Positions 1-64,000 of a DNA stretch of 64,000 nt are shown piece after piece; position 1 is the first letter of the stretch, and each line of letters begins with the position of its first letter. Made by a program: the position numbers and the translations under genes. Below the pieces are notes generated by a model. That model saw only the letters and a program-made list of their open reading frames with translations. It was not told the origin of the DNA and searched no databases. This DNA comes from an uncultured Bdellovibrionales bacterium (lineage in GTDB: Bacteria > Patescibacteriota > Minisyncoccia > Moranbacterales > UBA1568). The stretch lies in the NCBI GenBank assembly GCA_964580285.1, contig CAZOKB010000003.1:31403-95402 (forward strand), given 5' to 3'.

Positions 1-411
1 TGGTTCATATCAGTGAAGGTTTCGCCGATGGATCCTGATCGGCTTGATGAGATCGCCTCAGTTATCGAGGAGTTTCCAGTAAGCGCGGTTATCACGCAAA
101 ACACAGTGCCGAATTGTCTGGATATCAATCTCACTACTAGAAAGCCGATCATCGACACGCCGGACAAGAGAGGGTATGCCGGCGGATCGGGTATACAGAT
201 CTTCCAGCAAGCCCTCGGCCAGGTGAAACAGTGGCGTGAACGACTGCCCGGAGAAATCCAGGTATGGGGCGTCGGTGGTGTACAAACCGGCGAAGATGTA
301 AAGAAAATGCTCTGGGCCGGCGCGTCTGCTGTTGAAGTCGGTACTTCGTACTTCATCTCCGGCGCCAAAGTCTTTGGCGAAATCGCCGGTCAATTCGTCA
401 ATCTTTCCTGA
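1..411 (+). CDS. pyrD: dihydroorotate dehydrogenase, C-terminal part (gene starts upstream of window)
   Basis: Open frame from nt 1. C-terminal DHOD-like sequence (…AVITQNTV…GGSGIQ…VWGVGGVQTGEDV…). RBS+ATG of pyrC follows 16 nt after. Confidence 0.75.
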   Translation, partial: WFISVKVSPMDPDRLDEIASVIEEFPVSAVITQNTVPNCLDINLTTRKPIIDTPDKRGYAGGSGIQIFQQALGQVKQWRERLPGEIQVWGVGGVQTGEDVKKMLWAGASAVEVGTSYFISGAKVFGEIAGQFVNLS

Positions 412-426
412 AAAGGAGTCTCACTC

Positions 427-1485
427 ATGGAACTTACTCTCACTCGTCCCGATGACTTCCATCTCCACCTCCGTGATGGAGACGCCATGCTCTTCATCCT
501 CCCTCATACCGCCCACGTCTTCGGACGAGCACTCGTTATGCCGAATTTGGCTCATCCAGTCACAACGGTACAGCAAGCCATCGACTACCGACACCGCATC
601 CTTGAGGCACTGAGCAAGGCTCCCCGGCAATGCTCTGGATTCGAGCCACTCATGACGATCTACCTGACCAACGATACCTCTCCAACCACGATCGCTATGG
701 CATCCGCCACGGAATGCATCCTCGCCGCCAAGCTCTATCCAGCCCACGCAACGACCAATGCGGCGCATGGCGTGACAGATATCGAGCAGCTCAGTCCAGT
801 CTTCGAAACTATGGCAGAACGCGGTCTCGTACTCTCGATCCACGGCGAGCTCCTCGCTGACGCACACGGGGAAGTCGATGTTTTCGATCGCGAGAAGCGC
901 TTCCTCGAAGAAACGCTCTTCTGGATCGTCGATAGCTATCCGGAGCTCAAAGTCGTGCTCGAGCATATCACGACCAAAGAGGCAGTTCGATTCGTTGAAG
1001 AGACTCGGACCGGAGTCGCCGCGACCATCACGGCACACCACCTCCTCGAGAATCGCAACGCGATCTTCCGGGGCGGAATCCAACCTCATCACTACTGTCT
1101 CCCGGTACTCAAACGAGAAGCGGATCGCGAGGCGCTCCTCTTGGCGGCTACATCCGGCAATCCGAAGTTCTTTCTCGGCACCGACTCTGCACCACACGCG
1201 AAGTCCAGAAAGGAGTCGGCTTGCGGCTGTGCTGGTTGCTTTACCGCTCCAGTCGCGCTCCCGCTCTACGCGCAGGCGTTCCATTCTATCGGCGCGCTGG
1301 ATCGACTGGAAGGGTTCGCGAGCTTCTTCGGCGCTGACTTCTATGGTCTCCCGAGAAATACGGATACCGTCACGCTCGTGGAAAAGGCCGCGACCGTTCC
1401 TATGTTCACGGCCTTCGGAAACGACGACATCGTCGTAACATTCTGGGCCGGACACTCCATCGACTTTTCGGTTAAGCCCGAATAG
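427..1485 (+). CDS. pyrC: dihydroorotase (homodimeric class II type)
   Basis: RPDDFHLHLRDG…VMPNL…YLT…KLYPA motifs, near-collinear with E. coli PyrC over the full length. RBS aaaaggag upstream. Confidence 0.9.
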   Translation: MELTLTRPDDFHLHLRDGDAMLFILPHTAHVFGRALVMPNLAHPVTTVQQAIDYRHRILEALSKAPRQCSGFEPLMTIYLTNDTSPTTIAMASATECILAAKLYPAHATTNAAHGVTDIEQLSPVFETMAERGLVLSIHGELLADAHGEVDVFDREKRFLEETLFWIVDSYPELKVVLEHITTKEAVRFVEETRTGVAATITAHHLLENRNAIFRGGIQPHHYCLPVLKREADREALLLAATSGNPKFFLGTDSAPHAKSRKESACGCAGCFTAPVALPLYAQAFHSIGALDRLEGFASFFGADFYGLPRNTDTVTLVEKAATVPMFTAFGNDDIVVTFWAGHSIDFSVKPE

Positions 1486-1502
1486 TACGCCACGCCCCCT
1501 GA

Positions 1503-1534
1503 CCTGTTCCGAAAGTATCGGAACAGGTTTTTTA
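1503..1534 (+). terminator. rho-independent terminator of pyrC
   Basis: Hairpin cctgttccg-aaagta-cggaacagg followed by TTTTTT. Confidence 0.65.
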
Positions 1535-1536
1535 TA

Positions 1537-1565
1537 TAAAAAAAGTGATCCTCAAAAGGATCACC
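1537..1565 (-). terminator. hairpin terminator for the minus-strand gene ending at 1561
   Basis: gtgatcc-tcaaaa-ggatcac stem; a run of 9 A on the plus strand gives a T-tract on the minus strand after the stem. Confidence 0.5.
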
Positions 1566-1977
1566 AGAAAGACCAGGCGTGCACTTCTTCTGGAAGCGAG
1601 TTGCAAAGTACAGAAAAATCTTTGGCCGTCATCAACCCCGTCCATTCGATGGAACTCCGAAGTGCCGCAAGAAAACATGTGACACGTCCGTCCGTTTGTC
1701 CAGAAACAATACTGTGATGTATCATTTCCAGAAACATCTCCTTGGTAAGATTCTGCTCAACACACACAAGACCGACATGCGCACAAAAATCGAAAGCGCG
1801 CTCATGCTCTCTTGGGAATCCGATCAAACGACCCATGCGAGCAATCATTCGATGGACTCGACGAAGCGCTGCCTGATCGCGTCTCCCAATAACCAATGGA
1901 TGCTGCTTTCCTGATTGTTCAAGAACAATGAGAGCCCGCTCGAGCACCGAGAGCACCGCTGCCTGATATTTGCTCAT
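1561..1977 (-). CDS. hypothetical protein (138 aa from M8)
   Basis: Start MSKYQAAVLS preceded by AGGAGG 9 nt upstream. No recognisable domain. Confidence 0.45.
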   Translation of the reverse strand: MSKYQAAVLSVLERALIVLEQSGKQHPLVIGRRDQAALRRVHRMIARMGRLIGFPREHERAFDFCAHVGLVCVEQNLTKEMFLEMIHHSIVSGQTDGRVTCFLAALRSSIEWTGLMTAKDFSVLCNSLPEEVHAWSFW

Positions 1978-2034
1978 CCTGTTTTCCTCCTGTCTCACGA
2001 TGAAGCCTCACTCTACTTTGTAAGCATGTCTCCG

Positions 2035-3027
2035 TCAACTCCAGTGTCCGGAACGCGCAAGAAACTCCTTTACGCAACAACCGACCAACGCCGCGTCAGT
2101 ACATTCCATCAGCCGGATCCTGAGTTCGTGCGCCCCATCGAATCCATGTACATAGGCCTTGTAGTGCTTTTTCATTACCTCAAAGCTCTTTTTGTTTTTG
2201 AACAGCTCTTCATAGAGTTGCGTGTGCTCCATCATAACAGAAAGTTTTTCCGCAACACTCACTACTTTTTTAGTTTCATCAAAAAACCAGGGATTTCCAA
2301 ACAAGCCCCGCCCGATCATCACACCATCACAGCCGGTCTCCGCGACCCGCTGTCGTGCTTCATCCATATTTCGCACATCACCGTTACCAATAATGAGCGT
2401 ACCGGTCCCACGTGCTAGCTCCACCGCCCGTGCCACGTGCTCCCAGCGGGCCGGCACCAGCGACATGTCTTTTTTCGTCCGCGCATGCACCGTGATCGCT
2501 GCTGGTTGCTCAGCAAGAAGTTCTGGTAGCCACGTCTCAAGTTCGTCGGCATTAAATCCGATCCGCGTCTTCACCGATACCGGGATTTTTCCTGTCACTC
2601 CTTCCTGCGCTGCCCTGATCAGCTCTCGCGCTAAAACCGGATGTTGCATAAGCTTTGCCCCCGCCCCTTGCTTCATCACATTCTTGTCCGGGCAGCCCAT
2701 ATTGATATCGAGCCCATCGAAACCGAGCCGAGCAATAATCTTGGCTGCCTCGCGCATCTTATCGGGGTGTGCCGTGAACACCTGCGCTACGATCGGTCGC
2801 TCCGCTTCGGTGTAGTGCAAATCGAGAAGTATCGCCTCGCGTCCCTCCGGGTGACACAATCCATCCGCCGACACAAATTCCGTCCACGTCACATCCGGCC
2901 GCCCATACTTGGCAAACAGGCATCGAAAAGCCGCGTCCGTGACATTCGCCATCGGAGCCATCACAAAAAAAGGCTTCTTCAGTTCATTCCAAAAATTTAG
3001 CATAGGTAAACAGTGTACCGAAATCAA
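2035..3027 (-). CDS. dus: tRNA-dihydrouridine synthase
   Basis: VMAPMANVTD…GFDGLDINMGCP…VSVKTRIG…GCDGVMIGRG motifs of Dus-family TIM barrels. Confidence 0.85.
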   Translation of the reverse strand: MISVHCLPMLNFWNELKKPFFVMAPMANVTDAAFRCLFAKYGRPDVTWTEFVSADGLCHPEGREAILLDLHYTEAERPIVAQVFTAHPDKMREAAKIIARLGFDGLDINMGCPDKNVMKQGAGAKLMQHPVLARELIRAAQEGVTGKIPVSVKTRIGFNADELETWLPELLAEQPAAITVHARTKKDMSLVPARWEHVARAVELARGTGTLIIGNGDVRNMDEARQRVAETGCDGVMIGRGLFGNPWFFDETKKVVSVAEKLSVMMEHTQLYEELFKNKKSFEVMKKHYKAYVHGFDGAHELRIRLMECTDAALVGCCVKEFLARSGHWS

Positions 3028-3143
3028 GACACAGAATCAAGGCAATTCTTCTTCCAAAAAAGAAATCCCGCGTCATGATGATTACCATAACACGGGATAC
3101 CGAAACATATCTCATCCTGGCGTACTGTAAATAAAGCTCCTGA

Positions 3144-3482
3144 TCAAATACGATTCAGGCGATCTTGCAACATATCGACGCATTCCCGACTCTCGATCGG
3201 TAGATCATCCCATGCCGCAAGCACTCCCTTGACATGAGGTCTTCTGTCGTGACGGAACACACCATACAGCATCGGATGCGACACATCGATGGCAATCCGC
3301 TGTTTATTTTCCTTGTTATGCCACGTCACAGCGAGCAAAAGACAGTAGGAACGTTCGGTCTTGACCTGCAACAACAGTGCCAACAATTCCTGGATCCGGT
3401 CGCGGGTATTAAGTACGGTGCTGAGATCCTGATACTTCAACTCATACAACTCATTATTCCGACTGCTCAGAAAAATTCTCAT
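3144..3482 (-). CDS. hypothetical protein
   Basis: 112-aa ORF with an aaagggg RBS. Upstream of dus on the same strand. No recognised domain. Confidence 0.4.
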   Translation of the reverse strand: MRIFLSSRNNELYELKYQDLSTVLNTRDRIQELLALLLQVKTERSYCLLLAVTWHNKENKQRIAIDVSHPMLYGVFRHDRRPHVKGVLAAWDDLPIESRECVDMLQDRLNRI

Positions 3483-3584
3483 GGCTATGCCCCTTTCGTG
3501 ATTGTTGTATCGGGTAAGAAAAATCGAGGCCCCTCAAAGAACTATCACGAGTATTATCCCAAAAACTATAGCGTGTCAACCCTC

Positions 3585-3612
3585 TTGACAATCAATCCCT
3601 TTTTGCTATAAT
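3585..3612 (+). promoter_or_regulatory. consensus sigma70-type promoter of the Rrf2 gene with overlapping palindrome
   Basis: TTGACA(3585-3590)-N16-TATAAT(3607-3612). Palindrome TGTCAAccctcTTGACA overlaps the -35 hexamer. Confidence 0.5.
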
Positions 3613-3660
3613 TTGGACTAAATAAGTCCTATATAAAAAGAGCTTATACCAAGCAAAAAT

Positions 3661-4071
3661 ATGCGCGTCTCCAAAAAAACTTATTATGGTCTCCGAGCTA
3701 TCACTGCGCTCGCCGAACACGGCGAGCTTTCCGTGCATGATCTGGCCGCTCTGGAAAATATGCCTGAAGACTACCTTCATAAGATTCTCCAGATCCTCAA
3801 ACGCCATGGTATTGTTTCCTCCGAGAAGGGTGCGCATGGAGGCTACACTCTGGCCCGACCGACTACTAGCGTCTCCGTTTGGGATATCGTCTCGACACTT
3901 GATGGCGGTTTCAAAAGTTTCGCTCCACCCCGACTGACTAACGTCTCCCCTTATCCAAAACTCACTCACTGCCAGACCAATCAGGTCTGGAGAGAACTTG
4001 AACAGAAAATAGAAACTACCCTGTCCGCTACGACCCTCGACCAGATAATCACTCCTACCATCCATCCTTAA
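3661..4071 (+). CDS. Rrf2-family transcriptional regulator (IscR/SufR-like)
   Basis: KKTYYGLRAITALA…SVHDLA…EDYLHKILQILKRHGIV…GAHGGYTLAR, the typical Rrf2 wHTH signature. Lies directly upstream of sufC. Confidence 0.85.
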   Translation: MRVSKKTYYGLRAITALAEHGELSVHDLAALENMPEDYLHKILQILKRHGIVSSEKGAHGGYTLARPTTSVSVWDIVSTLDGGFKSFAPPRLTNVSPYPKLTHCQTNQVWRELEQKIETTLSATTLDQIITPTIHP

Positions 4072-4079
4072 CGAACCCT

Positions 4080-4793
4080 ATGCTCACACTCGAAAAACTT
4101 TCTGTTTCTATCGAAGGCAAGAAGATTCTTCATGATATCTCCTTCGTTTTCAAACCAGGCAAGACCTACGCCATACTCGGACCAAACGGCTCCGGTAAGT
4201 CCACTCTGGCCAGTGCTATTATGGGGCACCCAAAAGTCACTCTTGGCCGGGGCAGTCAGCTTCTGTACGAAAAAAAGAATTTCCGTCGTCTTTCACCGGA
4301 CAAACGGGCCGTACTCGGCATGAGCATGACCTTTCAAAGCCCTCTCACGCTCGACGGCGTCTCTGTCCGTGACCTGCTCCGCCTGGCCCTTGAAAAACGC
4401 TATGATCCGTTTGCCCTCCATCAGAAAATCAACGAGGCTGCCGAGAAACTCAAAATCAAAAACGAGCTTCTCTCGCGCTCGCTCAATGACGGCTTTTCCG
4501 GTGGAGAGAAGAAAAAACTGGAAGCGCTTCAGATCGCCCTGCTTGAGCCTCGCTTCGTTCTTTTTGATGAGATAGATACCGGCGTTGACGTCGATGCTCT
4601 GAAAACGATTTCCCACTTTCTCCGCCATGTACTTCCGAAACAAACCACTCTCGTGTTCATCACCCACTCCGCCAAGCTCCTCAAGTACATGCAGCCTGAT
4701 GAAATTCTCGTCATCAAAGACGGTCAACTTGCAGCAACTGGCGGACCAGAACTCGCCACCACTATCGAAAAGAAAGGTTTTGAAAGTTTCTAA
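4080..4793 (+). CDS. sufC: Fe-S cluster assembly ATPase SufC
   Basis: Walker A GPNGSGKST, ABC signature FSGGEKKK, Walker B LFDEIDTG. SufC-like length. Confidence 0.9.
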   Translation: MLTLEKLSVSIEGKKILHDISFVFKPGKTYAILGPNGSGKSTLASAIMGHPKVTLGRGSQLLYEKKNFRRLSPDKRAVLGMSMTFQSPLTLDGVSVRDLLRLALEKRYDPFALHQKINEAAEKLKIKNELLSRSLNDGFSGGEKKKLEALQIALLEPRFVLFDEIDTGVDVDALKTISHFLRHVLPKQTTLVFITHSAKLLKYMQPDEILVIKDGQLAATGGPELATTIEKKGFESF

Positions 4794-4803
4794 ACTATGC
4801 ATA

Positions 4804-4890
4804 AGGATTTTTCCTCCTGATCGTTCTGTTGGTAACCGTTGGATGCTTTAGCGCCACAGGGAGACAACAGAATGTCAGAATGAAAAATCC
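4804..4890 (+). promoter_or_regulatory. conserved ~88-nt structured intercistronic element, copy 1 (sufC-sufB)
   Basis: Outer 16-bp imperfect stem ggatttttcctcctga/tcagaatgaaaaatcc enclosing the conserved core gttctgttggt…ccacagggagacaac…ATG. See findings. Confidence 0.55.
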
Positions 4891-4907
4891 TACTCCATAT
4901 ATAAAAT

Positions 4908-6317
4908 ATGTCTCGTCGTAAGCCAACCAAAAAAATAGACCTCGGCGATTACCAGTACGGATTCGCCATGCCCGAACGCTCGGTACAAAAAACGAATACC
5001 GGGCTTTCGCAGTCAGTCGTTCTAGAAATTTCTCGCATCAAAGAAGAAAAGGCCTGGATGCGTGATTTTCGTGTGCGCGCTTATGAGCGCTTCACAACCC
5101 TGCCGCTTCCAGCTTGGGGCGCCGATCTTTCGAAGATTGATTTCGACAGCATCACCTACTATCTCAAAGCCACCAACGAACAATCCAAAACCTGGGATGA
5201 GCTGCCTCCAGAAATTAAGGAGACGTATGATCGTATTGGCGTGCCCGAGGCTGAGCGAAAATTCCTCGCGGGAGTCTCAGCACAATACGAAAGCGAAGTG
5301 GTCTACGAAAGCATCGAGAAGACACTCTCTGCCAAAGGCGTCATCTTCTGCGATATGGACACGGCCGTACGGAAATATCCCACGCTGGTCCGGGAATATT
5401 TCGGTAAGCTTATCCCGCCACATGACAACAAGTTCGCCGCGCTCAACTCGGCCGTCTGGTCCGGCGGATCATTCGTCTACGTGCCAAAAGGTGTGAAAGT
5501 CGATCTGCCGCTCCAAGCCTATTTCCGCATCAATTCGGAAGCCTTCGGACAATTCGAGCGCACCCTCATCATCGCCGACGAAGGCAGCTCCGTGCACTAT
5601 GTCGAGGGCTGCACCGCACCGATCTACCGCACGAGCTCGCTCCACTCCGCTGTCGTCGAGATCTTCGTTAAGAAAAACGCGCACGTTCGCTACACCACCG
5701 TCCAGAACTGGTCGAAAAATATCTATAACCTCGTCACCAAACGGGCTCGTGCCGAAGAAAATGCTTCCATGGAATGGATCGATTGCAATATCGGATCCGG
5801 CGTCACGATGAAATACCCCGCTGTCTATTTGGCAGGCCGTGGTGCCCATGGTGAAGTTCTCTCTATCGCCTATGCTGGTAAGCACCAGCACCAGGATACT
5901 GGTGCGAAAATGCTCCACATCGCTCCAGAGACCACTTCGCGTATCATCTCAAAGTCCATCAGCAAAGATGGCGGTCGCTCTTCCTACCGCGGTCTCGTAC
6001 ATATCGGTAAAGGAGCCACGGGAGCGAAAACCTCCGTTGTCTGCGATGCGCTCATCCTCGATCCAGAGTCGCGGTCCGATACCTATCCGACCATGCGAGT
6101 CAACGAGCCCTCTGCTCGCGTCGAGCATGAAGCCACGGTCGAAAAGATTTCCGCTGAGAAGCTCTTCTACCTCATGTCTCGCGGACTGAAACAAAAAGAC
6201 GCCGAGGGGCTCCTCGTCAACGGCTTTCTCGAACCAGTCGTTAAAGAAATTCCTCTCGAGTATTCCATCGAGCTCAACCGCCTCATCAATCTCGAAATGG
6301 AAGGTAGTGTAGGATAA
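4908..6317 (+). CDS. sufB: Fe-S cluster assembly protein SufB
   Basis: 469 aa. Collinear SufB-like sequence (…FVYVPKGV…[19 protein letters not shown]…). Confidence 0.9.
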
Positions 6318-6320
6318 AGA

Positions 6321-6410
6321 GAGATTTTCCCTCTTGGTTGTTCTGTTGGTGACCGCTGGATGCTTGAGCACCACAGGGAGACAACGGAATGCCAAGAGGG
6401 AAAATCTCTG
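6321..6410 (+). promoter_or_regulatory. conserved structured intercistronic element, copy 2 (sufB-sufD)
   Basis: Perfect 18-bp outer stem agagattttccctcttgg/ccaagagggaaaatctct around the same conserved core. Confidence 0.55.
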
Positions 6411-6446
6411 AAATTGAACAGCGCATGCATTGATTTTTGTGCTTTT

Positions 6447-7022
6447 ATGAAACTCATCAACATCTCAACTGATACAAAATCCCTCTATCGACTCAAGGAA
6501 AACGAGAAGATAGTTTTTTTCTTGTTTAATCGTGGAGGCGAGATCACTTTTGATCTTCGAGGAAACCATTCAGAAGCGCATATTATAGCCCTCTTCGATC
6601 TTACAAACGACGCTCGTCTTGAAAGCCGGATCACTCAAATTCATCGCGGTGCAGATACTATTTCTTCCTTTGCTGGACGAAGCATCCTCAGAGGGAATGC
6701 CTCTTGCTCGTGGCAGGGCCTCTTATCAATCAAATCCTCTGCTCTGCATACAGATGCTCATCAAGAAATGAAACATCTGCTTTTGTCCCCTCTAGCCGGA
6801 GCCTTTTCGCTTCCTGCGCTCGAGATCGAACAAAATGATGTCCGCTGCGGACACGCCGCTACCATGAGCGCGCCCGACCCGGAACAGCTCTTTTTCCTAC
6901 AAAGCCGCGGTCTCTCTGAAACCCAAGCTATCGAACTCATCGCCCAAGGCTTTTTCCAGGATATGCTCGAGAAAATAGAAGTTCTGACTGGTGTTAAAGA
7001 AATTCCTGCATTTTCGCTTTGA
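6447..7022 (+). CDS. sufD: SufD-like Fe-S assembly protein (short form, 191 aa)
   Basis: Downstream of sufB. C-terminal SufB/SufD-family beta-helix/helical region (…LEIEQNDVRCGHAATMS…EQLFFLQSRGLSE…). Start chosen at the first ATG after element copy 2. Confidence 0.65.
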   Translation: MKLINISTDTKSLYRLKENEKIVFFLFNRGGEITFDLRGNHSEAHIIALFDLTNDARLESRITQIHRGADTISSFAGRSILRGNASCSWQGLLSIKSSALHTDAHQEMKHLLLSPLAGAFSLPALEIEQNDVRCGHAATMSAPDPEQLFFLQSRGLSETQAIELIAQGFFQDMLEKIEVLTGVKEIPAFSL

Positions 7023-7091
7023 TATCCTCTCTGAGTTCGTGCTCATTCCCGTACAAAAGCAACCCGAGATACGAATCCATATTCTTCTCAT

Positions 7092-7358
7092 TCACCCGCC
7101 AAACCCGTACTCACGATCCCACCGATTGTCAGGCTTATCGTAGTTCGTATTGAGCCACCGACCATCATCGCTGCGGTTGAGATTGAGCAAGTTCGCATCT
7201 CCATCGGAAATGTGTAGTTTTCCTTCTCTGCCACCATCCCTCAAATACTTTCGGGACTGAATCGAATTCGTGATCGAAATCACCGAGAAAACCCCACCAA
7301 GTATCTTCATTTTTTGATGAAATACCCGCCTGCCATCAGACAGGTCTGCATACATCAC
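7092..7358 (-). CDS. hypothetical small ORF (possibly a gene remnant, together with ORF 7365..7571)
   Basis: Two adjacent minus-strand ORFs with no recognisable similarity. The second overlaps a terminator hairpin. Confidence 0.2.
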   Translation of the reverse strand: MMYADLSDGRRVFHQKMKILGGVFSVISITNSIQSRKYLRDGGREGKLHISDGDANLLNLNRSDDGRWLNTNYDKPDNRWDREYGFGG

Positions 7359-7504
7359 CCTATCTCACGCCGTAACAAAAGATATTCTCGATGTATGGAT
7401 ACTGGATTCGGCCGCAAACAGCCGTGACTGTTTGCAGATTCGCCTACTACCATCCAAATTACCCGGAGCCGTAACCACGAGCGTTCCATCTGTCACTGGT
7501 ATTG

Positions 7505-7545
7505 TATCAAAAAAATGAAAACCCGCGCATACATGTATGCGCGGG
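7505..7545 (-). terminator. rho-independent terminator for gene 7599..8180
   Basis: Perfect 24-nt palindrome cccgcgcatacatgtatgcgcggg, followed on the minus strand by TTTTCATTTTTTT. Confidence 0.7.
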
Positions 7546-7598
7546 AAAGATTCCGAGGGTCCAAGGGACAAAGCATAGAAGTCCCAAAGACTGAAGAA

Positions 7599-8180
7599 TC
7601 AGAGAGCCTTGCGGACAGCGAGAAACCGAAAGTGGAAGCTCCAGTCAACGTCCCAGCGATCGAGGTTCAGGTCCCGCTTGACGTCACCCCTGTCGAGGCA
7701 CGGCACGTAGCGACTGCCACCGATCGTGCACGAGGAGCCGAGTCCGACGATCGGATACTTCCGCTGCTCCTCGCGATACTTCGCTCCGAAAGCAAGCAGG
7801 TGTTCGATCTTGGCCGCTTCCCAGCCCTCGACTTCGATCGCTCGCATCGCATCTTCCGACGAGATAAAGCGGCCGAAATGGAAGAGTCTGGTTTCGTACC
7901 TGGTTTCGCCATCGCCGACGATCGGGAATCGATCGTGAGTAATGTCACCATTGGCCCAGTCGTACCGGCCAGCAGTGATCATCTCAGCGAGTGAGAGGCC
8001 GAGGTTGACGGTGATTGTGGTGAGATGGTTGGTATCAGCCTTCTTTGAGAGAACTGACCGGAGCTTTTCTTCGTCACGGATCAGGCTCATGATATCCTTC
8101 GGCTCGGCGCCGATTTTCGCCAGAGCGATCGCGAGCTCGTGCATGAGTCCGACAGAAAAGTCATTAGCGGTAACAGCCAT
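7599..8180 (-). CDS. hypothetical protein (193 aa from M11)
   Basis: Start MAVTANDF with an AAGGAG RBS 8 nt upstream. No domain recognised. Inserted between sufD and sufS on the opposite strand. Confidence 0.5.
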   Translation of the reverse strand: MAVTANDFSVGLMHELAIALAKIGAEPKDIMSLIRDEEKLRSVLSKKADTNHLTTITVNLGLSLAEMITAGRYDWANGDITHDRFPIVGDGETRYETRLFHFGRFISSEDAMRAIEVEGWEAAKIEHLLAFGAKYREEQRKYPIVGLGSSCTIGGSRYVPCLDRGDVKRDLNLDRWDVDWSFHFRFLAVRKAL

Positions 8181-8358
8181 GATATATCTCCTTCCGATTG
8201 ACTCATCCATAATATGGACACGTCGTGCCAGCGGGCTCTCGATTCTTCGAGTTTGCCATAGCGCAGAGGATTTCAGCCTTCTAAAAGCTTTTGTGCTATG
8301 ACAACTCTCTACTTTCTCTATTGTTAAAGAAATTATATTATAGCATTTTATTAGACTC

Positions 8359-8387
8359 TTGTCAATTATACTAGGGTATGGTATAAA
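8359..8387 (+). promoter_or_regulatory. candidate promoter upstream of sufS
   Basis: TTGTCA-N17-TATAAA in an AT-rich 380-nt intergenic region. Confidence 0.35.
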
Positions 8388-8469
8388 GGAGTGAGTCGAA
8401 ATCGGACTATTTTAGTCTACATTAAAAAACCCTATTCTTAAGCTAAAGAATGCCTTAAAGTTTGATTGT

Positions 8470-8562
8470 CTGTCATTGCGATCCATCAGCTGACGGAGAA
8501 GCAATCTGGCTTTTACACTATTTATTCTGGATTGCTTCGTCGAAGACTCCTCGCAATGACAG
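8470..8562. repeat. long hairpin (MITE/REP-like) repeat, copy A
   Basis: Arms ctgtcattgcga…gaagcaatc / gattgcttc…tcgcaatgacag. The right arm (33 nt) is the exact inverse of the left arm of copy B at 27925. Confidence 0.6.
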
Positions 8563-8593
8563 AAAAATGAAGGCTTATTCAAGTGAGTAATCT

Positions 8594-9844
8594 ATGCCCA
8601 TTACTCCAGATATCAAAAAGCATTTCCCGATTTTCAAACACCAGCCTGATTTGGTGTACTTAGATTCGGCTGCCACTGCCTTGAAACCACAAGCCGTCAT
8701 GGAAACGGCGCGCGGATACGAAGAAACGTACTCAGCCAATATCGGCCGTGGTCTCTATCCGATCGCCGAACAAGCCACCGAAGCATTTGAAGCAGTCCGT
8801 GATCAGACTGCTCGCTTCATCGGGGCGACTTCCCGCGAAATTATCTTCACGAAAAACACGACTGACTCCCTCAATATGGTAGCCATATGGATCGCTCCAC
8901 GGCTCCGTACAGGAGACAATATCGTCATCACTGCCGCCGAGCACCACGCCAACTATCTCCCCTGGGTCGAGCTTGCGGAAGCCAAAGGTATCGAGCTGCG
9001 TGTTGCTCCTTTTAATACGGAGGGGCTCATCGAGAGAGACACTCTCGCCTCCCTCGTCGATTTGCGCACGGTACTCGTCGCTTTCGGCGCCGTCTCCAAT
9101 GTCTTCGGCGCGATCAATCCGGTGCGAGACCTTATACAAGCGATCAAAGCGAAAAATCAGCAAGCGCTCACCATCATCGATGCTGCCCAGGCCGTCGGCC
9201 ATATCCCGATCGATACCCATGACTGGGATGCTGATTTCGTTGCTTTTTCGGCTCACAAACTCTACGGGCCAACCGGTGTCGGAATCCTCTATGGCAAAGC
9301 CATGCTTCTAGAAACCCTTCCTCCCCTCACCTTTGGTGGCGGCATGGTGCTCGATGCTTGTCCACCAAAAGATGGGCGGGCCAGTTCTCCGACTCGAGAA
9401 TACAAGGATATCCCGTACCGCTTCGAGGCAGGGACACCCAATATCTCTGGCGTCATCGGCTGGGGCGCCGCGCTCGATTTTCTCGAAAAGACAGGGATAG
9501 AAAATATTCGTGCCCACGAAGCATCACTCGTTACATATGCCCTCGCCAAGCTCCAAGAATCTTTCGGGGAAAAAATTCAGCTCCTCGGACCACAAGAACC
9601 AACGCTACATAGCGGACTGATCGCTTTTACTCTGGAAGGCATTCATCCCCACGACCTTGCCCATATTCTTGGTGAGCAAGGCATTTGCATTAGGGCCGGC
9701 GAACACTGCGCCAGCCCCCTGCATCGCAAGCTCAACCTGACCGCTACCGCTCGCGTAAGCTTCGGCCTCTACAACTCTTCAGAAGATATTGATACACTCA
9801 TTGAAGGAATCAAAAACGCACGCACCGTCCTACAAAAATCTTAA
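8594..9844 (+). CDS. sufS: cysteine desulfurase SufS (group II)
   Basis: PLP-lysine region SAHKLYGPTGVGILYG; IRAGEHCA active-site cysteine motif. 416 aa. Confidence 0.9.
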   Translation: MPITPDIKKHFPIFKHQPDLVYLDSAATALKPQAVMETARGYEETYSANIGRGLYPIAEQATEAFEAVRDQTARFIGATSREIIFTKNTTDSLNMVAIWIAPRLRTGDNIVITAAEHHANYLPWVELAEAKGIELRVAPFNTEGLIERDTLASLVDLRTVLVAFGAVSNVFGAINPVRDLIQAIKAKNQQALTIIDAAQAVGHIPIDTHDWDADFVAFSAHKLYGPTGVGILYGKAMLLETLPPLTFGGGMVLDACPPKDGRASSPTREYKDIPYRFEAGTPNISGVIGWGAALDFLEKTGIENIRAHEASLVTYALAKLQESFGEKIQLLGPQEPTLHSGLIAFTLEGIHPHDLAHILGEQGICIRAGEHCASPLHRKLNLTATARVSFGLYNSSEDIDTLIEGIKNARTVLQKS

Positions 9845-9861
9845 ACATTGCAAAAGTCTCT

Positions 9862-9949
9862 AAAAGTTTTCTCTGTTGGTCGTTCTGTTGGTGACCGTTG
9901 GATACGAAGTACCACAGGGAGACAACGGGATGCCAACAAAGAAAACTTT
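9862..9949 (+). promoter_or_regulatory. conserved structured intercistronic element, copy 3 (sufS-sufU)
   Basis: Outer stem aaagttttctctgttgg/ccaacaaagaaaacttt with the same conserved core. Its AGGGAG+ATG at 9930 is in frame with sufU. Confidence 0.55.
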
Positions 9950-9968
9950 CTTCAGGAAATGTACCACT

Positions 9969-10331
9969 ATGTCTCTCTATCAGGACCTTATCCTCGACCA
10001 CTACCGCAACCCTCGCAATCAGGGTGTCTTGAAAGCGCCCACTCACAGCGCCGGTGCCCATAACCCAACCTGTGGCGATCGACTCGAGATGCAGCTTTTA
10101 GTAAAAAATGGTATTATTGCCGATGTAAAGTTTTCTGGTTCAGGGTGTGCTATTTCACAGGCAAGCGCATCGCTTCTCTCGGAATTCCTCAAAGGAAAAT
10201 CTCTCGAGGAAGCCCGCACTTTTGGAAAAGACAATCTTTTAGCCCTCTTGGGTGTAACACTTTCTCCAAATCGTTTGAAATGTGCCCTCCTCTCTCTGGA
10301 AACTTTTGATAAAGCCGTAAACAGTAAATAA
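9969..10331 (+). CDS. sufU: SufU/IscU-like Fe-S scaffold (zinc-dependent sulfurtransferase type)
   Basis: MSLYQDLILDHYRNPRN…NPTCGD…GSGCAISQASAS, a SufU-type signature. An alternative in-frame start at 9930 lies inside the element. Confidence 0.85.
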   Translation: MSLYQDLILDHYRNPRNQGVLKAPTHSAGAHNPTCGDRLEMQLLVKNGIIADVKFSGSGCAISQASASLLSEFLKGKSLEEARTFGKDNLLALLGVTLSPNRLKCALLSLETFDKAVNSK

Positions 10332-10337
10332 GAAACT

Positions 10338-10607
10338 ATGGCATGGAAAGATGAAGCGCGCCCAGCTGGCCCAGTGAAGCTCGCCAATGGTTGGACGGTT
10401 GAAGTAGATCCGAATGTGTGTATCGGAGCCGCTCCTTGTACCGCTATCGCTATGAAAACCTTTGCGCTCGATGAAAACGGCAAAGCCGGTGTACTCTCAA
10501 CAGCCGACGAGGATGATAAAGATACTATTCTGAACGCTGCTAAGGCCTGCCCGGTTGCTGCCATTCTTATTAAGGATGAAACAGGGAAACAGATTTTTCC
10601 AGAATAG
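10338..10607 (+). CDS. small mono-cluster ferredoxin
   Basis: 89 aa. CIGAAPC…ACPV pattern resembling single-cluster Fd of the Pyrococcus type. The Ala at the second ligand position suggests a [3Fe-4S] cluster. Confidence 0.65.
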   Translation: MAWKDEARPAGPVKLANGWTVEVDPNVCIGAAPCTAIAMKTFALDENGKAGVLSTADEDDKDTILNAAKACPVAAILIKDETGKQIFPE

Positions 10608-10650
10608 TTTTCTGGAATAGAGAATGTAGAATAAGGAATAGAGAAAAGAA

Positions 10651-10682
10651 AACAATAATCCTCCATTCGGAGGATTATTGTT
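10651..10682. terminator. perfect 14-bp stem-loop (terminator or attenuator-like) between ferredoxin and sufT
   Basis: aacaataatcctcc-attc-ggaggattattgtt. The T-tract lies only on the minus-strand side, so the role is ambiguous. Confidence 0.4.
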
Positions 10683-10728
10683 TCAGAAGCCTCTATTCTC
10701 TATACTATATTCTATATTCCCCTTCTCT

Positions 10729-11046
10729 ATGTCTCACACCGCATCACAACTCAAAATCGCGATCCAAGAGAAGCTCAAGCTCGTTCTTGATCCTGAGCTC
10801 GGTGTTTCGATTTGGAATCTCGGCCTCGTGTACACTATCACGGTATCAAAAGAAGGGGTTGCTCTTATCACCATGACCCTCACCACTATCGGCTGTCCTC
10901 TCTTCCCAGCGATTCAGAAAGACATTGAGGATCGGCTCATGGCCATCGACGGTATCGAAGACGTAAAGATCGATCTCGTCTTCGATCCACCCTGGACCCC
11001 CGAGAAGATGAATGAGGAAGCCAAGATCCAGCTCGGCTGGGATTAG
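10729..11046 (+). CDS. sufT: SufT/DUF59 (MIP18-family) Fe-S assembly protein
   Basis: LDPELGVSIWNLGLVY…TMTLTTIGCPL…I…VKIDLVFDPPWT, the characteristic DUF59 motif. Confidence 0.75.
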   Translation: MSHTASQLKIAIQEKLKLVLDPELGVSIWNLGLVYTITVSKEGVALITMTLTTIGCPLFPAIQKDIEDRLMAIDGIEDVKIDLVFDPPWTPEKMNEEAKIQLGWD

Positions 11047-11095
11047 AAATAGCTTGTTGGCTTCATTGGCGGCGGGCTGATTACCTCGTAAAATT

Positions 11096-11139
11096 GAAAA
11101 AAGCACAGGAGTTTTTACTTCGGTGCTTTTTTCTTTTCC
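11096..11139 (+). terminator. putative terminator after sufT
   Basis: aagcac…gtgctt stem followed by TTTTTTCTTTTCC. The loop is long. Confidence 0.35.
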
Positions 11140-11193
11140 TGTTATTCACCAGTACATTTACTCACGATCGACGCTCAATGTAACCATTATTTC

Positions 11194-11233
11194 CTGTACA
11201 CAATTTTCCACGACCGTTACACATTGTGTACAC
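11194..11233. promoter_or_regulatory. palindrome upstream of secreted-protein paralogs (possible operator)
   Basis: ctgtacacaat-N18-attgtgtacac, 10-11-bp arms, in a 370-nt non-coding region. Confidence 0.3.
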
Positions 11234-11417
11234 TTTTTTATGTTTAGACCAACACTTTATTGCCTCCCCTGTGGTGTCTGAGAACATTCAGCAGTCCATC
11301 GCGAAATACCGGTAGGAAAAATTTCCAAAGATGTCAGCTTGAGTTTTTTCTCTTGCTTATGTAAGAGAGAGAGGGTAAACTAAAATCAAGATTTTCTAAC
11401 ATAAAAAGCGTACTGTT

Positions 11418-12008
11418 ATGCGGAAACTCGTACACTCCAGCCTGTACTGGGGAAAAGTCGTGGTATTAGGGATTATCGTAGGCGTTGGGATTCAGTTTGC
11501 GGAAGCCTGGACCAACCCGAGCGTCTCTGCTCCTGGTGGTAATGTGGCCGGGCCAATTAATACCGGAGTTTTCGATCAGGTGAAGAATGCCTCTTTGGGT
11601 CTTATTGGGAATCTGGCTTCCGGATTAGTCCAATTAAACACGGTAGTTGTTGAAGGAACGGCATGTCCTTCAAATGGTTTGGTAGGCAGAGATAGCATAG
11701 GTCGTATTCTTGCTTGTCAGAGTCTCATCTGGACACGACAGAATGGTGGTGGATCACCAGTATGGGTATATACCCGGTCCTCACATGATGCATTTTCCAT
11801 CTTAACCTCAAACCCTATTCCTTTTTGTTATCCAACCAGTCAGCAAAGAAATAGCCGCTCATCATTTCACTATCCTCCTGGAGACTGGCATTATATTTTT
11901 ACTTATACTGGCACAGGGCGTTGTCCTACCCCAGGAGTGCAATGCGTTACAGATAGTGGTCCAGGGCGAGGATATTCATTCTATATATACACCTGTACCG
12001 CTCTCTAA
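11418..12008 (+). CDS. secreted/membrane-anchored protein, paralog A (196 aa)
   Basis: N-terminal hydrophobic signal ending IQFAEAW. Conserved ~100-aa module shared with the next ORF (PGGN…SLGL.GNL..GL.QLNT.V.EG..C.SNGL.GR.S.G.L.CQSL.W). Confidence 0.6.
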   Translation: MRKLVHSSLYWGKVVVLGIIVGVGIQFAEAWTNPSVSAPGGNVAGPINTGVFDQVKNASLGLIGNLASGLVQLNTVVVEGTACPSNGLVGRDSIGRILACQSLIWTRQNGGGSPVWVYTRSSHDAFSILTSNPIPFCYPTSQQRNSRSSFHYPPGDWHYIFTYTGTGRCPTPGVQCVTDSGPGRGYSFYIYTCTAL

Positions 12009-12025
12009 TCCGCTTTTCTTTAGCT

Positions 12026-12340
12026 ATGTTTAAAGACTTCAAAAAGAGTTTGGGTATTGTGGTACTCGGTCTATTACTCGGAACTTCCATCCAATTTGCT
12101 TATGCCTGGAGTAATCCGACCACTCCTCCACCAGGAGGCAATCTTGATGGTGCGCTCACGACCGGAATTATCAATCAAATCAAACGATCTTCGTTGGGCC
12201 TAACTGGCAATCTTTCTGTTGGACTTATCCAACTCAATACTATCGTGATAGAGGGATCGACATGTTCTTCGAATGGACTCTTGGGCAGAAATAGTACCGG
12301 AGCTCTTCTTTCTTGTCAGAGTCTCGTATGGAAGAAATAG
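12026..12340 (+). CDS. secreted protein, paralog B (104 aa, module only)
   Basis: Same signal and module as paralog A, including both conserved Cys. It lacks paralog A's C-terminal extension. Confidence 0.6.
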   Translation: MFKDFKKSLGIVVLGLLLGTSIQFAYAWSNPTTPPPGGNLDGALTTGIINQIKRSSLGLTGNLSVGLIQLNTIVIEGSTCSSNGLLGRNSTGALLSCQSLVWKK

Positions 12341-12350
12341 ATTTTTTGTC

Positions 12351-13214
12351 TTATTTCTTCGTGTAAGAATCGATAAGCTCTCTGACTTGGGCATCGTTTC
12401 GGGTGCGGAAGTGGAGCAAATCCTCCCCTTCGCGGACCTGTGTCTCATAGGTCGGTCGACCGGTCTCACGATAGATCACGCCGAGTGCGAGACGCTCTTG
12501 GTCCATGCCAATTTTCCAAGCCGCAGCCCGATCCGATGTATCGTGTTCCTCCCCGAGCAGATAGGTATGCTCCATAAACCACTGGTAGGTATTCTGCTTA
12601 TTGAAGACAACGCACGGCTGGAAAATATCCACCAATGCATACCCCTTGTGTTGTATCGCCTCTTTCACAATAGCCACTGCTTGGGGAATATTGCCGGCGT
12701 AAGCCCGAGCTACGAAGGTCGCTCCGACTGAGAGCGCGACCGGGATCGGATTGAACGGCTCGAGGATAACGCCTCCCGGCTGGAGCGGCGTTACGAGACC
12801 CTTCTCCGATGTCGGCGATGCCTGCCCCTTCGTCAGGCCGTAAATCATGTTGTTATGGACGATATTCGTGATATCCGGATTGCGGCGAATAGTGTGCATG
12901 AAGTGATTCCCTCCTTCTCCATAGGTGTCGCCATCACCACTCTCAGCAATCACCGTCAACTTTGGATTCGCCACCTTGATTGCCATAGCTGGTCCGAGCG
13001 CTCGGCCATGCAGACCATTGAAATAATTGAGGCGCAGATAGTGCGGAGTCTTGGCAGCCTGTCCGATACCAGAAGTCATGACGACTGATTCCGGCAGGAT
13101 ATCGAGCTCGGCCAAGGCGTTCTTCACGATGGTCAGGATAGGGAAGTTCCCGCAGGCCGGGCACCAGCTGACATCCGTACCATGAGGCATATCATAGAGC
13201 TTTTTGTCGATCAT
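12351..13214 (-). CDS. 2-oxoacid:ferredoxin oxidoreductase, beta (TPP-binding) subunit
   Basis: CPGCG-like N-terminus (CPACGNF) and a GDG…N TPP motif ([15 protein letters not shown]). Confidence 0.85.
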
Positions 13215-13225
13215 AGCCGTATATC

Positions 13226-14929
13226 TTAAGCGATTGCCTTTTTTATTTTCTCGACCGTCTCCTCCACCGAATACGGCGATCCGTCATACTTCAGGATCCG
13301 CTCGCTGACTTCGATGCCGAGATCACGCTCGAGCAGATCAGCGAACTGTCCGACAGCGTTGTTTTCCATCACAACGATCTTCTTCTTGGAGAACAGTTTC
13401 TTCGCTTTCGGATTGAGTGGATAGACCTGCGAGAAATGAAGGCCAGCTACGGATGCATCCTTGATCTTGCCGAGCGCTTCTTCGAGGATACCCCGATTCG
13501 ATCCCCAGGTGACGATGAGCGTCTTGGCGCCCTTCACCTTTTCAATCTCTTCCGGCATGAGCGCCGCTGCCTTCATGAGCTCAAGCTTCCGCAAACGCTT
13601 TTCATGCATAGCAATGCGCACATCGGCACTTTCGGTGATATGCGCTTCTTCATCGTGTTCATCACTATCAACTCCAACAAGTCCCTTTCCGAATCCCGGT
13701 ATACCACGCGGCGATACACCATCCTCCGTCACGACATAGCGACGATAGGCAGCATCGGTCTCGACGATGTGCTTGGTCACCGGCAGGAGTTCTAGATATT
13801 CCTTCGGGACCGTTGATATCGAATCAAGCATATACTGATCCGACAAGACGAACACTGGAATCTGATACCGATCAGCTGCTTCAAATGCGTGCTGCATTGC
13901 ATGGAATGCCTGCGCGGGAGTACCCGGAGCGAATATCGCCCGCGGAAACTCGCCGTGTCCGGCATAGAGCACGAGATTAAGATCAGCCTGCTCAGTCCGT
14001 GTTGGCAGCCCGGTCGCCGGTCCCGGACGCTGGCCAATATGCACCACCACGGGCGTTTCGATCATCCCCGAGAGACTCACTCCCTCACACATAAGCGCAA
14101 ATCCTCCACCCGAAGTGGTGACTAAAGCCCGCGCGCCAGCATACCAAGCACCGATCGCGATATTGATCGCTGCGATCTCGTCTTCCGCTTGATCGATAAC
14201 GATACCGAACTTCTGTGCCTGACTCGCCAGATAGGTCAGCACACCCGTACCGGGAGACATAGGGTACGACGAAGCAAAATCACACCCTGCCGCGATAGCT
14301 CCCAGCCCCAGAGCGGTATTGCCATCAAGCAAGAGTTCCTCACGGACCGTCTCATCCTTCCGGAGACTAACCTCAAAGCCCTCCATGAAAGCGACATGAC
14401 TTCCGAAATCCATACCTTTAGCAGCTGCTTCGAGGTTCTTCTTCACGATTTCTTCGCCCTTGCGAGCAAAATGCGCCCGCAGATAATCTTCAAACGGTTT
14501 ACGCTCCGCACCGAGCATACCAAGCACCGCTCCCACCGCAATCGTCGAGGCGAAAATCGGATTCCCGAGCTCAGCCGAAAGCTTCGTGAATGGCAGGTCA
14601 ATAATATGTGCCCCGTCCCACTGCACTTTTTCTTTCTCTCCGAGAATAATTGTGTGCTTGCCAATGCGGTGTGTGAGGTGCGGAATCACGTCCTTATCAA
14701 GAGCTAAGAGAAAATCTATATGGTCAACATAGGCCAATGGCATCCCCTTGCCAATACGGATCTCGGTTGAATTTGATCCTCCACGAATACGCGACATGTA
14801 TTCCTTGCACGCAAAAATCCGGTATCCCTCGGCCTTGAGCACGGATACCAGCATTGCCTCCACCGTCTGTATCCCTTGTCCTGCCGCCCCTCCGAGTACG
14901 ATAGAAATATCCCCTGAAAAACGCTTCAT
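13226..14929 (-). CDS. 2-oxoacid:ferredoxin oxidoreductase, alpha subunit with fused gamma-like N-domain
   Basis: 567 aa. N-terminus [11 protein letters not shown] is gamma-domain-like, followed by alpha-subunit sequence. Lies directly upstream of the beta subunit. Confidence 0.85.
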
Positions 14930-15115
14930 ACTTCCTTTTATTTTGGTTTGATATCTTTTTTAGTATACCACAAAAAATCTCTCTACTTTGAGAAAAAATA
15001 GAACGATTTTTGATTTTCGAAAAAAGATGCAAACGAACAACAGCCGATGAACTTGGTTCTTTTGAGATCAAAAAAAAATGACGTACTCTAGAATCTAAAA
15101 TCGAATATCAAAAAT

Positions 15116-15316
15116 CTACTCTTTAGAGAGCTCTTTCTTCACGACTTCGAATTCATTCTCTACTTCTTTCAGTCGTGCTTTGCTCTCCTTGATAAGTGCA
15201 ACGCCCTCTTTCACTTTCTCAAGCGCCTGCTCGACATCGATCGCCTCCTGCCCCTCGAACCATTCCGTGATACCCTCGAGCTTCTTGAGTGATTCTGCTA
15301 GTGATCCTTTTTTCAT
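15116..15316 (-). CDS. xseB: exodeoxyribonuclease VII small subunit
   Basis: 66-aa helical protein (LEEI…FE…ALE.…L) immediately downstream of xseA. Confidence 0.75.
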   Translation of the reverse strand: MKKGSLAESLKKLEGITEWFEGQEAIDVEQALEKVKEGVALIKESKARLKEVENEFEVVKKELSKE

Positions 15317-15487
15317 AGATTACATATGATTACAATTATACCTATCAAACGAATACGCACCCTCTATCTATCTGCACTCTACCGGGAAACGGAAGGATTT
15401 TTTTCTGATGCCCTACGCTTCCGAGCGTACAGCAAAGAAAAAATCTCTTTCGTTTCCCGGGGAGATATCCTTTCAAAAAACTCTTCG

Positions 15488-17029
15488 TCAACGTACTTCT
15501 GCTTCGATCGTTCCATCCCGTACCTGGAGCGAGAGACGGTCTCCGGTTTTCACTTGTGTCACGCTGCGCACCAGCACACCGCCCGATCGGACCAGCGCAT
15601 ACCCAAGACTGAGTACCCGCTTCGGATCATACTCCCGCAGCTTCTCTTCCGCATACGAGAGCGACTGTCTCAGGCGATCCAGCATAACAGAAAAATTCTT
15701 TATAAAAAGTTTTTCTGACTCCATACACTGCTGGTTTGCTCGGAGAAGCACAAAACGAATCTGTTCGGTTGATCGCCACAACTCTTGTTCAGCTCGCACA
15801 AAACGTTCTTTCAGTTTTGGGAAGACCAGCGCAAGCATCTGTTCTGCTCGTTCTATAAGCGCTCTTTTTTCAGACAAAAAACGTTCTGATCGTTCCCATA
15901 ACAATGTCGAGGCGTGCTCGACTGCTTGACGGGCCCGTTCAAACGGCTCGCGGAGCGTACGCGCCGCCGCGGTCGGCGTCGACACCATGGTATCAGCCAC
16001 CAAGGCCGCCAGGGTTATATCTTTTTCATGCCCGATACCCAGGAGAGTTGGAATAGGGCAAGCAGCCACTTCATGCACCAGCATTTCATTATTGAAGGCC
16101 TGAAGACTTTCCAAACTCCCGCCGCCGCGAATCATGACCAAAAGATCATAGTGATCAGCATGCTCTCGAAAATAGCGGAGTGCCCGCAGGATATCCGGTA
16201 CTGCTCGTTGCCCTTCCACACTCACTGGATAAAAATCCACGTGCAAGCCGAGCTGCCCCAGATTCATCGTAAAATCGCCAATCGCTGCACCCTGCTCAGA
16301 AGTAATCAGTGCGATACGCTCAGGAAACTCAGGGAGCGATCGTTTGCGCTCCAACGTTAACAACCCTTCACGCTCCAGTTTACGAAACAATTCATCATAA
16401 GCCTTCTTGAGCGCTCCTTCGCCAGCCAGTTCGATCAGCCCGACTTTAAGAGATAAGCGTCCACTCGGCTTATAGATATCTGGAGACCCTTCAATAATCA
16501 CTTCGTCACCAATAGATAAACGCACTCCGGACAACTGGTACTGATAACGAAATATAAGACAATTCAAAGTGCTTTCATCCTGACTGTCCTTGAGGGTAAA
16601 ATAAACCACTCGTTCGCGCTCATCCACGCTCGATACTTCTCCCTTGATCCGCGCCGCCATCCCAGAGAGTTCGAGATTCAGACCATCGAGGAACTGACTG
16701 ACCGAAAGGGCATCTATAGCTGGTAACTCGTAGCTAGTAACCGCATCACTTGCCTGTAGTACTTCCTCCATTACTGGTTTCTGGTTACCGGTTACGCCAC
16801 CTACTAAAGAAACAGCTCCGTACTCTTCTACTATCGCAAGAAGAGCCTTCCCATACTTCCGAAATTTTGCCTCTTTAATACCTTTGATCGCCAAAAGTTC
16901 TTCTTTAGTTTGCGGTAAAGCATGCACAATACTGTCCAAAACGGCATTTGGCAGAACCCGAAACACCTCCACCCCCTCTTTCTGGGACTGTTCTCCTCGC
17001 CACGCGCGTAATGCTTCTCGAAGACTCAT
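15488..17029 (-). CDS. xseA: exodeoxyribonuclease VII large subunit with N-terminal HRDC-like domain
   Basis: OB-fold and catalytic region (VYFTLKD…LIFRY…PSGRLSL…MIRGGGS). The N-terminal ~70 aa match the HRDC pattern (EELLAIKGIKEAKFRKYGKALLAIV). Confidence 0.85.
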   Translation of the reverse strand: MSLREALRAWRGEQSQKEGVEVFRVLPNAVLDSIVHALPQTKEELLAIKGIKEAKFRKYGKALLAIVEEYGAVSLVGGVTGNQKPVMEEVLQASDAVTSYELPAIDALSVSQFLDGLNLELSGMAARIKGEVSSVDERERVVYFTLKDSQDESTLNCLIFRYQYQLSGVRLSIGDEVIIEGSPDIYKPSGRLSLKVGLIELAGEGALKKAYDELFRKLEREGLLTLERKRSLPEFPERIALITSEQGAAIGDFTMNLGQLGLHVDFYPVSVEGQRAVPDILRALRYFREHADHYDLLVMIRGGGSLESLQAFNNEMLVHEVAACPIPTLLGIGHEKDITLAALVADTMVSTPTAAARTLREPFERARQAVEHASTLLWERSERFLSEKRALIERAEQMLALVFPKLKERFVRAEQELWRSTEQIRFVLLRANQQCMESEKLFIKNFSVMLDRLRQSLSYAEEKLREYDPKRVLSLGYALVRSGGVLVRSVTQVKTGDRLSLQVRDGTIEAEVR

Positions 17030-17148
17030 ACAAAATCTCTACAGGTATGCTTTCATCATATACGCTCTCTCAGAACTTTCCAACCTATTTTTTCCCTTTA
17101 CAGAAGGGAAAAAACGTGATACCCTTTCACATAGATGTTTTAGAAGTC

Positions 17149-17667
17149 ATGAACGATATTTTCTCGATTTTCAGCCTTCCTGCATTTGCCGGCTCTCTTA
17201 TCATCGGTAGTCTTTTCCTGACTGGGCTTTCACTCCTATTTTTGGTACTTTTTTTCCGAAAACAGCGGGTTCTCGAGCAAAAACTCGATTTTTTCTTCTC
17301 TGGAAAAGATGCCAAGACATTAGAAACCGTACTTGCTGAACAGCTCTCCGAAACCAAGGCCTTGGATAGAGACATCCAAGCACTCTACGATGCTGTTGAA
17401 AAGCTGCGCGCTCTCAGTCTTCGAAGTCTTCATAAGCACTACGTTCTGCGTTTTAACCCATTTAAAGAAGTGGGCGGCAATCAGAGTTTTAGTGTCGCTT
17501 TCTTAGATGGTACTGATTCGGGTGTCGTGCTTTCATCCCTTCATACCCGTGAAGGCACCCGTATATATGCCAAACCCGTAGAGAAAGGCCGAGACAAAGG
17601 TTTTCCCTTTACCGAGGAAGAAAAAGAAGTAGTACGCAAAGCAGCAGCTCTCAAGGTCCTTCCCTAA
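17149..17667 (+). CDS. membrane protein, DUF4446-like (N-terminal TM, coiled coil, conserved C-domain)
   Basis: Start at MNDIFSIF. One TM helix, then LRFNPFKEVGGNQSFSVAFLD. Confidence 0.5.
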   Translation: MNDIFSIFSLPAFAGSLIIGSLFLTGLSLLFLVLFFRKQRVLEQKLDFFFSGKDAKTLETVLAEQLSETKALDRDIQALYDAVEKLRALSLRSLHKHYVLRFNPFKEVGGNQSFSVAFLDGTDSGVVLSSLHTREGTRIYAKPVEKGRDKGFPFTEEEKEVVRKAAALKVLP

Positions 17668-17694
17668 CTCATCACCCCCATCAAATCTATATCT

Positions 17695-19455
17695 ATGAGC
17701 GAATTGGAACAGAAGAAAACCGTAATTATTCCAGAAACCATCAGTGTTAAGAAGCTGTCGGATATTCTTCATGTTCCCGTGGCTGCTGTCATCACCGAAC
17801 TCATGAAAAATGGCATCATCGCCACTATCAATGAAGAAATCGACTTCGACACGGCGAGCGTTATCGCTTCTGACCTGGGCTTTGAAACCAAACCCGAAGA
17901 AGAGGAACTCGGCGGAAAAATCACTCTCGAAAATCTCTCCGATATTTTAGCCACGGAACGCGTATCCGGTGAACCCTTGGCTGAGCGAGCCCCGATCGTC
18001 ACCATTCTCGGTCACGTTGACCACGGCAAAACCACCCTGTTGGATACGATTCGGAAAGCCAACGTTGCCGCTGGTGAAGCCGGTGGTATCACGCAGCGCA
18101 TTAGTGCCTACCAAGTCAAGAAACACGGTAAGATCATCACTTTTATTGACACACCGGGCCACGAAGCCTTTTCCGGTATGCGCAAACGTGGCATTTCGAT
18201 CGCCGATATCGCTATCCTTGTCGTCTCAGCTGAAGACGGTGTCCGCCCGCAAACCAAAGAAGTCATTGAATTCATCAAAGAAAAGAAGCTCCCGGTCATC
18301 GTTGCCATCAACAAGATTGATAAGCCGGAAGCCAAACCGGACCGCGTCAAACAGGAACTTGCCGAACACGGCATCCTCTTTGAAGACTGGGGTGGTGACG
18401 TTATCTGCAACTATGTCAGCGCCAAAAGCAATATCAATATCGATAAGCTGCTCGAAAGCATCCTCCTCGTGGCTGAAGTCGAAGATTTTCGAGCCGATCA
18501 GAAGCGCGATGGACTCGCCGTGGTACTCGAATCCAATCTTGATCCTCAAAAAGGACCAGTGGCTACCGTACTTGTGCGTACCGGTACGCTGAAAGTCGGC
18601 CAAGATATCATTGCGGGTGGCGCCTTTGGGCGTATCCGACGTATTGAAGATTTCCTCGGTCGCAGTCTCACTACGGCTGGCCCATCACTCCCTGCCACCA
18701 TTTTCGGCTTTAATACACCTCCTGCCGTGAACGATATTGTTCAGGTCGTCAGTGGCAAAGCCCTGGCACGTCTCAAGTCTCAGGAGCTCAGCGAGAAAAA
18801 CGCTTCACTTCGGAAAATCAAGGGTGATGAAGACGAGAGTATTAAAAAACTCCGTATCATCCTTAAAGCCGACGTTCAAGGATCGGTCGAGGCTTTGCAA
18901 CAAATTCTTACGGGGGTCGGTAATGAGGAAGTGATTTTGGAAGAAATTACCTCTGGAGTGGGAGCCATCACCGAATCTGATGTCAAACTCGCCGAAAGTG
19001 CTGGCGCCATGATATTCGGCTTCAATGTCGAACCAACCGCGGTGGCCAAACGCATGGCAGAAAATGCTCAAGTCGCTATCGAAACATTCAATATCATTTA
19101 TAAACTCGTCGAATCAGTCAAAGAACGGATGTCTGCCCTCCTTCCCCCAGAAATCGTCCGCACAGACTTCGGGCGACTTTCCGTACTCGCGGTGTTCAAG
19201 ACCGGCAAGCGAGATATGATCGTCGGCGGACGTGTCTCCGAAGGAAAAATGATCCGCGGTACCCTTATTGAGATCAAGCGCGGTGATGAGATTATCGGAA
19301 AAGGCGCTATGGGCAATCTGCAGCAGAACAAGCAGAATGCCGATGAAGTCAATCAAGGCAATGAATGCGGCGTCGTCTTCGATGGACACACCAAGATCCA
19401 GGTTGGTGACACGCTTATCTGCTACAAGGAAGAAGAAAAGAGACGGTCCTTGTAA
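17695..19455 (+). CDS. infB: translation initiation factor IF-2 (compact, 586 aa)
   Basis: G-domain [12 protein letters not shown]…DTPGH…NKID, and a C-terminal beta-barrel. Lacks the long N-terminal extension. Confidence 0.9.
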
Positions 19456-19599
19456 GGTATTCTTCCGATTTTTTCCTTGTCTTTGTTCAACGCGCGCTGT
19501 TGTACTAAGATGATTTTAGGTTCTCGATTTTAGAATAAATACCGGCTATCCTCATTCTTGTATTCGAAAATCAAACATCTAAAATCTTTATTCAGTCTC

Positions 19600-21201
19600 A
19601 TGGAATATACTCTTCCTCTCCCAGTTTTAGAAACGCTCAAGAGTCTCGAGAAGGCTGGTTTTGAAGCGTATATCGTTGGCGGTTGCGTGCGCGATATCCT
19701 TCTTGGTCGCGAACCGAAGGATTGGGATATCACCACGAATGCCTTGCCTGAACAGATTCAATCTCTCTTCCCCGATCATGTCTACGAGAACACATTTGGT
19801 ACGGTCGGCGTAAAAGTGACTCGCTTCAGCACGTCATCCCGAGCAATAGCCGAGGGATCTCCTGCTAATACCACCGAACCGAAGAAAGAAGAAAAGGAAA
19901 TTATTGAAGTCACCACCTACCGTACCGAAACCGGCTACAGCGATCGACGTCGGCCAGATCAGGTGACCTTTGTTTCTTCTTTGCAAGAAGACTTGGCACG
20001 TCGTGATTTCACAATCAATGCCATGGCAGCCACAATCAGCGAACAATTCTCAGCGAACAATAAACAAGAAGCAATAAACAAGGAGGTCGGTTCGATGTTC
20101 ACTGTTCGCTGTTCGCTGTTAATTGAAGATCCCTTCGATGGACAATCCGATGTACAAAAAAAAGTCATTCGAGCCGTTGGCGACCCGGGAGCGCGTTTTG
20201 ATGAAGATGCTCTGCGTATGATGCGTGCAATCCGCTTTGCCAGCGAACTCCGTACACCTGAAGAGAAAAAAGAAACGCATAATTGGCATATTGATAACAA
20301 AACGCTTACAGCCATCACAGAACGTGCCTCGCATCTCAAGGAGATTTCTCTCGAACGTATTCGGGATGAGTTTTCGCGTATCATTCTTTCCAAGAATCCC
20401 TCTTTTGGCGTAGCGCTTCTCGAAGAAACTGGTCTCTTGAAATATATCGCGCCTGAACTCCGTGAAGGCATTAACGTTGGGCAGAATCTCCACCATATCT
20501 ATACTGTCTGGGAGCATAATCTTCGCGCCCTAGAAACCTGCCCTTCAAAAAAACTCCACGTGCGTCTCGCTGCCCTCTTGCATGATGTTGCCAAGCCGCG
20601 CACCAAAAAAGGCGATGGGTACCGTTCCACCTTCTACAACCATGACCACGTTGGAGCTCGCATGACTCAAGCCATTCTGGCTCGACTCCGGTATCCTCGC
20701 GAAATCATCGATAAGGCCACGCTTTTGGTTGACAATCATCTGTTTTACTATAATGTAGGAGAGGTGACTGAGGCTTCTATCCGGCGACTCGTTAAAAAAG
20801 TCGGGCTTGAAAACATGCACGATCTCATGGATGTGCGTATTGGTGATCGACTTGGCTCAGGAGTACCCAAAGCCAAACCCTACAAGCTCCGCCATCTTGA
20901 GTACATGATCGATAAAGTCTCCAACGACCCGCTCTCGGTCAAAATGCTCAAATTGAACGGGCAGGATCTCATGCAGGAGCTTAGCCTGGCCCCCGGTCCA
21001 AAAATTGGAGCCATTCTTGATGTCCTCCTCGCAGAAGCCATTGAAGATCCTTCTATTAATACCCGTGAAACTCTTTTGGACCGAGCGCGGACACTAGGCG
21101 GACACGATCTCGAACATCTTCGTGCACTTGCCAAAGAACGTATCGAGGAAAAACGCCAAGAAGAAGATGCGGAGATTAAAAAAAGGCACTGGGTAGAATA
21201 A
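19600..21201 (+). CDS. cca: CCA-adding tRNA nucleotidyltransferase with HD domain
   Basis: GGCVRD…DWD polymerase-beta-like head and HD motifs (LLHDVAKP, H…H). Start chosen at MEYTLPLP. Confidence 0.85.
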   Translation: MEYTLPLPVLETLKSLEKAGFEAYIVGGCVRDILLGREPKDWDITTNALPEQIQSLFPDHVYENTFGTVGVKVTRFSTSSRAIAEGSPANTTEPKKEEKEIIEVTTYRTETGYSDRRRPDQVTFVSSLQEDLARRDFTINAMAATISEQFSANNKQEAINKEVGSMFTVRCSLLIEDPFDGQSDVQKKVIRAVGDPGARFDEDALRMMRAIRFASELRTPEEKKETHNWHIDNKTLTAITERASHLKEISLERIRDEFSRIILSKNPSFGVALLEETGLLKYIAPELREGINVGQNLHHIYTVWEHNLRALETCPSKKLHVRLAALLHDVAKPRTKKGDGYRSTFYNHDHVGARMTQAILARLRYPREIIDKATLLVDNHLFYYNVGEVTEASIRRLVKKVGLENMHDLMDVRIGDRLGSGVPKAKPYKLRHLEYMIDKVSNDPLSVKMLKLNGQDLMQELSLAPGPKIGAILDVLLAEAIEDPSINTRETLLDRARTLGGHDLEHLRALAKERIEEKRQEEDAEIKKRHWVE

Positions 21202-21212
21202 CAGGAGAAGAT

Positions 21213-21283
21213 CGGAGTGTTGTATAGTGGTATTACGCACGCTTCGGGTGCGTGTGACCCGGGTTCGATTCCCGGCACTCCGA
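21213..21283 (+). tRNA. tRNA-Pro (anticodon CGG), no encoded CCA
   Basis: Hand-folded: acceptor cggagtg/cactccg, anticodon stem cacgc/gcgtg with loop TTCGGGT, T-arm ccggg-TTCGATT-cccgg. The D-stem is only 3 bp and the variable loop 4 nt. Confidence 0.55.
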
Positions 21284-21292
21284 CAAAGGATT

Positions 21293-21604
21293 ATGAAAAT
21301 TCTCATTGAACAACCCAGTGAAAACGCCGTATCCCTCATGCGCCGAGCTGGCTATGCTTTCCAGCGGGCTGAAGATCAAGAACAGAGTTTTATCCGTCCT
21401 CTCGCCCGATCTGGTTACCCGCGCTTTCACGCTTATGTGAAGACAGAGAATGGAAGCCTCCTTGTTAATTTCCATTTGGATCAAAAACGAGAGACCTACG
21501 GCAATGATACCCGTCACCACGGTGAATATACTGATGATGGCCCCCTCAAAGAAGAAGCTCTTCACCTCCTCCGTATGTTTGGCCCAAGCGCACGTATTTT
21601 GTAA
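21293..21604 (+). CDS. hypothetical protein (103 aa)
   Basis: Start MKILIEQ 9 nt after tRNA-Pro, with an aaagga RBS. No domain recognised. Confidence 0.45.
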   Translation: MKILIEQPSENAVSLMRRAGYAFQRAEDQEQSFIRPLARSGYPRFHAYVKTENGSLLVNFHLDQKRETYGNDTRHHGEYTDDGPLKEEALHLLRMFGPSARIL

Positions 21605-21622
21605 AAAAGTCAATCTCAAAAA

Positions 21623-21708
21623 GCCGAGGTGGTGGAATGGTAGACACACTAGCTTTAGGCGCTAGCGGGAGCAATCCCATGGAGGTTCAAGTCCTCTCCT
21701 CGGCACCA
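21623..21708 (+). tRNA. tRNA-Leu (anticodon UAG), CCA encoded
   Basis: Hand-folded: acceptor gccgagg/cctcggc, anticodon stem ctagc/gctag with loop TTTAGGC, long variable arm, T-arm ggagg-TTCAAGT-cctct, 3' ACCA. Confidence 0.75.
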
Positions 21709-21729
21709 ATTAACAGCACGGTGATTCTT

Positions 21730-21841
21730 GAGAGTTCGAGTCCCTGCCTACCGGCAGGCAGGTCTCCTGCAGCACATCATAAGGTTTCCGCCCAAGGCGG
21801 ATCCGCCTTGGGCGGATAAGTCCTCTCTCCTCGGCACACAA
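21730..21841 (+). repeat. degenerate partial duplicates of the tRNA-Leu 3' end (integration-scar-like)
   Basis: aagtcctctctcctcggcac (21820-21841) matches the tRNA 3' end aagtcctctcctcggcac. A more diverged copy gagagttcgagtccctgcctaccggca lies at ~21741. Palindromes lie between them. Confidence 0.5.
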
Positions 21842-21870
21842 AAAAAGACCCTTCTCAGGGGGTCTTTTTA
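21840..21870. terminator. bidirectional terminator between the tRNA region and the convergent surface-protein gene
   Basis: A-tract, hairpin agaccc-ttctcagg-gggtct, then TTTTT. Confidence 0.6.
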
Positions 21871-21881
21871 GATATCACACC

Positions 21882-24593
21882 CTAGGTTTCTTTTCGGAAT
21901 GAATGGCTAGGAACCAACGCGCCAATAAAACCGACTGCAAAAAGCAGGAGCGCCCCCGTCAGCAGCATACGGAACGTGAAGAGGACGGTTTCTGGAACAT
22001 AGTTTGAAATGAGGGCGTAGTATTTTTTCAATCCCTTTTCATTCCCCTGAGCCAAAATCGGTTCCTGAATCTCAATTTGTGACTGACCACCAAAACGAAT
22101 CTCGGTCGAATCCAGCGGTGAAATCTGCCAGATATCATACAACGCTCGCCTTACTTGGTCTGATTGCACCAAAAGAGCCCTCAAGGAAACATCGTAGATT
22201 CCCCCGGTGAGTTTTTCCATTGGGAATGAAATCTGACTTGGGGTCGTTTCTGCTACCACTGTTCCATCCACCGTCCATTCTCTAGTGATCCCAGGATACG
22301 ATCCGAGAAAACTCGGAATGTATTCCGCCTTCAGCGCTGCCGTCCCTCCCGAAAAGGCCTGGAGGGCCGTATCAGAATAATCTGGACAGAGACCCGAAGG
22401 ACAGGCCGTGCTAGCAGTACCCAAAACGTCTTTATAGTATCCGAGTAATTTTTTCCATACCGTACTCGTATCAGTCGAAACGATATTGACGAGCGGTTCG
22501 ACAATATGGAACGTGCGCGTGAGCGTTATAGTCTTCCCGGTGGTGATATCATTGGCAGTAAGCGTCACTTGGTACGTATCCCCCACGGCACCTGTAATCG
22601 GGAAGAAGGCTACATGATTTTGCGATCCATCAGTACATTCTGGAGACATTTTATCATTGGTACACACCAACGGATTACCATTCACCGTCCATGCAAAGTC
22701 CTTCAGTCCAGATGGATCAATACGCACGCCAATAATCTCATTCTTAATCACTCGGCAAGCTGTCCGCTCCAATGCTGAAGCATTACAAATAACCTGATCC
22801 AACTTTACTTTCGTCCTGGAGCCCGCCACAACCGGTGTTACTGCATAGGCCGAAATCCTTTTCCCTGTTGAGGTAAACTTCATCACCACATCGCTCTGTC
22901 CGCGCCGCACCCCTCCTCCTTCAAAACTCTCCGTAGCCTTAGCCTTAAAGCGCAGGTACCCAATGCCGCCAGAGATACTTCCCAGCACTGATTTCGGAAT
23001 ATCCATTTTAACAGTAAGCATGTTCAACCCATTGCCTTTGGTATTTTTCACAAGACCATTCGCAAGCAGATCGCTCGTGATGTCGGTCGGGCTGGCGAAG
23101 CGCGGAGTTGAATCTAACTCCACCGTCCAATCATACAGGATGCCTCCCTGCTCCTGAGCGGCATTATCAATCGAAGCCTGGGCAATCACCGTATCTCCAT
23201 TCGCGTCACTCGTTTCATCGTTCACCGGATTCTCTGGTGACGCACTCACCTGTACTGAAAGATTTGTGGCTTGCCCTCCTTCGGTTGGATCCACCAAATT
23301 TTTATCAATACAATCATTCGGATCTAATTTCGTTGTCGGAAAAGTCACACTATATCCCTTCACATTTTGTACATACGATCCCGTAGCAGCACCGACTAAT
23401 CCTGGATAGCACTTATTCTTCGGAAAAGCCCACATTGTCGCGTATGAAGCATCAGCATGCTTGGTGGGAATCATGGATGTTCCTTCTACCGCTACACCCA
23501 CCTGGTCACCAGAAAGGTAATTCCAAGTGAAGAGAGAGAGTCCAAGACCAGCGACATTCGCCTCATCTTTTTTGCTGTTATTTGCCGTACTTGGATCTTT
23601 TGGATCTGTTTTCCAGAATCTCTCTTCGCTCGCTCCAAACGAACCATCTCCCGTTGATCCGGATGATGGCTCTGCAAAAGCGTGTTTGCACAGATTCCTT
23701 ACTGAACTACCCGAGGTAGCTGTTACGGAGCTACACGAAGATAGGGTTGTCGTACAAGTCGTCGCGGATGATGGATCAGACACGCAACATGCCGTACCAC
23801 TCGAGCACGATACCGTCGAGCCACTACATGAAGGAGTCCCTGTTACCGAACACCCTCCCGAAGAACAGCTCGGGGTAGACTCACTAAATGTCGTAAAAGA
23901 ACCGTCTCCGTTTGAAAACGTACTCGATGAAGCACTGATAGTTGTATCTCCCTCCATGCATACTGGAGATGTCCCTGCTGGACAGCCAAACGAGAGAGAA
24001 GAACCGACATCCGCTAGCTCATAGAGCGTCCCAGATGCTGGCTCATACGCATAACAATAATCTGTCTTATCAACCTTATCATCGCCACCGTAGCGTGCTT
24101 GATAGCCATCACCATCGCTATCAGAAGAGTAGCTCGCGGTTGAATTATCGTATCCGTTCTGGACGAGAATCCGAGCCGCCTCGATCTTCCAGTCTTCAGA
24201 GTTGTATCGACCGTCACCATTGTAATCGCACGAACTTGCGCTACAATCCTTACGCTTCAAATACCAACTAAAATACAAAGCCTCTTCAGGATTACTAAAA
24301 TAGATCGGGAAAGCATGCGCCGTAATCTTCTCTCCTTCTTTTGGATCAGAGGGTGAGAAATACAGTGAGACTTCGGGGGTAGTTTTTTTATTGTCGCTTA
24401 CATTGAAACTCTGACCAAAATTTCGAATGCTTCCCAGGTTAAGATTGTATCTCTTCTCAAGCTTACTCGCTACGCTTGAAACTGATGGGATACTTGCTGC
24501 TTGGGCTTGTGGCATATTTGCAAGCAAAAGAGCCATTAAGGACAAACAAGACATGACGCGCATACTTGCCTTCTGACAATATTTTATGTTCAT
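21882..24593 (-). CDS. large secreted surface protein (903 aa) with signal peptide, dockerin/EF-hand-like Ca-binding loop, Ser/Thr/Cys-rich region and C-terminal TM anchor
   Basis: Signal MRVMSCLSLMALLLANMPQAQA. DYNGDGRYNSED fits the D-x-N-x-D-G-x-x-N-x-x-D pattern. S/T/C low-complexity stretch. C-terminal hydrophobic helix. Confidence 0.65.
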   Translation of the reverse strand: MNIKYCQKASMRVMSCLSLMALLLANMPQAQAASIPSVSSVASKLEKRYNLNLGSIRNFGQSFNVSDNKKTTPEVSLYFSPSDPKEGEKITAHAFPIYFSNPEEALYFSWYLKRKDCSASSCDYNGDGRYNSEDWKIEAARILVQNGYDNSTASYSSDSDGDGYQARYGGDDKVDKTDYCYAYEPASGTLYELADVGSSLSFGCPAGTSPVCMEGDTTISASSSTFSNGDGSFTTFSESTPSCSSGGCSVTGTPSCSGSTVSCSSGTACCVSDPSSATTCTTTLSSCSSVTATSGSSVRNLCKHAFAEPSSGSTGDGSFGASEERFWKTDPKDPSTANNSKKDEANVAGLGLSLFTWNYLSGDQVGVAVEGTSMIPTKHADASYATMWAFPKNKCYPGLVGAATGSYVQNVKGYSVTFPTTKLDPNDCIDKNLVDPTEGGQATNLSVQVSASPENPVNDETSDANGDTVIAQASIDNAAQEQGGILYDWTVELDSTPRFASPTDITSDLLANGLVKNTKGNGLNMLTVKMDIPKSVLGSISGGIGYLRFKAKATESFEGGGVRRGQSDVVMKFTSTGKRISAYAVTPVVAGSRTKVKLDQVICNASALERTACRVIKNEIIGVRIDPSGLKDFAWTVNGNPLVCTNDKMSPECTDGSQNHVAFFPITGAVGDTYQVTLTANDITTGKTITLTRTFHIVEPLVNIVSTDTSTVWKKLLGYYKDVLGTASTACPSGLCPDYSDTALQAFSGGTAALKAEYIPSFLGSYPGITREWTVDGTVVAETTPSQISFPMEKLTGGIYDVSLRALLVQSDQVRRALYDIWQISPLDSTEIRFGGQSQIEIQEPILAQGNEKGLKKYYALISNYVPETVLFTFRMLLTGALLLFAVGFIGALVPSHSFRKET

Positions 24594-24604
24594 AATACAA
24601 CTCT

Positions 24605-25264
24605 TTAGCGAAGCACAAGAAACACAATATCAATCAACAAAAAGGTCGCCCAGGTCACTACCCATGAGGCATACACCGATCCAGAAAAATACGCCACCGC
24701 CCCCGAAAAAAGACTCGCGTAGAGAAAAACAGCATACTGCCAAGAAATACCACTTGAAAGAGCCACAAACCCAGAAAAAAGAAGTGCTTGAGCGATGATA
24801 GACCACGCTCCGATCGGCGCGAGCCACAGCCGCATCACGAGACCTCGGAAAAAAACTTCATAGAGGAGAGCAAGCCCACCCACTACCAGGATTTCGTATC
24901 CGATAAACCACATGAAGCTGCGCTCTGCAAAAGCAGGTAAACGGTATGCTTCCCTGAAGCCCGGATCAGAAGCGATAAATATCATGAAGACGCCTTCGAG
25001 ACCGAGAGCGAGCAATCCCCAAAAGAACGCTGGGAACCATTTCGCTCCGTGAAGACCGAGAGCAGTGAGAGGTTCCTTGAGTATTATTTTACAATACATT
25101 ATCGGGAGTACCAAGAAAAAGACGATACCAGTGATCACTCCCTTGAAACTAAAATCAGATGAGGCGTCTTCGGATATATTTCCAAAGAGAACCAGTACGA
25201 CGACAATCAATGTCGCTGTCATAACATTCCGCCTTCCTTGAAATATCGACAAGATACCACGCAT
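24605..25264 (-). CDS. CPBP-family (CAAX-protease-like) membrane protein
   Basis: Polytopic. YEVFFRGL resembles CPBP motif 1 (EExxxR). The second motif is not clearly intact. Confidence 0.5.
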   Translation of the reverse strand: MRGILSIFQGRRNVMTATLIVVVLVLFGNISEDASSDFSFKGVITGIVFFLVLPIMYCKIILKEPLTALGLHGAKWFPAFFWGLLALGLEGVFMIFIASDPGFREAYRLPAFAERSFMWFIGYEILVVGGLALLYEVFFRGLVMRLWLAPIGAWSIIAQALLFSGFVALSSGISWQYAVFLYASLFSGAVAYFSGSVYASWVVTWATFLLIDIVFLVLR

Positions 25265-25278
25265 ATCTTAAATACAAT

Positions 25279-25983
25279 TTATACAATTTTTCTGAAAGCC
25301 CTACCCATGTGATCATCTTCCAAATCATGTACCATTTTTGAAACGGTCATATTTTTATTTTCATGCTCTCGTAACAGCCGCAATCGCGCTTGCCGACGGT
25401 TCTCCTCGTTCCGTAAATGCTGGCCTTCTCCCCGCTCCTCCATTATCCGAATGTGCGCCTCTCGCTCTATCTCCTTCTCTTCTTCAGTTTGTCTCCTCAT
25501 AAACATGGCGGACATCGGACCAAAATCTTTCAGCTCTTTCATTTTGCTCTGTATCATTTGTTCTTTTTTCTGAGCTTTTTTCCATGCGCTATAAGCAAGT
25601 TTGTACAAAATGAATATTGTCAGAGTCTCAAGGGGAAGAAAGTTCAGCCCAAAGGCTATCCCCTCAAGCAATGAAACAAAAAGCAAAATGCCGTAAACTT
25701 GAGTCCTGTGCTGTTTAGCATCTTGATTCAGAAACAAGAGAATAGCTATAATGGTTGAGCACATGAAGGTAATAATGAAACTTATCCCTGGCAGTGCTCC
25801 TCCAACAAAATCAAATATGTCTTTAAAAAGAGCAGTACATCCCATTCCAATGTACGATAATTTGGAAGGCTTTTCTCCGGAAAAACCCTTTCTGGCCTTT
25901 GTCAGCCGACGCATAGCATCTTTATCCCTGCGAAGCGCATTTAGGACTGCGTTCACATTTCCCGTTGGACTCACTGATGGCAT
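25279..25983 (-). CDS. membrane protein with charged C-terminal tail, hypothetical
   Basis: Three predicted TM segments, then a Glu/Arg-rich helical tail. Directly downstream of the VirB4-like gene. Confidence 0.45.
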   Translation of the reverse strand: MPSVSPTGNVNAVLNALRRDKDAMRRLTKARKGFSGEKPSKLSYIGMGCTALFKDIFDFVGGALPGISFIITFMCSTIIAILLFLNQDAKQHRTQVYGILLFVSLLEGIAFGLNFLPLETLTIFILYKLAYSAWKKAQKKEQMIQSKMKELKDFGPMSAMFMRRQTEEEKEIEREAHIRIMEERGEGQHLRNEENRRQARLRLLREHENKNMTVSKMVHDLEDDHMGRAFRKIV

Positions 25984-26037
25984 AAATCTTGGTCTTTAGG
26001 TTCCTCTATTTCATCCTTCTCGCTTAGCTAGAATCTC

Positions 26038-27897
26038 TTACATCCCCGCATCGAAATCCTTCTTCGCCTGTTCGATCTCCAGTAATTGCCGCGGATCCGA
26101 CGTGATAATCTGATCTTCACTGTACGAAGCAATCACTTTGATCGCTGCGTGCTTCGTCCCCGCAAAGAAAATACCTTCTCCCACATTCGATTCCAAGAGC
26201 AGAAACTTCTCATGATCGGTCAGGTAAAATGTCTCAGCTACCGTCTCGATCGATGCTGGCGACTGACGGAGCAAAAGCTGGAGCGACGAGTTCGTCACGA
26301 TCGGCTTGCCATAGCGCGACGCCATGAAGTCACTAATATCCTGCGTGATCGTGGTGAGACCGGTATAGTATTTGCGGCAGCGCTTCGCCACGCCAAAGAG
26401 GAAGGCAGCGGCATCTTCGTGCTGCATCATCACCCACGCTTCATCCACCACAATCACCCGCTTCTTGAGCTCGGTGCGGATCTCATTCCACATGAACTGG
26501 AGAATGATATACATGGCAATCGGCCGGAGTTCTTCTTCCAGATCGCGAATATTGAACACTACCAACTGATTGTTCAGAGAAACATTGGATTGCTTATTCA
26601 GGAACCCGCCGAAAATACCCTCGGTGTAGCGTTCCAACCGAGTCGCGAGCGATTCGGCACCATCCATATTCTGCAGTACGGCATAGAGATCCGACATAGT
26701 CGGGTAGGACTGAGCGGTGAGCTGAGAAAAATCAGATTTCTCCGTAATATCCCGAATGGCGTAGGTTTCACGAATAGCACGATCAAGCACAGCGTCTTCT
26801 TCCGGCGTGACCGCCCCGAGCATAAGGTGAAGCAAACCAATGAGGCTGGCGATATTGCTCCGCAACACACCTTCCGGATCATCCTCATCGTTCTTACGCG
26901 GCAAATCAAACGGGTTGAGGTGTACGGGCGAATTGAGAGCAATCTTCATAAAGCTCCCGCCCACAGTTTCACAGAGGTGCTTGTATTCATTTTCCGGATC
27001 AAGAATAATCACGCTCGCGCCGAACATCATCGAACGCAGCACTTCAAGCTTCACGGTGTAGCTTTTACCAGCACCCGACTTGGCGAAAACGACCATGTTC
27101 GCGTTTTCCAATTTGAAGCGATCAAAAAGAATGAGGGAATTATTATGCCGGTTAATACCATAGAGAATGCCATCCCCAGAAGACAAGTCTGAGGAAACGA
27201 ACGGGAAGGTTGTTGAAAGCGGCTCGGTATTCAAGTTATTAGCCACATCCAGCGTATCGGTCCCAATCGGCCGCGTGGATGCAAAGCCTTGGTCCATACG
27301 GAGTACGGCTGGTTTCACATACACCAGCTGCGCCTCGAGTAGCGATTCAATCGCACTCGACTTCTCCGAAAGATCTTTTTCATCTTTGCCATAGACGGTG
27401 ATATAGAGACCAAAACGGAAAAACTTTTCTGTCCCCTGTTGGAGCTTGTCACGGAGCGCCTCAATATCTTGATAGGCAGTTTCGAGAATCGGGTCACGCA
27501 CCTTACCGCCCTCCGCTTCGATCGACAACTGCGACTGCACCTGCGTAGAAGATTTCCGGAGTTGTTTCAAAATATCCACGGTGTCGATAGGGTGCACGAA
27601 TAAGGAAATGTCCATCGAAAAGTCGATGTTGATAATCGGTGAGAACCAATTCGTGGAGAGGTAGCGCGGGTACGCGATAACAAAATACGTACGCGCAAAA
27701 ATATCTCCTACCTGCATCATCGTCGGGGTAAGCTTCACTGCTGGCGGCGAAATAAGATCACGCACGGTGGCAATGCCTTTCTGGTAGAGCGCCTCCGTGT
27801 CTTGAGCCGTCATTGACCCCAGCGAGAAAGCGTCTTTTGTAACGCTCGTGAGTGCGATCGGTACCGCTTCTTCTTTTTTCTTTCCAAAAAATCCCAT
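26038..27897 (-). CDS. VirB4/TrbE/CagE-family type IV secretion ATPase (ATPase part)
   Basis: Walker A AKSGAGKS, Walker B VIVVDEAW. Typical VirB4 C-terminal region. 619 aa. Confidence 0.85.
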   Translation of the reverse strand: MGFFGKKKEEAVPIALTSVTKDAFSLGSMTAQDTEALYQKGIATVRDLISPPAVKLTPTMMQVGDIFARTYFVIAYPRYLSTNWFSPIINIDFSMDISLFVHPIDTVDILKQLRKSSTQVQSQLSIEAEGGKVRDPILETAYQDIEALRDKLQQGTEKFFRFGLYITVYGKDEKDLSEKSSAIESLLEAQLVYVKPAVLRMDQGFASTRPIGTDTLDVANNLNTEPLSTTFPFVSSDLSSGDGILYGINRHNNSLILFDRFKLENANMVVFAKSGAGKSYTVKLEVLRSMMFGASVIILDPENEYKHLCETVGGSFMKIALNSPVHLNPFDLPRKNDEDDPEGVLRSNIASLIGLLHLMLGAVTPEEDAVLDRAIRETYAIRDITEKSDFSQLTAQSYPTMSDLYAVLQNMDGAESLATRLERYTEGIFGGFLNKQSNVSLNNQLVVFNIRDLEEELRPIAMYIILQFMWNEIRTELKKRVIVVDEAWVMMQHEDAAAFLFGVAKRCRKYYTGLTTITQDISDFMASRYGKPIVTNSSLQLLLRQSPASIETVAETFYLTDHEKFLLLESNVGEGIFFAGTKHAAIKVIASYSEDQIITSDPRQLLEIEQAKKDFDAGM

Positions 27898-27924
27898 GAT
27901 ATTTATCTTATAAAGGCTTTATTT

Positions 27925-28006
27925 CTGTCATTGCGAGGAGTCTTCGACGAAGCAATCTAGAAAAATACTCGGGTACCGGATTGCTTCGCAGAGCCTCGCA
28001 ATGACA
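27925..28006. repeat. long hairpin (MITE/REP-like) repeat, copy B
   Basis: Left arm ctgtcattgcgaggagtcttcgacgaagcaatc is the exact inverse of the copy A right arm. Right arm ggattgcttcgcagagcctcgcaatgaca. Lies between the two VirB4-related ORFs. Confidence 0.6.
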
Positions 28007-28026
28007 AAACTGGAACTAACAGCCCA

Positions 28027-28716
28027 CTATTTCAGCTCTACCTGATCGATATTCTTGAGAATGGAGGAGGTAAAGACCGATGGATTATAGCTATTATAGA
28101 GCAATTCGATAATCTCTTCGGTCTCGAGAGCTGTCACATGCACCCCTGTTGAGGACAGGGCCGCTGTAACATGATCCACCCGCTGCAACAGTTGACTCCG
28201 GTAGGTCTCGAAAAGCTCTGGATGAGAATTGACCGCTTGTTTCGATTTGAAAATCCCGAACATTTTGTCCCCGAAACCGCTCTTTTGATCCTCCACCGAT
28301 GAGAACGGTATGACGACATAGAAAAACTTAGACATGATATTCGAGACCTCGGTCAGATTCTTCACGAACTCTTTGTATTCCGTAATCTGAAACCGTAAGA
28401 GATCATTCTCCTGCTGTTTTTCCCGTTCTGAAAGCAGCTCCAGATACGGCTCAATATTAAAACGGCGCGAACTCACCACAATCTGCACCGGAAAATCGAG
28501 CGAGTTCAAAAAATTCTGATACTGGAGAATAATACCCTCCTGTTCATCCGATGACTTGAGGTCGAAGTTAAGTGACGAAACCAAAAGGACCGCGCGCAGC
28601 GCTCCGGTTTTGAGCACAATCACTCCCTCACGGATTTCATCCACATCCACATACTGTTGGGTGCTGCTTTTCGAAGTCGTTCCGGGATTCGTATTTTTCG
28701 GATTCAAAAATTCCAT
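28027..28716 (-). CDS. VirB4 N-terminal-domain-like protein encoded as a separate ORF
   Basis: EIREGVIVLKTGALRAVLLVSSLNFDLKSSDEQEGIILQYQNFLNSLDFPVQIVV resembles the N-terminal CagE/TrbE/VirB region of VirB4/TcpF-type ATPases. No Walker motifs. Confidence 0.5.
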   Translation of the reverse strand: MEFLNPKNTNPGTTSKSSTQQYVDVDEIREGVIVLKTGALRAVLLVSSLNFDLKSSDEQEGIILQYQNFLNSLDFPVQIVVSSRRFNIEPYLELLSEREKQQENDLLRFQITEYKEFVKNLTEVSNIMSKFFYVVIPFSSVEDQKSGFGDKMFGIFKSKQAVNSHPELFETYRSQLLQRVDHVTAALSSTGVHVTALETEEIIELLYNSYNPSVFTSSILKNIDQVELK

Positions 28717-28733
28717 GCTGGTGGTATTTGTGT

Positions 28734-29141
28734 TTATCGTCGTCGATCCAAAAGGGCCGCGAGCGCTTTGAGCTTTTCTTCGTTGATTTCTTTCTTGTCA
28801 TTCACCGACTGTACCGCGGCACTCGTCCGCTGAGTCACTACTTTCGGCGGCCCCGTGACGTGTACCGGTCGCTCCCACACCGATATTTTCGGTCGAAACA
28901 GAAAAAAAAGACCATGGAACACGAAACTCGTCATAGGCATGCCATTGGGCTTGTAAAAAGCGAACGCTAAAAAGGCCAGTGCGGTCGGTATCCCTATGAG
29001 CAAAAACAACTGAAAATCGAACATTGAGTAGAACAGGAGGAGCGTCGTGCTCATGGCAAACAACCAGCCCAGATGCTTCCAGGTGAAAGGTCCGACGATC
29101 TTGTCTTCTATATCAATGTATTGTGGGACAGCGCTCTGCAT
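28734..29141 (-). CDS. PrgI/VirB3-like small membrane protein
   Basis: Start MQSAVPQYIDIEDKIVGPFTWKHLGWL followed by two hydrophobic helices. Position immediately before VirB4 as in Gram-positive T4SS. Confidence 0.5.
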   Translation of the reverse strand: MQSAVPQYIDIEDKIVGPFTWKHLGWLFAMSTTLLLFYSMFDFQLFLLIGIPTALAFLAFAFYKPNGMPMTSFVFHGLFFLFRPKISVWERPVHVTGPPKVVTQRTSAAVQSVNDKKEINEEKLKALAALLDRRR

Positions 29142-29301
29142 ACAATTCCTCTCAAAGTATATCATGATTCTTCCGGGGACAGCCACACTCCCTATCACGA
29201 TAAGTATCATCTTCACACAGCCAAGGATCCAGTCTTTACCTTTTGAAAATCTAGATCCCGCCTGCGCGGGAAGAACCACCACTCTTCGATCTCAAAAAAT
29301 C

Positions 29302-30606
29302 TTACTCCTCCTCAAGACGGTCATTGCTCACTGGATCAATACGAAAGGGGTTGGGAATGTAGCTTGGGTTACGCTTCGGGGCCTGTGGCGGTTGGAGCGG
29401 AGCCTGCATAGCACTTGGTTTCGGAGTAGTTGGAACTGGAGCAGCAAGCTGTTCTGCCTCGTTCTGTACCAACAAATCCTTTTCCGCTGGCAACACATGT
29501 TTGGAAGAAAAATGCAGTGTTCCATTGGAAGGTGATACCGGCGCTGCTACTGGCTTGGTCGCTACATGCATTGATCCGGTCAACCCTAAGGATGCAAATT
29601 CTTCTGGGTTCACCTGGCGCACTACATTATGATCATTCAAAGCACGCGCATGCGGAGCAATCACAAAGTTATCCCGCTCGAAAGGTACTTCTTTTTGAGG
29701 TACTGGTGCTGCTGGAGCAGCCGCTGTTATATTGGCTGGTAGAGGCTGCGGAGCCGACATCACTGCTTCGCGAGTATCAAACTGGGGCATACGTTCTGGA
29801 GCACCCACCAAACCATGCTGCGGCCGAGGAGCGGCCACTGGAAACAGGATTTCCTGACGATCAGCGTCTACCACAAGCAACTCACTGTCTTCAATGGATC
29901 GGAGAATAAGCGCAATGCGCTCACGCTCTTCATCTGAGAGCTTCGCACCGTTCTGCGAGCGGAAGAGGAATTGCCCTCGAGTCACCGAGTCGTGATACCC
30001 CACCCCGAGTTCTTCGCGGTAGCATTTGATCCAATTCAAGAGCGATCCGCGCATTGGTTCAGCACTCGTCTTCAGTTTCACACGGGACTCCGTAATCGTC
30101 TGCTGCCCCAGTTGCGGAAAACGCGAAAGGGCTTCGAGGAGCGCAACGCGGACAGACGCATCGACTTTAATAGCACTCTTTTTCTCGTCATCAACTTCCT
30201 CTTTAGGCACAATAGTAAGAATATCACTCTTGATATACTCAACTATTGCTGTCAATTTCTGATTATCAGTTTTTCCGAAATGAACAAGGAGTGAAGCTAT
30301 TTTTTCTCTGCAAGTATCAATCGTCCATTCTTCAAAAAAAATCTTTCTCACAGCAAGACTTGCCACACCAACTTCTTCATTAGAGAGACTTAAAATGTCC
30401 TCCATGCTTTTGATTGCAATTGGCACCTCAAACGAGGTGAGTACTTTCTTTTTATTTAAGTCAAGACGATCGTATGCTTCCCATATTTTTTGGTCCTCTT
30501 GGTCCGAAACTTGGTTTTCTAAACCAGATTCATCAACAAGGAGTGGGTAATATCGTCTCGATTGAATTTTTTTTTCCATAACACTACACATGATCAGTCC
30601 ACTCAA
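29302..30606 (-). CDS. hypothetical protein with Pro-rich C-terminal half (434 aa)
   Basis: No TM helix. The C-terminal 150 aa are Pro/Ala/Gln-rich. Embedded in the T4SS-like operon. Confidence 0.45.
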   Translation of the reverse strand: MSGLIMCSVMEKKIQSRRYYPLLVDESGLENQVSDQEDQKIWEAYDRLDLNKKKVLTSFEVPIAIKSMEDILSLSNEEVGVASLAVRKIFFEEWTIDTCREKIASLLVHFGKTDNQKLTAIVEYIKSDILTIVPKEEVDDEKKSAIKVDASVRVALLEALSRFPQLGQQTITESRVKLKTSAEPMRGSLLNWIKCYREELGVGYHDSVTRGQFLFRSQNGAKLSDEERERIALILRSIEDSELLVVDADRQEILFPVAAPRPQHGLVGAPERMPQFDTREAVMSAPQPLPANITAAAPAAPVPQKEVPFERDNFVIAPHARALNDHNVVRQVNPEEFASLGLTGSMHVATKPVAAPVSPSNGTLHFSSKHVLPAEKDLLVQNEAEQLAAPVPTTPKPSAMQAPLQPPQAPKRNPSYIPNPFRIDPVSNDRLEEE

Positions 30607-30608
30607 GA

Positions 30609-32687
30609 CTATGGTTTAAGACCAGCGCCTCTCCAAGCCACTTTCTGTTGACTATTCAAGTTTTTGTATGCATCTATATGTTCCTGTGGCGTCCAATTAC
30701 CACTTGTAACCTGATCTTGGACGAAACTACGCAACTCTGCGTCTACCGGTGTGGCTGCATCTCCATGTATACCCTTTACTTTTCCAACTTCTGCTGCAGT
30801 CAGACCAGACAAATGTTTATCGTAGGCTGCCTGGCGACCCATACCGAGACCAATATCATAGTCAATCAGTGTCTTGAGATGACCTTCTTTCTTGATACGA
30901 CCATTCAATTTAGCCTGCAGCTCTGCATTTCCGCTAAGTGCACCAGAACTAATAAGGCTGGTATATTGAGCCCCACTACCCTTTAATGCACCAGCGTCTA
31001 CTTTTTCAATCAACTGAGCGGCCGACTTAGCATCATTACCCAAATGACCGAGGGCTGAAGTCAAATCATTCATGTCTTTAAACAGTGACTTATCAGCTTT
31101 TCTAATAAGCTCTGCTCGTTTTTCTGCTGACTGCGCCGTTGCCGCTCCACCATTCGCTCGATCAAGCGCTGTAATAGCAGAGTTTAATTCAGCGACATCA
31201 CGGAAACCATCACGCTTAGAGAGCATTCTGACTGCCGCCTCAACATCCTCAGCGCTCTGTGACTTTGGATTTACATTGTAATCATCAATTACTTTACGCA
31301 AGTCGTTATCACTCTTCCGTGCATCATCGAATTTCTTCTCGCTTTCTGATACCGCCTTGGTGTGCTTGTCGCGCACATAAGAGTCAGAGCGTCCAGCAAA
31401 CTTTGCCTTGTATTCTTCTTCTTTTTCCTTCGTTCTATCGCTCCAATATTTTGGAGTAAACAATTTAACACCCTTTGTCTTTTCAGCACGCTCCTTAAGA
31501 CCAGAACCCAGTCCTTTAGCACGTGTAGTGACCGGAGAAGCCATACCACGGCCCACGCCCAGCGCCAAGCCCTTACCCCAACCTCGAGCCTTCAATCCCC
31601 AGCCCTCAACCGTCTTAGCGCCAGCAATACCCATTTTGCTTGAGATACTAATCGTCATCCAGATCATGATCATCGGAATAGAGAAGAGAATCATCTGCTT
31701 AGCAAGCGCATCAGCCCCCGATCCTTGAGCTATACTCTCTGCTTGTTTATAAAAAGCATCTTCCGAAATCACACTCATAAAACGGACAGTCACCAAGAGC
31801 ATCAGCATTGCAACTGGTCCGAAAATAAGGTACTGATTAAATTTATCCCACCACTCTTTGGAATATTTACTAATCGCATCAAGCGGAACCGCTGCCCCCA
31901 CAAACCCGATCGGCGAAAAAATCACCAATACAATCAGTGCCGTGAGCCGAATAACAAACATAACCGCCAAGACTGCCAGCGAAATCGAGAATAAAAACAT
32001 AAAGACGATAGCAAGAAACAGTTGTGATATATTTGTATCTCCATAATTCACGCTATCATCAGCGTTGCGTATCGGCAACAATATCTTTTCCATTCTTGTT
32101 GACGAAAGTGCCCCTTTTTCAAGCGCACCACTCGCTGATGTTGCCCCACTACTTGCATTCATCATCTGCTTGGCAAAGAAGTACATGGGCACATTGGAAA
32201 CATCGATCAAGAAGCGTGCAATCGGAAAGCTGAAATTTACAAAGAGCGCCGCCAACACCACTGAGAGCAGCATTTTTTTGATACTGTACTTCTCGATCTG
32301 AAAGACGGTCGAGAAAGCGACGAGGAGGAGGGAAAAGATGAAGAACAGATTGAAGAAATCACGAATAAACTTCCAAAGCTCGTAAACAACTGATCGATTG
32401 AGAAGTCCGCTTGGTCCAGAAAGGTAATCCGGATTCACTGCAAATTCAAAAAGCGCAATCGCTCCGGAAGCCAACCAGGTAATGGGCGTAAAAATTACTT
32501 TATATAAAACCCAGTTAATGAAAGTCTTCAATCCAGCAATAAAATCTCCAAACAACCCTCCGCTTCCCGTTTCTACTGCCACTGTTTTTGATTGAGCAAA
32601 ACTAATATCCGGCACAAAAAATAAACAGAGTCCGATACATAAAAACAGTACCGAGAGCGCTATGACTTTCTTTTTGTTTCTCCTCAT
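30609..32687 (-). CDS. VirB6/TrbL-like polytopic membrane protein with long hydrophilic C-terminal domain
   Basis: Signal at MRRNKKKVIALSVLFLCIGLCLF. ~7 TM helices in the N-terminal 400 aa, then a ~290-aa Lys/Ala-rich soluble tail. Confidence 0.55.
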   Translation of the reverse strand: MRRNKKKVIALSVLFLCIGLCLFFVPDISFAQSKTVAVETGSGGLFGDFIAGLKTFINWVLYKVIFTPITWLASGAIALFEFAVNPDYLSGPSGLLNRSVVYELWKFIRDFFNLFFIFSLLLVAFSTVFQIEKYSIKKMLLSVVLAALFVNFSFPIARFLIDVSNVPMYFFAKQMMNASSGATSASGALEKGALSSTRMEKILLPIRNADDSVNYGDTNISQLFLAIVFMFLFSISLAVLAVMFVIRLTALIVLVIFSPIGFVGAAVPLDAISKYSKEWWDKFNQYLIFGPVAMLMLLVTVRFMSVISEDAFYKQAESIAQGSGADALAKQMILFSIPMIMIWMTISISSKMGIAGAKTVEGWGLKARGWGKGLALGVGRGMASPVTTRAKGLGSGLKERAEKTKGVKLFTPKYWSDRTKEKEEEYKAKFAGRSDSYVRDKHTKAVSESEKKFDDARKSDNDLRKVIDDYNVNPKSQSAEDVEAAVRMLSKRDGFRDVAELNSAITALDRANGGAATAQSAEKRAELIRKADKSLFKDMNDLTSALGHLGNDAKSAAQLIEKVDAGALKGSGAQYTSLISSGALSGNAELQAKLNGRIKKEGHLKTLIDYDIGLGMGRQAAYDKHLSGLTAAEVGKVKGIHGDAATPVDAELRSFVQDQVTSGNWTPQEHIDAYKNLNSQQKVAWRGAGLKP

Positions 32688-32782
32688 AAGTATATGCCCA
32701 AAGTATACCTCAAAGCCTAAGAAAAAAGAAGGAGGGTTAGCAAACATCGCTAACCCTCTGTTGTGTACAGCCGCCGACATCA

Positions 32783-33052
32783 TCAGCGGAACATCCAGCC
32801 AAGACCAACTCTCTTAGGCTGAGCTGCTGGTTGACTAACTTGTTGCTTCTTCTGGCGGCACTGCTCAAGAAGTACTCGATCACGCTTCGGAAATTGGTCA
32901 ACTCTGTGAGCACCTTGATACATCTCCCACATGTCCTGCAGGTGTTGACAATGTCCAAGCGATGGAGCACTATCCGCCCAAGTCGGAGTAGGGACAGAAG
33001 AAATAGAAACGAGTGCCGCAGCGAGAGCGGCGATAAGAGAAAACTTTTTCAT
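32783..33052 (-). CDS. small secreted protein (89 aa)
   Basis: Signal peptide MKKFSLIAALAAALVSISS, GGAGGG RBS, two Cys. First gene after the hydrolase in the minus-strand operon. Confidence 0.45.
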   Translation of the reverse strand: MKKFSLIAALAAALVSISSVPTPTWADSAPSLGHCQHLQDMWEMYQGAHRVDQFPKRDRVLLEQCRQKKQQVSQPAAQPKRVGLGWMFR

Positions 33053-33276
33053 GATGCCCTCCGTGTGGCGGGAAAAAGAAGAAACGTAAAGCCCTGACGA
33101 GCCAAACGACTGCGCAAGGCAGCTATCAGATGGTCAAGAAAGGCGCCTAAAAAGGAGAAAAGCGCGTTGTATAAAAAAATCATCTGGTAGCTGCCCTGGC
33201 GATTTTCAGTTGTTAACGAGCTCTTTTATAAGGAAAAATTACCAGAAAACCACAGTTTTGTCAAATTCTACAATTC

Positions 33277-34482
33277 CTAGTAAATAAATCCCTTAATAGC
33301 GCGGCTGGAAGCTGAGAGAGTCCGCCGGCTCACCTTACCCCAACCCACGTAGTTCATCTCACTCACCGTAATCGAATCGCCATTTACTCGTTCTACCAAA
33401 GCCACATGGCCATAGTAACGGTTTTCAGTGGTCACCATCATAGCACCCGCCTGTGGACGGCGGCCGGTTTTGTATCCCAGAGATTTCGCTTTATAGAGCC
33501 AGGTCCCCGCATTACCGCTCCACGGCACATAGCGCTTCTGGGCCACATACCATGTGCACCATCCATACGGAAAGCGATGTCCTGACCCTGCTTTGCCATC
33601 CAGTGTACGGAAACCAGAAATATCCGTCGCTGTACCACCACCTGTGGTGGCATACTGCCGGCGGGCCAAGGTATTGGTAGCTGGTGAAGCATTTTGCGAA
33701 GCTTCTTCTTTTTGTCCGTTCGGAATGATGATGGAATCCCCAATCGAAAGCTCTCCATTGGCTGGTAAACTATTGAACGAGATGATCTTTTCTTTTTCGG
33801 CTTTGTATTTAGCCGCAATAGAATCAATCGTATCACCTGATTTCACTACATAGGAGAGTCCCGCCACCGGCAGAATAAATATCTGATCACCTGGTTTGAT
33901 CTCATCTGGATTATCCAAATCATTGGCCCACAGAATGGTATTGACCGTAATCCCATTGCGAGCGGCAATCCCGCTCACTGTGTCCCCATTCACGACAGTA
34001 TAAATCTTTACGCCACCATCTTCTTCCGGGTCTTTGGCCATAGCTAAATGCCCACCCGCCTGAGAAGACAGCACGATTTGATTCTGTTCGGCAATACCAT
34101 TGATATCAAACAAGGTGGTATCATCTTTCTGATCCGGATCAGCATTCAGATTCACAGCCGAAAGCGGTACCAACGAGAGATTCTCTCTTTTACTGGTTTG
34201 CGCTGCAATTTTATGCGTACCAGCAGCTCCGGAAGCCGCCTGGGCTCCATCGGCATACCCAAACAAAAAGGCATTCGTGTCTTTACCGTGAGAAAAATTG
34301 GTGGCCGAAACCAAGAGCGCACTTGAAGCTACTACCGAAAAAGCCGAGTATTCTCGGAACCAATGCACCACCCGGTAGCCAGACGCCTCTTTGAGAGCAA
34401 TCAGGGCCTTGGATTGAAGATGATGAATTTTTGTATGGAGACGAGACAGCAAGTCGCGAAGACTTGCTGGTGTATCATCCAT
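33277..34482 (-). CDS. peptidoglycan hydrolase with 2 LysM domains and C-terminal CHAP domain
   Basis: LysM repeats YTVVNGDTVSGIAARNGITVNTILWAN and YVVKSGDTIDSIAAKYKAEKEKIISFN. CHAP Cys/His region GWCTWYV…YGHVALVE. Confidence 0.8.
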   Translation of the reverse strand: MDDTPASLRDLLSRLHTKIHHLQSKALIALKEASGYRVVHWFREYSAFSVVASSALLVSATNFSHGKDTNAFLFGYADGAQAASGAAGTHKIAAQTSKRENLSLVPLSAVNLNADPDQKDDTTLFDINGIAEQNQIVLSSQAGGHLAMAKDPEEDGGVKIYTVVNGDTVSGIAARNGITVNTILWANDLDNPDEIKPGDQIFILPVAGLSYVVKSGDTIDSIAAKYKAEKEKIISFNSLPANGELSIGDSIIIPNGQKEEASQNASPATNTLARRQYATTGGGTATDISGFRTLDGKAGSGHRFPYGWCTWYVAQKRYVPWSGNAGTWLYKAKSLGYKTGRRPQAGAMMVTTENRYYGHVALVERVNGDSITVSEMNYVGWGKVSRRTLSASSRAIKGFIY

Positions 34483-34695
34483 AGCGTCACGTCCATAAGC
34501 TGCCCGGAGCTTCTCGACGCCCTTCGTAAGGAATGTTGGGAAACGAATACTCGTTTTCCTTTCTCTGAAAAGAGCCTTGGTTTACCCGGCGAAACCCTTT
34601 CGCTCAACGGTAAACATAGGGCTTTTTTCCTAAGAGTTACAGACTCGATTCTAGCGTATGGTGTCATTCCAGTCAATCCAAAATACCTCGATTTT

Positions 34696-34726
34696 TATAT
34701 TTTTTGCTTTAGATAAAGCAAAAAAT
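34696..34726. promoter_or_regulatory. palindrome in divergent promoter region between the hydrolase and recombinase genes
   Basis: ttttgcttta-gat-aaagcaaaa inverted repeat flanked by A/T runs. Confidence 0.3.
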
Positions 34727-34841
34727 ATGTGGATAACTCACACTCTTCTCTGCCTTCGCTCGAGACTTGTCTCTACGCTATACTGTATCTATGTCGCATA
34801 ACTCTGTATTTGGAAAAATCAGGTAGCCTACTGTCTTTTCT

Positions 34842-35795
34842 ATGCATTTCCAAAAACCATCTGCCCCTATCGAGGAGTACGCCAAGTGTTTTCTTGAACA
34901 CCTTGAGATCGAACTCAATCGGTCACTCCGCACTATCGATAGCTACGGCCGCTGTCTCACTCAATTCATTCGAGAAACTGGCGTGAAGACACCTGAAGAT
35001 ATCAATCAGGCTGTTTTACGAGAATACCGTCTCTCCCTCAATCGGCGCGAAACTCACCGCGGGGCCACTCTCAAGAAAAATACCCAGAGCTACCATGCCA
35101 TCGTACTCCGTTCTTTCCTGAAATTCTTGGCCAAGCAGGATATTAAAACCCTTTCAGCCGAAAAAATAGAAGTTGGGCACACCCCAACTCGCCAGGTGGA
35201 TTTCCTTGATCCAGAGGAAGTAGAACGCATGATTCTGGCCACCCAAGGATCAACCCTGCGTAATCTCCGCGACCGTGCCATTCTTGAGCTCTTCTTCTCT
35301 TCCGGCCTCCGGGTTTCCGAACTGACCTCGCTCGATCGCCAGCATATCAATCTTGAAAAAGAAGAATTCTCCGTGCGCGGTAAAGGAAGCAAACTCCGTA
35401 TTGTGTTCATTTCTCCCTCTGCCAAAGGTGCTCTCGAACGCTATCTCAACCAACGTGCCGATACCGACCCGGCCCTTTTTATCTCACTTCCCAAGAAAGG
35501 TCTCGTCAACAAAGAAAACTCTCGGCGCGACACCCTCCGCCTCACCCCGCGCAGTGTCCAACGGCTCGTCAAGTACTACGCTACCAAAGCCGGCATTGTC
35601 AAAGAGGTTCACCCCCATACCCTGCGCCACAGCTTCGCCACCGATCTTCTGATAAACGGAGCGGATATCCGCAGCGTGCAGGCCATGCTGGGTCACGCTT
35701 CCATCACCACCACTCAAATCTATACCCACGTCACCAACGAACACTTGAAAGAAATTCACAAGGCTTTTCATGATCGGCGGCGCGCAAAGAAATAA
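34842..35795 (+). CDS. tyrosine recombinase, XerC/XerD family
   Basis: Catalytic R (LRVSEL), HxxR (HTLRHSFAT) and Tyr (TTQIYTHV). XerD-like N-terminal core-binding domain. Confidence 0.8.
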   Translation: MHFQKPSAPIEEYAKCFLEHLEIELNRSLRTIDSYGRCLTQFIRETGVKTPEDINQAVLREYRLSLNRRETHRGATLKKNTQSYHAIVLRSFLKFLAKQDIKTLSAEKIEVGHTPTRQVDFLDPEEVERMILATQGSTLRNLRDRAILELFFSSGLRVSELTSLDRQHINLEKEEFSVRGKGSKLRIVFISPSAKGALERYLNQRADTDPALFISLPKKGLVNKENSRRDTLRLTPRSVQRLVKYYATKAGIVKEVHPHTLRHSFATDLLINGADIRSVQAMLGHASITTTQIYTHVTNEHLKEIHKAFHDRRRAKK

Positions 35796-35830
35796 TTCCT
35801 GTTTGCTTATCTTTATTCGCTCTTCTCTCT

Positions 35831-37693
35831 ATGTTTTTTTTCTCTCAACGCACTGCTTTTGGTATAGCCACTCTCGCCATAACTCTCTTTTTCGCTTTTG
35901 GTCTCTACCACATTACTCAGTTCGAAACGACCGATGAACACTTTTGGAAGTATGATCGTATTCCTGCCTACTGGCAGGCACTGGAGGAAGGAAAATGGAA
36001 AAAAACCGCTATCAATGACAAACCTGGCATCACCATAGCCCTCATGGCTGGCCCAGGACTCCTCTTTGTCAATCCAACCGAGCACCGCCTGCGCGATCCA
36101 GAACTCACCCAGCACGATACTCTCACCCTCTACGACACCACTCAAACAGCCCGCATCAACCTCGCCTTCCGGCTGCCACTCCTCCTCTGTAACACACTCC
36201 TCCTCTTCCTGAGTTTCTTTCTCGCTCAACGCGCTTTTCGTTCCGACTCTATCGCCGCCAGCTTCATTGTTGCTCTGGTAAGTTTTCCTTTTCTTATCGG
36301 TCTCTCGCAAATCATCAATCCCGACACTCTTCTCTGGTCAACCAGCAGCGTAGCCCTCTTGGCTTGGCTTGCTTTTCTTGAAACCGGTCGCTTCCGCTAC
36401 GCCTGTCTCACCGCTGTTTTTACTGCTCTCGCGCTCCTTTCAAAATACACTGGCAATTTTCTCTTCCCACTTTTTCTGGCCCTTGGCATACTCCACCCGC
36501 TTTTCCGACCAACCTTCCTTTCCGAGCGTGCAGCACTCCAAGCCTTCCTGCGTTCTTTACTACTTGGCTTCGTTCTTGTTCTTCTCATCTCTCCTCTCAT
36601 CTTTGCATTTTTTCTCCCCGCTGTCTTTGTAAAACCAGCGCTCCTGTTTCAGGGTACCCTTGGTTTTCTTCATACAGCTCATCTTTTATTTCCCTTACTC
36701 TTCATCGTTCTCCTCCTCGCTTTCGATACCCTCGGCAACCAGGCACGTTCCTTTTTTCGCTTGTTCCAACTAACTCCCTCCCCGTCTTTCCGCATCTTCA
36801 CTCGCACCACCTTCTTCCTCGCTATTCTCTTTTTTGCGCTTACCCTCTGTCTCGGTAATATTCTCCAACCCTTTCTCGAAACTGCTAAAACGGATGGTGC
36901 CCTCGCCTTTCCACTCCTTGCTTCCTGGCCAGCACCTCTTGCCTTTGGCCTCCAGATTCTCGGCGAAGCCTCCGCTTTCGTCTTTTCTGTTCCACCTCTC
37001 CTTTGGGCACTCCTCTTCTTTTGGTTCTTGCGTTCTCTTTTCTTACCACTCACCCCTCGCACTACCCTCACCTTACTTCTGCTCTGGTTTACCATCGCGT
37101 TTTGTATCGCTGCCTTAGGACAAGGAGTGCTCCTGAACGCTCGTTACAGCGTTATCTTCTTTCCGCTCTTGGCGCTCCTTCTCGCTTTCGCTCTCGATGA
37201 CCTGGCCACGCTCATTCCCAACCGTTTTCATCCCAAGACCGCACTCCTCATTGGCCTCCTGTGTCTCAGCGCATTCACACTCTGGTACACCAAACCCTTC
37301 TTTTTTAACTATACCTCCCCGTTGCTCCAATCCTCCTTTGCTCTCCATGACGGCTGGGGTTTGGGCTATTACGAAGCCGCTCAGTACCTCAATTCCCTTC
37401 CCAACAAAGACCAACTTATCATTTGGAGTGATCGCAATGTGATCTGCCCGTTTCTCACAGGTCCACGCTGTCTCTCCGGTTATCAGCTCGATCTCTCTCG
37501 GGTCACACCGGATTATTTTATCGTGAGCAAGCGCGGTGTTGAGCGCAACTATATTCCCCGCGACCGCGCTACCAAACAACCCCTCCTTGATTACACGCGT
37601 CTCTCCGAGTATGCTCGAGAAGCGGTTTGGCGCCTGAATATTGGCAACCGCCCTGATAATTTTGTCATGATTCTCCCGGCATCTCTACCATAA
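35831..37693 (+). CDS. GT-C-fold glycosyltransferase, ArnT/PMT (COG1807-like) family, paralog 1
   Basis: 620 aa, >10 TM helices. DEHFW motif in the first extracytoplasmic loop. Conserved C-terminal soluble domain. Confidence 0.55.
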   Translation: MFFFSQRTAFGIATLAITLFFAFGLYHITQFETTDEHFWKYDRIPAYWQALEEGKWKKTAINDKPGITIALMAGPGLLFVNPTEHRLRDPELTQHDTLTLYDTTQTARINLAFRLPLLLCNTLLLFLSFFLAQRAFRSDSIAASFIVALVSFPFLIGLSQIINPDTLLWSTSSVALLAWLAFLETGRFRYACLTAVFTALALLSKYTGNFLFPLFLALGILHPLFRPTFLSERAALQAFLRSLLLGFVLVLLISPLIFAFFLPAVFVKPALLFQGTLGFLHTAHLLFPLLFIVLLLAFDTLGNQARSFFRLFQLTPSPSFRIFTRTTFFLAILFFALTLCLGNILQPFLETAKTDGALAFPLLASWPAPLAFGLQILGEASAFVFSVPPLLWALLFFWFLRSLFLPLTPRTTLTLLLLWFTIAFCIAALGQGVLLNARYSVIFFPLLALLLAFALDDLATLIPNRFHPKTALLIGLLCLSAFTLWYTKPFFFNYTSPLLQSSFALHDGWGLGYYEAAQYLNSLPNKDQLIIWSDRNVICPFLTGPRCLSGYQLDLSRVTPDYFIVSKRGVERNYIPRDRATKQPLLDYTRLSEYAREAVWRLNIGNRPDNFVMILPASLP

Positions 37694-37745
37694 CCTCTAC
37701 GAGATCATTCTGGTTTCTGTCCGAAACCTCTGAGACTCATCCGCT

Positions 37746-39563
37746 ATGTTTCGTATCCTCCTTGCCTGTATCATTGTCCTCTACCTCGGCTTCGGCACTT
37801 TTCAGCTCGGCCACTTCATCACGGCCGATGAACACTACTGGATATATGAACGCATCCCTGCCTACTTCGATGCTGTATACCACGGTGCATGGAAAAAAAC
37901 CTTGGTGAGTGACAAGCCTGGCATCACCCTGGCCTTAGTTTCTGGCCCAGCCCTTTTTTTCTTCGAAGATCCTTCCTCCCTCTGCACCGAACACCCTGAT
38001 CGCTCGCTCACCTGTGATACGCAACAATCCACGGCCCTTCTGTTCGCGTTTCGTCTCCCTCTCCTACTCATCAACGCCTTACTCATTGTTCTCTTAGCGC
38101 TTGTCATGCGTCGCCTCACCGATGCGCCTATCGCCCTCACTGCCACCACTCTGATCGCTACCGCTCCCATTCTCCTCGGCATCTCTCAGATCTCGAATCC
38201 CGATGCCCTGCTCTGGTCGACTGGATCTCTGGCTCTCTTTACCTATCTTGCCTGGCTCAAAACCGAAGAAAAAAAATACCTCCTCTTTTCGATACTCGCC
38301 TTTGGCTTTGCCCTGCTTTCTAAATATGCCGCACTCGCTTTACTCCTCTTTTTCTTTTTCGCCCTTCTACTCTTCTTTGTTTTTGAAACCTCCCTTGAAA
38401 CCCCCGGCTTGGCTCGTTCCTTTCGTACACACCTCCTGGCTTGGCTCGCGCTCCTCCTGGGTGCCTCCCTCATTTTCCTGCTCTTCCTGCCAGCCACCTA
38501 CACCCACACGAGTAGTTTTCTAAAAGTACTCGGGGCAGGCCTCCCTCATTTTCCTTCTTTTCTGTTATGGATAGCCGGCGGCGGATTCGCCATACTACTC
38601 GGTGATACGTTTCTCAATCACAACCGCGGCCTCCTCTTGTTCCGCGCCTTCTGGAAAAAATATCCGCAGGCAGGGCTTCATCCCTTTCCTCTCATTGCAC
38701 TCACCCTGGTTCTCCTGGGTGCTCATTGGTTCACTCCTCACTGGTCTCTTTTTTCTACCATTCCCTTCGATATCAAGGATCTCACCAATGCTCGCTACTA
38801 CACCGCACCGCTCAACTTTTATGAAAAGCTTCTCCTCGAATGGTCTCCCTTCATCTTCTCGCTCACCCCACTCACCTTCATCGGCCTCATCTTGGCCTGG
38901 CTCCCAGAACGCATCAAAAAAAATGTGGCGTATCGATTTGAAATCAACACCCTTTCTTTGATTATCATTTACTATATCCTTGCCCTGATCGCCGCCAATA
39001 CTCTGGCTACCCCACGCTACCTCATTCTGCTCTATCCGCTCGCCGCCTTCATTGCTGCTATCGGACTCGTACAAACCATACGGGTCTTGAGTCAACATTC
39101 CGAGCGTCTACTCTCTTCTGTATGGCCATGGGGATTACTCCTGGTGTCCCTCGTACCCCTCTTCTCCTCACGCCCCTACTTTCTCAGTTATGCCAATGCC
39201 CTCCTCCCGGCTCACTTTGCTTTCGCTGATGCCTGGGGGCAGGGCGGCGCGGCGGCGGCTGATTACTTAAACTCACTCCCCGATGCCGAACACCTGACTG
39301 TGTGGTCTGATTATTACGGCGTTTGCGAATTTTTTGTTGGTCGCTGTCTCACTGCCTATACCTTTGATCCCGTCCTCATTCATCCGGACTACTATGTGCT
39401 CACTCGCCGAGGTCAGATTCGCTTCCTGTCACGCGCGGATCGCTGGGAACGCCTCTCTGGACTCCAAGCTGCTGATTACTACACACGCTCCGATCCCGAC
39501 TGGCAGCTCTTCATTCAAAAGAAACCCGATAACTTCGTAAAAGTATTCCGGGTCACCTACTAA
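37746..39563 (+). CDS. GT-C-fold glycosyltransferase, ArnT/PMT family, paralog 2
   Basis: 605 aa, collinear with paralog 1 (…ADEHYW.YERIPAY…KKT…DKPGIT.AL…), including the C-terminal domain. Confidence 0.55.
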   Translation: MFRILLACIIVLYLGFGTFQLGHFITADEHYWIYERIPAYFDAVYHGAWKKTLVSDKPGITLALVSGPALFFFEDPSSLCTEHPDRSLTCDTQQSTALLFAFRLPLLLINALLIVLLALVMRRLTDAPIALTATTLIATAPILLGISQISNPDALLWSTGSLALFTYLAWLKTEEKKYLLFSILAFGFALLSKYAALALLLFFFFALLLFFVFETSLETPGLARSFRTHLLAWLALLLGASLIFLLFLPATYTHTSSFLKVLGAGLPHFPSFLLWIAGGGFAILLGDTFLNHNRGLLLFRAFWKKYPQAGLHPFPLIALTLVLLGAHWFTPHWSLFSTIPFDIKDLTNARYYTAPLNFYEKLLLEWSPFIFSLTPLTFIGLILAWLPERIKKNVAYRFEINTLSLIIIYYILALIAANTLATPRYLILLYPLAAFIAAIGLVQTIRVLSQHSERLLSSVWPWGLLLVSLVPLFSSRPYFLSYANALLPAHFAFADAWGQGGAAAADYLNSLPDAEHLTVWSDYYGVCEFFVGRCLTAYTFDPVLIHPDYYVLTRRGQIRFLSRADRWERLSGLQAADYYTRSDPDWQLFIQKKPDNFVKVFRVTY

Positions 39564-39576
39564 TCTGTTCTGCCAT

Positions 39577-39610
39577 AGAAAAAAGGATGGCTACCCATCC
39601 TTTTTTTTTC
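39577..39610. terminator. bidirectional rho-independent terminator
   Basis: aaaaaaggatgg-ctac-ccatcc followed by 9 T. Lies between convergent genes. Confidence 0.65.
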
Positions 39611-39651
39611 ATACCCATTTGTTTCTGCTACGAAGTGCTTTTAGAAAAACA

Positions 39652-40503
39652 CTATTGGAGAGCCTTCTCCACCACTGGAGCCATATCTTTGTAGCTATAG
39701 GCGCCACCAAAATTCGTAGTATTCACAAAAAAGCTTGGTGTCCCCTTGAAACCAAATTGCTGAGCAATCGCCATATCGCTCGTCAGACGATCCTTATATT
39801 TTCCGCTTTCGAGGCAAGCTTTCATGTCATCAGCCTTCACCGCGCTCTTCAAGAAGTCCGCCATGTCTCCGGCCTTAGCAACATCATTCTTCACCTGCTC
39901 ATTCATAAGTTTGAAGCCCGCTTCTGACATCAGAAGATCGTGTACTTCCCAAAATTTCCCCTTCTCTTTGGCACAGTAGAGAGCTTGCGTACCGAGCTCA
40001 CCATTACCATGCCCATTGGCATAGAGCCACACAAAAGCTGCTTTACCCGCATCTACCAATTTCTTCATTTCCGGTACGGGCGGAAGATACGTGCCTCCAT
40101 CCTTCGCCATCGTAAACTGGGCTCCTGCCTGCTTATTCAGGTTAGGATTCTTTCCGCTGGCCACGTGACAATACGGGCAGCTCGGATCACTGAACTCCAC
40201 GAAGAGCACCTTGCTGTCCTTTTTCCCAAAGGTGATATTTTTCTCCGTAAAGAGTGCTTTCACCTGATCCAGAGTCACTTTAGCAGCGTCTCCCGGCTGG
40301 GCTGCCGCCTGGTCTGCTGTTGTATTAGCAGTGGTGGCTACCGACTTCACTACTTTAGTGGAAATATAGGCCAAGGTACCAGAGATAATAAGGCAACCCA
40401 AGAGCACCGCGCCCGCAATTGTTAACGCGTCCTTGCTGGCCGACATCGATTCAACGGTTGTGACCTTCGGCGTTGTCTGGCTCTCCGTCTGATTTTCTTC
40501 CAT
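39652..40503 (-). CDS. DsbA-like thiol:disulfide oxidoreductase, membrane-anchored
   Basis: N-terminal TM helix, thioredoxin fold with CPYC active site. Confidence 0.7.
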   Translation of the reverse strand: MEENQTESQTTPKVTTVESMSASKDALTIAGAVLLGCLIISGTLAYISTKVVKSVATTANTTADQAAAQPGDAAKVTLDQVKALFTEKNITFGKKDSKVLFVEFSDPSCPYCHVASGKNPNLNKQAGAQFTMAKDGGTYLPPVPEMKKLVDAGKAAFVWLYANGHGNGELGTQALYCAKEKGKFWEVHDLLMSEAGFKLMNEQVKNDVAKAGDMADFLKSAVKADDMKACLESGKYKDRLTSDMAIAQQFGFKGTPSFFVNTTNFGGAYSYKDMAPVVEKALQ

Positions 40504-40552
40504 ACTTTTCCGTTAAGACTGATTACTTGGGACAGTATACCTTAATTTCCGG

Positions 40553-40582
40553 GATGATAAAAGACCATCCTTTTGGATGGCC
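40553..40582 (-). terminator. terminator of typA
   Basis: ccatcc-tttt-ggatgg hairpin, with TCTTTTAT on the minus strand after the stem. Confidence 0.5.
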
Positions 40583-40607
40583 TTTTGTTGCTCTATCAAA
40601 GCATTAC

Positions 40608-42395
40608 CTACTTCTTCCGGCCAGCACGGACACGATCAGTCTCGGTGAGGAGTTGCTTGCGGAGCCGAGTAGAAAGCGGTGTCACCTCAAGGTATTCATC
40701 CTCATTCATAATTTCGAGTGCACGCTCAATTGTGAGCTCCCACGGCGGTGTGAGCTTAATGGCTTCATCAGCACCGGATGAACGCATATTGCTCATAGCC
40801 TTCCCCTTGATCGGATTCACAGCCATATCCGCTCCCTTAATGGCGTTGCCCACCACCATACCCTCATACACCTCGGTACTCGGTGCGATATAGAGCGTAC
40901 CGCGCTCCTGCAAATTGTTGAGCGAGAAAGCCAGCGCCTTGCCGGTAGCCATCGAGATCATCGAGCCAACATCGCGGTGCTTAATATCTCCAGCATACGG
41001 TCGAAAACCGAGCACTCGAGAATACAGCGTCCCTTCCCCTTTGGTATCAATCGTGAATTCACCTCGATAGCCGAGGAGTCCGCGTGTCGGCACTTCAAAA
41101 ATCAACCGTTGATATCCGCCCGAACCCTCTTTCATTTCCATCATCACGCCCTTACGCTTCCCGAGCTTCTCAATCACGCTCCCGGTAACCTCCATCGGGC
41201 ATTCCACTGTTACTTCCTCGTACGGTTCGGATTTCTCTCCGTCTACTTCCTTGATAATCACCTGTGGTTGAGACACCTGCACTTCATACCCTTCCCGGCG
41301 CATGTTCTCCAAGAGAATCGCTACGTGGAGCTCACCCCGACCATACACTTTATACGAGCCATCAAAAAAATCAATCTTGAGGCCGACATTGATTTCGAGT
41401 TCTTTTTCCAAGCGTTCACGCAGCTGCTTATTGGTCACGAACTTACCTTCACGGCCCGCAAAAGGTGAGTCATTCACCAAAAAATTGAGCGAGATCGTTG
41501 GTTCATCAATCGCAATAGCCGGCAGATTGTCTTGTTCCGGAGAAAACGCAATCGTATCACCAATCTCAACGGTCGGGAATCCAGCAATCATGACAATATC
41601 ACCCGCCTCTACCTCGGTAGCCTCTACGCGCTCCATGCCTCGGAAGGTAAAGAGTTTGACTACCCGCGCCTGATCACACTTGCCGCTGGCGTTCTTGATA
41701 TACACCGGATCATTCACTTTCATCTTCCCCTCATACATGCGGGCAATAGCCAAACGGCCAACAAAATTATCGTACCCCAGATTAAATGGCTGCGCGCGCA
41801 GTGGCTTATCCGTTTCATGACCAGCCGGTTCAATGCGCTCAATAATCGTATCCAAGAGCGGATCCAGGTTCTTCCGCTCATCGTTCAGTTCGTGCATAGC
41901 CACGCCTTCACGGCCAATCGCATACACGACCGGAAACTCCAGCTGCTCATCGGTTGCTCCAAGATCCAAAAAGAGTTCGAAGACCATTTCTTTCACCTCT
42001 TCTGGCCGAGCTGCTGGCTTATCAATCTTATTGAGCACCACAATCGGCTTAAGGCCCAGTTCCAAAGACTTCTTGAGGACAAAGCGCGTCTGCGGCATCG
42101 GTCCTTCTTGAGCATCGACCACGAGAATCACATCATCAATCGAACGCAGTACCCGCTCTACTTCCGAACCGAAGTCGGCATGCCCTGGGGTATCCACGAT
42201 ATTGATCTTGGTATCTTTATAAAAAATCGAGCCATTCTTGGCATAAATCGTAATCCCTCGTTCCCGCTCCAGGGCATTCGAGTCCATCGAAACGCTCTCG
42301 TCCGATACCATGCCGGTCTGACGCATCAAGGCATCCGTTAGCGTGGTCTTACCATGGTCAACGTGAGCGATGATAGCGATATTGCGAGTTTCCAT
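40608..42395 (-). CDS. typA: translational GTPase TypA/BipA
   Basis: [13 protein letters not shown]…DTPGHADF…NKID, EF-G-like domains, 595 aa. Collinear with BipA. Confidence 0.9.
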
Positions 42396-42572
42396 ACGTA
42401 GCGAAGATTATGTAACAAAAAAGAGTCCAAAAAAAGGCGTCACCGCCTTATCACTTTGCCCATCTAGTATACCGATTTTTCATCTCTCGGTCAACCCTCT
42501 GTATACACCCTCGTTCGAGAAAAGAAAAAGCGCTGACCAAGGATTCTGGTCAACGCTGCTGGCCCAAAAAGC

Positions 42573-43019
42573 TCAGTGGGGCTGCTTCACCGCCGCAGAA
42601 GGGAAAAGCGTGTAGGCAATGAGTGCTGAAAGCCCCAGGGCCTCGTCTAGAAACCAGTCACGCTGATCTCGTGAATATTCCCAAAAAGAGTTCTCGAAAA
42701 ACATCTGAGCAGTTTCAAAAAAGCACTGTCCACTCTCCGAAAGCACTCCTTCCACGGATTCAGAACGGAATACCGAAAGCTCTTCCTGGGACTCAAAAAT
42801 CGCCGAGACAATAGTTTCCAGATTTTCGTCTTTCACTAAATCGAGCTCGATCGAAGCATCAAGAAATTTACCGACTATACCAAGAAATACTATCAAGCTC
42901 TCCGGAATATCCCCGTATCCTTTCCTGGGTTCCCAGGGTATCTTCATCCGCTGCATGAGGGCATTGATAATGTGCCGACTCGAGTCGTGCACAAACACCA
43001 CTCCGATACTGGTTCTCAT
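42573..43019 (-). CDS. hypothetical acidic protein (148 aa)
   Basis: AAGGAG RBS. No recognisable domain. Sits just outside the left island boundary. Confidence 0.45.
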   Translation of the reverse strand: MRTSIGVVFVHDSSRHIINALMQRMKIPWEPRKGYGDIPESLIVFLGIVGKFLDASIELDLVKDENLETIVSAIFESQEELSVFRSESVEGVLSESGQCFFETAQMFFENSFWEYSRDQRDWFLDEALGLSALIAYTLFPSAAVKQPH

Positions 43020-43176
43020 GGGTTTCTCCTTCTCTTTCTAAAGTTCTAAAGGACTGAACCATACATACTGGGAGAAACTTGACGATTTGTCAAGTTCTTT
43101 TTATTCGTTCCAATCTCTGGATATTAGTTTTGTTGCTCATTCGAAACTCTCGGGTCACCCTCGATACTATGAGCTT

Positions 43177-43197
43177 GATGCGGAAGAGGAGATTCGG
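43177..43197. repeat. direct repeat of the tRNA-Ser 3' end (att-like), left boundary of island
   Basis: GATGCGGAAGAGGAG-ATTCG here versus GATGCGGAAGAGGAG-GG-ATTCG at 59970-59993: 15-nt exact match plus 5 further nt. Confidence 0.55.
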
Positions 43198-43473
43198 TCA
43201 CAGATAATCCGTTCGCCGTCGCGACCGGATTTCCGCGACCCCGACCGCGGTTCGACGTGCTTGTCGAACATCGCTCCGTCTTTCTCATCCCTCACGGAAG
43301 TGAAGCCCTGCCTGCCGGTAGGCAAGAGTTGATTTCCTCTCTTTCTCCGTTCACTCCATTCACTGCGGGCGTCATCGGTCTAGAACTTTGAGAAATCAAG
43401 CCGTTGAGGGATTTCTTGGAGGTCTTGGCCGACGGGTGAATTGGACTGCTCGGGTCGCGGTTTGGGGGGGGTA

Positions 43474-43553
43474 AAACGAGACAAATGAGACACAGGACAG
43501 ACCTTGTCTCATTTTAACATTTGAGACAGTAATATGTCTCGTTTAATCAATTG
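43474..43553. promoter_or_regulatory. cluster of nested inverted repeats built on GAGACA/TGTCTC at island edge
   Basis: Outer aaacgagaca…tgtctcgttt (10 bp), inner atgagaca…tgtctcat and tgagaca-gtaata-tgtctc. tcaattga palindrome at the stop of the cupredoxin gene. Confidence 0.4.
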
Positions 43554-44122
43554 ATGACAATCTTCCCTCGCATCTCCATATGCCCCTCTCCACACCAGAC
43601 CGAGCAGAAAAACTCAAATGTGCCTACCTTGCTAGCCACAAACTCCACAACCGCTCCATCTTCAGGAACATCTTGGTTCACTCCTAGATCAGGAATAACA
43701 AGACCGTGCTTCACATCGGCGTTATGGATGATGAGTCTTACCAGTTCACCTTTCTTGGCGGTAATAGTGGCAGGCTCCCACACATATTGTCTTGCTCCCA
43801 TATGGATAGTACGTTCCGTTCTTCCATTGACGACTTCCGTGCTCGGAGAAGGGAAACTTTCGAAATCTGATGACTTCTCCTTCGAAAGAAGATCGGGAGG
43901 AGAAGTTTTTGGAACAATCGACGTCTGGTCGCTACTCGAGGAACTACTTTCTAGTTTTTCGGTTACTTGTTGACTTATAGAAGGGGTCTCTGATATTCGT
44001 GTTTCTTTTGAAGACTGAGGAGATTCATCGGTATTTTTGGAAGATAGCGATTTATAAACCCACCATGAAACACCCTCCATAAGAGCGAAAATGACAACAA
44101 AAATGACGATGATTTTCTTCAT
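43547..44122 (-). CDS. membrane-anchored cupredoxin with CuA-type (COX2-like) binuclear copper motif
   Basis: N-terminal TM helix. H…C-x3-C-G-x2-H-x2-M pattern (HGLV…FFCSVWCGEGHMEM). No COX1 partner nearby. Confidence 0.6.
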   Translation of the reverse strand: MKKIIVIFVVIFALMEGVSWWVYKSLSSKNTDESPQSSKETRISETPSISQQVTEKLESSSSSSDQTSIVPKTSPPDLLSKEKSSDFESFPSPSTEVVNGRTERTIHMGARQYVWEPATITAKKGELVRLIIHNADVKHGLVIPDLGVNQDVPEDGAVVEFVASKVGTFEFFCSVWCGEGHMEMRGKIVIN

Positions 44123-44142
44123 AGCACTTATCTCGGCTAGAC

Positions 44143-46239
44143 CTAGAGTTCCGATTCAACTCTTTTAAGCAATACCGCATTCGTTGCAACAATGATAGAT
44201 GAAACACTCATGAGAAGAGCCGCAAATTCTGGCCGAAGCATAATGCCAAAATTTGGATACAAAATTCCACCGGCGACCGGTATGGCGAGAATATTGTAGA
44301 TCGAAGCCCAAAAAAGATTTTGCTTCATCTTGCGAACGGTCGCCTTACTTAGGGTTATGGCTCGGAGTATATCCATTGGATCAGACTTCATTAGTACCAC
44401 TTTCGCTGTCTCGATCGCGACATCCGTACCGGCACCAATTGCAATACCGACATCCGACTGAGCCAATGCTGGAGCATCATTAATGCCGTCTCCTACCATC
44501 GCTGTAAATTTCCCTTCCTTTTGGAGTGATTCAACATAGCGAGCTTTGTCTTCAGGGAAGACTTCCGCAAACAGGCGGCCGATGCCCAGCTTTTTTCCAA
44601 TGACCTCAACCGTTTTCTGATTGTCGCCACTAATAAGGGCTACTTCGATCCCGAGCTGCTTCATCCCATCAATAGCCTGTTTGGCTGTTGCCTTGATGGG
44701 ATCAGTGACCACGATGGCACCAGCTGCTTTTTTATCGACGGCTATGAACATGAGTGTTTTCCCTTCAGCCTCAAGCGGCTTTACCCGCACCTCGATACCT
44801 CCCAAGGGAACGTTTCGAAGAGCTAGAAGCTTCCGCGTCCCGATCGATACCGCTTGCCCATCGATCCGAGCCTCGATACCGTGTCCGGCGAGAGACAGGA
44901 AGTTCTCTACCGTCTGCGTCAAAGCGATTCCTCTCGATTCCGCCTCGCCGATAATCGCTCGCGCGAGCGGATGATTGGAACGCATTTCCGTTACCGCAGC
45001 CACAGCAAGCAATTGTTCCTCTGAGAAACCGTTAGAGACAATCACATCTGTTACTTTCGGCTTTCCTTCAGTGAGCGTACCAGTTTTGTCGAGTACGATG
45101 GCCTGGATCTTTGAAACCTGTTCAAGAGTCGGGGCATCTTTGATGAGGATATTATGCTTGGCACCAAGACCCGTTCCTACCGCTACGGCAGTCGGAGTTG
45201 CTAATCCCAGCGCGTCCGGACAGGCAATTACAACCGTAGCAATCGCGAAGGAGAGCGCCAAGAGAAATGGTGAGCCGACGATAAAATACCAGATAATAAA
45301 AACAAGGAGGCCCGACCCGATAGCTCCGATGACTAAGTATTTTGCGAACCTATCGGCGATTCTTTGCCCAGGGGACTTTGAGTTCTGAGCTGTTTCTACC
45401 AATTTCATGATCTGCGCGAGAGCTGTTTCATCACCCACCTTCGTGGCTCGGAAACGGAGTGAACCGTTCTGATTGATGGAGCCGCCCACGACAACATCAC
45501 CTGGTTTTTTTGTCACCGGAAGGGATTCTCCCGTTACCAACGATTCATCAACGGCCGATTCTCCTTCGGATACTTCGCCGTCCACCGGTATCTTGTCACC
45601 AGGCTTCAAAAGGAGCATATCTCCCACTTTGACTTCGCTGGTCGGCACAAGCTCTTCTTTGTCATCACGAATGATACGAGCTTGAGGAGGCACAAGGTTG
45701 AGGATGGCTCTCAGTGCGTCTGTTGTTCCTCGACGGGATTTCATTTCCATCCAGTGACCAAAAAGGACGAAGGTGATAAGCATGGCCGCCGCTTCGTAAT
45801 AGGAATCAGTGCCACCGATCAGAGTCAGCAAAACACTGAAGCCATAGGCTGCCGTGATACCAACCGCAATAAGCACGGCCATGTTCAGGGTCCTATTCTT
45901 CAACGCAAAATACGTCGAGTAGAGGAAAATCCAACCAGAATAAAAGAAGACTGGCGTGGTAAGAAGGAAAAGAAGCCACGGCAGCGGGAGTGGAGACGGA
46001 AGATTGAGACCAAGAAATTCTGTACCGAGGGGCGAGTAGAGAATGATCGGTATGGTGAATATGAGTGCGAAGAAGAACTTGCTTCGAATGTCTATTTCCA
46101 TGAGGCGAGCCATTTCCCGTCCGGCCAGTCCGGTATGATCCATGCCCATGGTCATCGACATGCTCATTTTGAACTTCGCCCAAAAACCCATCTGAGTCAT
46201 GTCATGAGGAACATGACCAGCGTGTTGACTATGATCCAT
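44143..46239 (-). CDS. P1B-type heavy-metal ATPase with His/Met-rich N-terminus and CPD transmembrane motif, no HMA domain
   Basis: [23 protein letters not shown]6 motif reads [14 protein letters not shown]-terminus MDHSQHAGHVPHDMTQM…. Confidence 0.85.
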   Translation of the reverse strand: MDHSQHAGHVPHDMTQMGFWAKFKMSMSMTMGMDHTGLAGREMARLMEIDIRSKFFFALIFTIPIILYSPLGTEFLGLNLPSPLPLPWLLFLLTTPVFFYSGWIFLYSTYFALKNRTLNMAVLIAVGITAAYGFSVLLTLIGGTDSYYEAAAMLITFVLFGHWMEMKSRRGTTDALRAILNLVPPQARIIRDDKEELVPTSEVKVGDMLLLKPGDKIPVDGEVSEGESAVDESLVTGESLPVTKKPGDVVVGGSINQNGSLRFRATKVGDETALAQIMKLVETAQNSKSPGQRIADRFAKYLVIGAIGSGLLVFIIWYFIVGSPFLLALSFAIATVVIACPDALGLATPTAVAVGTGLGAKHNILIKDAPTLEQVSKIQAIVLDKTGTLTEGKPKVTDVIVSNGFSEEQLLAVAAVTEMRSNHPLARAIIGEAESRGIALTQTVENFLSLAGHGIEARIDGQAVSIGTRKLLALRNVPLGGIEVRVKPLEAEGKTLMFIAVDKKAAGAIVVTDPIKATAKQAIDGMKQLGIEVALISGDNQKTVEVIGKKLGIGRLFAEVFPEDKARYVESLQKEGKFTAMVGDGINDAPALAQSDVGIAIGAGTDVAIETAKVVLMKSDPMDILRAITLSKATVRKMKQNLFWASIYNILAIPVAGGILYPNFGIMLRPEFAALLMSVSSIIVATNAVLLKRVESEL

Positions 46240-46241
46240 AA

Positions 46242-46448
46242 TTATTTATGTTCACTATTATGCCCATGACCCTTATGCATGAATAAGTGCATCAGCGGAC
46301 ACAAGAGAAGAACCAGGTACGGCAGTACTGAAAAGACATGCGACGTATGATTTCTTAAAAGAAATACTAGTCCGACCAAACCAATAATCAAAATAACTAG
46401 CCATGTCTTTCGAGAAAATGTTTCGGTCTGTTCCATACATTTGAACAA
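46242..46448 (-). CDS. DUF2933-like small membrane protein
   Basis: LLCPLMHLFMHKGHGH tail typical of DUF2933 proteins found next to metal ATPases. Confidence 0.5.
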   Translation of the reverse strand: MFKCMEQTETFSRKTWLVILIIGLVGLVFLLRNHTSHVFSVLPYLVLLLCPLMHLFMHKGHGHNSEHK

Positions 46449-46453
46449 AGGAA

Positions 46454-46675
46454 TTACACAAGCTCTCCGCGCTTCTCAAGCATCATATGGTGAATCGTCC
46501 CTACTTGAAGCCAGATGGCGATGAGAATGAGAATCCCGGCACACAGCAGAGCATCTATTTTTGTGATCCCAAAAACTCTATTATCGGCACCACCCAGTAC
46601 TGCCGCCAAGAATGAAATGACTCCCACAAAGCCCACCATAACACTGACAACATGCATTAATTTTGATAGCTTCAT
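46454..46675 (-). CDS. small two-TM membrane protein, hypothetical
   Basis: 73 aa, two hydrophobic helices. Confidence 0.4.
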   Translation of the reverse strand: MKLSKLMHVVSVMVGFVGVISFLAAVLGGADNRVFGITKIDALLCAGILILIAIWLQVGTIHHMMLEKRGELV

Positions 46676-46693
46676 ATTTTTGAATTGATTGGT

Positions 46694-47086
46694 TTATAAA
46701 AGAGAATCGACCACTTTCTTGAGTTTTGCTTCAACTTCAACCGCAATGCCAGATAGAGTGGGGTTTTCGATCATACTCATAGCCACTGTCGGAAGAACTG
46801 CCGATACAAATATTTTTCCGCCTTCTTCATACACGATAACATTGCAGGGCAAAAAGAGTCCTATTTCTTTTTCACTTTTTAGAGCCTGGAAAGCGAATGG
46901 CGGATTGCACGCCCCGAGAATAAGGTAATTTTCATACTCAACGTCCAGTTTTTTCTTGAGTGTCGCCTTCACATCGATTTCCGTAAGTACGCCAAACCCC
47001 TCCTTTGAGAGCTCTGCTTTCACTTTTGAAACCGCATCAACAAAAGAAAGAGATACTTCACGCTTATACCCGTATTTCATAGTCAT
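46694..47086 (-). CDS. DUF302-domain protein
   Basis: Start MTMKYGYK. G.FGVLTEIDVKATLKKKL…YLILGACNP pattern of DUF302. Confidence 0.6.
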   Translation of the reverse strand: MTMKYGYKREVSLSFVDAVSKVKAELSKEGFGVLTEIDVKATLKKKLDVEYENYLILGACNPPFAFQALKSEKEIGLFLPCNVIVYEEGGKIFVSAVLPTVAMSMIENPTLSGIAVEVEAKLKKVVDSLL

Positions 47087-47090
47087 TACG

Positions 47091-47339
47091 TTACGAGTTA
47101 AGATCTTTTTTCTTCGACTCAAATTCCTCCTTATCTATTTCCCCCTTGGCGTAGCGCTCCTTCAGGATATCTAATGCTGTGTTACTACCCCTCCTCCCTT
47201 CCGATCCTTGATTGGCAAGCCACTGAACGAAGGCGATGATGCCCCAAATAATGAACGCCCAAAAGGCAATCATTATGATCCATCCAAAAATCATTCCGAA
47301 TGATCCCAACCCGTATCCATAACCCCAGTTACCCATCAT
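47091..47339 (-). CDS. SHOCT-domain small membrane protein
   Basis: Two TM helices, then [26 protein letters not shown] (SHOCT motif). Confidence 0.6.
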
Positions 47340-47363
47340 ATGTCTTCACCTCCTTTCTTATGG

Positions 47364-47663
47364 TTACTTGTCATACGATTTCACCAATTCGATTATTTCT
47401 TCAAGCAACTTCTTTGATAGCTTGCTCTTTTTCAACTGAGAAGCGCTCTTGAGCCTTTCTTCAACATAACTCTGGATAATCCTTCTCTGGACGCTCCGCA
47501 GAAGCCCGAGAATCGCTGCATTCATCTGAAGCAAATCAATCGGTGGTCTTTTTTCTTCTAGCATCATAAGGACTTTCCGAATGTTGCTCGAGGCTTTTTT
47601 CAAACTGATTAGTACCTTCTTGTCCATATTTGAGCCATCAGAATTATTCTGAAACCGGTGCAT
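47364..47663 (-). CDS. CsoR/RcnR/FrmR-family (DUF156)-like repressor lacking canonical Cys/His ligands
   Basis: KKVLISLKKASSNIRKVLMMLEE…IDLLQMNAAILGLLRSV aligns with the CsoR helix pattern. The ligand positions are Pro/Ser/Tyr. Confidence 0.4.
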   Translation of the reverse strand: MHRFQNNSDGSNMDKKVLISLKKASSNIRKVLMMLEEKRPPIDLLQMNAAILGLLRSVQRRIIQSYVEERLKSASQLKKSKLSKKLLEEIIELVKSYDK

Positions 47664-48189
47664 ACTGCTCCTGATATTTCAGAGGATTAACGACACAATA
47701 CGCCTGCTGCGTTCGTCCCTTTATCAGGACGTACAGAGACACAGATAGAAGAATAATGGCCACAAAGGAAAGCTCTACGCCTCTAAAGGGTAGGTAGGCA
47801 GCGGCACCGCCGAATCCCAAAAGAGCCAGAATCGGCAGACCACAACTTGCACAACCGCTTCCGACTATCCCAAGTACAGAACTCCCGCCTATGGCTAGGT
47901 GCATTTTTCCAGAAGACCGTATCGTCCGAAGTCGCTCAAGCATGAACACAAAATTCAGACCGGTAAGCGTCGCGACCGTTATAAGCAAGATCAGACTGAA
48001 CGTACTCATAGCCGTCCACATGCCAACGAGCAGCGCGATGAGGATATCTACTCGATAATCAAACGAGTGTACGCCAAAGAGCGCATCCTTTACCAGCCCG
48101 GCATTCATGAGATACACAGTCGCTATGACATAGAGTACCGCGATTGTGGCTGCCGGAAGAATTACTTGTAAAGACCAGACACGTCTCAT
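47644..48189 (-). CDS. polytopic membrane protein with GCASCG motif, hypothetical
   Basis: 181 aa, 4-5 TM helices. Confidence 0.4.
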   Translation of the reverse strand: MRRVWSLQVILPAATIAVLYVIATVYLMNAGLVKDALFGVHSFDYRVDILIALLVGMWTAMSTFSLILLITVATLTGLNFVFMLERLRTIRSSGKMHLAIGGSSVLGIVGSGCASCGLPILALLGFGGAAAYLPFRGVELSFVAIILLSVSLYVLIKGRTQQAYCVVNPLKYQEQYAPVSE

Positions 48190-48202
48190 AGACTATTCTT
48201 CC

Positions 48203-49063
48203 TTATTTGTCATTTAACTTCTCATCAATAATGGTCTTGAATGCACTGAATGGCTGGGCGCCCACAACGAGCTGTCCTTCAATTTGACCATCCTTACTCG
48301 AAGCACCAACAACCCACGATGGCGTACCAGAAACTCCAACTGCCGAGCCATCAGCTATATCCTTTGCTACTTCGTCTTTGAACTTTCCGGAATCCAAACA
48401 TTGCTGGAACTGATCCACGTTGAGACCAAGGTTCTTCGCGATCACCGGTAGCTGCGTCAAAGCCAGACCTGTCCCACCGGCAGTAGTCTGAGTGAAGATT
48501 TGGTCGTGAAACTTGAAATACGTGGCATCATTGCTTTGACTTCTGGCACACTCGGCCGCTTCGGCTTCCTTTTGTGCATTCGCGTGAAACGACAACGGAA
48601 AATCACGATAGACCAATTTTACCTTGCCGGTATCAATGTAGTTCTTCTTGAGTTCTGGCAGAAGATCGGTAAACGACTTCTTGCAGAATGGACACTCGTA
48701 GTCCGAAAACTCGATTAATGTCACGGGGGCATTCTTATTTCCGAGTACTGGATCATTATCAACAGAAACTTTTACCGGGCCACTTGGCTGGCCAGCTGGT
48801 TGCTGGGCGGCCGGTGTTGGATTTCCCGATGGCTGTGCTACTATCGCTGAGCCAGAATCAGCTAACTTCTGAAACTTTCCACTGGAAGAAAGGATGCTAG
48901 CACTAATGATGAGCCCTCCGAGAAGAATTGATCCAGCGATAATCCAAGCTCCCCGGCTTGGCATATCTTTCCGCTCCCTCGCACCAACTCCTTTTCCCGC
49001 CTCGCTTTCTCCGCTCTTTGTTTTTACTTCTTCACCTTCTTCTTGTTTGTACCAGTCGTCCAT
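48203..49063 (-). CDS. DsbA-family thiol:disulfide oxidoreductase (island copy)
   Basis: TM anchor, Pro-rich linker, CPFC active site (EFSDYECPFCKK). Confidence 0.7.
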   Translation of the reverse strand: MDDWYKQEEGEEVKTKSGESEAGKGVGARERKDMPSRGAWIIAGSILLGGLIISASILSSSGKFQKLADSGSAIVAQPSGNPTPAAQQPAGQPSGPVKVSVDNDPVLGNKNAPVTLIEFSDYECPFCKKSFTDLLPELKKNYIDTGKVKLVYRDFPLSFHANAQKEAEAAECARSQSNDATYFKFHDQIFTQTTAGGTGLALTQLPVIAKNLGLNVDQFQQCLDSGKFKDEVAKDIADGSAVGVSGTPSWVVGASSKDGQIEGQLVVGAQPFSAFKTIIDEKLNDK

Positions 49064-49088
49064 AATGATGAGTATGTTGATTATTAAC

Positions 49089-50726
49089 TTAATTAGTCTT
49101 TCCCACGGTGTAAGAGAGCATCATTCCGCTCTCCGCATGTTCCAGAATGTGACAATGCGCGACCCAAGTACCTGGATTCGTCGCGTCAAGCAGGATATCG
49201 ACCGTGTCACCCTTGGCTACCAGTACCGTATCTGCCCACACAGGGTTTTCATTTCTCACGCCATTGGTTGAAAGCACCATGAGACGCTGCCCATGAAAGT
49301 GAACCGGATGCTGCATCGGGTGCATGGATTGTGGGTCGTTGAAGATGCGAATCTTTACCTTATCACCCACCTGAAAGTTCCAGTCCTTGATATCCATGTT
49401 TACTTTGCCGCTTGCTTTATCCACAAGCTTCCACTTCATCATGGCAGAAGTAGACTGAGCGTTCATGCCAGACATGGTATCTTCCCACTCCAGCGCATCG
49501 CCATCATCACCCATACCCATGCCTTTGTCTGACATAGCCATCCCGCCACTGCCCATCGAGTGCATCCCGCTCGGCATACCCTTACGCATCTCCGCTGTCA
49601 TATCGAGCGAAAGATTCAGGCTTTTGTCAGGAGCCTTTGAGAGGTACGTGTTCATGAGACCTTCCAGCTCAGAAACAACGGCTCCATTCGTCCGCGCAAC
49701 TGAAAACTCATTGCTATAGGAGGGATTAGCAAGTTCAGAGGAAACCGACACTTTACCCAAGGGGTATTCCTTATCAGGCGTCTGGTGTTTCATCGCATAC
49801 TCACCTGACTTTTCGAAGAAGACATCCACGACACGGCGCTCCCCGGGAGCAATCATTATCTGATCGACAAAAGTTTCTTTTTCATACTTTCCGACATCCG
49901 CACCCACGAGCTTCATCTTGGCTCCAGGAAGAACGAAATTGAAGAGTCGGGTATTAGCGGCATTCGTAAGATAGAGACGCGCCACTTCACCTTGTTTCGC
50001 CTGAAGTCTGTAATCTGTCTCGCCGTTCACGAGCATGACATTTCCAAAACGTCCCATGAGCGTGTGATCAGCCACCTTGGCATCAAACGGGAGCATGCCC
50101 TTGGCATCAAGCGCAATATCATCAAGCATGAGCGGGACTTCGCGATTCACCGGTGCCCAGTAAGCCGTGTCTTTCGGAGTCACAATGATGTTGGCATAGA
50201 GCCCAGATTCGAGTGTGTAATCAGTTCTGACGTGAGGGTGATACCAGAAGACGCCGGGGTCTGAAAACTTGAGCTTGTAGGTAAATGACTCGCCTACAGC
50301 GATTTCTTTTTGAGTCACCCCCGGTACGCCGTCAAACGGATTGTCCATCCGTACTCCATGAGCATGGAGTGTGGTCGCGATGTCGCCGTCATTCTTCAAA
50401 TTGACCGTAATCTCTGAACCCTCGGGAACGCGAATGGTCGGACCAGGGAGAGAACCATTGTAGCCGAGCATTTTCACAGTACGGCCAGCAATTACCTTTT
50501 TCACAGGCGTGATGGCGAGATCAATCGACTGGTTGTTCTTGAGATCGACGATCTGAGACTGGCCAGCCTGTTCTATACTCCCTGACGGCGGCGGGGCATC
50601 CAAACTTGTAGCCGTTTTTTTACTAGAACTAACTTTTGTTTGACGGTTCGTCATTCCATACCAGGTTAGAGAGCCCAGAATGATTGCCGTTACTCCCACC
50701 ACTACTGCTACTTGCTTGTTGTTCAT
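49089..50726 (-). CDS. multicopper oxidase (CueO/CopA-like) with Met-rich insert
   Basis: Copper-ligand motifs HAHG, WYHPH, HPxHxHG, HCHILEH. GMPSGMHSMGSGGMAMSDKGMGMG Met-rich segment. Signal peptide. Confidence 0.85.
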   Translation of the reverse strand: MNNKQVAVVVGVTAIILGSLTWYGMTNRQTKVSSSKKTATSLDAPPPSGSIEQAGQSQIVDLKNNQSIDLAITPVKKVIAGRTVKMLGYNGSLPGPTIRVPEGSEITVNLKNDGDIATTLHAHGVRMDNPFDGVPGVTQKEIAVGESFTYKLKFSDPGVFWYHPHVRTDYTLESGLYANIIVTPKDTAYWAPVNREVPLMLDDIALDAKGMLPFDAKVADHTLMGRFGNVMLVNGETDYRLQAKQGEVARLYLTNAANTRLFNFVLPGAKMKLVGADVGKYEKETFVDQIMIAPGERRVVDVFFEKSGEYAMKHQTPDKEYPLGKVSVSSELANPSYSNEFSVARTNGAVVSELEGLMNTYLSKAPDKSLNLSLDMTAEMRKGMPSGMHSMGSGGMAMSDKGMGMGDDGDALEWEDTMSGMNAQSTSAMMKWKLVDKASGKVNMDIKDWNFQVGDKVKIRIFNDPQSMHPMQHPVHFHGQRLMVLSTNGVRNENPVWADTVLVAKGDTVDILLDATNPGTWVAHCHILEHAESGMMLSYTVGKTN

Positions 50727-50755
50727 AGAAGTTATTTATTGTTTAAGGATTCACT

Positions 50756-51280
50756 TTAGAGAGTCATAAATTGCGAGAAGTCATTTCCCTTCTTCTGATA
50801 TATCTCGTATGGAGCCTGCTTCACGCCAGGCATGCCGGGCGTCCCTATCGGCATACCCGGGAGACCGATACCGTCGATATCCGGCTTTTCCGAAAGCAGT
50901 TTCTCGACAGCAATCAGTGGCACATGTCCTTCAACAAAGTAATCTCCGATCACGGTCGTATGGCAGCTCTGCTTATCTTCTTCAATACCATATTGTTCCT
51001 TTATGGAACCCATGTCCTGAGTGGATTTCACGTCGACCTCATATCCTTGCCTCTTCAACTCTGCAATGTAGCCATTGCAACACCCGCAATTCGGCGCTTT
51101 ATACACTGTTGCTTTGCGCTCAATTGGAAGGGCAGCAATTTCTCCCGCGCTTTCCTGCACAGCCGTTTCTGTAGCAGCTGTTTTTTCGATCCCGGAATTT
51201 TTTTCAGGACCGGAAAATAACACTCTTCCTCCAATCACTATTCCGAGCACTATAATTCCTATAAAGAATAGGCGTATCAT
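50756..51280 (-). CDS. DUF411 (CopG-like) metal-binding protein
   Basis: N-terminal TM helix, CGCC motif (YKAPNCGCCNGY), conserved His. Confidence 0.6.
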   Translation of the reverse strand: MIRLFFIGIIVLGIVIGGRVLFSGPEKNSGIEKTAATETAVQESAGEIAALPIERKATVYKAPNCGCCNGYIAELKRQGYEVDVKSTQDMGSIKEQYGIEEDKQSCHTTVIGDYFVEGHVPLIAVEKLLSEKPDIDGIGLPGMPIGTPGMPGVKQAPYEIYQKKGNDFSQFMTL

Positions 51281-51307
51281 AAGACTTTATTCATAATTAT
51301 AAGGACA

Positions 51308-54300
51308 CTACTTTTTGAATCGAAACTCAGAGCCGACAAAGTGGAAGGCATCCAAAACTGATTTCGTTTCGGGCAATACTCCGGCTACAATCACTGCGTT
51401 ACCGAAAAAGTTATCAATCCGATCCCCCTCTTTATCGAAGAGTTTTTCGGCTCGCATCACCGCTGCTTCCGCAGAACCAATATAGATCGGTTGGTAGCGT
51501 TTGCCGCCGATTTTGACCGGAGCAAAGGCATCGTCAGCCATCATCTTACGGAAAGCCTCCGGAACATTATTCTGGTTAACACGATAGAAGAACTTCAACT
51601 CTCCATTGTCCGTCAGCAAAGCATCGGTTTCCGCCACAGTTTTTAGTCCATCGAAGCTTCCCTTGCTCAGGATATGAAACTCATCAAGAACGGTCCCGGT
51701 AGACGCCAGTACTCCGCCGACACGTATTTCAGGCGCACCGAAAAATTCCTTGAGTGTATCGCCTGATTTTTCGAAGAGTTTTTCCTGTTGCATCAATGCC
51801 GCTTCATTCGCTCCGATAAGCATCATATTGCCAGAAAGCGCTAGCGCCCCATCCGATACCTTCAAAGACCGTTCCGGATTTTCAGCTCCCAAGAAAAGCT
51901 TTGGCATTTCTCCGGCAAGATTGAGTTTGATCGGGTTATCGGCAATATAGGCCGCAATTTCCTTGGTCGCGCCAAACGCCATCTCTCCAGTCTTTGCTGT
52001 TTCCATTGATTGTCCACTGAATTTGGCAAATTGGAAGAAGAGAGCTGAGAACGCGACAACCATCACGAGCGGGGCTGCCAAAGAAACAAAGTTCCTTCTT
52101 CCTGGTCTGAAGAAACGGAGGAGGAGAGAATTACCTACGACAGAGATGGAGGACAGAGCCATAGCAAGACCAGCAAGCTCTGGCTTCAAGACCAAACCAA
52201 CCCCAGCAAACACTCGGGCTGCCACTGGAATACCCATCACATTGTAGAAGAGCGCGAAGAACATATTTTGCTTGATCTTTGACATGCTTTCTTTAGAGAG
52301 CTCGATAGCCGTCACCACGTCATGAACGTCGCTTCGCATGAGAACGATATCACCCGCCTCCATAGCAACATCCGTTCCCGATCCCATGGCTACCCCCAGA
52401 TCAGCTTGTGCCAATGCTGGAGCATCATTGATCCCATCACCCACCATAGCGACCCGTTTCCCTTTCTTCTGAAGTTCCTTCACATGTTCTGCCTTGTCCT
52501 CAGGCAATACTTCAGCAAACACATTGGTCACCCCAACCTGCGAGGCGATGGCGTTGGCCGTCCGAGCATTATCGCCAGTGATCATGTAGACTTCGATTCC
52601 CATTCCTGCCAACTTTTTCACAGCGTCACGCGAAGATTCTTTCACGGTATCGGCGACCGCGACCGCTCCGAGAACTTTTTCCCGAGTAGCCAAAATCATA
52701 GCGGTTTTCCCTTGTTCTTCCAGGCGCATGAGTTTCCGATTGATGCGATCAAGGGGGAGTTTGATAACATCGGTGATAAGTCTCCGATTTCCGAAGAAAT
52801 ATTCGGTACCAGCGATACTTCCTTGCACACCATGTCCTGGGATGGCCTTGAAGTCGCTCACGTCTTCCAAAGCACAACCTTCTTCTTTTGAATACTCATA
52901 GATGGCTTCAGCTAAAGGATGTTCCGAAAGCTTTTCCAAGCTGGCAGCTATTTCCAAGACTTCATCTTCATCGGCATCATTGAAAGTAAGGATATCTGTC
53001 ACCTCGGGCTTTCCTTTCGTGAGAGTGCCGGTCTTATCAAAGATAACCGCATTGATTTTGCAGGCGGCTTCCAACGCTTCGCCACCTTTGATGAGAATTC
53101 CGTTCTCTGCGCCTTTCCCCGTACCGACCATGAGCGCTGTCGGCGTCGCTAGTCCCAAGGCACAAGGACAGGCAATCACTATGACAGCGGTAAAGGCCAT
53201 GAGAGCAAACGCCAGGGTAGCCCCCAAGAAGAAGTACCAGATAACGAATGTAAGGAGAGCAATCCCGATCACGGCTGGGACAAACCAAGCAGAAATACGG
53301 TCGGCAAAATTCTGAATCGGCGCTTTCGAGCCCTGCGCTTCTTCGATAAGGCGAATAATCTGCGCCAACGCTGTTTCGCTTCCTATCCGAGTCGCTTCAA
53401 ATTCAAACCCGCCCGTCTTGTTGACCGTCCCGCCGATCACCATGTCGCCTTCATTTTTTTCTATCGGGAGACTTTCTCCAGTAATCATAGATTCATCAAC
53501 CGCTGAGGAACCTTTGATAATTTTTCCATCGACAGGGATCTTCTCGCCGGGACGAACAATGATGATATCCCCGTGAACGACTGCGTCCACCGGTACATCG
53601 AGCGTTTCACCATTTCGCATTACCCGAGCGGTTTTGGCCTGGAGACCCATGAGCTTTTTGATGGCGTCAGACGTCCTTCCCTTGGTTCGAACCTCAAGCC
53701 ATTTACCGAGAATGACAAAGGTGATGAGGAAAGCCGCTGTTTCAAAGTAAAGCTCTGGGATTTTGGAACCGTTGAGACCGATGACGCTATCATTTTTCAC
53801 TACATAAAGAACAAAGTTCACAAGGCTATAGAAGAACGCCGTCGACGTACCGATTGCAATAAGACTATCCATGTTGAATGTCTTCATCTTAAGCGCCGAC
53901 CAAGCACCTTTGTAGAATCCCGCTCCGATAATGAATTGGATGGGAATGGTGAAAAGCAGGGAGAATATGCCGACATAGGGAAGAAGCGATGCTTTTCCAG
54001 GGAGCACAAAGAAATCAAGTAGCATGAAATAGAGCATCGGGAGGCTCATAATGAAGCCGAAGATGAACTTGTTGAAGTAACTGCTGATTTCCCTATCGCG
54101 CTTTCGACGCTCGTACTCCGTATCTTTCGGGTCAACTTCTTCTGCTTTGTATCCAGCTTTCGCCACCGCTTGTTTGAGTGTGGTGACCTCTACTTTGCCC
54201 TCATCAAACACCACCAGGGCCTTTTCGGCCGCGAAATTCACATTCGCCTGTTTGACCCCCGGAACTTTCTTGAGCGAGCGTTCGATGAGGTTGGCACACG

Positions 54301-54916
54301 ATGAACAGTGCATCCCAAACAAGGAAAGACTCATCCGTCTCTGCGGATCAAGGCTTGTACCAACTTTTGCCCCTGTTCCTTGATTGATAACAGGAACGAT
54401 TGTTTCTTGATTCGGCAGATTGCTTCCATTTCGAGAAAGACTTCCTCCGATGCCCTGAATACTGCCTATCGCTCTCAGAATTTGGTTGACGATATCTTTC
54501 GACGGAGTACCTGTCTCTGGCATATCAACTTCTGCCGATTGACTGTTCAAGATGGTTCCCTCGAAGTATGGTCTGCCATTCCCATCTTCCAAAACTTTTC
54601 CATCGGCTTCTACACGAGACTCGATTTTTACTTTCAGTCGAACATCCATTGCCTTCTCACTATCCTCCTCGTGGTTCTCTTTTATTGAGGCAACACCCTC
54701 ATCCGAAACAATTCCCTCATATCCCGCTCGCCTGATGGCCTCTAGCGATTGCTCGAGGGTGCTTCTCGTCTCATCGAGAAGAAATACCCCTTGACCAGCC
54801 TCATGGTCAATCTGAATCTCACTGATTCCAGGAAGCTCCTTGAGTTCTTCACCGATGAGCATTTCACAGGAGTGACACGTCATTCCCTTAATGGATACTG
54901 TTATTCGTTTAGTCAT
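51308..54916 (-). CDS. copA: copper-translocating P1B-1 ATPase (CopA-like, 1202 aa) with two N-terminal HMA domains and ~350-aa C-terminal extension (extra TM + duplicated domain)
   Basis: GMTCHSCE and [11 protein letters not shown] motifs. [29 protein letters not shown]. After the usual C-terminus, one more TM helix and two ~45-aa repeats (EKLFEKSGD…, EKLFDKEGD…). Confidence 0.85.
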
Positions 54917-54949
54917 AAGAAGATTTCATAGAGTTATCAATCAAATACT

Positions 54950-55156
54950 TTACGCGGTCGTCACGATATATTCCATTCCCTGAAGCGCATTTTCAACTTC
55001 TGATAAGTTTATTTCGCGGTTCGCGGTGAGTTCGGCTTTCCCATCTTTTGTGATAGAAAACTCCGAAGTTCCATCAATTTTTTTCATTTTCATCGTGATA
55101 AGTTTGACGCATGAATCACAATGCATGCCCGCAACATTGAAGAGTAGTTTGTACAT
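54950..55156 (-). CDS. copZ: CopZ-like HMA copper chaperone
   Basis: 68 aa with a GMHCDSC motif. Confidence 0.75.
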   Translation of the reverse strand: MYKLLFNVAGMHCDSCVKLITMKMKKIDGTSEFSITKDGKAELTANREINLSEVENALQGMEYIVTTA

Positions 55157-55201
55157 AATCTTATGGTTAATTCAAGGCTTGTTTTGATTCTGGTTGATTT
55201 A

Positions 55202-56572
55202 TCAGCTGGCAGCCACGACGGTAAACACGCCCCGATACATACCCATAGAACATGAGAATGGGATCTGTCCAACTTCTTTCGGTGTGAACTCAATGACGTT
55301 TTGTCCAAGTGACAGATTCTTTCGGACCCCGATTTTCGAAGCAATAACCGTTGAAGCACAGGTGTACTGATCTTTGGCATCAATAACCCATTTGACTGGG
55401 ATGCCTTGCTGAATGGTGAATTTGCTCGGGGCATAGCCACTGGAGCTTTCTGTCATGCGCACAACTTGAACGCCATTTTCAATTTTTACGTTCGGATCAG
55501 TCGACTGGGCAGCTACCGCTTTTGTATCAGCTCCAGAAGAAACACTTAGTTGCCAGTCCGTCAGATTGAGACCGTTGTTAATATTGAAGAAGGCCAGTGC
55601 TATCACAACGATTCCGGCGAATTTGAAGAATCGTTGCGCAAAAATGCCCTTGATGACAGAAGTTAATCCACCGATACCCAGAAGCCCCGGGGCTGTTCCC
55701 AGAGCGAAGAGTCCCATGATGAGACTTCCCTGCATGAAGCTTCCCGTACTTACAGCGTAGATTTGCATTGCTTGAGTGAAACCGCAGGGCAGAAAAAAGG
55801 TCATGGCCCCGAGAACAAATGAATTTTTGTGACTGTACTCTCTCTGTTTGTCGCTGATACCCAGTAACCGACTGATTCCTTTAGGAAGAGCAAAACTTAC
55901 TGTTTCCAACCGCGGGCACACGCCTGTCAGTTTCACGCCAAGGAGCAGCATGACAACACCGACGGCTATGGTAACAATACCGAGAGTGGTTCCAGAAAGT
56001 TGGAGAAATGAACCGAGCGACCCAAGAAGACCACCGAGGACGGCGTACGAGAGAATGCGACCAAGATTGAAGAAAAGATGCGGGCGAAACTTCTGCAATG
56101 GAGTCGCTTCGGGATGTTTTTCTGAATGTCGGGCAGAAATTCCCAGCACCAATCCTCCTACTAAGGCAAGGCAGGTAGAAAATCCTGCTGTGAGTCCGAC
56201 GAGGAGCGCCACCGAAAGACTCGTCGGTTTCGCTGCGTTTCCGACATTTATGAGATCAGAGAACCCAAATTCTTTGAGGATGAAGTAGAGTCCTACGACG
56301 AACAAAAATGCGATGCCCAGATCCTTATAATCACTCGCATTCCGACTGAACCAAGGCTTTTTCCCGACGACTCCGATCGTATACCCCGCTTCCCGCACGG
56401 CATTTTCAATCGCCTGTTTGCTCGGTTTGACTTCGTACGAAACTTCAGCAACTCCTTTCTTGTAATTGACGTAACTTTTTTTGATTTCTGGAATTTCGGA
56501 GAGCTTATCTTCAATAAGAATTTCACAAGATCTGCAGTGCATTCCAGCGATAGGTACTAAAAGTTTTTTCAT
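55202..56572 (-). CDS. tri-domain protein: HMA domain + polytopic permease (TauE/SafE- or DsbD_2-like) + C-terminal cupredoxin-like domain
   Basis: Start MKKLLVPIAGMHCRSCE. ~8 TM helices with conserved Cys (STCLAL, LPCGF). C-terminal beta domain with C…CSMGMY. Confidence 0.55.
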   Translation of the reverse strand: MKKLLVPIAGMHCRSCEILIEDKLSEIPEIKKSYVNYKKGVAEVSYEVKPSKQAIENAVREAGYTIGVVGKKPWFSRNASDYKDLGIAFLFVVGLYFILKEFGFSDLINVGNAAKPTSLSVALLVGLTAGFSTCLALVGGLVLGISARHSEKHPEATPLQKFRPHLFFNLGRILSYAVLGGLLGSLGSFLQLSGTTLGIVTIAVGVVMLLLGVKLTGVCPRLETVSFALPKGISRLLGISDKQREYSHKNSFVLGAMTFFLPCGFTQAMQIYAVSTGSFMQGSLIMGLFALGTAPGLLGIGGLTSVIKGIFAQRFFKFAGIVVIALAFFNINNGLNLTDWQLSVSSGADTKAVAAQSTDPNVKIENGVQVVRMTESSSGYAPSKFTIQQGIPVKWVIDAKDQYTCASTVIASKIGVRKNLSLGQNVIEFTPKEVGQIPFSCSMGMYRGVFTVVAAS

Positions 56573-56696
56573 AGAATACATTGATTTGACGATTAAAACC
56601 CATTCACATAATAAAATGGGTACAAAAAGTGCCAGGGCAGAGAAAGAGTATCCAAAAGGACAAACTGTCTCAGCTTCCTGACACACTTCAATCAAT

Positions 56697-57119
56697 CTAT
56701 TCTTTTTTGGCTACGGTAAGAATGAGGTCCTGCAAGGGCAGGATCTCGGGCGGTTCGAAGGCTTCGATGTTCAATCCGTCAACAAGTGATGGAGCTATAA
56801 AAACTCCCTGTAAGGCGAGATTTGGAAGTTGCAAAATCTCTTGAGATTTTTTTATCGTTCCGACATTATCTTTGGTTTGTCCACACTCCAGAGAGCAGTT
56901 CTTTACATGACTCTGAGTGAGCGGTAGATGTACCATGGAGTTCATGCTGCTATCAGTCCCCATAATCCCATTATCCTGTTCGTCTACAGGGCTTTGATTG
57001 CTCATATCCATCATTCCAGAGGAGGCTTGGGCTGTGAGCATAGGAAAAACACACGGCCCACCAGTTGAGAGCATTACCGCTAAAATAAGCACAAGAAGAG
57101 GGATTTTTTTGATCTTCAT
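56697..57119 (-). CDS. secreted Met-rich protein, putative periplasmic copper binder
   Basis: Signal peptide MKIKKIPLLVLILAVMLS. SSGMMDMSNQSP…MGTDSSMNSMVH. Confidence 0.45.
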   Translation of the reverse strand: MKIKKIPLLVLILAVMLSTGGPCVFPMLTAQASSGMMDMSNQSPVDEQDNGIMGTDSSMNSMVHLPLTQSHVKNCSLECGQTKDNVGTIKKSQEILQLPNLALQGVFIAPSLVDGLNIEAFEPPEILPLQDLILTVAKKE

Positions 57120-57314
57120 CATAAAGCCCCTCAATAGTACCATGATTTTTACAAAAACTCCATAAACCTGTGGTCTCATGGAGTGCAGTATGTATGCGAA
57201 TTTATGCAATGGCTTGATGCTAGGTTTTGTTTAAAAATGAATCGCTATTATGCAATAAATTTCTATTTTTGCATAGGCTTAGCAAAACAAGTGATCTGCG
57301 TCATCAATAGGTAT

Positions 57315-58634
57315 ATGGAACCATATACCACAGCCAGAATCGGTGACGAAATAGCTCCACCTATCCAAAAGATCCGGTATGTCCTCTATGCTAGAAAATC
57401 AACCGAATCAGAAGAACGCCAGGTACTCTCCATTGATTCCCAAGTGAAGGAAATGCTCCAACTCGCCGAGCGAGACAATCTCGATATAGTTGAGATCCGG
57501 CGTGAATCCCACAGCGCAAAGGAATCTGGCCAGCGGCCAGTCTATCGGGAAATCTTGGAGGATATCCGAGGTGGCAGGTTCAACGGCATTCTCACCTGGG
57601 CACCGGATCGACTTTCTCGTAATGCTGGTGATCTAGGAAGCGTCGTTGACCTCATGGATCAGCAACTCCTCATGGAAATCCGAACCTACGGACAAACATT
57701 CAAAAACTCTCCCAATGAAAAGTTTTTGCTGATGATCCTCTGTAGTCAAGCAAAGCTGGAAAATGACAACAAGAGTATCAATGTAAAACGAGGACTGCGA
57801 ACGAGAGTTGAAATGGGATTATGGCCAGGTCCACCGCCTACTGGATACATGAAAGAAAAGCGAATGGATCGAAAATGTGAAACACTGATTGATCCAGAAC
57901 GGGCACCAGTGATCAAAAAGATGTTTGAAAAAGTGGCCTATGAACATTGGAGCGGACGAAAGATCTACAATTGGCTTAAATTTGATCTGAACTTCAAAAG
58001 TGCTGCTGGAAAAAAGAATTTAAGCCTCGGCAATATTTACCGGCTCTTAGATAACACCTTCTATTACGGAGTGTTTGAATATCCAAGAAAATCAGGAAAC
58101 TGGTACACAGGAAAACACAAGCCAATCATCACCAAAGAGCTTTTTGATCTCGTTCAGAGACAGATAAAGAGCCAAATCTTAAGGGTTGAGGGAAAAGAGT
58201 TCGCTTTCACCAAAATGATGACTTGCAGATTATGTGGATCAGGGATAAGCGCTGACGAGAAATTCAAAAAGAAAAGAGGTGGCGGGGTTCATCGGTATGT
58301 CTACTACGGCTGTACCAAAGCCCGAGGAGCTGATTGTAAATGTGGCTACACTGAAGAAAAAGAAATCCTAAAACAATTTGAAGAATTGATAGACAAGATA
58401 AACCTCAATGAGATCGAGGTAAAGGAAAAGATCAAAGCAGATATTGAGCAGTTTTCCAAAATGCAGAAGTTCTTTCTCGGAACAAAAGAAAAGATTAGCG
58501 TCCCGAGCGTTGATATCCGAGGATATGCTAAGTACGTCCTCAGAGAAGGTACGAATGAAGAAAAACGAGAAATACTGGGCTGTTTGAAAAGCCGGATCTA
58601 CCTCGCAGAGAAGAAAATAACTCTAACCACATGA
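57315..58634 (+). CDS. large serine recombinase (resolvase domain + recombinase domain + zinc ribbon)
   Basis: YARKSTESEERQVLSIDSQ with catalytic Ser. Recombinase domain. CxxC…C.C zinc-ribbon (CRLCGSG…YYGCTKARGADCKCG). Confidence 0.85.
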   Translation: MEPYTTARIGDEIAPPIQKIRYVLYARKSTESEERQVLSIDSQVKEMLQLAERDNLDIVEIRRESHSAKESGQRPVYREILEDIRGGRFNGILTWAPDRLSRNAGDLGSVVDLMDQQLLMEIRTYGQTFKNSPNEKFLLMILCSQAKLENDNKSINVKRGLRTRVEMGLWPGPPPTGYMKEKRMDRKCETLIDPERAPVIKKMFEKVAYEHWSGRKIYNWLKFDLNFKSAAGKKNLSLGNIYRLLDNTFYYGVFEYPRKSGNWYTGKHKPIITKELFDLVQRQIKSQILRVEGKEFAFTKMMTCRLCGSGISADEKFKKKRGGGVHRYVYYGCTKARGADCKCGYTEEKEILKQFEELIDKINLNEIEVKEKIKADIEQFSKMQKFFLGTKEKISVPSVDIRGYAKYVLREGTNEEKREILGCLKSRIYLAEKKITLTT

Positions 58635-58746
58635 AACCACCATAGAATCGGAAGGTTGATTTTGGTCCCTTAAAAAGCTATACTGGTCGTACAATGTTGC
58701 CTAAACTTCTGCCCCAAAAAGGTAGCGGCATGGCTCAATAATAGAA

Positions 58747-58793
58747 CCTACGTCAATAAAAACGGTCTCGTGACCGGCACTTATTGACGTAGG
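58747..58793. promoter_or_regulatory. 47-nt inverted repeat with nested hairpin downstream of recombinase (candidate recombination site)
   Basis: cctacgtcaataa-N21-ttattgacgtagg. A third cctacgtcaa copy lies at 58903. Confidence 0.35.
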
Positions 58794-58916
58794 TCGATAG
58801 CTCGAAAGAGTTGTCGGGCAGTTTCGAAAGGAATTGTCGTCCGGTTCGCGGGACCATTTTTGTATCTTAAAAAATGAACCAGCAGTTTTTCAATCAATAA
58901 ATCCTACGTCAAATTT

Positions 58917-59873
58917 ATGAAAAAATGCCCCCATTGTTCTGAAGAGATTCAGGACGAAGCAAGTAAGTGTCGATTTTGTGGCGAATGGCTAAACAAGATC
59001 AATGCAAGCCAACCTATCCAAAAAACACCGGAGCAAAAAGAAACTGAGGCGAAACAAAACAAGAAGATTCTCAAAGTTATTGGATGGGTAGTCGCTATCT
59101 TTTTTGGAATCACCTTCTGGTATGTGGCGCTGCCGATTCTGGTTCCAGTTCTCATTTATAAAAAGACAAAACTTCCTCCCAAAAAGAAGCTCACCTTATC
59201 TGGAGCCGCTTTTGTGGTACTTGCACTGATCGGAGGGAGCTTTCTCTACTCGGCTAATCGAGTTCCAACGATTAAGATCACTGAGCCAGAAAATAATCTC
59301 ACCCTCCAAGAGAAGAAGGTGACTGTGAAAGGATCTATCGAACCAAGTAGTGCGGAATTGAAAGTTGGAGGACAAATTATCCCAACAACAAACGGTGAAT
59401 TTTCCTACGATGCTAGACTCGGCAACGAAAACAACACCTTCACCTTTGTCGTCCGAAATGGATCCAACGATGCTCAAGCTACAATCACTATCAATCGAGC
59501 TTTCACTGATGAAGAAAGAGCTGAAATAGAACGGCAAGCCCTAGAAGCTAAGAGACAGCGAGAAGAGGAAGTAAAGCAAAAAGCAGAGGAGGAAAAGCAG
59601 AAGCAGGAAGCGCTCAAGCGAAGCCACATATCAGAGGCCCAAGCTTGCTCTCAAGCAAGAGTTGAGTCCATGCTTAAAGCTCCAAAGACAGCTGACTTCC
59701 CAACTTCATCACACTGGAAGATTACTCCTCTCGGTGATGATAAGTATCGGACAATAAGCTATGTGGATGCAGAGAATAGTTTCGGTGCACAGATTAGATC
59801 GAACTTTATCTGCGAAATAACGGTTACCGATCCGGCAAATGTGCTCTGTACTGGGACATGCACTCTTGAATAA
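58917..59873 (+). CDS. zinc-ribbon membrane protein with coiled-coil, hypothetical
   Basis: CPHCSEE…CRFCGEW N-terminal Zn ribbon, one TM helix, E/K/Q-rich coiled coil, Cys-containing C-terminal domain. Confidence 0.5.
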   Translation: MKKCPHCSEEIQDEASKCRFCGEWLNKINASQPIQKTPEQKETEAKQNKKILKVIGWVVAIFFGITFWYVALPILVPVLIYKKTKLPPKKKLTLSGAAFVVLALIGGSFLYSANRVPTIKITEPENNLTLQEKKVTVKGSIEPSSAELKVGGQIIPTTNGEFSYDARLGNENNTFTFVVRNGSNDAQATITINRAFTDEERAEIERQALEAKRQREEEVKQKAEEEKQKQEALKRSHISEAQACSQARVESMLKAPKTADFPTSSHWKITPLGDDKYRTISYVDAENSFGAQIRSNFICEITVTDPANVLCTGTCTLE

Positions 59874-59973
59874 CTGACTGAGTAACTAACAAAAAACAGC
59901 GATCATTCCGACTGCTGTTTTTTGTTGTTTGAATCTATACCGACAAGTAGCATGTCGTGCTACCTGTTAGATG

Positions 59974-60060
59974 CGGAAGAGGAGGGATTCGAACCCTCGG
60001 TAGGGTTTCCCCTACGCTTGCTTTCCAAGCAAGTACCTTAAACCACTCGGCCACCCTTCC
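59974..60060 (-). tRNA. tRNA-Ser (anticodon GGA)
   Basis: Hand-folded from the reverse complement: acceptor ggaaggg/ctcttcc (one G-U), anticodon stem cttgc/gcaag with loop TTGGAAA, long variable arm gtaggggaaaccctac, T-arm gaggg-TTCGAAT-ccctc. No CCA encoded. Confidence 0.8.
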
Positions 60061-60070
60061 TTTCTACGGA

Positions 60071-60092
60071 AGAAAAAGGGAGCTTGCGCTCC
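60071..60092 (-). terminator. terminator of pyruvate kinase gene
   Basis: ggagc-gcaa-gctcc on the minus strand, followed by CTTTTTCTTCC. Confidence 0.55.
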
Positions 60093-60118
60093 ATTCCTCT
60101 CCTATCTTTACTGCTAGC

Positions 60119-61555
60119 CTAGCGCACTCGGCGGATTCCGACAAGGTCAAGCGTGCGACGGTCTGGTGTACGCCCAAGAAACACTGCTGTCTCATCACCC
60201 GCAACCAACTTTCCGGATGTTTTTGCTTCCTTCATGAGACGGTCAATATAGCTATCATGATCGGTATCTCCTTCAAAATTAAAGGGTTGAATACCCCAGA
60301 CAAGCGCTAAGGCATACCAGGTCCTCTTACTGTCTGTAGCTACCAGGATAGCTGTCTCTGGCCGAAAATGGGAAATAAGCCGCGCAGTATAACCACTCAT
60401 GGAGAGGAGAAGTATCGCTTTCGTACTAAAGCTCTTCGCCAGCTGGTAGACACTCCGGATCACGGCCGCATAGTCCGTTTTCATGTTGAGATCCAATTCC
60501 TGGTAGACATCATCGAAGGGTGACTCTTCGGTTTTTTCGATAATCTCTGCCATCATAGCGATCGCTTCAACCGGATATTTCCCCATGGCCGATTCTTCCG
60601 AGAGCATCACGGCATCCGCATGATCAATCACGGCATTCGAGACATCGCTCACTTCAGCCCGAGTCGGCCGAGCATTCTCCACCATGGATTTCATCATCTG
60701 CGTTGCCACAATCACCGGCTTCACCGCCATAAGACTCTCACGAATAATCGTCTTCTGCAGGATCGCTACTTCCGACTCTGGCATTTCGATACCGAGGTCT
60801 CCGCGCGCCACCATGACTGCATCCGTCGTCTTGAGTATGGATTTCAAATGCTTGATCGCTTCCTTACGCTCGATCTTCGCCACGATCTGCGGGAGCCGCG
60901 CTTCATCACCCACCACCTTGCGCATCTCGTTGCGCGCCGTACGAATATCCTCCGCCGAACCCACAAACGAGAGTCCGACATAATCCACCTCTTGCCCGAG
61001 CACAAACGCAAGATCGCGGAGATCCTTCTCCGAAAGAATAGGCAGATCAAGTTTAGTATCCGGCAAGATGACGCCTTTCCGGTTCTTGATCCGGCAGTCG
61101 GCGAGTGCCGCTGCTTCCACTGCGTGTGCACCGTGCTTGGCCACCACCTGAAGCGCCACCACGCCATCCTCGATCAAGATAGCGTCTCCCACTCGAAGCC
61201 GGTCCGCCATTTTGGGTACATCAAGATAACAAAGAGGATTCTTAGTTTTCGACCGGGAAAAAATTTCTCGGTAAGCAACATCCGACACATGAATGCGTTC
61301 ACCCTTGCTGAGTACGACTTCCTTATCAACTTCGATGCGGATGCGTGGTCCCTGCATATCTGCCAGGATGGCTACCGGAGTCTTGAGTTCTTCTGAAAGC
61401 TCCCGCAATCGATTGATCACTTTTTCAAACCAAGCATACTCACCGTGAGAAAAATTCAACCGCGCCACGTTCATCCCGGCTTCGATCATCTTGCGGAGTG
61501 TCTCTTTGTCTTCCGAGGCCGGCCCGATAGTCGCAACGATTTTAGTATTCTTCAT
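60119..61555 (-). CDS. pyk: pyruvate kinase
   Basis: MKNTKIVATIGPAS…NVARLNFSHG, and other PK barrel motifs. 478 aa. Confidence 0.9.
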   Translation of the reverse strand: MKNTKIVATIGPASEDKETLRKMIEAGMNVARLNFSHGEYAWFEKVINRLRELSEELKTPVAILADMQGPRIRIEVDKEVVLSKGERIHVSDVAYREIFSRSKTKNPLCYLDVPKMADRLRVGDAILIEDGVVALQVVAKHGAHAVEAAALADCRIKNRKGVILPDTKLDLPILSEKDLRDLAFVLGQEVDYVGLSFVGSAEDIRTARNEMRKVVGDEARLPQIVAKIERKEAIKHLKSILKTTDAVMVARGDLGIEMPESEVAILQKTIIRESLMAVKPVIVATQMMKSMVENARPTRAEVSDVSNAVIDHADAVMLSEESAMGKYPVEAIAMMAEIIEKTEESPFDDVYQELDLNMKTDYAAVIRSVYQLAKSFSTKAILLLSMSGYTARLISHFRPETAILVATDSKRTWYALALVWGIQPFNFEGDTDHDSYIDRLMKEAKTSGKLVAGDETAVFLGRTPDRRTLDLVGIRRVR

Positions 61556-61757
61556 AGAAAAGTTTTTGTATTGCGTTTTGTATCTTTAGTATAGAACATC
61601 CTTATAAAAGAATATAGATTTAGGATTCAGGATTAAAGAATAAGAAACAAATGAATAAGTATAATGATGTGACTGCGAAAGTTTTTTCTGATGCTGCGTT
61701 CCGACGCCACGCAAGAAAAAAAGTCCGCCTCCTCTTCGGAAACGGACCTGGTACACT

Positions 61758-61922
61758 TTATTCTTCCCCGCCATGCACCGGACACAAGGGATCAGGCTCT
61801 GGATTCAGATTGTGTACTGGACAGGTATTACTCCCAAGCGCCACCCCTTCATCAGGATCAGGACACTGACAGTCGCAACTGGTCGGACAGCGACACTCAA
61901 ATGACAGTATCAGCTGTTGCAT
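61758..61922 (-). CDS. small Cys/Pro/Asp-rich protein (55 aa)
   Basis: AAGGAGGG RBS 9 nt upstream of MQQLILS. 9 Cys + 2 His in 50 aa (CRCPTSCDCQCPDPDE…CPVH…CPVH). Confidence 0.45.
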   Translation of the reverse strand: MQQLILSFECRCPTSCDCQCPDPDEGVALGSNTCPVHNLNPEPDPLCPVHGGEE

Positions 61923-62019
61923 AAGGTATCCCTCCTTCAAAAAGTACTGCTTCTAGTATAGCAAGAAAAAGAAAGCGGCCGGAGGAGAAGGTTTCTTCTC
62001 TTCCGACCGCACGTTCCGA

Positions 62020-62418
62020 CTAGCGAGGGACCCAGTTCGGTACACCGGTACCGATAGTGGTCTGCGCCACTGCCTGACGGCAGTTGACGAGGACCCACTG
62101 GTTACTGCGAGCATCAAAGGCACGCTCGCAGTACATGGAGTTCACCGGTTGCTGTGCCATTTGCATGGCACGCTGGTTCTGCACGTCGGCGATACCGACA
62201 GCAGCGCCAGTAGCCATACCAGCAGCAGCCATTTGCCGCACGCAGTCAGGGTTACCCCGACCGCAGGCCAGTGCCCCGAACACTGCACCAGCAGCTGTGC
62301 CAACGACGGTGCTGATGCCGACATCGGCCATGTCCTGTCTACTCCCGAGGGTAGCCGAGCAGCCGGTGAGGGAAACAATCGCTGCAATGATTGCGGCGAT
62401 CTTGATCGTCTTGAACAT
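62020..62418 (-). CDS. lipoprotein with glycine-zipper motif
   Basis: Lipobox LTGC after the signal peptide. GTAAGAVFGALACG glycine zipper. AAGGAG RBS. Confidence 0.55.
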   Translation of the reverse strand: MFKTIKIAAIIAAIVSLTGCSATLGSRQDMADVGISTVVGTAAGAVFGALACGRGNPDCVRQMAAAGMATGAAVGIADVQNQRAMQMAQQPVNSMYCERAFDARSNQWVLVNCRQAVAQTTIGTGVPNWVPR

Positions 62419-62674
62419 GTCGTTCTCCTTTCCTCTGTTCAAACCCCGAGGAGCGGGTTGGGCGACACGCCCTTCTATCCCTGCCCTGGACCCTTCCAGG
62501 CGGAGTGAGAAATCCCGAAATAATCCGAGACCCCTCACTCCGCCTGAAATTTTCTCGCTTTTCAATGTACTTAACTTTTATATTATACACCTAAAAATAC
62601 TAAAAGTCAAGTATACAAACAAAGAAGTGGCTTTATTGAGCCACTTCTTTTATTTTTTTAAGTCTCCCTCCAGC

Positions 62675-63073
62675 TTAGAGATTGATCTTTTTCGCCAAGC
62701 CAGCAATGACTGGGAGTTCCCAGGTCTCGCCCGAGAGCGTCTTAATGATGGCGATAATACTCACGATAATGAAGAGAAGATTCGCAAATGGCAAGAGCAT
62801 CCACCCAAGGAACGGGATGATGCCCAGTACGAAATCCACAATAATCCAAGCCAGAAAAAGCGCCAGGCCCTGTTTGGCATGAAACTGCGCAAACTTACTC
62901 TCCTTCAGTGTTAGCAGTGGTACGAGAAAAAGAATGAAGATATAGGAAAGACAAGCCACTGCCTTGTTTTTCTCGATATCCTCGTGATTATACTCTGTCT
63001 TATGCTCTGGAGCGGCCGCTTGAGTTTGGGCTGACTCTGGAGCTGGATGAGTGGTTGTCTCTTGTTCGTCCAT
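62675..63073 (-). CDS. DUF4870-like membrane protein
   Basis: KAVACLSYIFILFLVPLLTL…FHAKQGLALFLAWII pattern. 3 TM helices. Confidence 0.5.
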   Translation of the reverse strand: MDEQETTTHPAPESAQTQAAAPEHKTEYNHEDIEKNKAVACLSYIFILFLVPLLTLKESKFAQFHAKQGLALFLAWIIVDFVLGIIPFLGWMLLPFANLLFIIVSIIAIIKTLSGETWELPVIAGLAKKINL

Positions 63074-63103
63074 ACTCTTTTTTTAATACTTACGATTGAG
63101 AGT

Positions 63104-63580
63104 TTACAGAGAAAAAAATGTTTCATCTACCACCTCCACTGTACTCCCTTCTTCCAGTTCCCGCAAAATTTCTGGAGGGATCGGATTGCGTTTTGGACTG
63201 ACTCCCGGATACCGCCACGCACTGATTATTTTCAGACGACCAGGAGTAGCTACCAAAGGAGAGGTTTTGTTTTTTGTTGACTGCACCTGAAACATGACCC
63301 AAATTTCCTGCGTCCAGATTTCTTTCCCAGTGGCATCACGTTTCACTGAAGGTGGCTGCATGACCGCTACCGTCTTTGGAACGATACCTTCCTCACGGCG
63401 ACGAGGATTCCGGATCACACTTTTCACTCGCTGCTCAGAGAGTCCATACTGTTGCATTTTGTGCTGCGCATGCACGGTGAAGACATACTGCCCGCTGCCA
63501 GCCGCTGCTGCTTTTTTCTTTTGTCTCTCAAGAAAACGTTCCCGCGCCTTACGAGCAAATTCCTGATACGGGGATGGCAT
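63104..63580 (-). CDS. hypothetical basic protein (158 aa)
   Basis: No recognisable domain. Confidence 0.4.
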   Translation of the reverse strand: MPSPYQEFARKARERFLERQKKKAAAAGSGQYVFTVHAQHKMQQYGLSEQRVKSVIRNPRRREEGIVPKTVAVMQPPSVKRDATGKEIWTQEIWVMFQVQSTKNKTSPLVATPGRLKIISAWRYPGVSPKRNPIPPEILRELEEGSTVEVVDETFFSL

Positions 63581-63586
63581 AGCAAT

Positions 63587-64000
63587 TTACTTGATTTCCA
63601 TCCCTCGGAGCGCAGCAATACGCTCTTCGATAGGCGGGTGTGTCATAAACAAGGTAGCGATTTTTTTTGTTTTGAAAGGATTCGTAATGTAGAGCGGTGC
63701 GGTGGCGCGATTCGCCGCTTCGAGCGGTTCCGTATCGGCCGAAATTTTCTCAAGAGCCGAAGCCAACGCCTCTGGATAGCGAGTGAGGAGCGCACCCGAA
63801 GCATCGGCCAGAAATTCACGCTTACGTGAAATTGCCAATTGCATGAGTGTAGCAGCAATCGGCGCTACAATTGAAAGCACTAAGGCAATCACGAAAAGAA
63901 TCACTTGGAACTGTCCGCGATTTTCATTATCCCGATCGCCACCATACCAAGCCCAGTGACGAAACCAGTCTGCCAAGAGAGCTACAAAACCCACCAAAAT
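63587..64000 (-). CDS. htpX: M48-family protease HtpX, C-terminal part (gene continues beyond window end)
   Basis: …FLADASGA…THPPIEERIAALRG C-terminal HtpX signature. The HEXXH motif would lie past nt 64000. Confidence 0.7.
   Translation of the reverse strand: MLVGFVALLADWFRHWAWYGGDRDNENRGQFQVILFVIALVLSIVAPIAATLMQLAISRKREFLADASGALLTRYPEALASALEKISADTEPLEAANRATAPLYITNPFKTKKIATLFMTHPPIEERIAALRGMEIK

Follow-up and report, generated by a model that had tools for sequence, protein, structure and literature searches.

A gene of an uncultured, Moranbacteria-like CPR bacterium encodes a CopA-type copper ATPase that continues well beyond the point at which such pumps normally end. This raises the question of whether the additional stretch belongs to the pump or was joined to it by an error in the data, and what a domain placed there could contribute to copper export. 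We examined the gene and its surroundings within a window of 64,000 nucleotides, meaning the whole stretch of DNA that was analysed (Table 1), and compared the protein with its relatives in public assemblies.

Table 1. Coordinates in the window of the gene, the parts of its product and the upstream neighbour
Feature	Position (nt)	Strand	Basis
Whole gene, CopA-type P1B-1 ATPase with C-terminal extension, 1202 aa	51308..54916	-	ORF list, Pfam, TIGR01511; stop codon 51308-51310
HMA domain 1, ~aa 4-67, CHSC at aa 14	54716..54907	-	Pfam HMA (2 stretches), motif positions
HMA domain 2, ~aa 195-259, CSSC at aa 204	54140..54334	-	Pfam HMA, best stretch 197-257
ATPase core, aa 270-941, 8 TM helices and A/P/N domains	52094..54109	-	Pfam, NCBIfam, hydropathy, motifs
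Ninth TM helix (predicted), aa 944-966, RPGRR just before	52019..52087	-	Hydropathy 2.38; kept in fused homologues
Linker, followed by an amphipathic helix at the start of the soluble domain, aa 967-995	51932..52018	-	AF2 models
Repeat unit 1, aa 996-1088	51653..51931	-	hhalign of halves, conservation, AF2 pLDDT ~90 or higher
Repeat unit 2, aa 1097-1199	51320..51628	-	BLASTP, hhalign, conservation, AF2
Upstream neighbour gene, in this order: HMA domain, DsbD_2/CcdA-like stretch of 7 hydrophobic segments, CupA-like cupredoxin domain (~aa 395-497) with C446...C482-S-M-G-M	55202..56695	-	Pfam, PDB matches, hydropathy

By predicted architecture, aa 1 to 941 make up an entire P1B-1 ATPase for Cu(I) export. 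Pfam recognized E1-E2_ATPase (1e-63), Hydrolase (3e-37) and two HMA domains in the 1202-aa protein. TIGR01511 scored 634 bits over a cutoff of 397, TIGR01525 was likewise above its cutoff, and the equivalog model of E. coli CopA gave 685 bits, below its cutoff of 1316. The catalytic motifs of P-type ATPases are present (TGES at aa 479, DKTGT at aa 627 and GDGIND at aa 826), and the transmembrane signature for Cu(I) is complete, with CPC at aa 583 in M4, YN at aa 891 in M5 and MALSS, matching MxxSS, at aa 919 in M6. With these motifs and two HMA CxxC domains, residues 1-941 are a full member of the class to which CopA of E. coli, A. fulgidus and L. pneumophila belongs. A P1B-1 ATPase is expected to have N-terminal CxxC HMA domains, of which this protein carries two, and eight transmembrane helices with a cytoplasmic C-terminus soon after M6; here, 261 more residues follow, including a ninth hydrophobic helix. 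Judged from its sequence, the protein is thus an architectural variant of CopA. The scan for promoters and terminators around the gene performed no better than on shuffled sequence.

The original prediction that the ATPase runs on past its normal end was borne out by one uninterrupted ORF, which has no stop codon after RFFRPGRR (aa 934-941). Its estimate of the size of the extension, ~350 aa with a soluble part of ~330 aa, was too large. The core ends at aa 941, leaving aa 942-1202 (nt 51311-52093) for the extension, of which 236 aa make up the soluble domain; the span 51308-52366 proposed for the extension still includes ~88 aa from the end of the ATPase core (M5-M6), which match TIGR01511 positions 460-542. 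The extra hydrophobic helix is present as described, with 23 residues and a Kyte-Doolittle 19-residue mean that is the second highest in the protein, and it is retained in the fused homologues. No signal-peptidase site of the A-x-A type was evident after this helix. In the AF2 models, pLDDT is low up to ~aa 981, and a helix covers ~aa 979-992.

A sequencing frameshift, an overlooked stop codon or a chimera made during assembly could have joined CopA to a downstream gene. Such an origin would fit with the stand-alone homologues that lie directly downstream of CopA in other lineages, and with the fact that the nearest database homologues found first all end at contig edges. We regard it as extremely improbable, because the identical 1202-aa protein is found on three contigs in public, independent assemblies, and the fused arrangement recurs throughout its relatives. 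The 90% cluster of the protein contains full-length members of 1184-1202 aa from NCBI, ENA and Logan assemblies. All 31 of the 31 related CPR loci whose upstream DNA was long enough carry the domain at the C-terminal end of an ORF of 1014-1239 aa that has DKTGT and CPC; the alignment used for this genome scan favoured the fused CPR class. These loci represent many CPR classes, share 32-95% identity and include genomes with code 25. The ORFs of the homologues cut at contig edges stay open to the edge through the junction motif KRNYISLVAPL, and composition shows no break. The loss of a stop codon, which had been put forward as an alternative, is therefore refuted as a sequencing or assembly error. 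As an account of how the fusion arose it is probably right, since in other lineages an unextended CopA gene is directly followed by a stand-alone homologue, in one case after a gap of 10 nt.

How widespread the domain is became apparent only from an exhaustive search of representatives covering 1.84 billion proteins, as the word-indexed protein search had returned few homologues. The exhaustive search gave 185 representative matches, and seven of the fused representatives were full-length, at 954-1125 aa. The stand-alone class comprises ~56-65 representative clusters at 50% identity, with proteins of ~245-285 aa that bear an N-terminal TM anchor followed by both repeats; some are labelled Candidatus Woesearchaeota. 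In six of the seven contexts examined, the stand-alone gene was no more than two genes away from a copper ATPase, and these ATPases were either unextended (724-764 aa) or split or fragmented. Whether related genomes encode the extension as a separate gene had been marked for checking; such separate genes occur in other lineages. As the domain is fused in every one of the 31 CPR loci and occurs on its own beside copper ATPases elsewhere, sequence comparison identifies the extension and CopA as an old, evolutionarily fixed gene fusion. That other microbes encode the domain separately next to their copper pumps suggests that the extension is probably an outer partner of copper export, and one that has so far gone undescribed.

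Within the soluble domain, the two ~45-aa repeats originally noticed are clearly related (aa 1039-1083 versus aa 1151-1194; 27/50 identities, pairwise BLASTP E 2e-14), but the true repeat unit is ~92 aa. Aligning the first half of the domain with its second half by hhalign, both taken from the family alignment (Prob 99.9, E 6.2e-32, 92 columns), revealed a tandem duplication, and the secondary-structure pattern of the AF2 model occurs twice, matching the duplicated unit. The model of the soluble domain is a confident one, with pLDDT 91 and pTM 0.86. Both units share a conserved core, G1035..E1038-A..M1042..G1052-D..G1060..T1073..D1078..H1081 in the first and G1147..E1150-A..M1154..G1164-D..G1172..T1184..D1189..H1192 in the second. 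The Met is near-invariant in both repeats (84/89 family members, and 89/95 for M1154), D1189 is found in 95/95, the His in ~83 of 92-95 and the Glu in 82-89. Of each 'MM' pair in the family consensus, the protein in the window lacks the second Met, and it also lacks the 'MM' preceding the His. The domain contains no Cys and just two His, with neither a CxxC nor a His-rich motif. Conservation of Met, Asp, His and Glu in both repeats suggests a functional site, and some of these positions may be structural, inherited from a scaffold like MacB_PCD. Searched with the extension alone, Pfam, NCBIfam and PHROGs matched no family; the domain is an unnamed protein family without a Pfam or NCBIfam model.

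The family bears a weak, distant resemblance to the MacB-like periplasmic core domain found in type VII ABC transporters, those of the MacB type. In two Foldseek runs against the PDB, the top matches were solely extracytoplasmic domains of the MacB type (YbbP, LolC/LolE, MacB and HrtB), with probabilities of 0.9-1.0 and, for YbbP, an E of 7e-3 at a probability of 0.99-1.0; the matches are weak, with E of at least 6.5e-3 and TM of 0.25-0.33. The p97/Cdc48 N-domains in the same lists were rejected for their probability of ~0.1 and rmsd of 16-17 A. Among sequence profiles, Pfam MacB_PCD (PF12704) was the most frequent sub-threshold match, hitting 11 of 63 members with a best E of 7e-6. The family consensus reached E 1.7e-5 and 25.7 bits, below the gathering score of 27, and the copy in the window did not match this model even at E<=1. 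Alignments by hhalign of the family profile with E. coli LolC, LolE or a five-sequence LolC/LolE/MacB/YbbP profile did not reach significance (E 0.017-0.43), although they did cover the region predicted, and the conserved motif of the extension aligns with a 20-residue stretch of LolC. Searching PDB sequences with the extension by itself returned nothing, and the 63-sequence profile matched only a phage capsid protein and CRABP2, both rejected as noise at chance level (E>=0.018).

MacB_PCD, which includes LolC/LolE, MacB, YbbP, HrtB and FtsX, is thus the only family found by both the three-dimensional search and the sequence profiles. Like the extension as we picture it, it is an extracytoplasmic alpha/beta domain beside a TM helix, and both have the beta-alpha-beta core motif '(I/V)xG..xAxx(L/M)....GDxI...VxG(V/I)'. 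Unlike MacB_PCD, the CopA extension has its unit tandemly duplicated, does not have the Hook hairpin of LolC and is not flanked by TM1 and TM2 of a four-helix permease of the FtsX type; the stand-alone members likewise contain no FtsX domain, and their only TM helix is N-terminal. MacB-type mechanotransmission uses two stalk helices, whereas the extension has a single tether, and MacB partners with an ABC ATPase, whereas the extension is attached to a P-type ATPase.

In the solved structures of CopA, both termini are cytoplasmic. One helix added to such a core, which has eight TM helices (PMC7558416), would place the C-terminal domain outside the cell, as had been proposed for the extension. 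The same orientation is supported by the RPGRR just before the ninth helix, by a positive-inside bias of 38 versus 4 at the N-terminal signal-anchor of the stand-alone homologues, and by the MacB-type transporters, whose extracytoplasmic domains are the only structural and sequence neighbours. From these lines of evidence we infer that the soluble domain faces outward. Should the hydrophobic segment not span the membrane, or should the helix count differ, the extension would be a cytoplasmic regulatory or metal-binding domain, as in some other P1B ATPases, where terminal metal-binding domains on the cytoplasmic side are the norm (PMC11970713). A cytoplasmic location nevertheless appears very unlikely to us, as the segment is strongly hydrophobic over all 23 residues with positive residues on its N-side, as homologues bear the same domain behind a signal-anchor, and as the extension has none of the motifs, CxxC or His-rich, of a metal-binding terminus. 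A match to a common cytoplasmic domain, which had been considered beforehand, did not turn up, all fold and sequence neighbours being extracytoplasmic.

The gene just upstream, on the same strand, encodes the HMA-DsbD_2-cupredoxin protein in 27 of the 31 related loci. Its cupredoxin domain matched the PDB entries of CupA (4F2E/2MRY at E 9e-14, 4F2F at 4e-13), and the count of seven hydrophobic segments suggests that this domain may face outward. The CupA/CopA system of S. pneumoniae resembles this pair in that a CupA-homologous cupredoxin with C...CxMxM ligands is genetically coupled to CopA. Against an outward-facing partner speaks that CupA is described there as handing copper to CopA for export, acting on the cytoplasmic side (PMC7558416). 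Unlike in S. pneumoniae, the cupredoxin is fused to an HMA domain and a CcdA-like membrane domain of seven segments, and the N-terminus of CopA is of the HMA type rather than the cupredoxin type. The homology to CupA belongs to the neighbour gene and not to the CopA extension. The same island also encodes a CsoR-type cytoplasmic regulator.

Described CopA proteins have eight TM helices and end a few residues past M6 (PMC7558416), whereas the protein in the window adds a ninth helix and a putatively external domain of 236 aa. CopA is known to give Cu(I) to the external chaperone CusF, whose ligands are one His and two Met (PMC7558416). By analogy, the role that we propose for the extension, uptake of Cu(I) at the outer exit of the pump, is that of CusF in E. 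coli and CueP in Salmonella. Where CusF uses His and two Met, the candidate ligands of the extension family are its conserved Met, His, Asp and Glu; and where the Gram-negative CusF and CueP are soluble, the family is tethered, covalently or by the membrane, in CPR bacteria and DPANN archaea. Pfam, NCBIfam, the PDB sequence search and Foldseek detected no homology of the extension to CusF, CopC/PcoC or CueP. The layout of the stand-alone form, encoded with its pump, is similar to that of Na,K-ATPase beta (P2C), Cdc50 (P4A) and KdpC (P1A), which combine one or two TM helices with an extracytosolic domain (PMC10654040). No homology between these subunits and the extension was found, and the extension differs from them in that one lineage has made it part of the catalytic chain. 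The review of P-type ATPases lists no accessory subunit for the P1B class (PMC10654040).

We favour the interpretation, to which we assign a probability of roughly 55%, that the fixed combination of CopA, a ninth helix and an outside duplicated domain carries an accessory subunit of the copper pump that handles exported Cu(I). We read it as a subunit because the family also exists as a separate, N-terminally anchored protein encoded beside copper ATPases. The subunit would be a separate protein in some lineages, such as Woesearchaeota, and fused in CPR bacteria. The ninth helix would carry the chain across the membrane and hold the domain beside the exit of the pump, where the domain would take or shield the Cu(I) leaving CopA, possibly via the conserved Glu, Met, Asp and His of each repeat. 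In addition, the domain may dock the CupA-like cupredoxin of the co-transcribed HMA-DsbD_2 protein, so that the metal would be passed on instead of being released beside the membrane. The original prediction had suggested an acceptor or chaperone role for exported copper, and such a role is compatible with the linkage to copper ATPases and the conserved residues.

The same architecture could serve folding, stability, oligomerisation or envelope anchoring, like the beta subunit, and never touch copper, a reading to which we give perhaps half the weight or less. A single TM helix with an extracytoplasmic domain mirrors the accessory subunits of P-type ATPases (PMC10654040), both separate and fused versions occur, the conserved motif overlaps the core structural motif of MacB_PCD-like domains, and the domain is poor in His and devoid of Cys. 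What speaks for copper handling instead is that the conserved position is specifically Met and not a mix of Leu, Ile and Val, and that the invariant Asp and near-invariant His and Glu recur in both repeats as if forming a functional site; moreover, most copper ATPases work without such a subunit. A further alternative, which we consider unlikely, is an external sensor or regulator that responds to copper outside the cell, or to some other ligand or partner, and adjusts the activity of the pump through the ninth helix. This helix directly follows M6, the bearer of the MxxSS metal site, and the extracytoplasmic domains of the MacB family include ligand- and partner-binding modules, such as those of the BceB and FtsX types. 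P1B ATPases offer no known precedent for a sensor of this kind, the stand-alone versions would need to signal in trans, and the island already has its CsoR-type regulator in the cytoplasm.

Returning to an accessory subunit that handles Cu(I), a bolder and quite tentative extension of the idea is that P1B-type copper pumps of CPR bacteria and DPANN archaea have an extracytoplasmic, beta-subunit-like partner, a duplicated domain derived from MacB-PCD that is part of the pump chain in the bacteria and a protein of its own in the archaea. With the CcdA-like reductase and the CupA-type cupredoxin of the neighbour, it would form a two-protein relay, pairing HMA with HMA inside and the extension with the cupredoxin outside, which would take Cu(I) from the exit and keep acceptor thiols reduced at the cell surface.

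Our search of the literature, including reviews, found no description of this CopA fusion or of the domain family. The comparison defines a protein family outside the existing Pfam and NCBIfam models. What receives Cu(I) outside a P1B ATPase is understood for only a few Gram-negative systems, in which CopA delivers to CusF or CueP. A domain kept repeatedly beside CopA and fused to it across the CPR radiation is therefore a candidate for the external acceptor or docking site in organisms without a Cus system, and its covalent attachment would make the hand-off of copper directly testable, both structurally and biochemically. If the remote relationship is true, the MacB-type periplasmic fold would extend to the context of P-type ATPases. 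P1B pumps would also join those P-type ATPase families in which an accessory module lies on the extracytosolic side.

The CopA fusion is translated over 1202 residues without interruption, and a complete P1B-1 ATPase of the copper type occupies its residues 1-941. Pfam recognized E1-E2_ATPase (1e-63), Hydrolase (3e-37) and two stretches of HMA, the NCBIfam model TIGR01511 for copper-translocating P-type ATPases scored 634 bits against a cutoff of 397, and the E. coli CopA model of NCBIfam aligned with residues 1-938. All diagnostic motifs were found (CHSC14, CSSC204, TGES479, CPC583, DKTGT627, GDGIND826, YN891 and MALSS919). Enzymatically, this core is a CopA of the ordinary kind. It ends, as the original prediction had it, at RFFRPGRR (aa 934-941), and 261 further residues follow in frame, comprising a ninth transmembrane helix (TM9) and a soluble region. 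Translation of the ORF gave no stop codon at this junction, and there was no break in base composition across it. The extension, predicted at about 350 residues, exists but is smaller, as the interval proposed for it (51308-52366) also covers M5-M6, the final ~88 residues of the ATPase, a piece that aligns with TIGR01511 positions 460-542. Within the core, the segment of about 125 residues between the HMA domains has no family match and, for a linker between CopA domains, is of unusual length.

The fusion is no artefact. Three contigs in the public protein collection, drawn from NCBI, ENA and Logan, encode exactly this 1202-residue sequence, and its 90% cluster holds full-length members (1184-1202 aa) from assemblies of all three. 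By scanning one genome per GTDB species, we found 35 loci encoding the extension domain, with 32% to 95% identity to the extension in the window. At all 31 with enough upstream DNA, the domain was the C-terminal part of a 1014-1239-residue ORF with DKTGT and CPC. Three of the remaining four reach a contig edge with the ORF still open, and L031 has a partial fused ORF running to the contig edge. The first database matches were likewise open to the edge; the ORF of locus L002, also open at a contig edge, reads KRNYISLVAPLIMMAVF, matching an 18-residue stretch. An exhaustive search of the family profile against 1.84 billion representative proteins returned 185 matches, seven of which are full-length fused ATPases (954-1125 aa). 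We assign a vanishingly small probability to the two parts having been joined by error. At L033, L034 and L036, the long fused ORF appears only under code 25 (UGA = Gly). Two database proteins, P0029 and P0090, have W at a conserved G (e.g. ELAWLAMALSS), as would result from translating UGA as Trp.

The fused architecture is conserved across CPR bacteria (Patescibacteria). The record titles of many family members name CPR groups (Falkow-, Magasanik-, Gracili-, Peregrini-/Peri-, Woese-, Doudna- and Paceibacteria, and Saccharibacteria), and the window's TypA and pyruvate-kinase genes belong to 90% clusters that bear the name Candidatus Moranbacteria. Some fusion-bearing TPA_asm MAG records, among L004, L005, L016, L020, L021, L023, L025, L037 and L038, are titled Bdellovibrionales, Gammaproteobacteria or Pseudomonadales. 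These titles look like mis-assignments, given the clustering of the window's housekeeping genes and the CPR origin of the other loci.

Whether other genomes encode the extension separately had been raised with the original prediction, and they do. Stand-alone family proteins form about 56-65 representative clusters (50% identity) of ~245-285 residues, each with one N-terminal hydrophobic helix followed by both repeats; all carry the annotation 'hypothetical protein', and two bear the name Candidatus Woesearchaeota archaeon. A copper-type P-type ATPase lies no more than two genes away in 6/7 stand-alone contexts examined. Three of these ATPases are complete with no extension (741-764 aa), a fourth is a complete gene of 724 residues, and two are split or fragmented. 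The stand-alone gene lies directly downstream of the ATPase on the same strand after a 10-nt gap in the context of P0194, downstream on the same strand with one small gene between in L042 and L043, and directly upstream in L039, L040 and L044; in L045 it stands at the contig start, adjoining a cupredoxin gene. DsbD_2 and/or cupredoxin genes accompany six of the seven. The free-standing anchored form is genetically linked to CopA. Fused in some genomes and adjoining in others, the family fits the classic 'Rosetta-stone' pattern and is tied to CopA in function. Most simply, the CPR fusion arose from a gene pair of CopA followed by an anchored protein, whose N-terminal anchor became TM9. A lost stop codon, suggested earlier, is therefore wrong as an error hypothesis and plausible as history.

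In solved structures, both termini of CopA are cytoplasmic, so that the one added helix would bring the C-terminus to the outside. CopA cores have eight TM helices (PMC7558416). RPGRR precedes TM9, and the anchors of the stand-alone proteins show a positive-inside bias, K/R being commoner on the N-side in 38 and fewer in 4. The fold and sequence neighbours of the extension are all extracytoplasmic domains, and its soluble domain is devoid of Cys. We thus infer that the extension domain faces outward, and its residence in the cytoplasm would be most improbable.

The internal repeat first seen as two segments of ~45 residues is real, and its unit exceeds this length. Over 50 residues, the segments (aa 1039-1083 and 1151-1194) share 27 identities (BLASTP E 2e-14). 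When the halves of an alignment of 95 family members were compared by hhalign, aa 996-1088 paired with aa 1097-1199 over 92 columns (Prob 99.9%, E 6.2e-32), and the AlphaFold2 secondary structure runs twice through four strands, a helix, a hairpin, a short helix and a strand. The soluble region thus consists of a linker, one helix and two tandem copies of an alpha/beta unit of ~92 residues. Single-repeat variants fused to the ATPase (P0005/L001, P0080, P0105, P0119, L032, L037 and L038) indicate that one-unit and two-unit versions both persist; their lone unit corresponds to repeat 2. The partial fused homologue P0136 (638 aa) continues for ~260 residues past the two repeats, with no Pfam match and with His/Met-rich motifs such as FLHEHPEW and VMHTHPMTE.

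The extension belongs to no named family: searches of Pfam, NCBIfam, PHROGs and PDB sequences gave no match. The AlphaFold2 model of aa 942-1202 (6 sequences) reached pLDDT 81, about 90 over the soluble part, and that of aa 979-1202 (10 sequences) pLDDT 91 and pTM 0.86. With both models, the top and only high-probability Foldseek matches in the PDB were extracytoplasmic domains of MacB-type (type VII) ABC transporters: YbbP (E 6.5e-3 and 7.4e-3, prob 1.0 and 0.99), LolE and LolC, including the 'LolC periplasmic domain lacking the Hook' (prob 0.93-0.97), MacB (5nik_J, 5lj7_B) and HrtB, with all E-values >1e-3 and TM-scores of just 0.25-0.33. A recurring match to the p97 N-domain (prob about 0.1, rmsd 16-17 A) was rejected. 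Independently, the MacB periplasmic core domain (MacB_PCD, PF12704) was the commonest sub-threshold Pfam match (11/63 family members, best E 7e-6), and the family consensus matched its positions 104-194 of 207 at E 1.7e-5, with 25.7 bits against a gathering score of 27. Comparisons by hhalign with the E. coli LolC, LolE, MacB and YbbP domains were not significant (E 0.017-0.43) and always aligned the repeat core with the same LolC segment, ...(Hook)...FNVIGTF. The domain is a MacB_PCD member by no formal threshold; we consider it probably a divergent, duplicated relative of the MacB-type periplasmic core. Unlike MacB-type transporters, it is tethered once, lacks an FtsX permease and partners a P-type ATPase.

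The fusion gene lies in a copper island (Table), whose stretch 43547-51280 is contiguous and on one strand; most of this stretch recurs in just the two closest relatives (L004, L005). Of the neighbours, the gene directly upstream is conserved best; its homologue lies upstream on the same strand in 27/31 fused loci and downstream in one more, a tight synteny. In its product, an HMA domain is joined to seven hydrophobic segments, one helix and a DsbD_2/CcdA-like core of six helices that contains Cys175 and Cys304, and to a C-terminal cupredoxin. Both S. pneumoniae CupA (2MRY/4F2E, E 9e-14) and the cupredoxin N-domain of S. pneumoniae CopA (4F2F, E 4e-13) are homologues of this cupredoxin. The C...CxMxM ligands are kept (C446...C482-S-M-G-M). 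The gene's true start is likely the Met near MKKLLVPIAGMHCRSCE, the listed TTG probably lying upstream of it; the TTG listed for the DUF302 ORF, which overlaps the SHOCT ORF by 32 nt, is probably also too far upstream. The second P1B ATPase has no HMA, a His/Met-rich N-terminus (MDHSQHAGHVPHDMTQM...MSMSMTMGMDH) and the M4 motif CPD, not CPC or CPH; its 90% cluster (34 members, contigs up to 363 kb) is larger than those of neighbouring genes. The membrane protein between the DsbA-like and CsoR genes has no Pfam match and carries a CxxC motif (GSGCASCGLP) within a hydrophobic segment.

Table. Features of the CopA fusion and its copper island.
Feature	Position	Strand	Remarks
Cupredoxin (COX2-like)	43547-44122	-	
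Second P1B ATPase	44143-46239	-	698 aa
DUF302	46694-47122	-	
SHOCT	47091-47339	-	
CsoR-type repressor		-	
Multi-pass membrane protein	47644-48189	-	181 aa
DsbA-like thioredoxin		-	
Multicopper oxidase	49089-50726	-	
DUF411	50756-51280	-	
CopA fusion	51308-54916	-	1202 aa
Extension	51311-52093	-	aa 942-1202
TM9	aa 944-966		strongly hydrophobic; Kyte-Doolittle 2.38, second highest peak in protein
Soluble region			236 aa
Inter-HMA segment	54335-54715	-	aa ~68-194
HMA, CcdA-like, CupA-like protein	55202-56695	-	three parts

Judged by its motifs, a complete Cu(I) pump here runs on, in one covalent chain, into a TM helix and a duplicated domain that AlphaFold2 folds confidently. We favour, at a probability of roughly 55%, an accessory module on the extracytoplasmic side that is functionally coupled to Cu export and serves as acceptor or docking site. 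At the pump's exit, the domain could accept or shield Cu(I) through Met, His, Asp and Glu positions; alternatively, it may dock an external partner, possibly the neighbour's cupredoxin, whose Cys ligands could be kept reduced by the CcdA-like module. Each repeat carries the motif G..E-A-x-(M)-M..E-K-L-F...G-D-x-[IL]..F-F-G....V-x-G-[IV]-L..T-x-T-x-L-D-(M-M)-H-F (95 sequences), with M1042 conserved in 84/89, M1154 in 89/95, D1078 in 89/92, D1189 in 95/95, H1081 and H1192 in 83 and 82, and E1038 and E1150 in 82 and 89. That Met itself, and not hydrophobicity in general, is nearly invariant alongside His, Asp and Glu would be expected of a candidate outer-face Cu(I)/Cu(II) site; for comparison, CusF binds Cu through His and two Met (PMC7558416). 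The motif overlaps in part, however, with the core structural motif of MacB_PCD-like domains. Within the accessory-module reading, direct Cu binding is a tentative suggestion drawn from these residues.

A purely structural role like that of a beta-subunit appears unlikely, and a function as external sensor more so. A review lists extracytosolic accessory subunits for P1A (KdpC), P2C (beta) and P4A (Cdc50) ATPases and gives none for P1B (PMC10654040). In the full-text literature searched, with incomplete coverage, we found neither the extension family nor a CopA bearing an external C-terminal domain described. The finding is a known pump with a conserved accessory domain lacking prior description, not a new kind of system. 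As a lead on the handling of exported copper outside the membrane of CPR and DPANN organisms, the finding is well supported, and the proposed relationship is directly testable.
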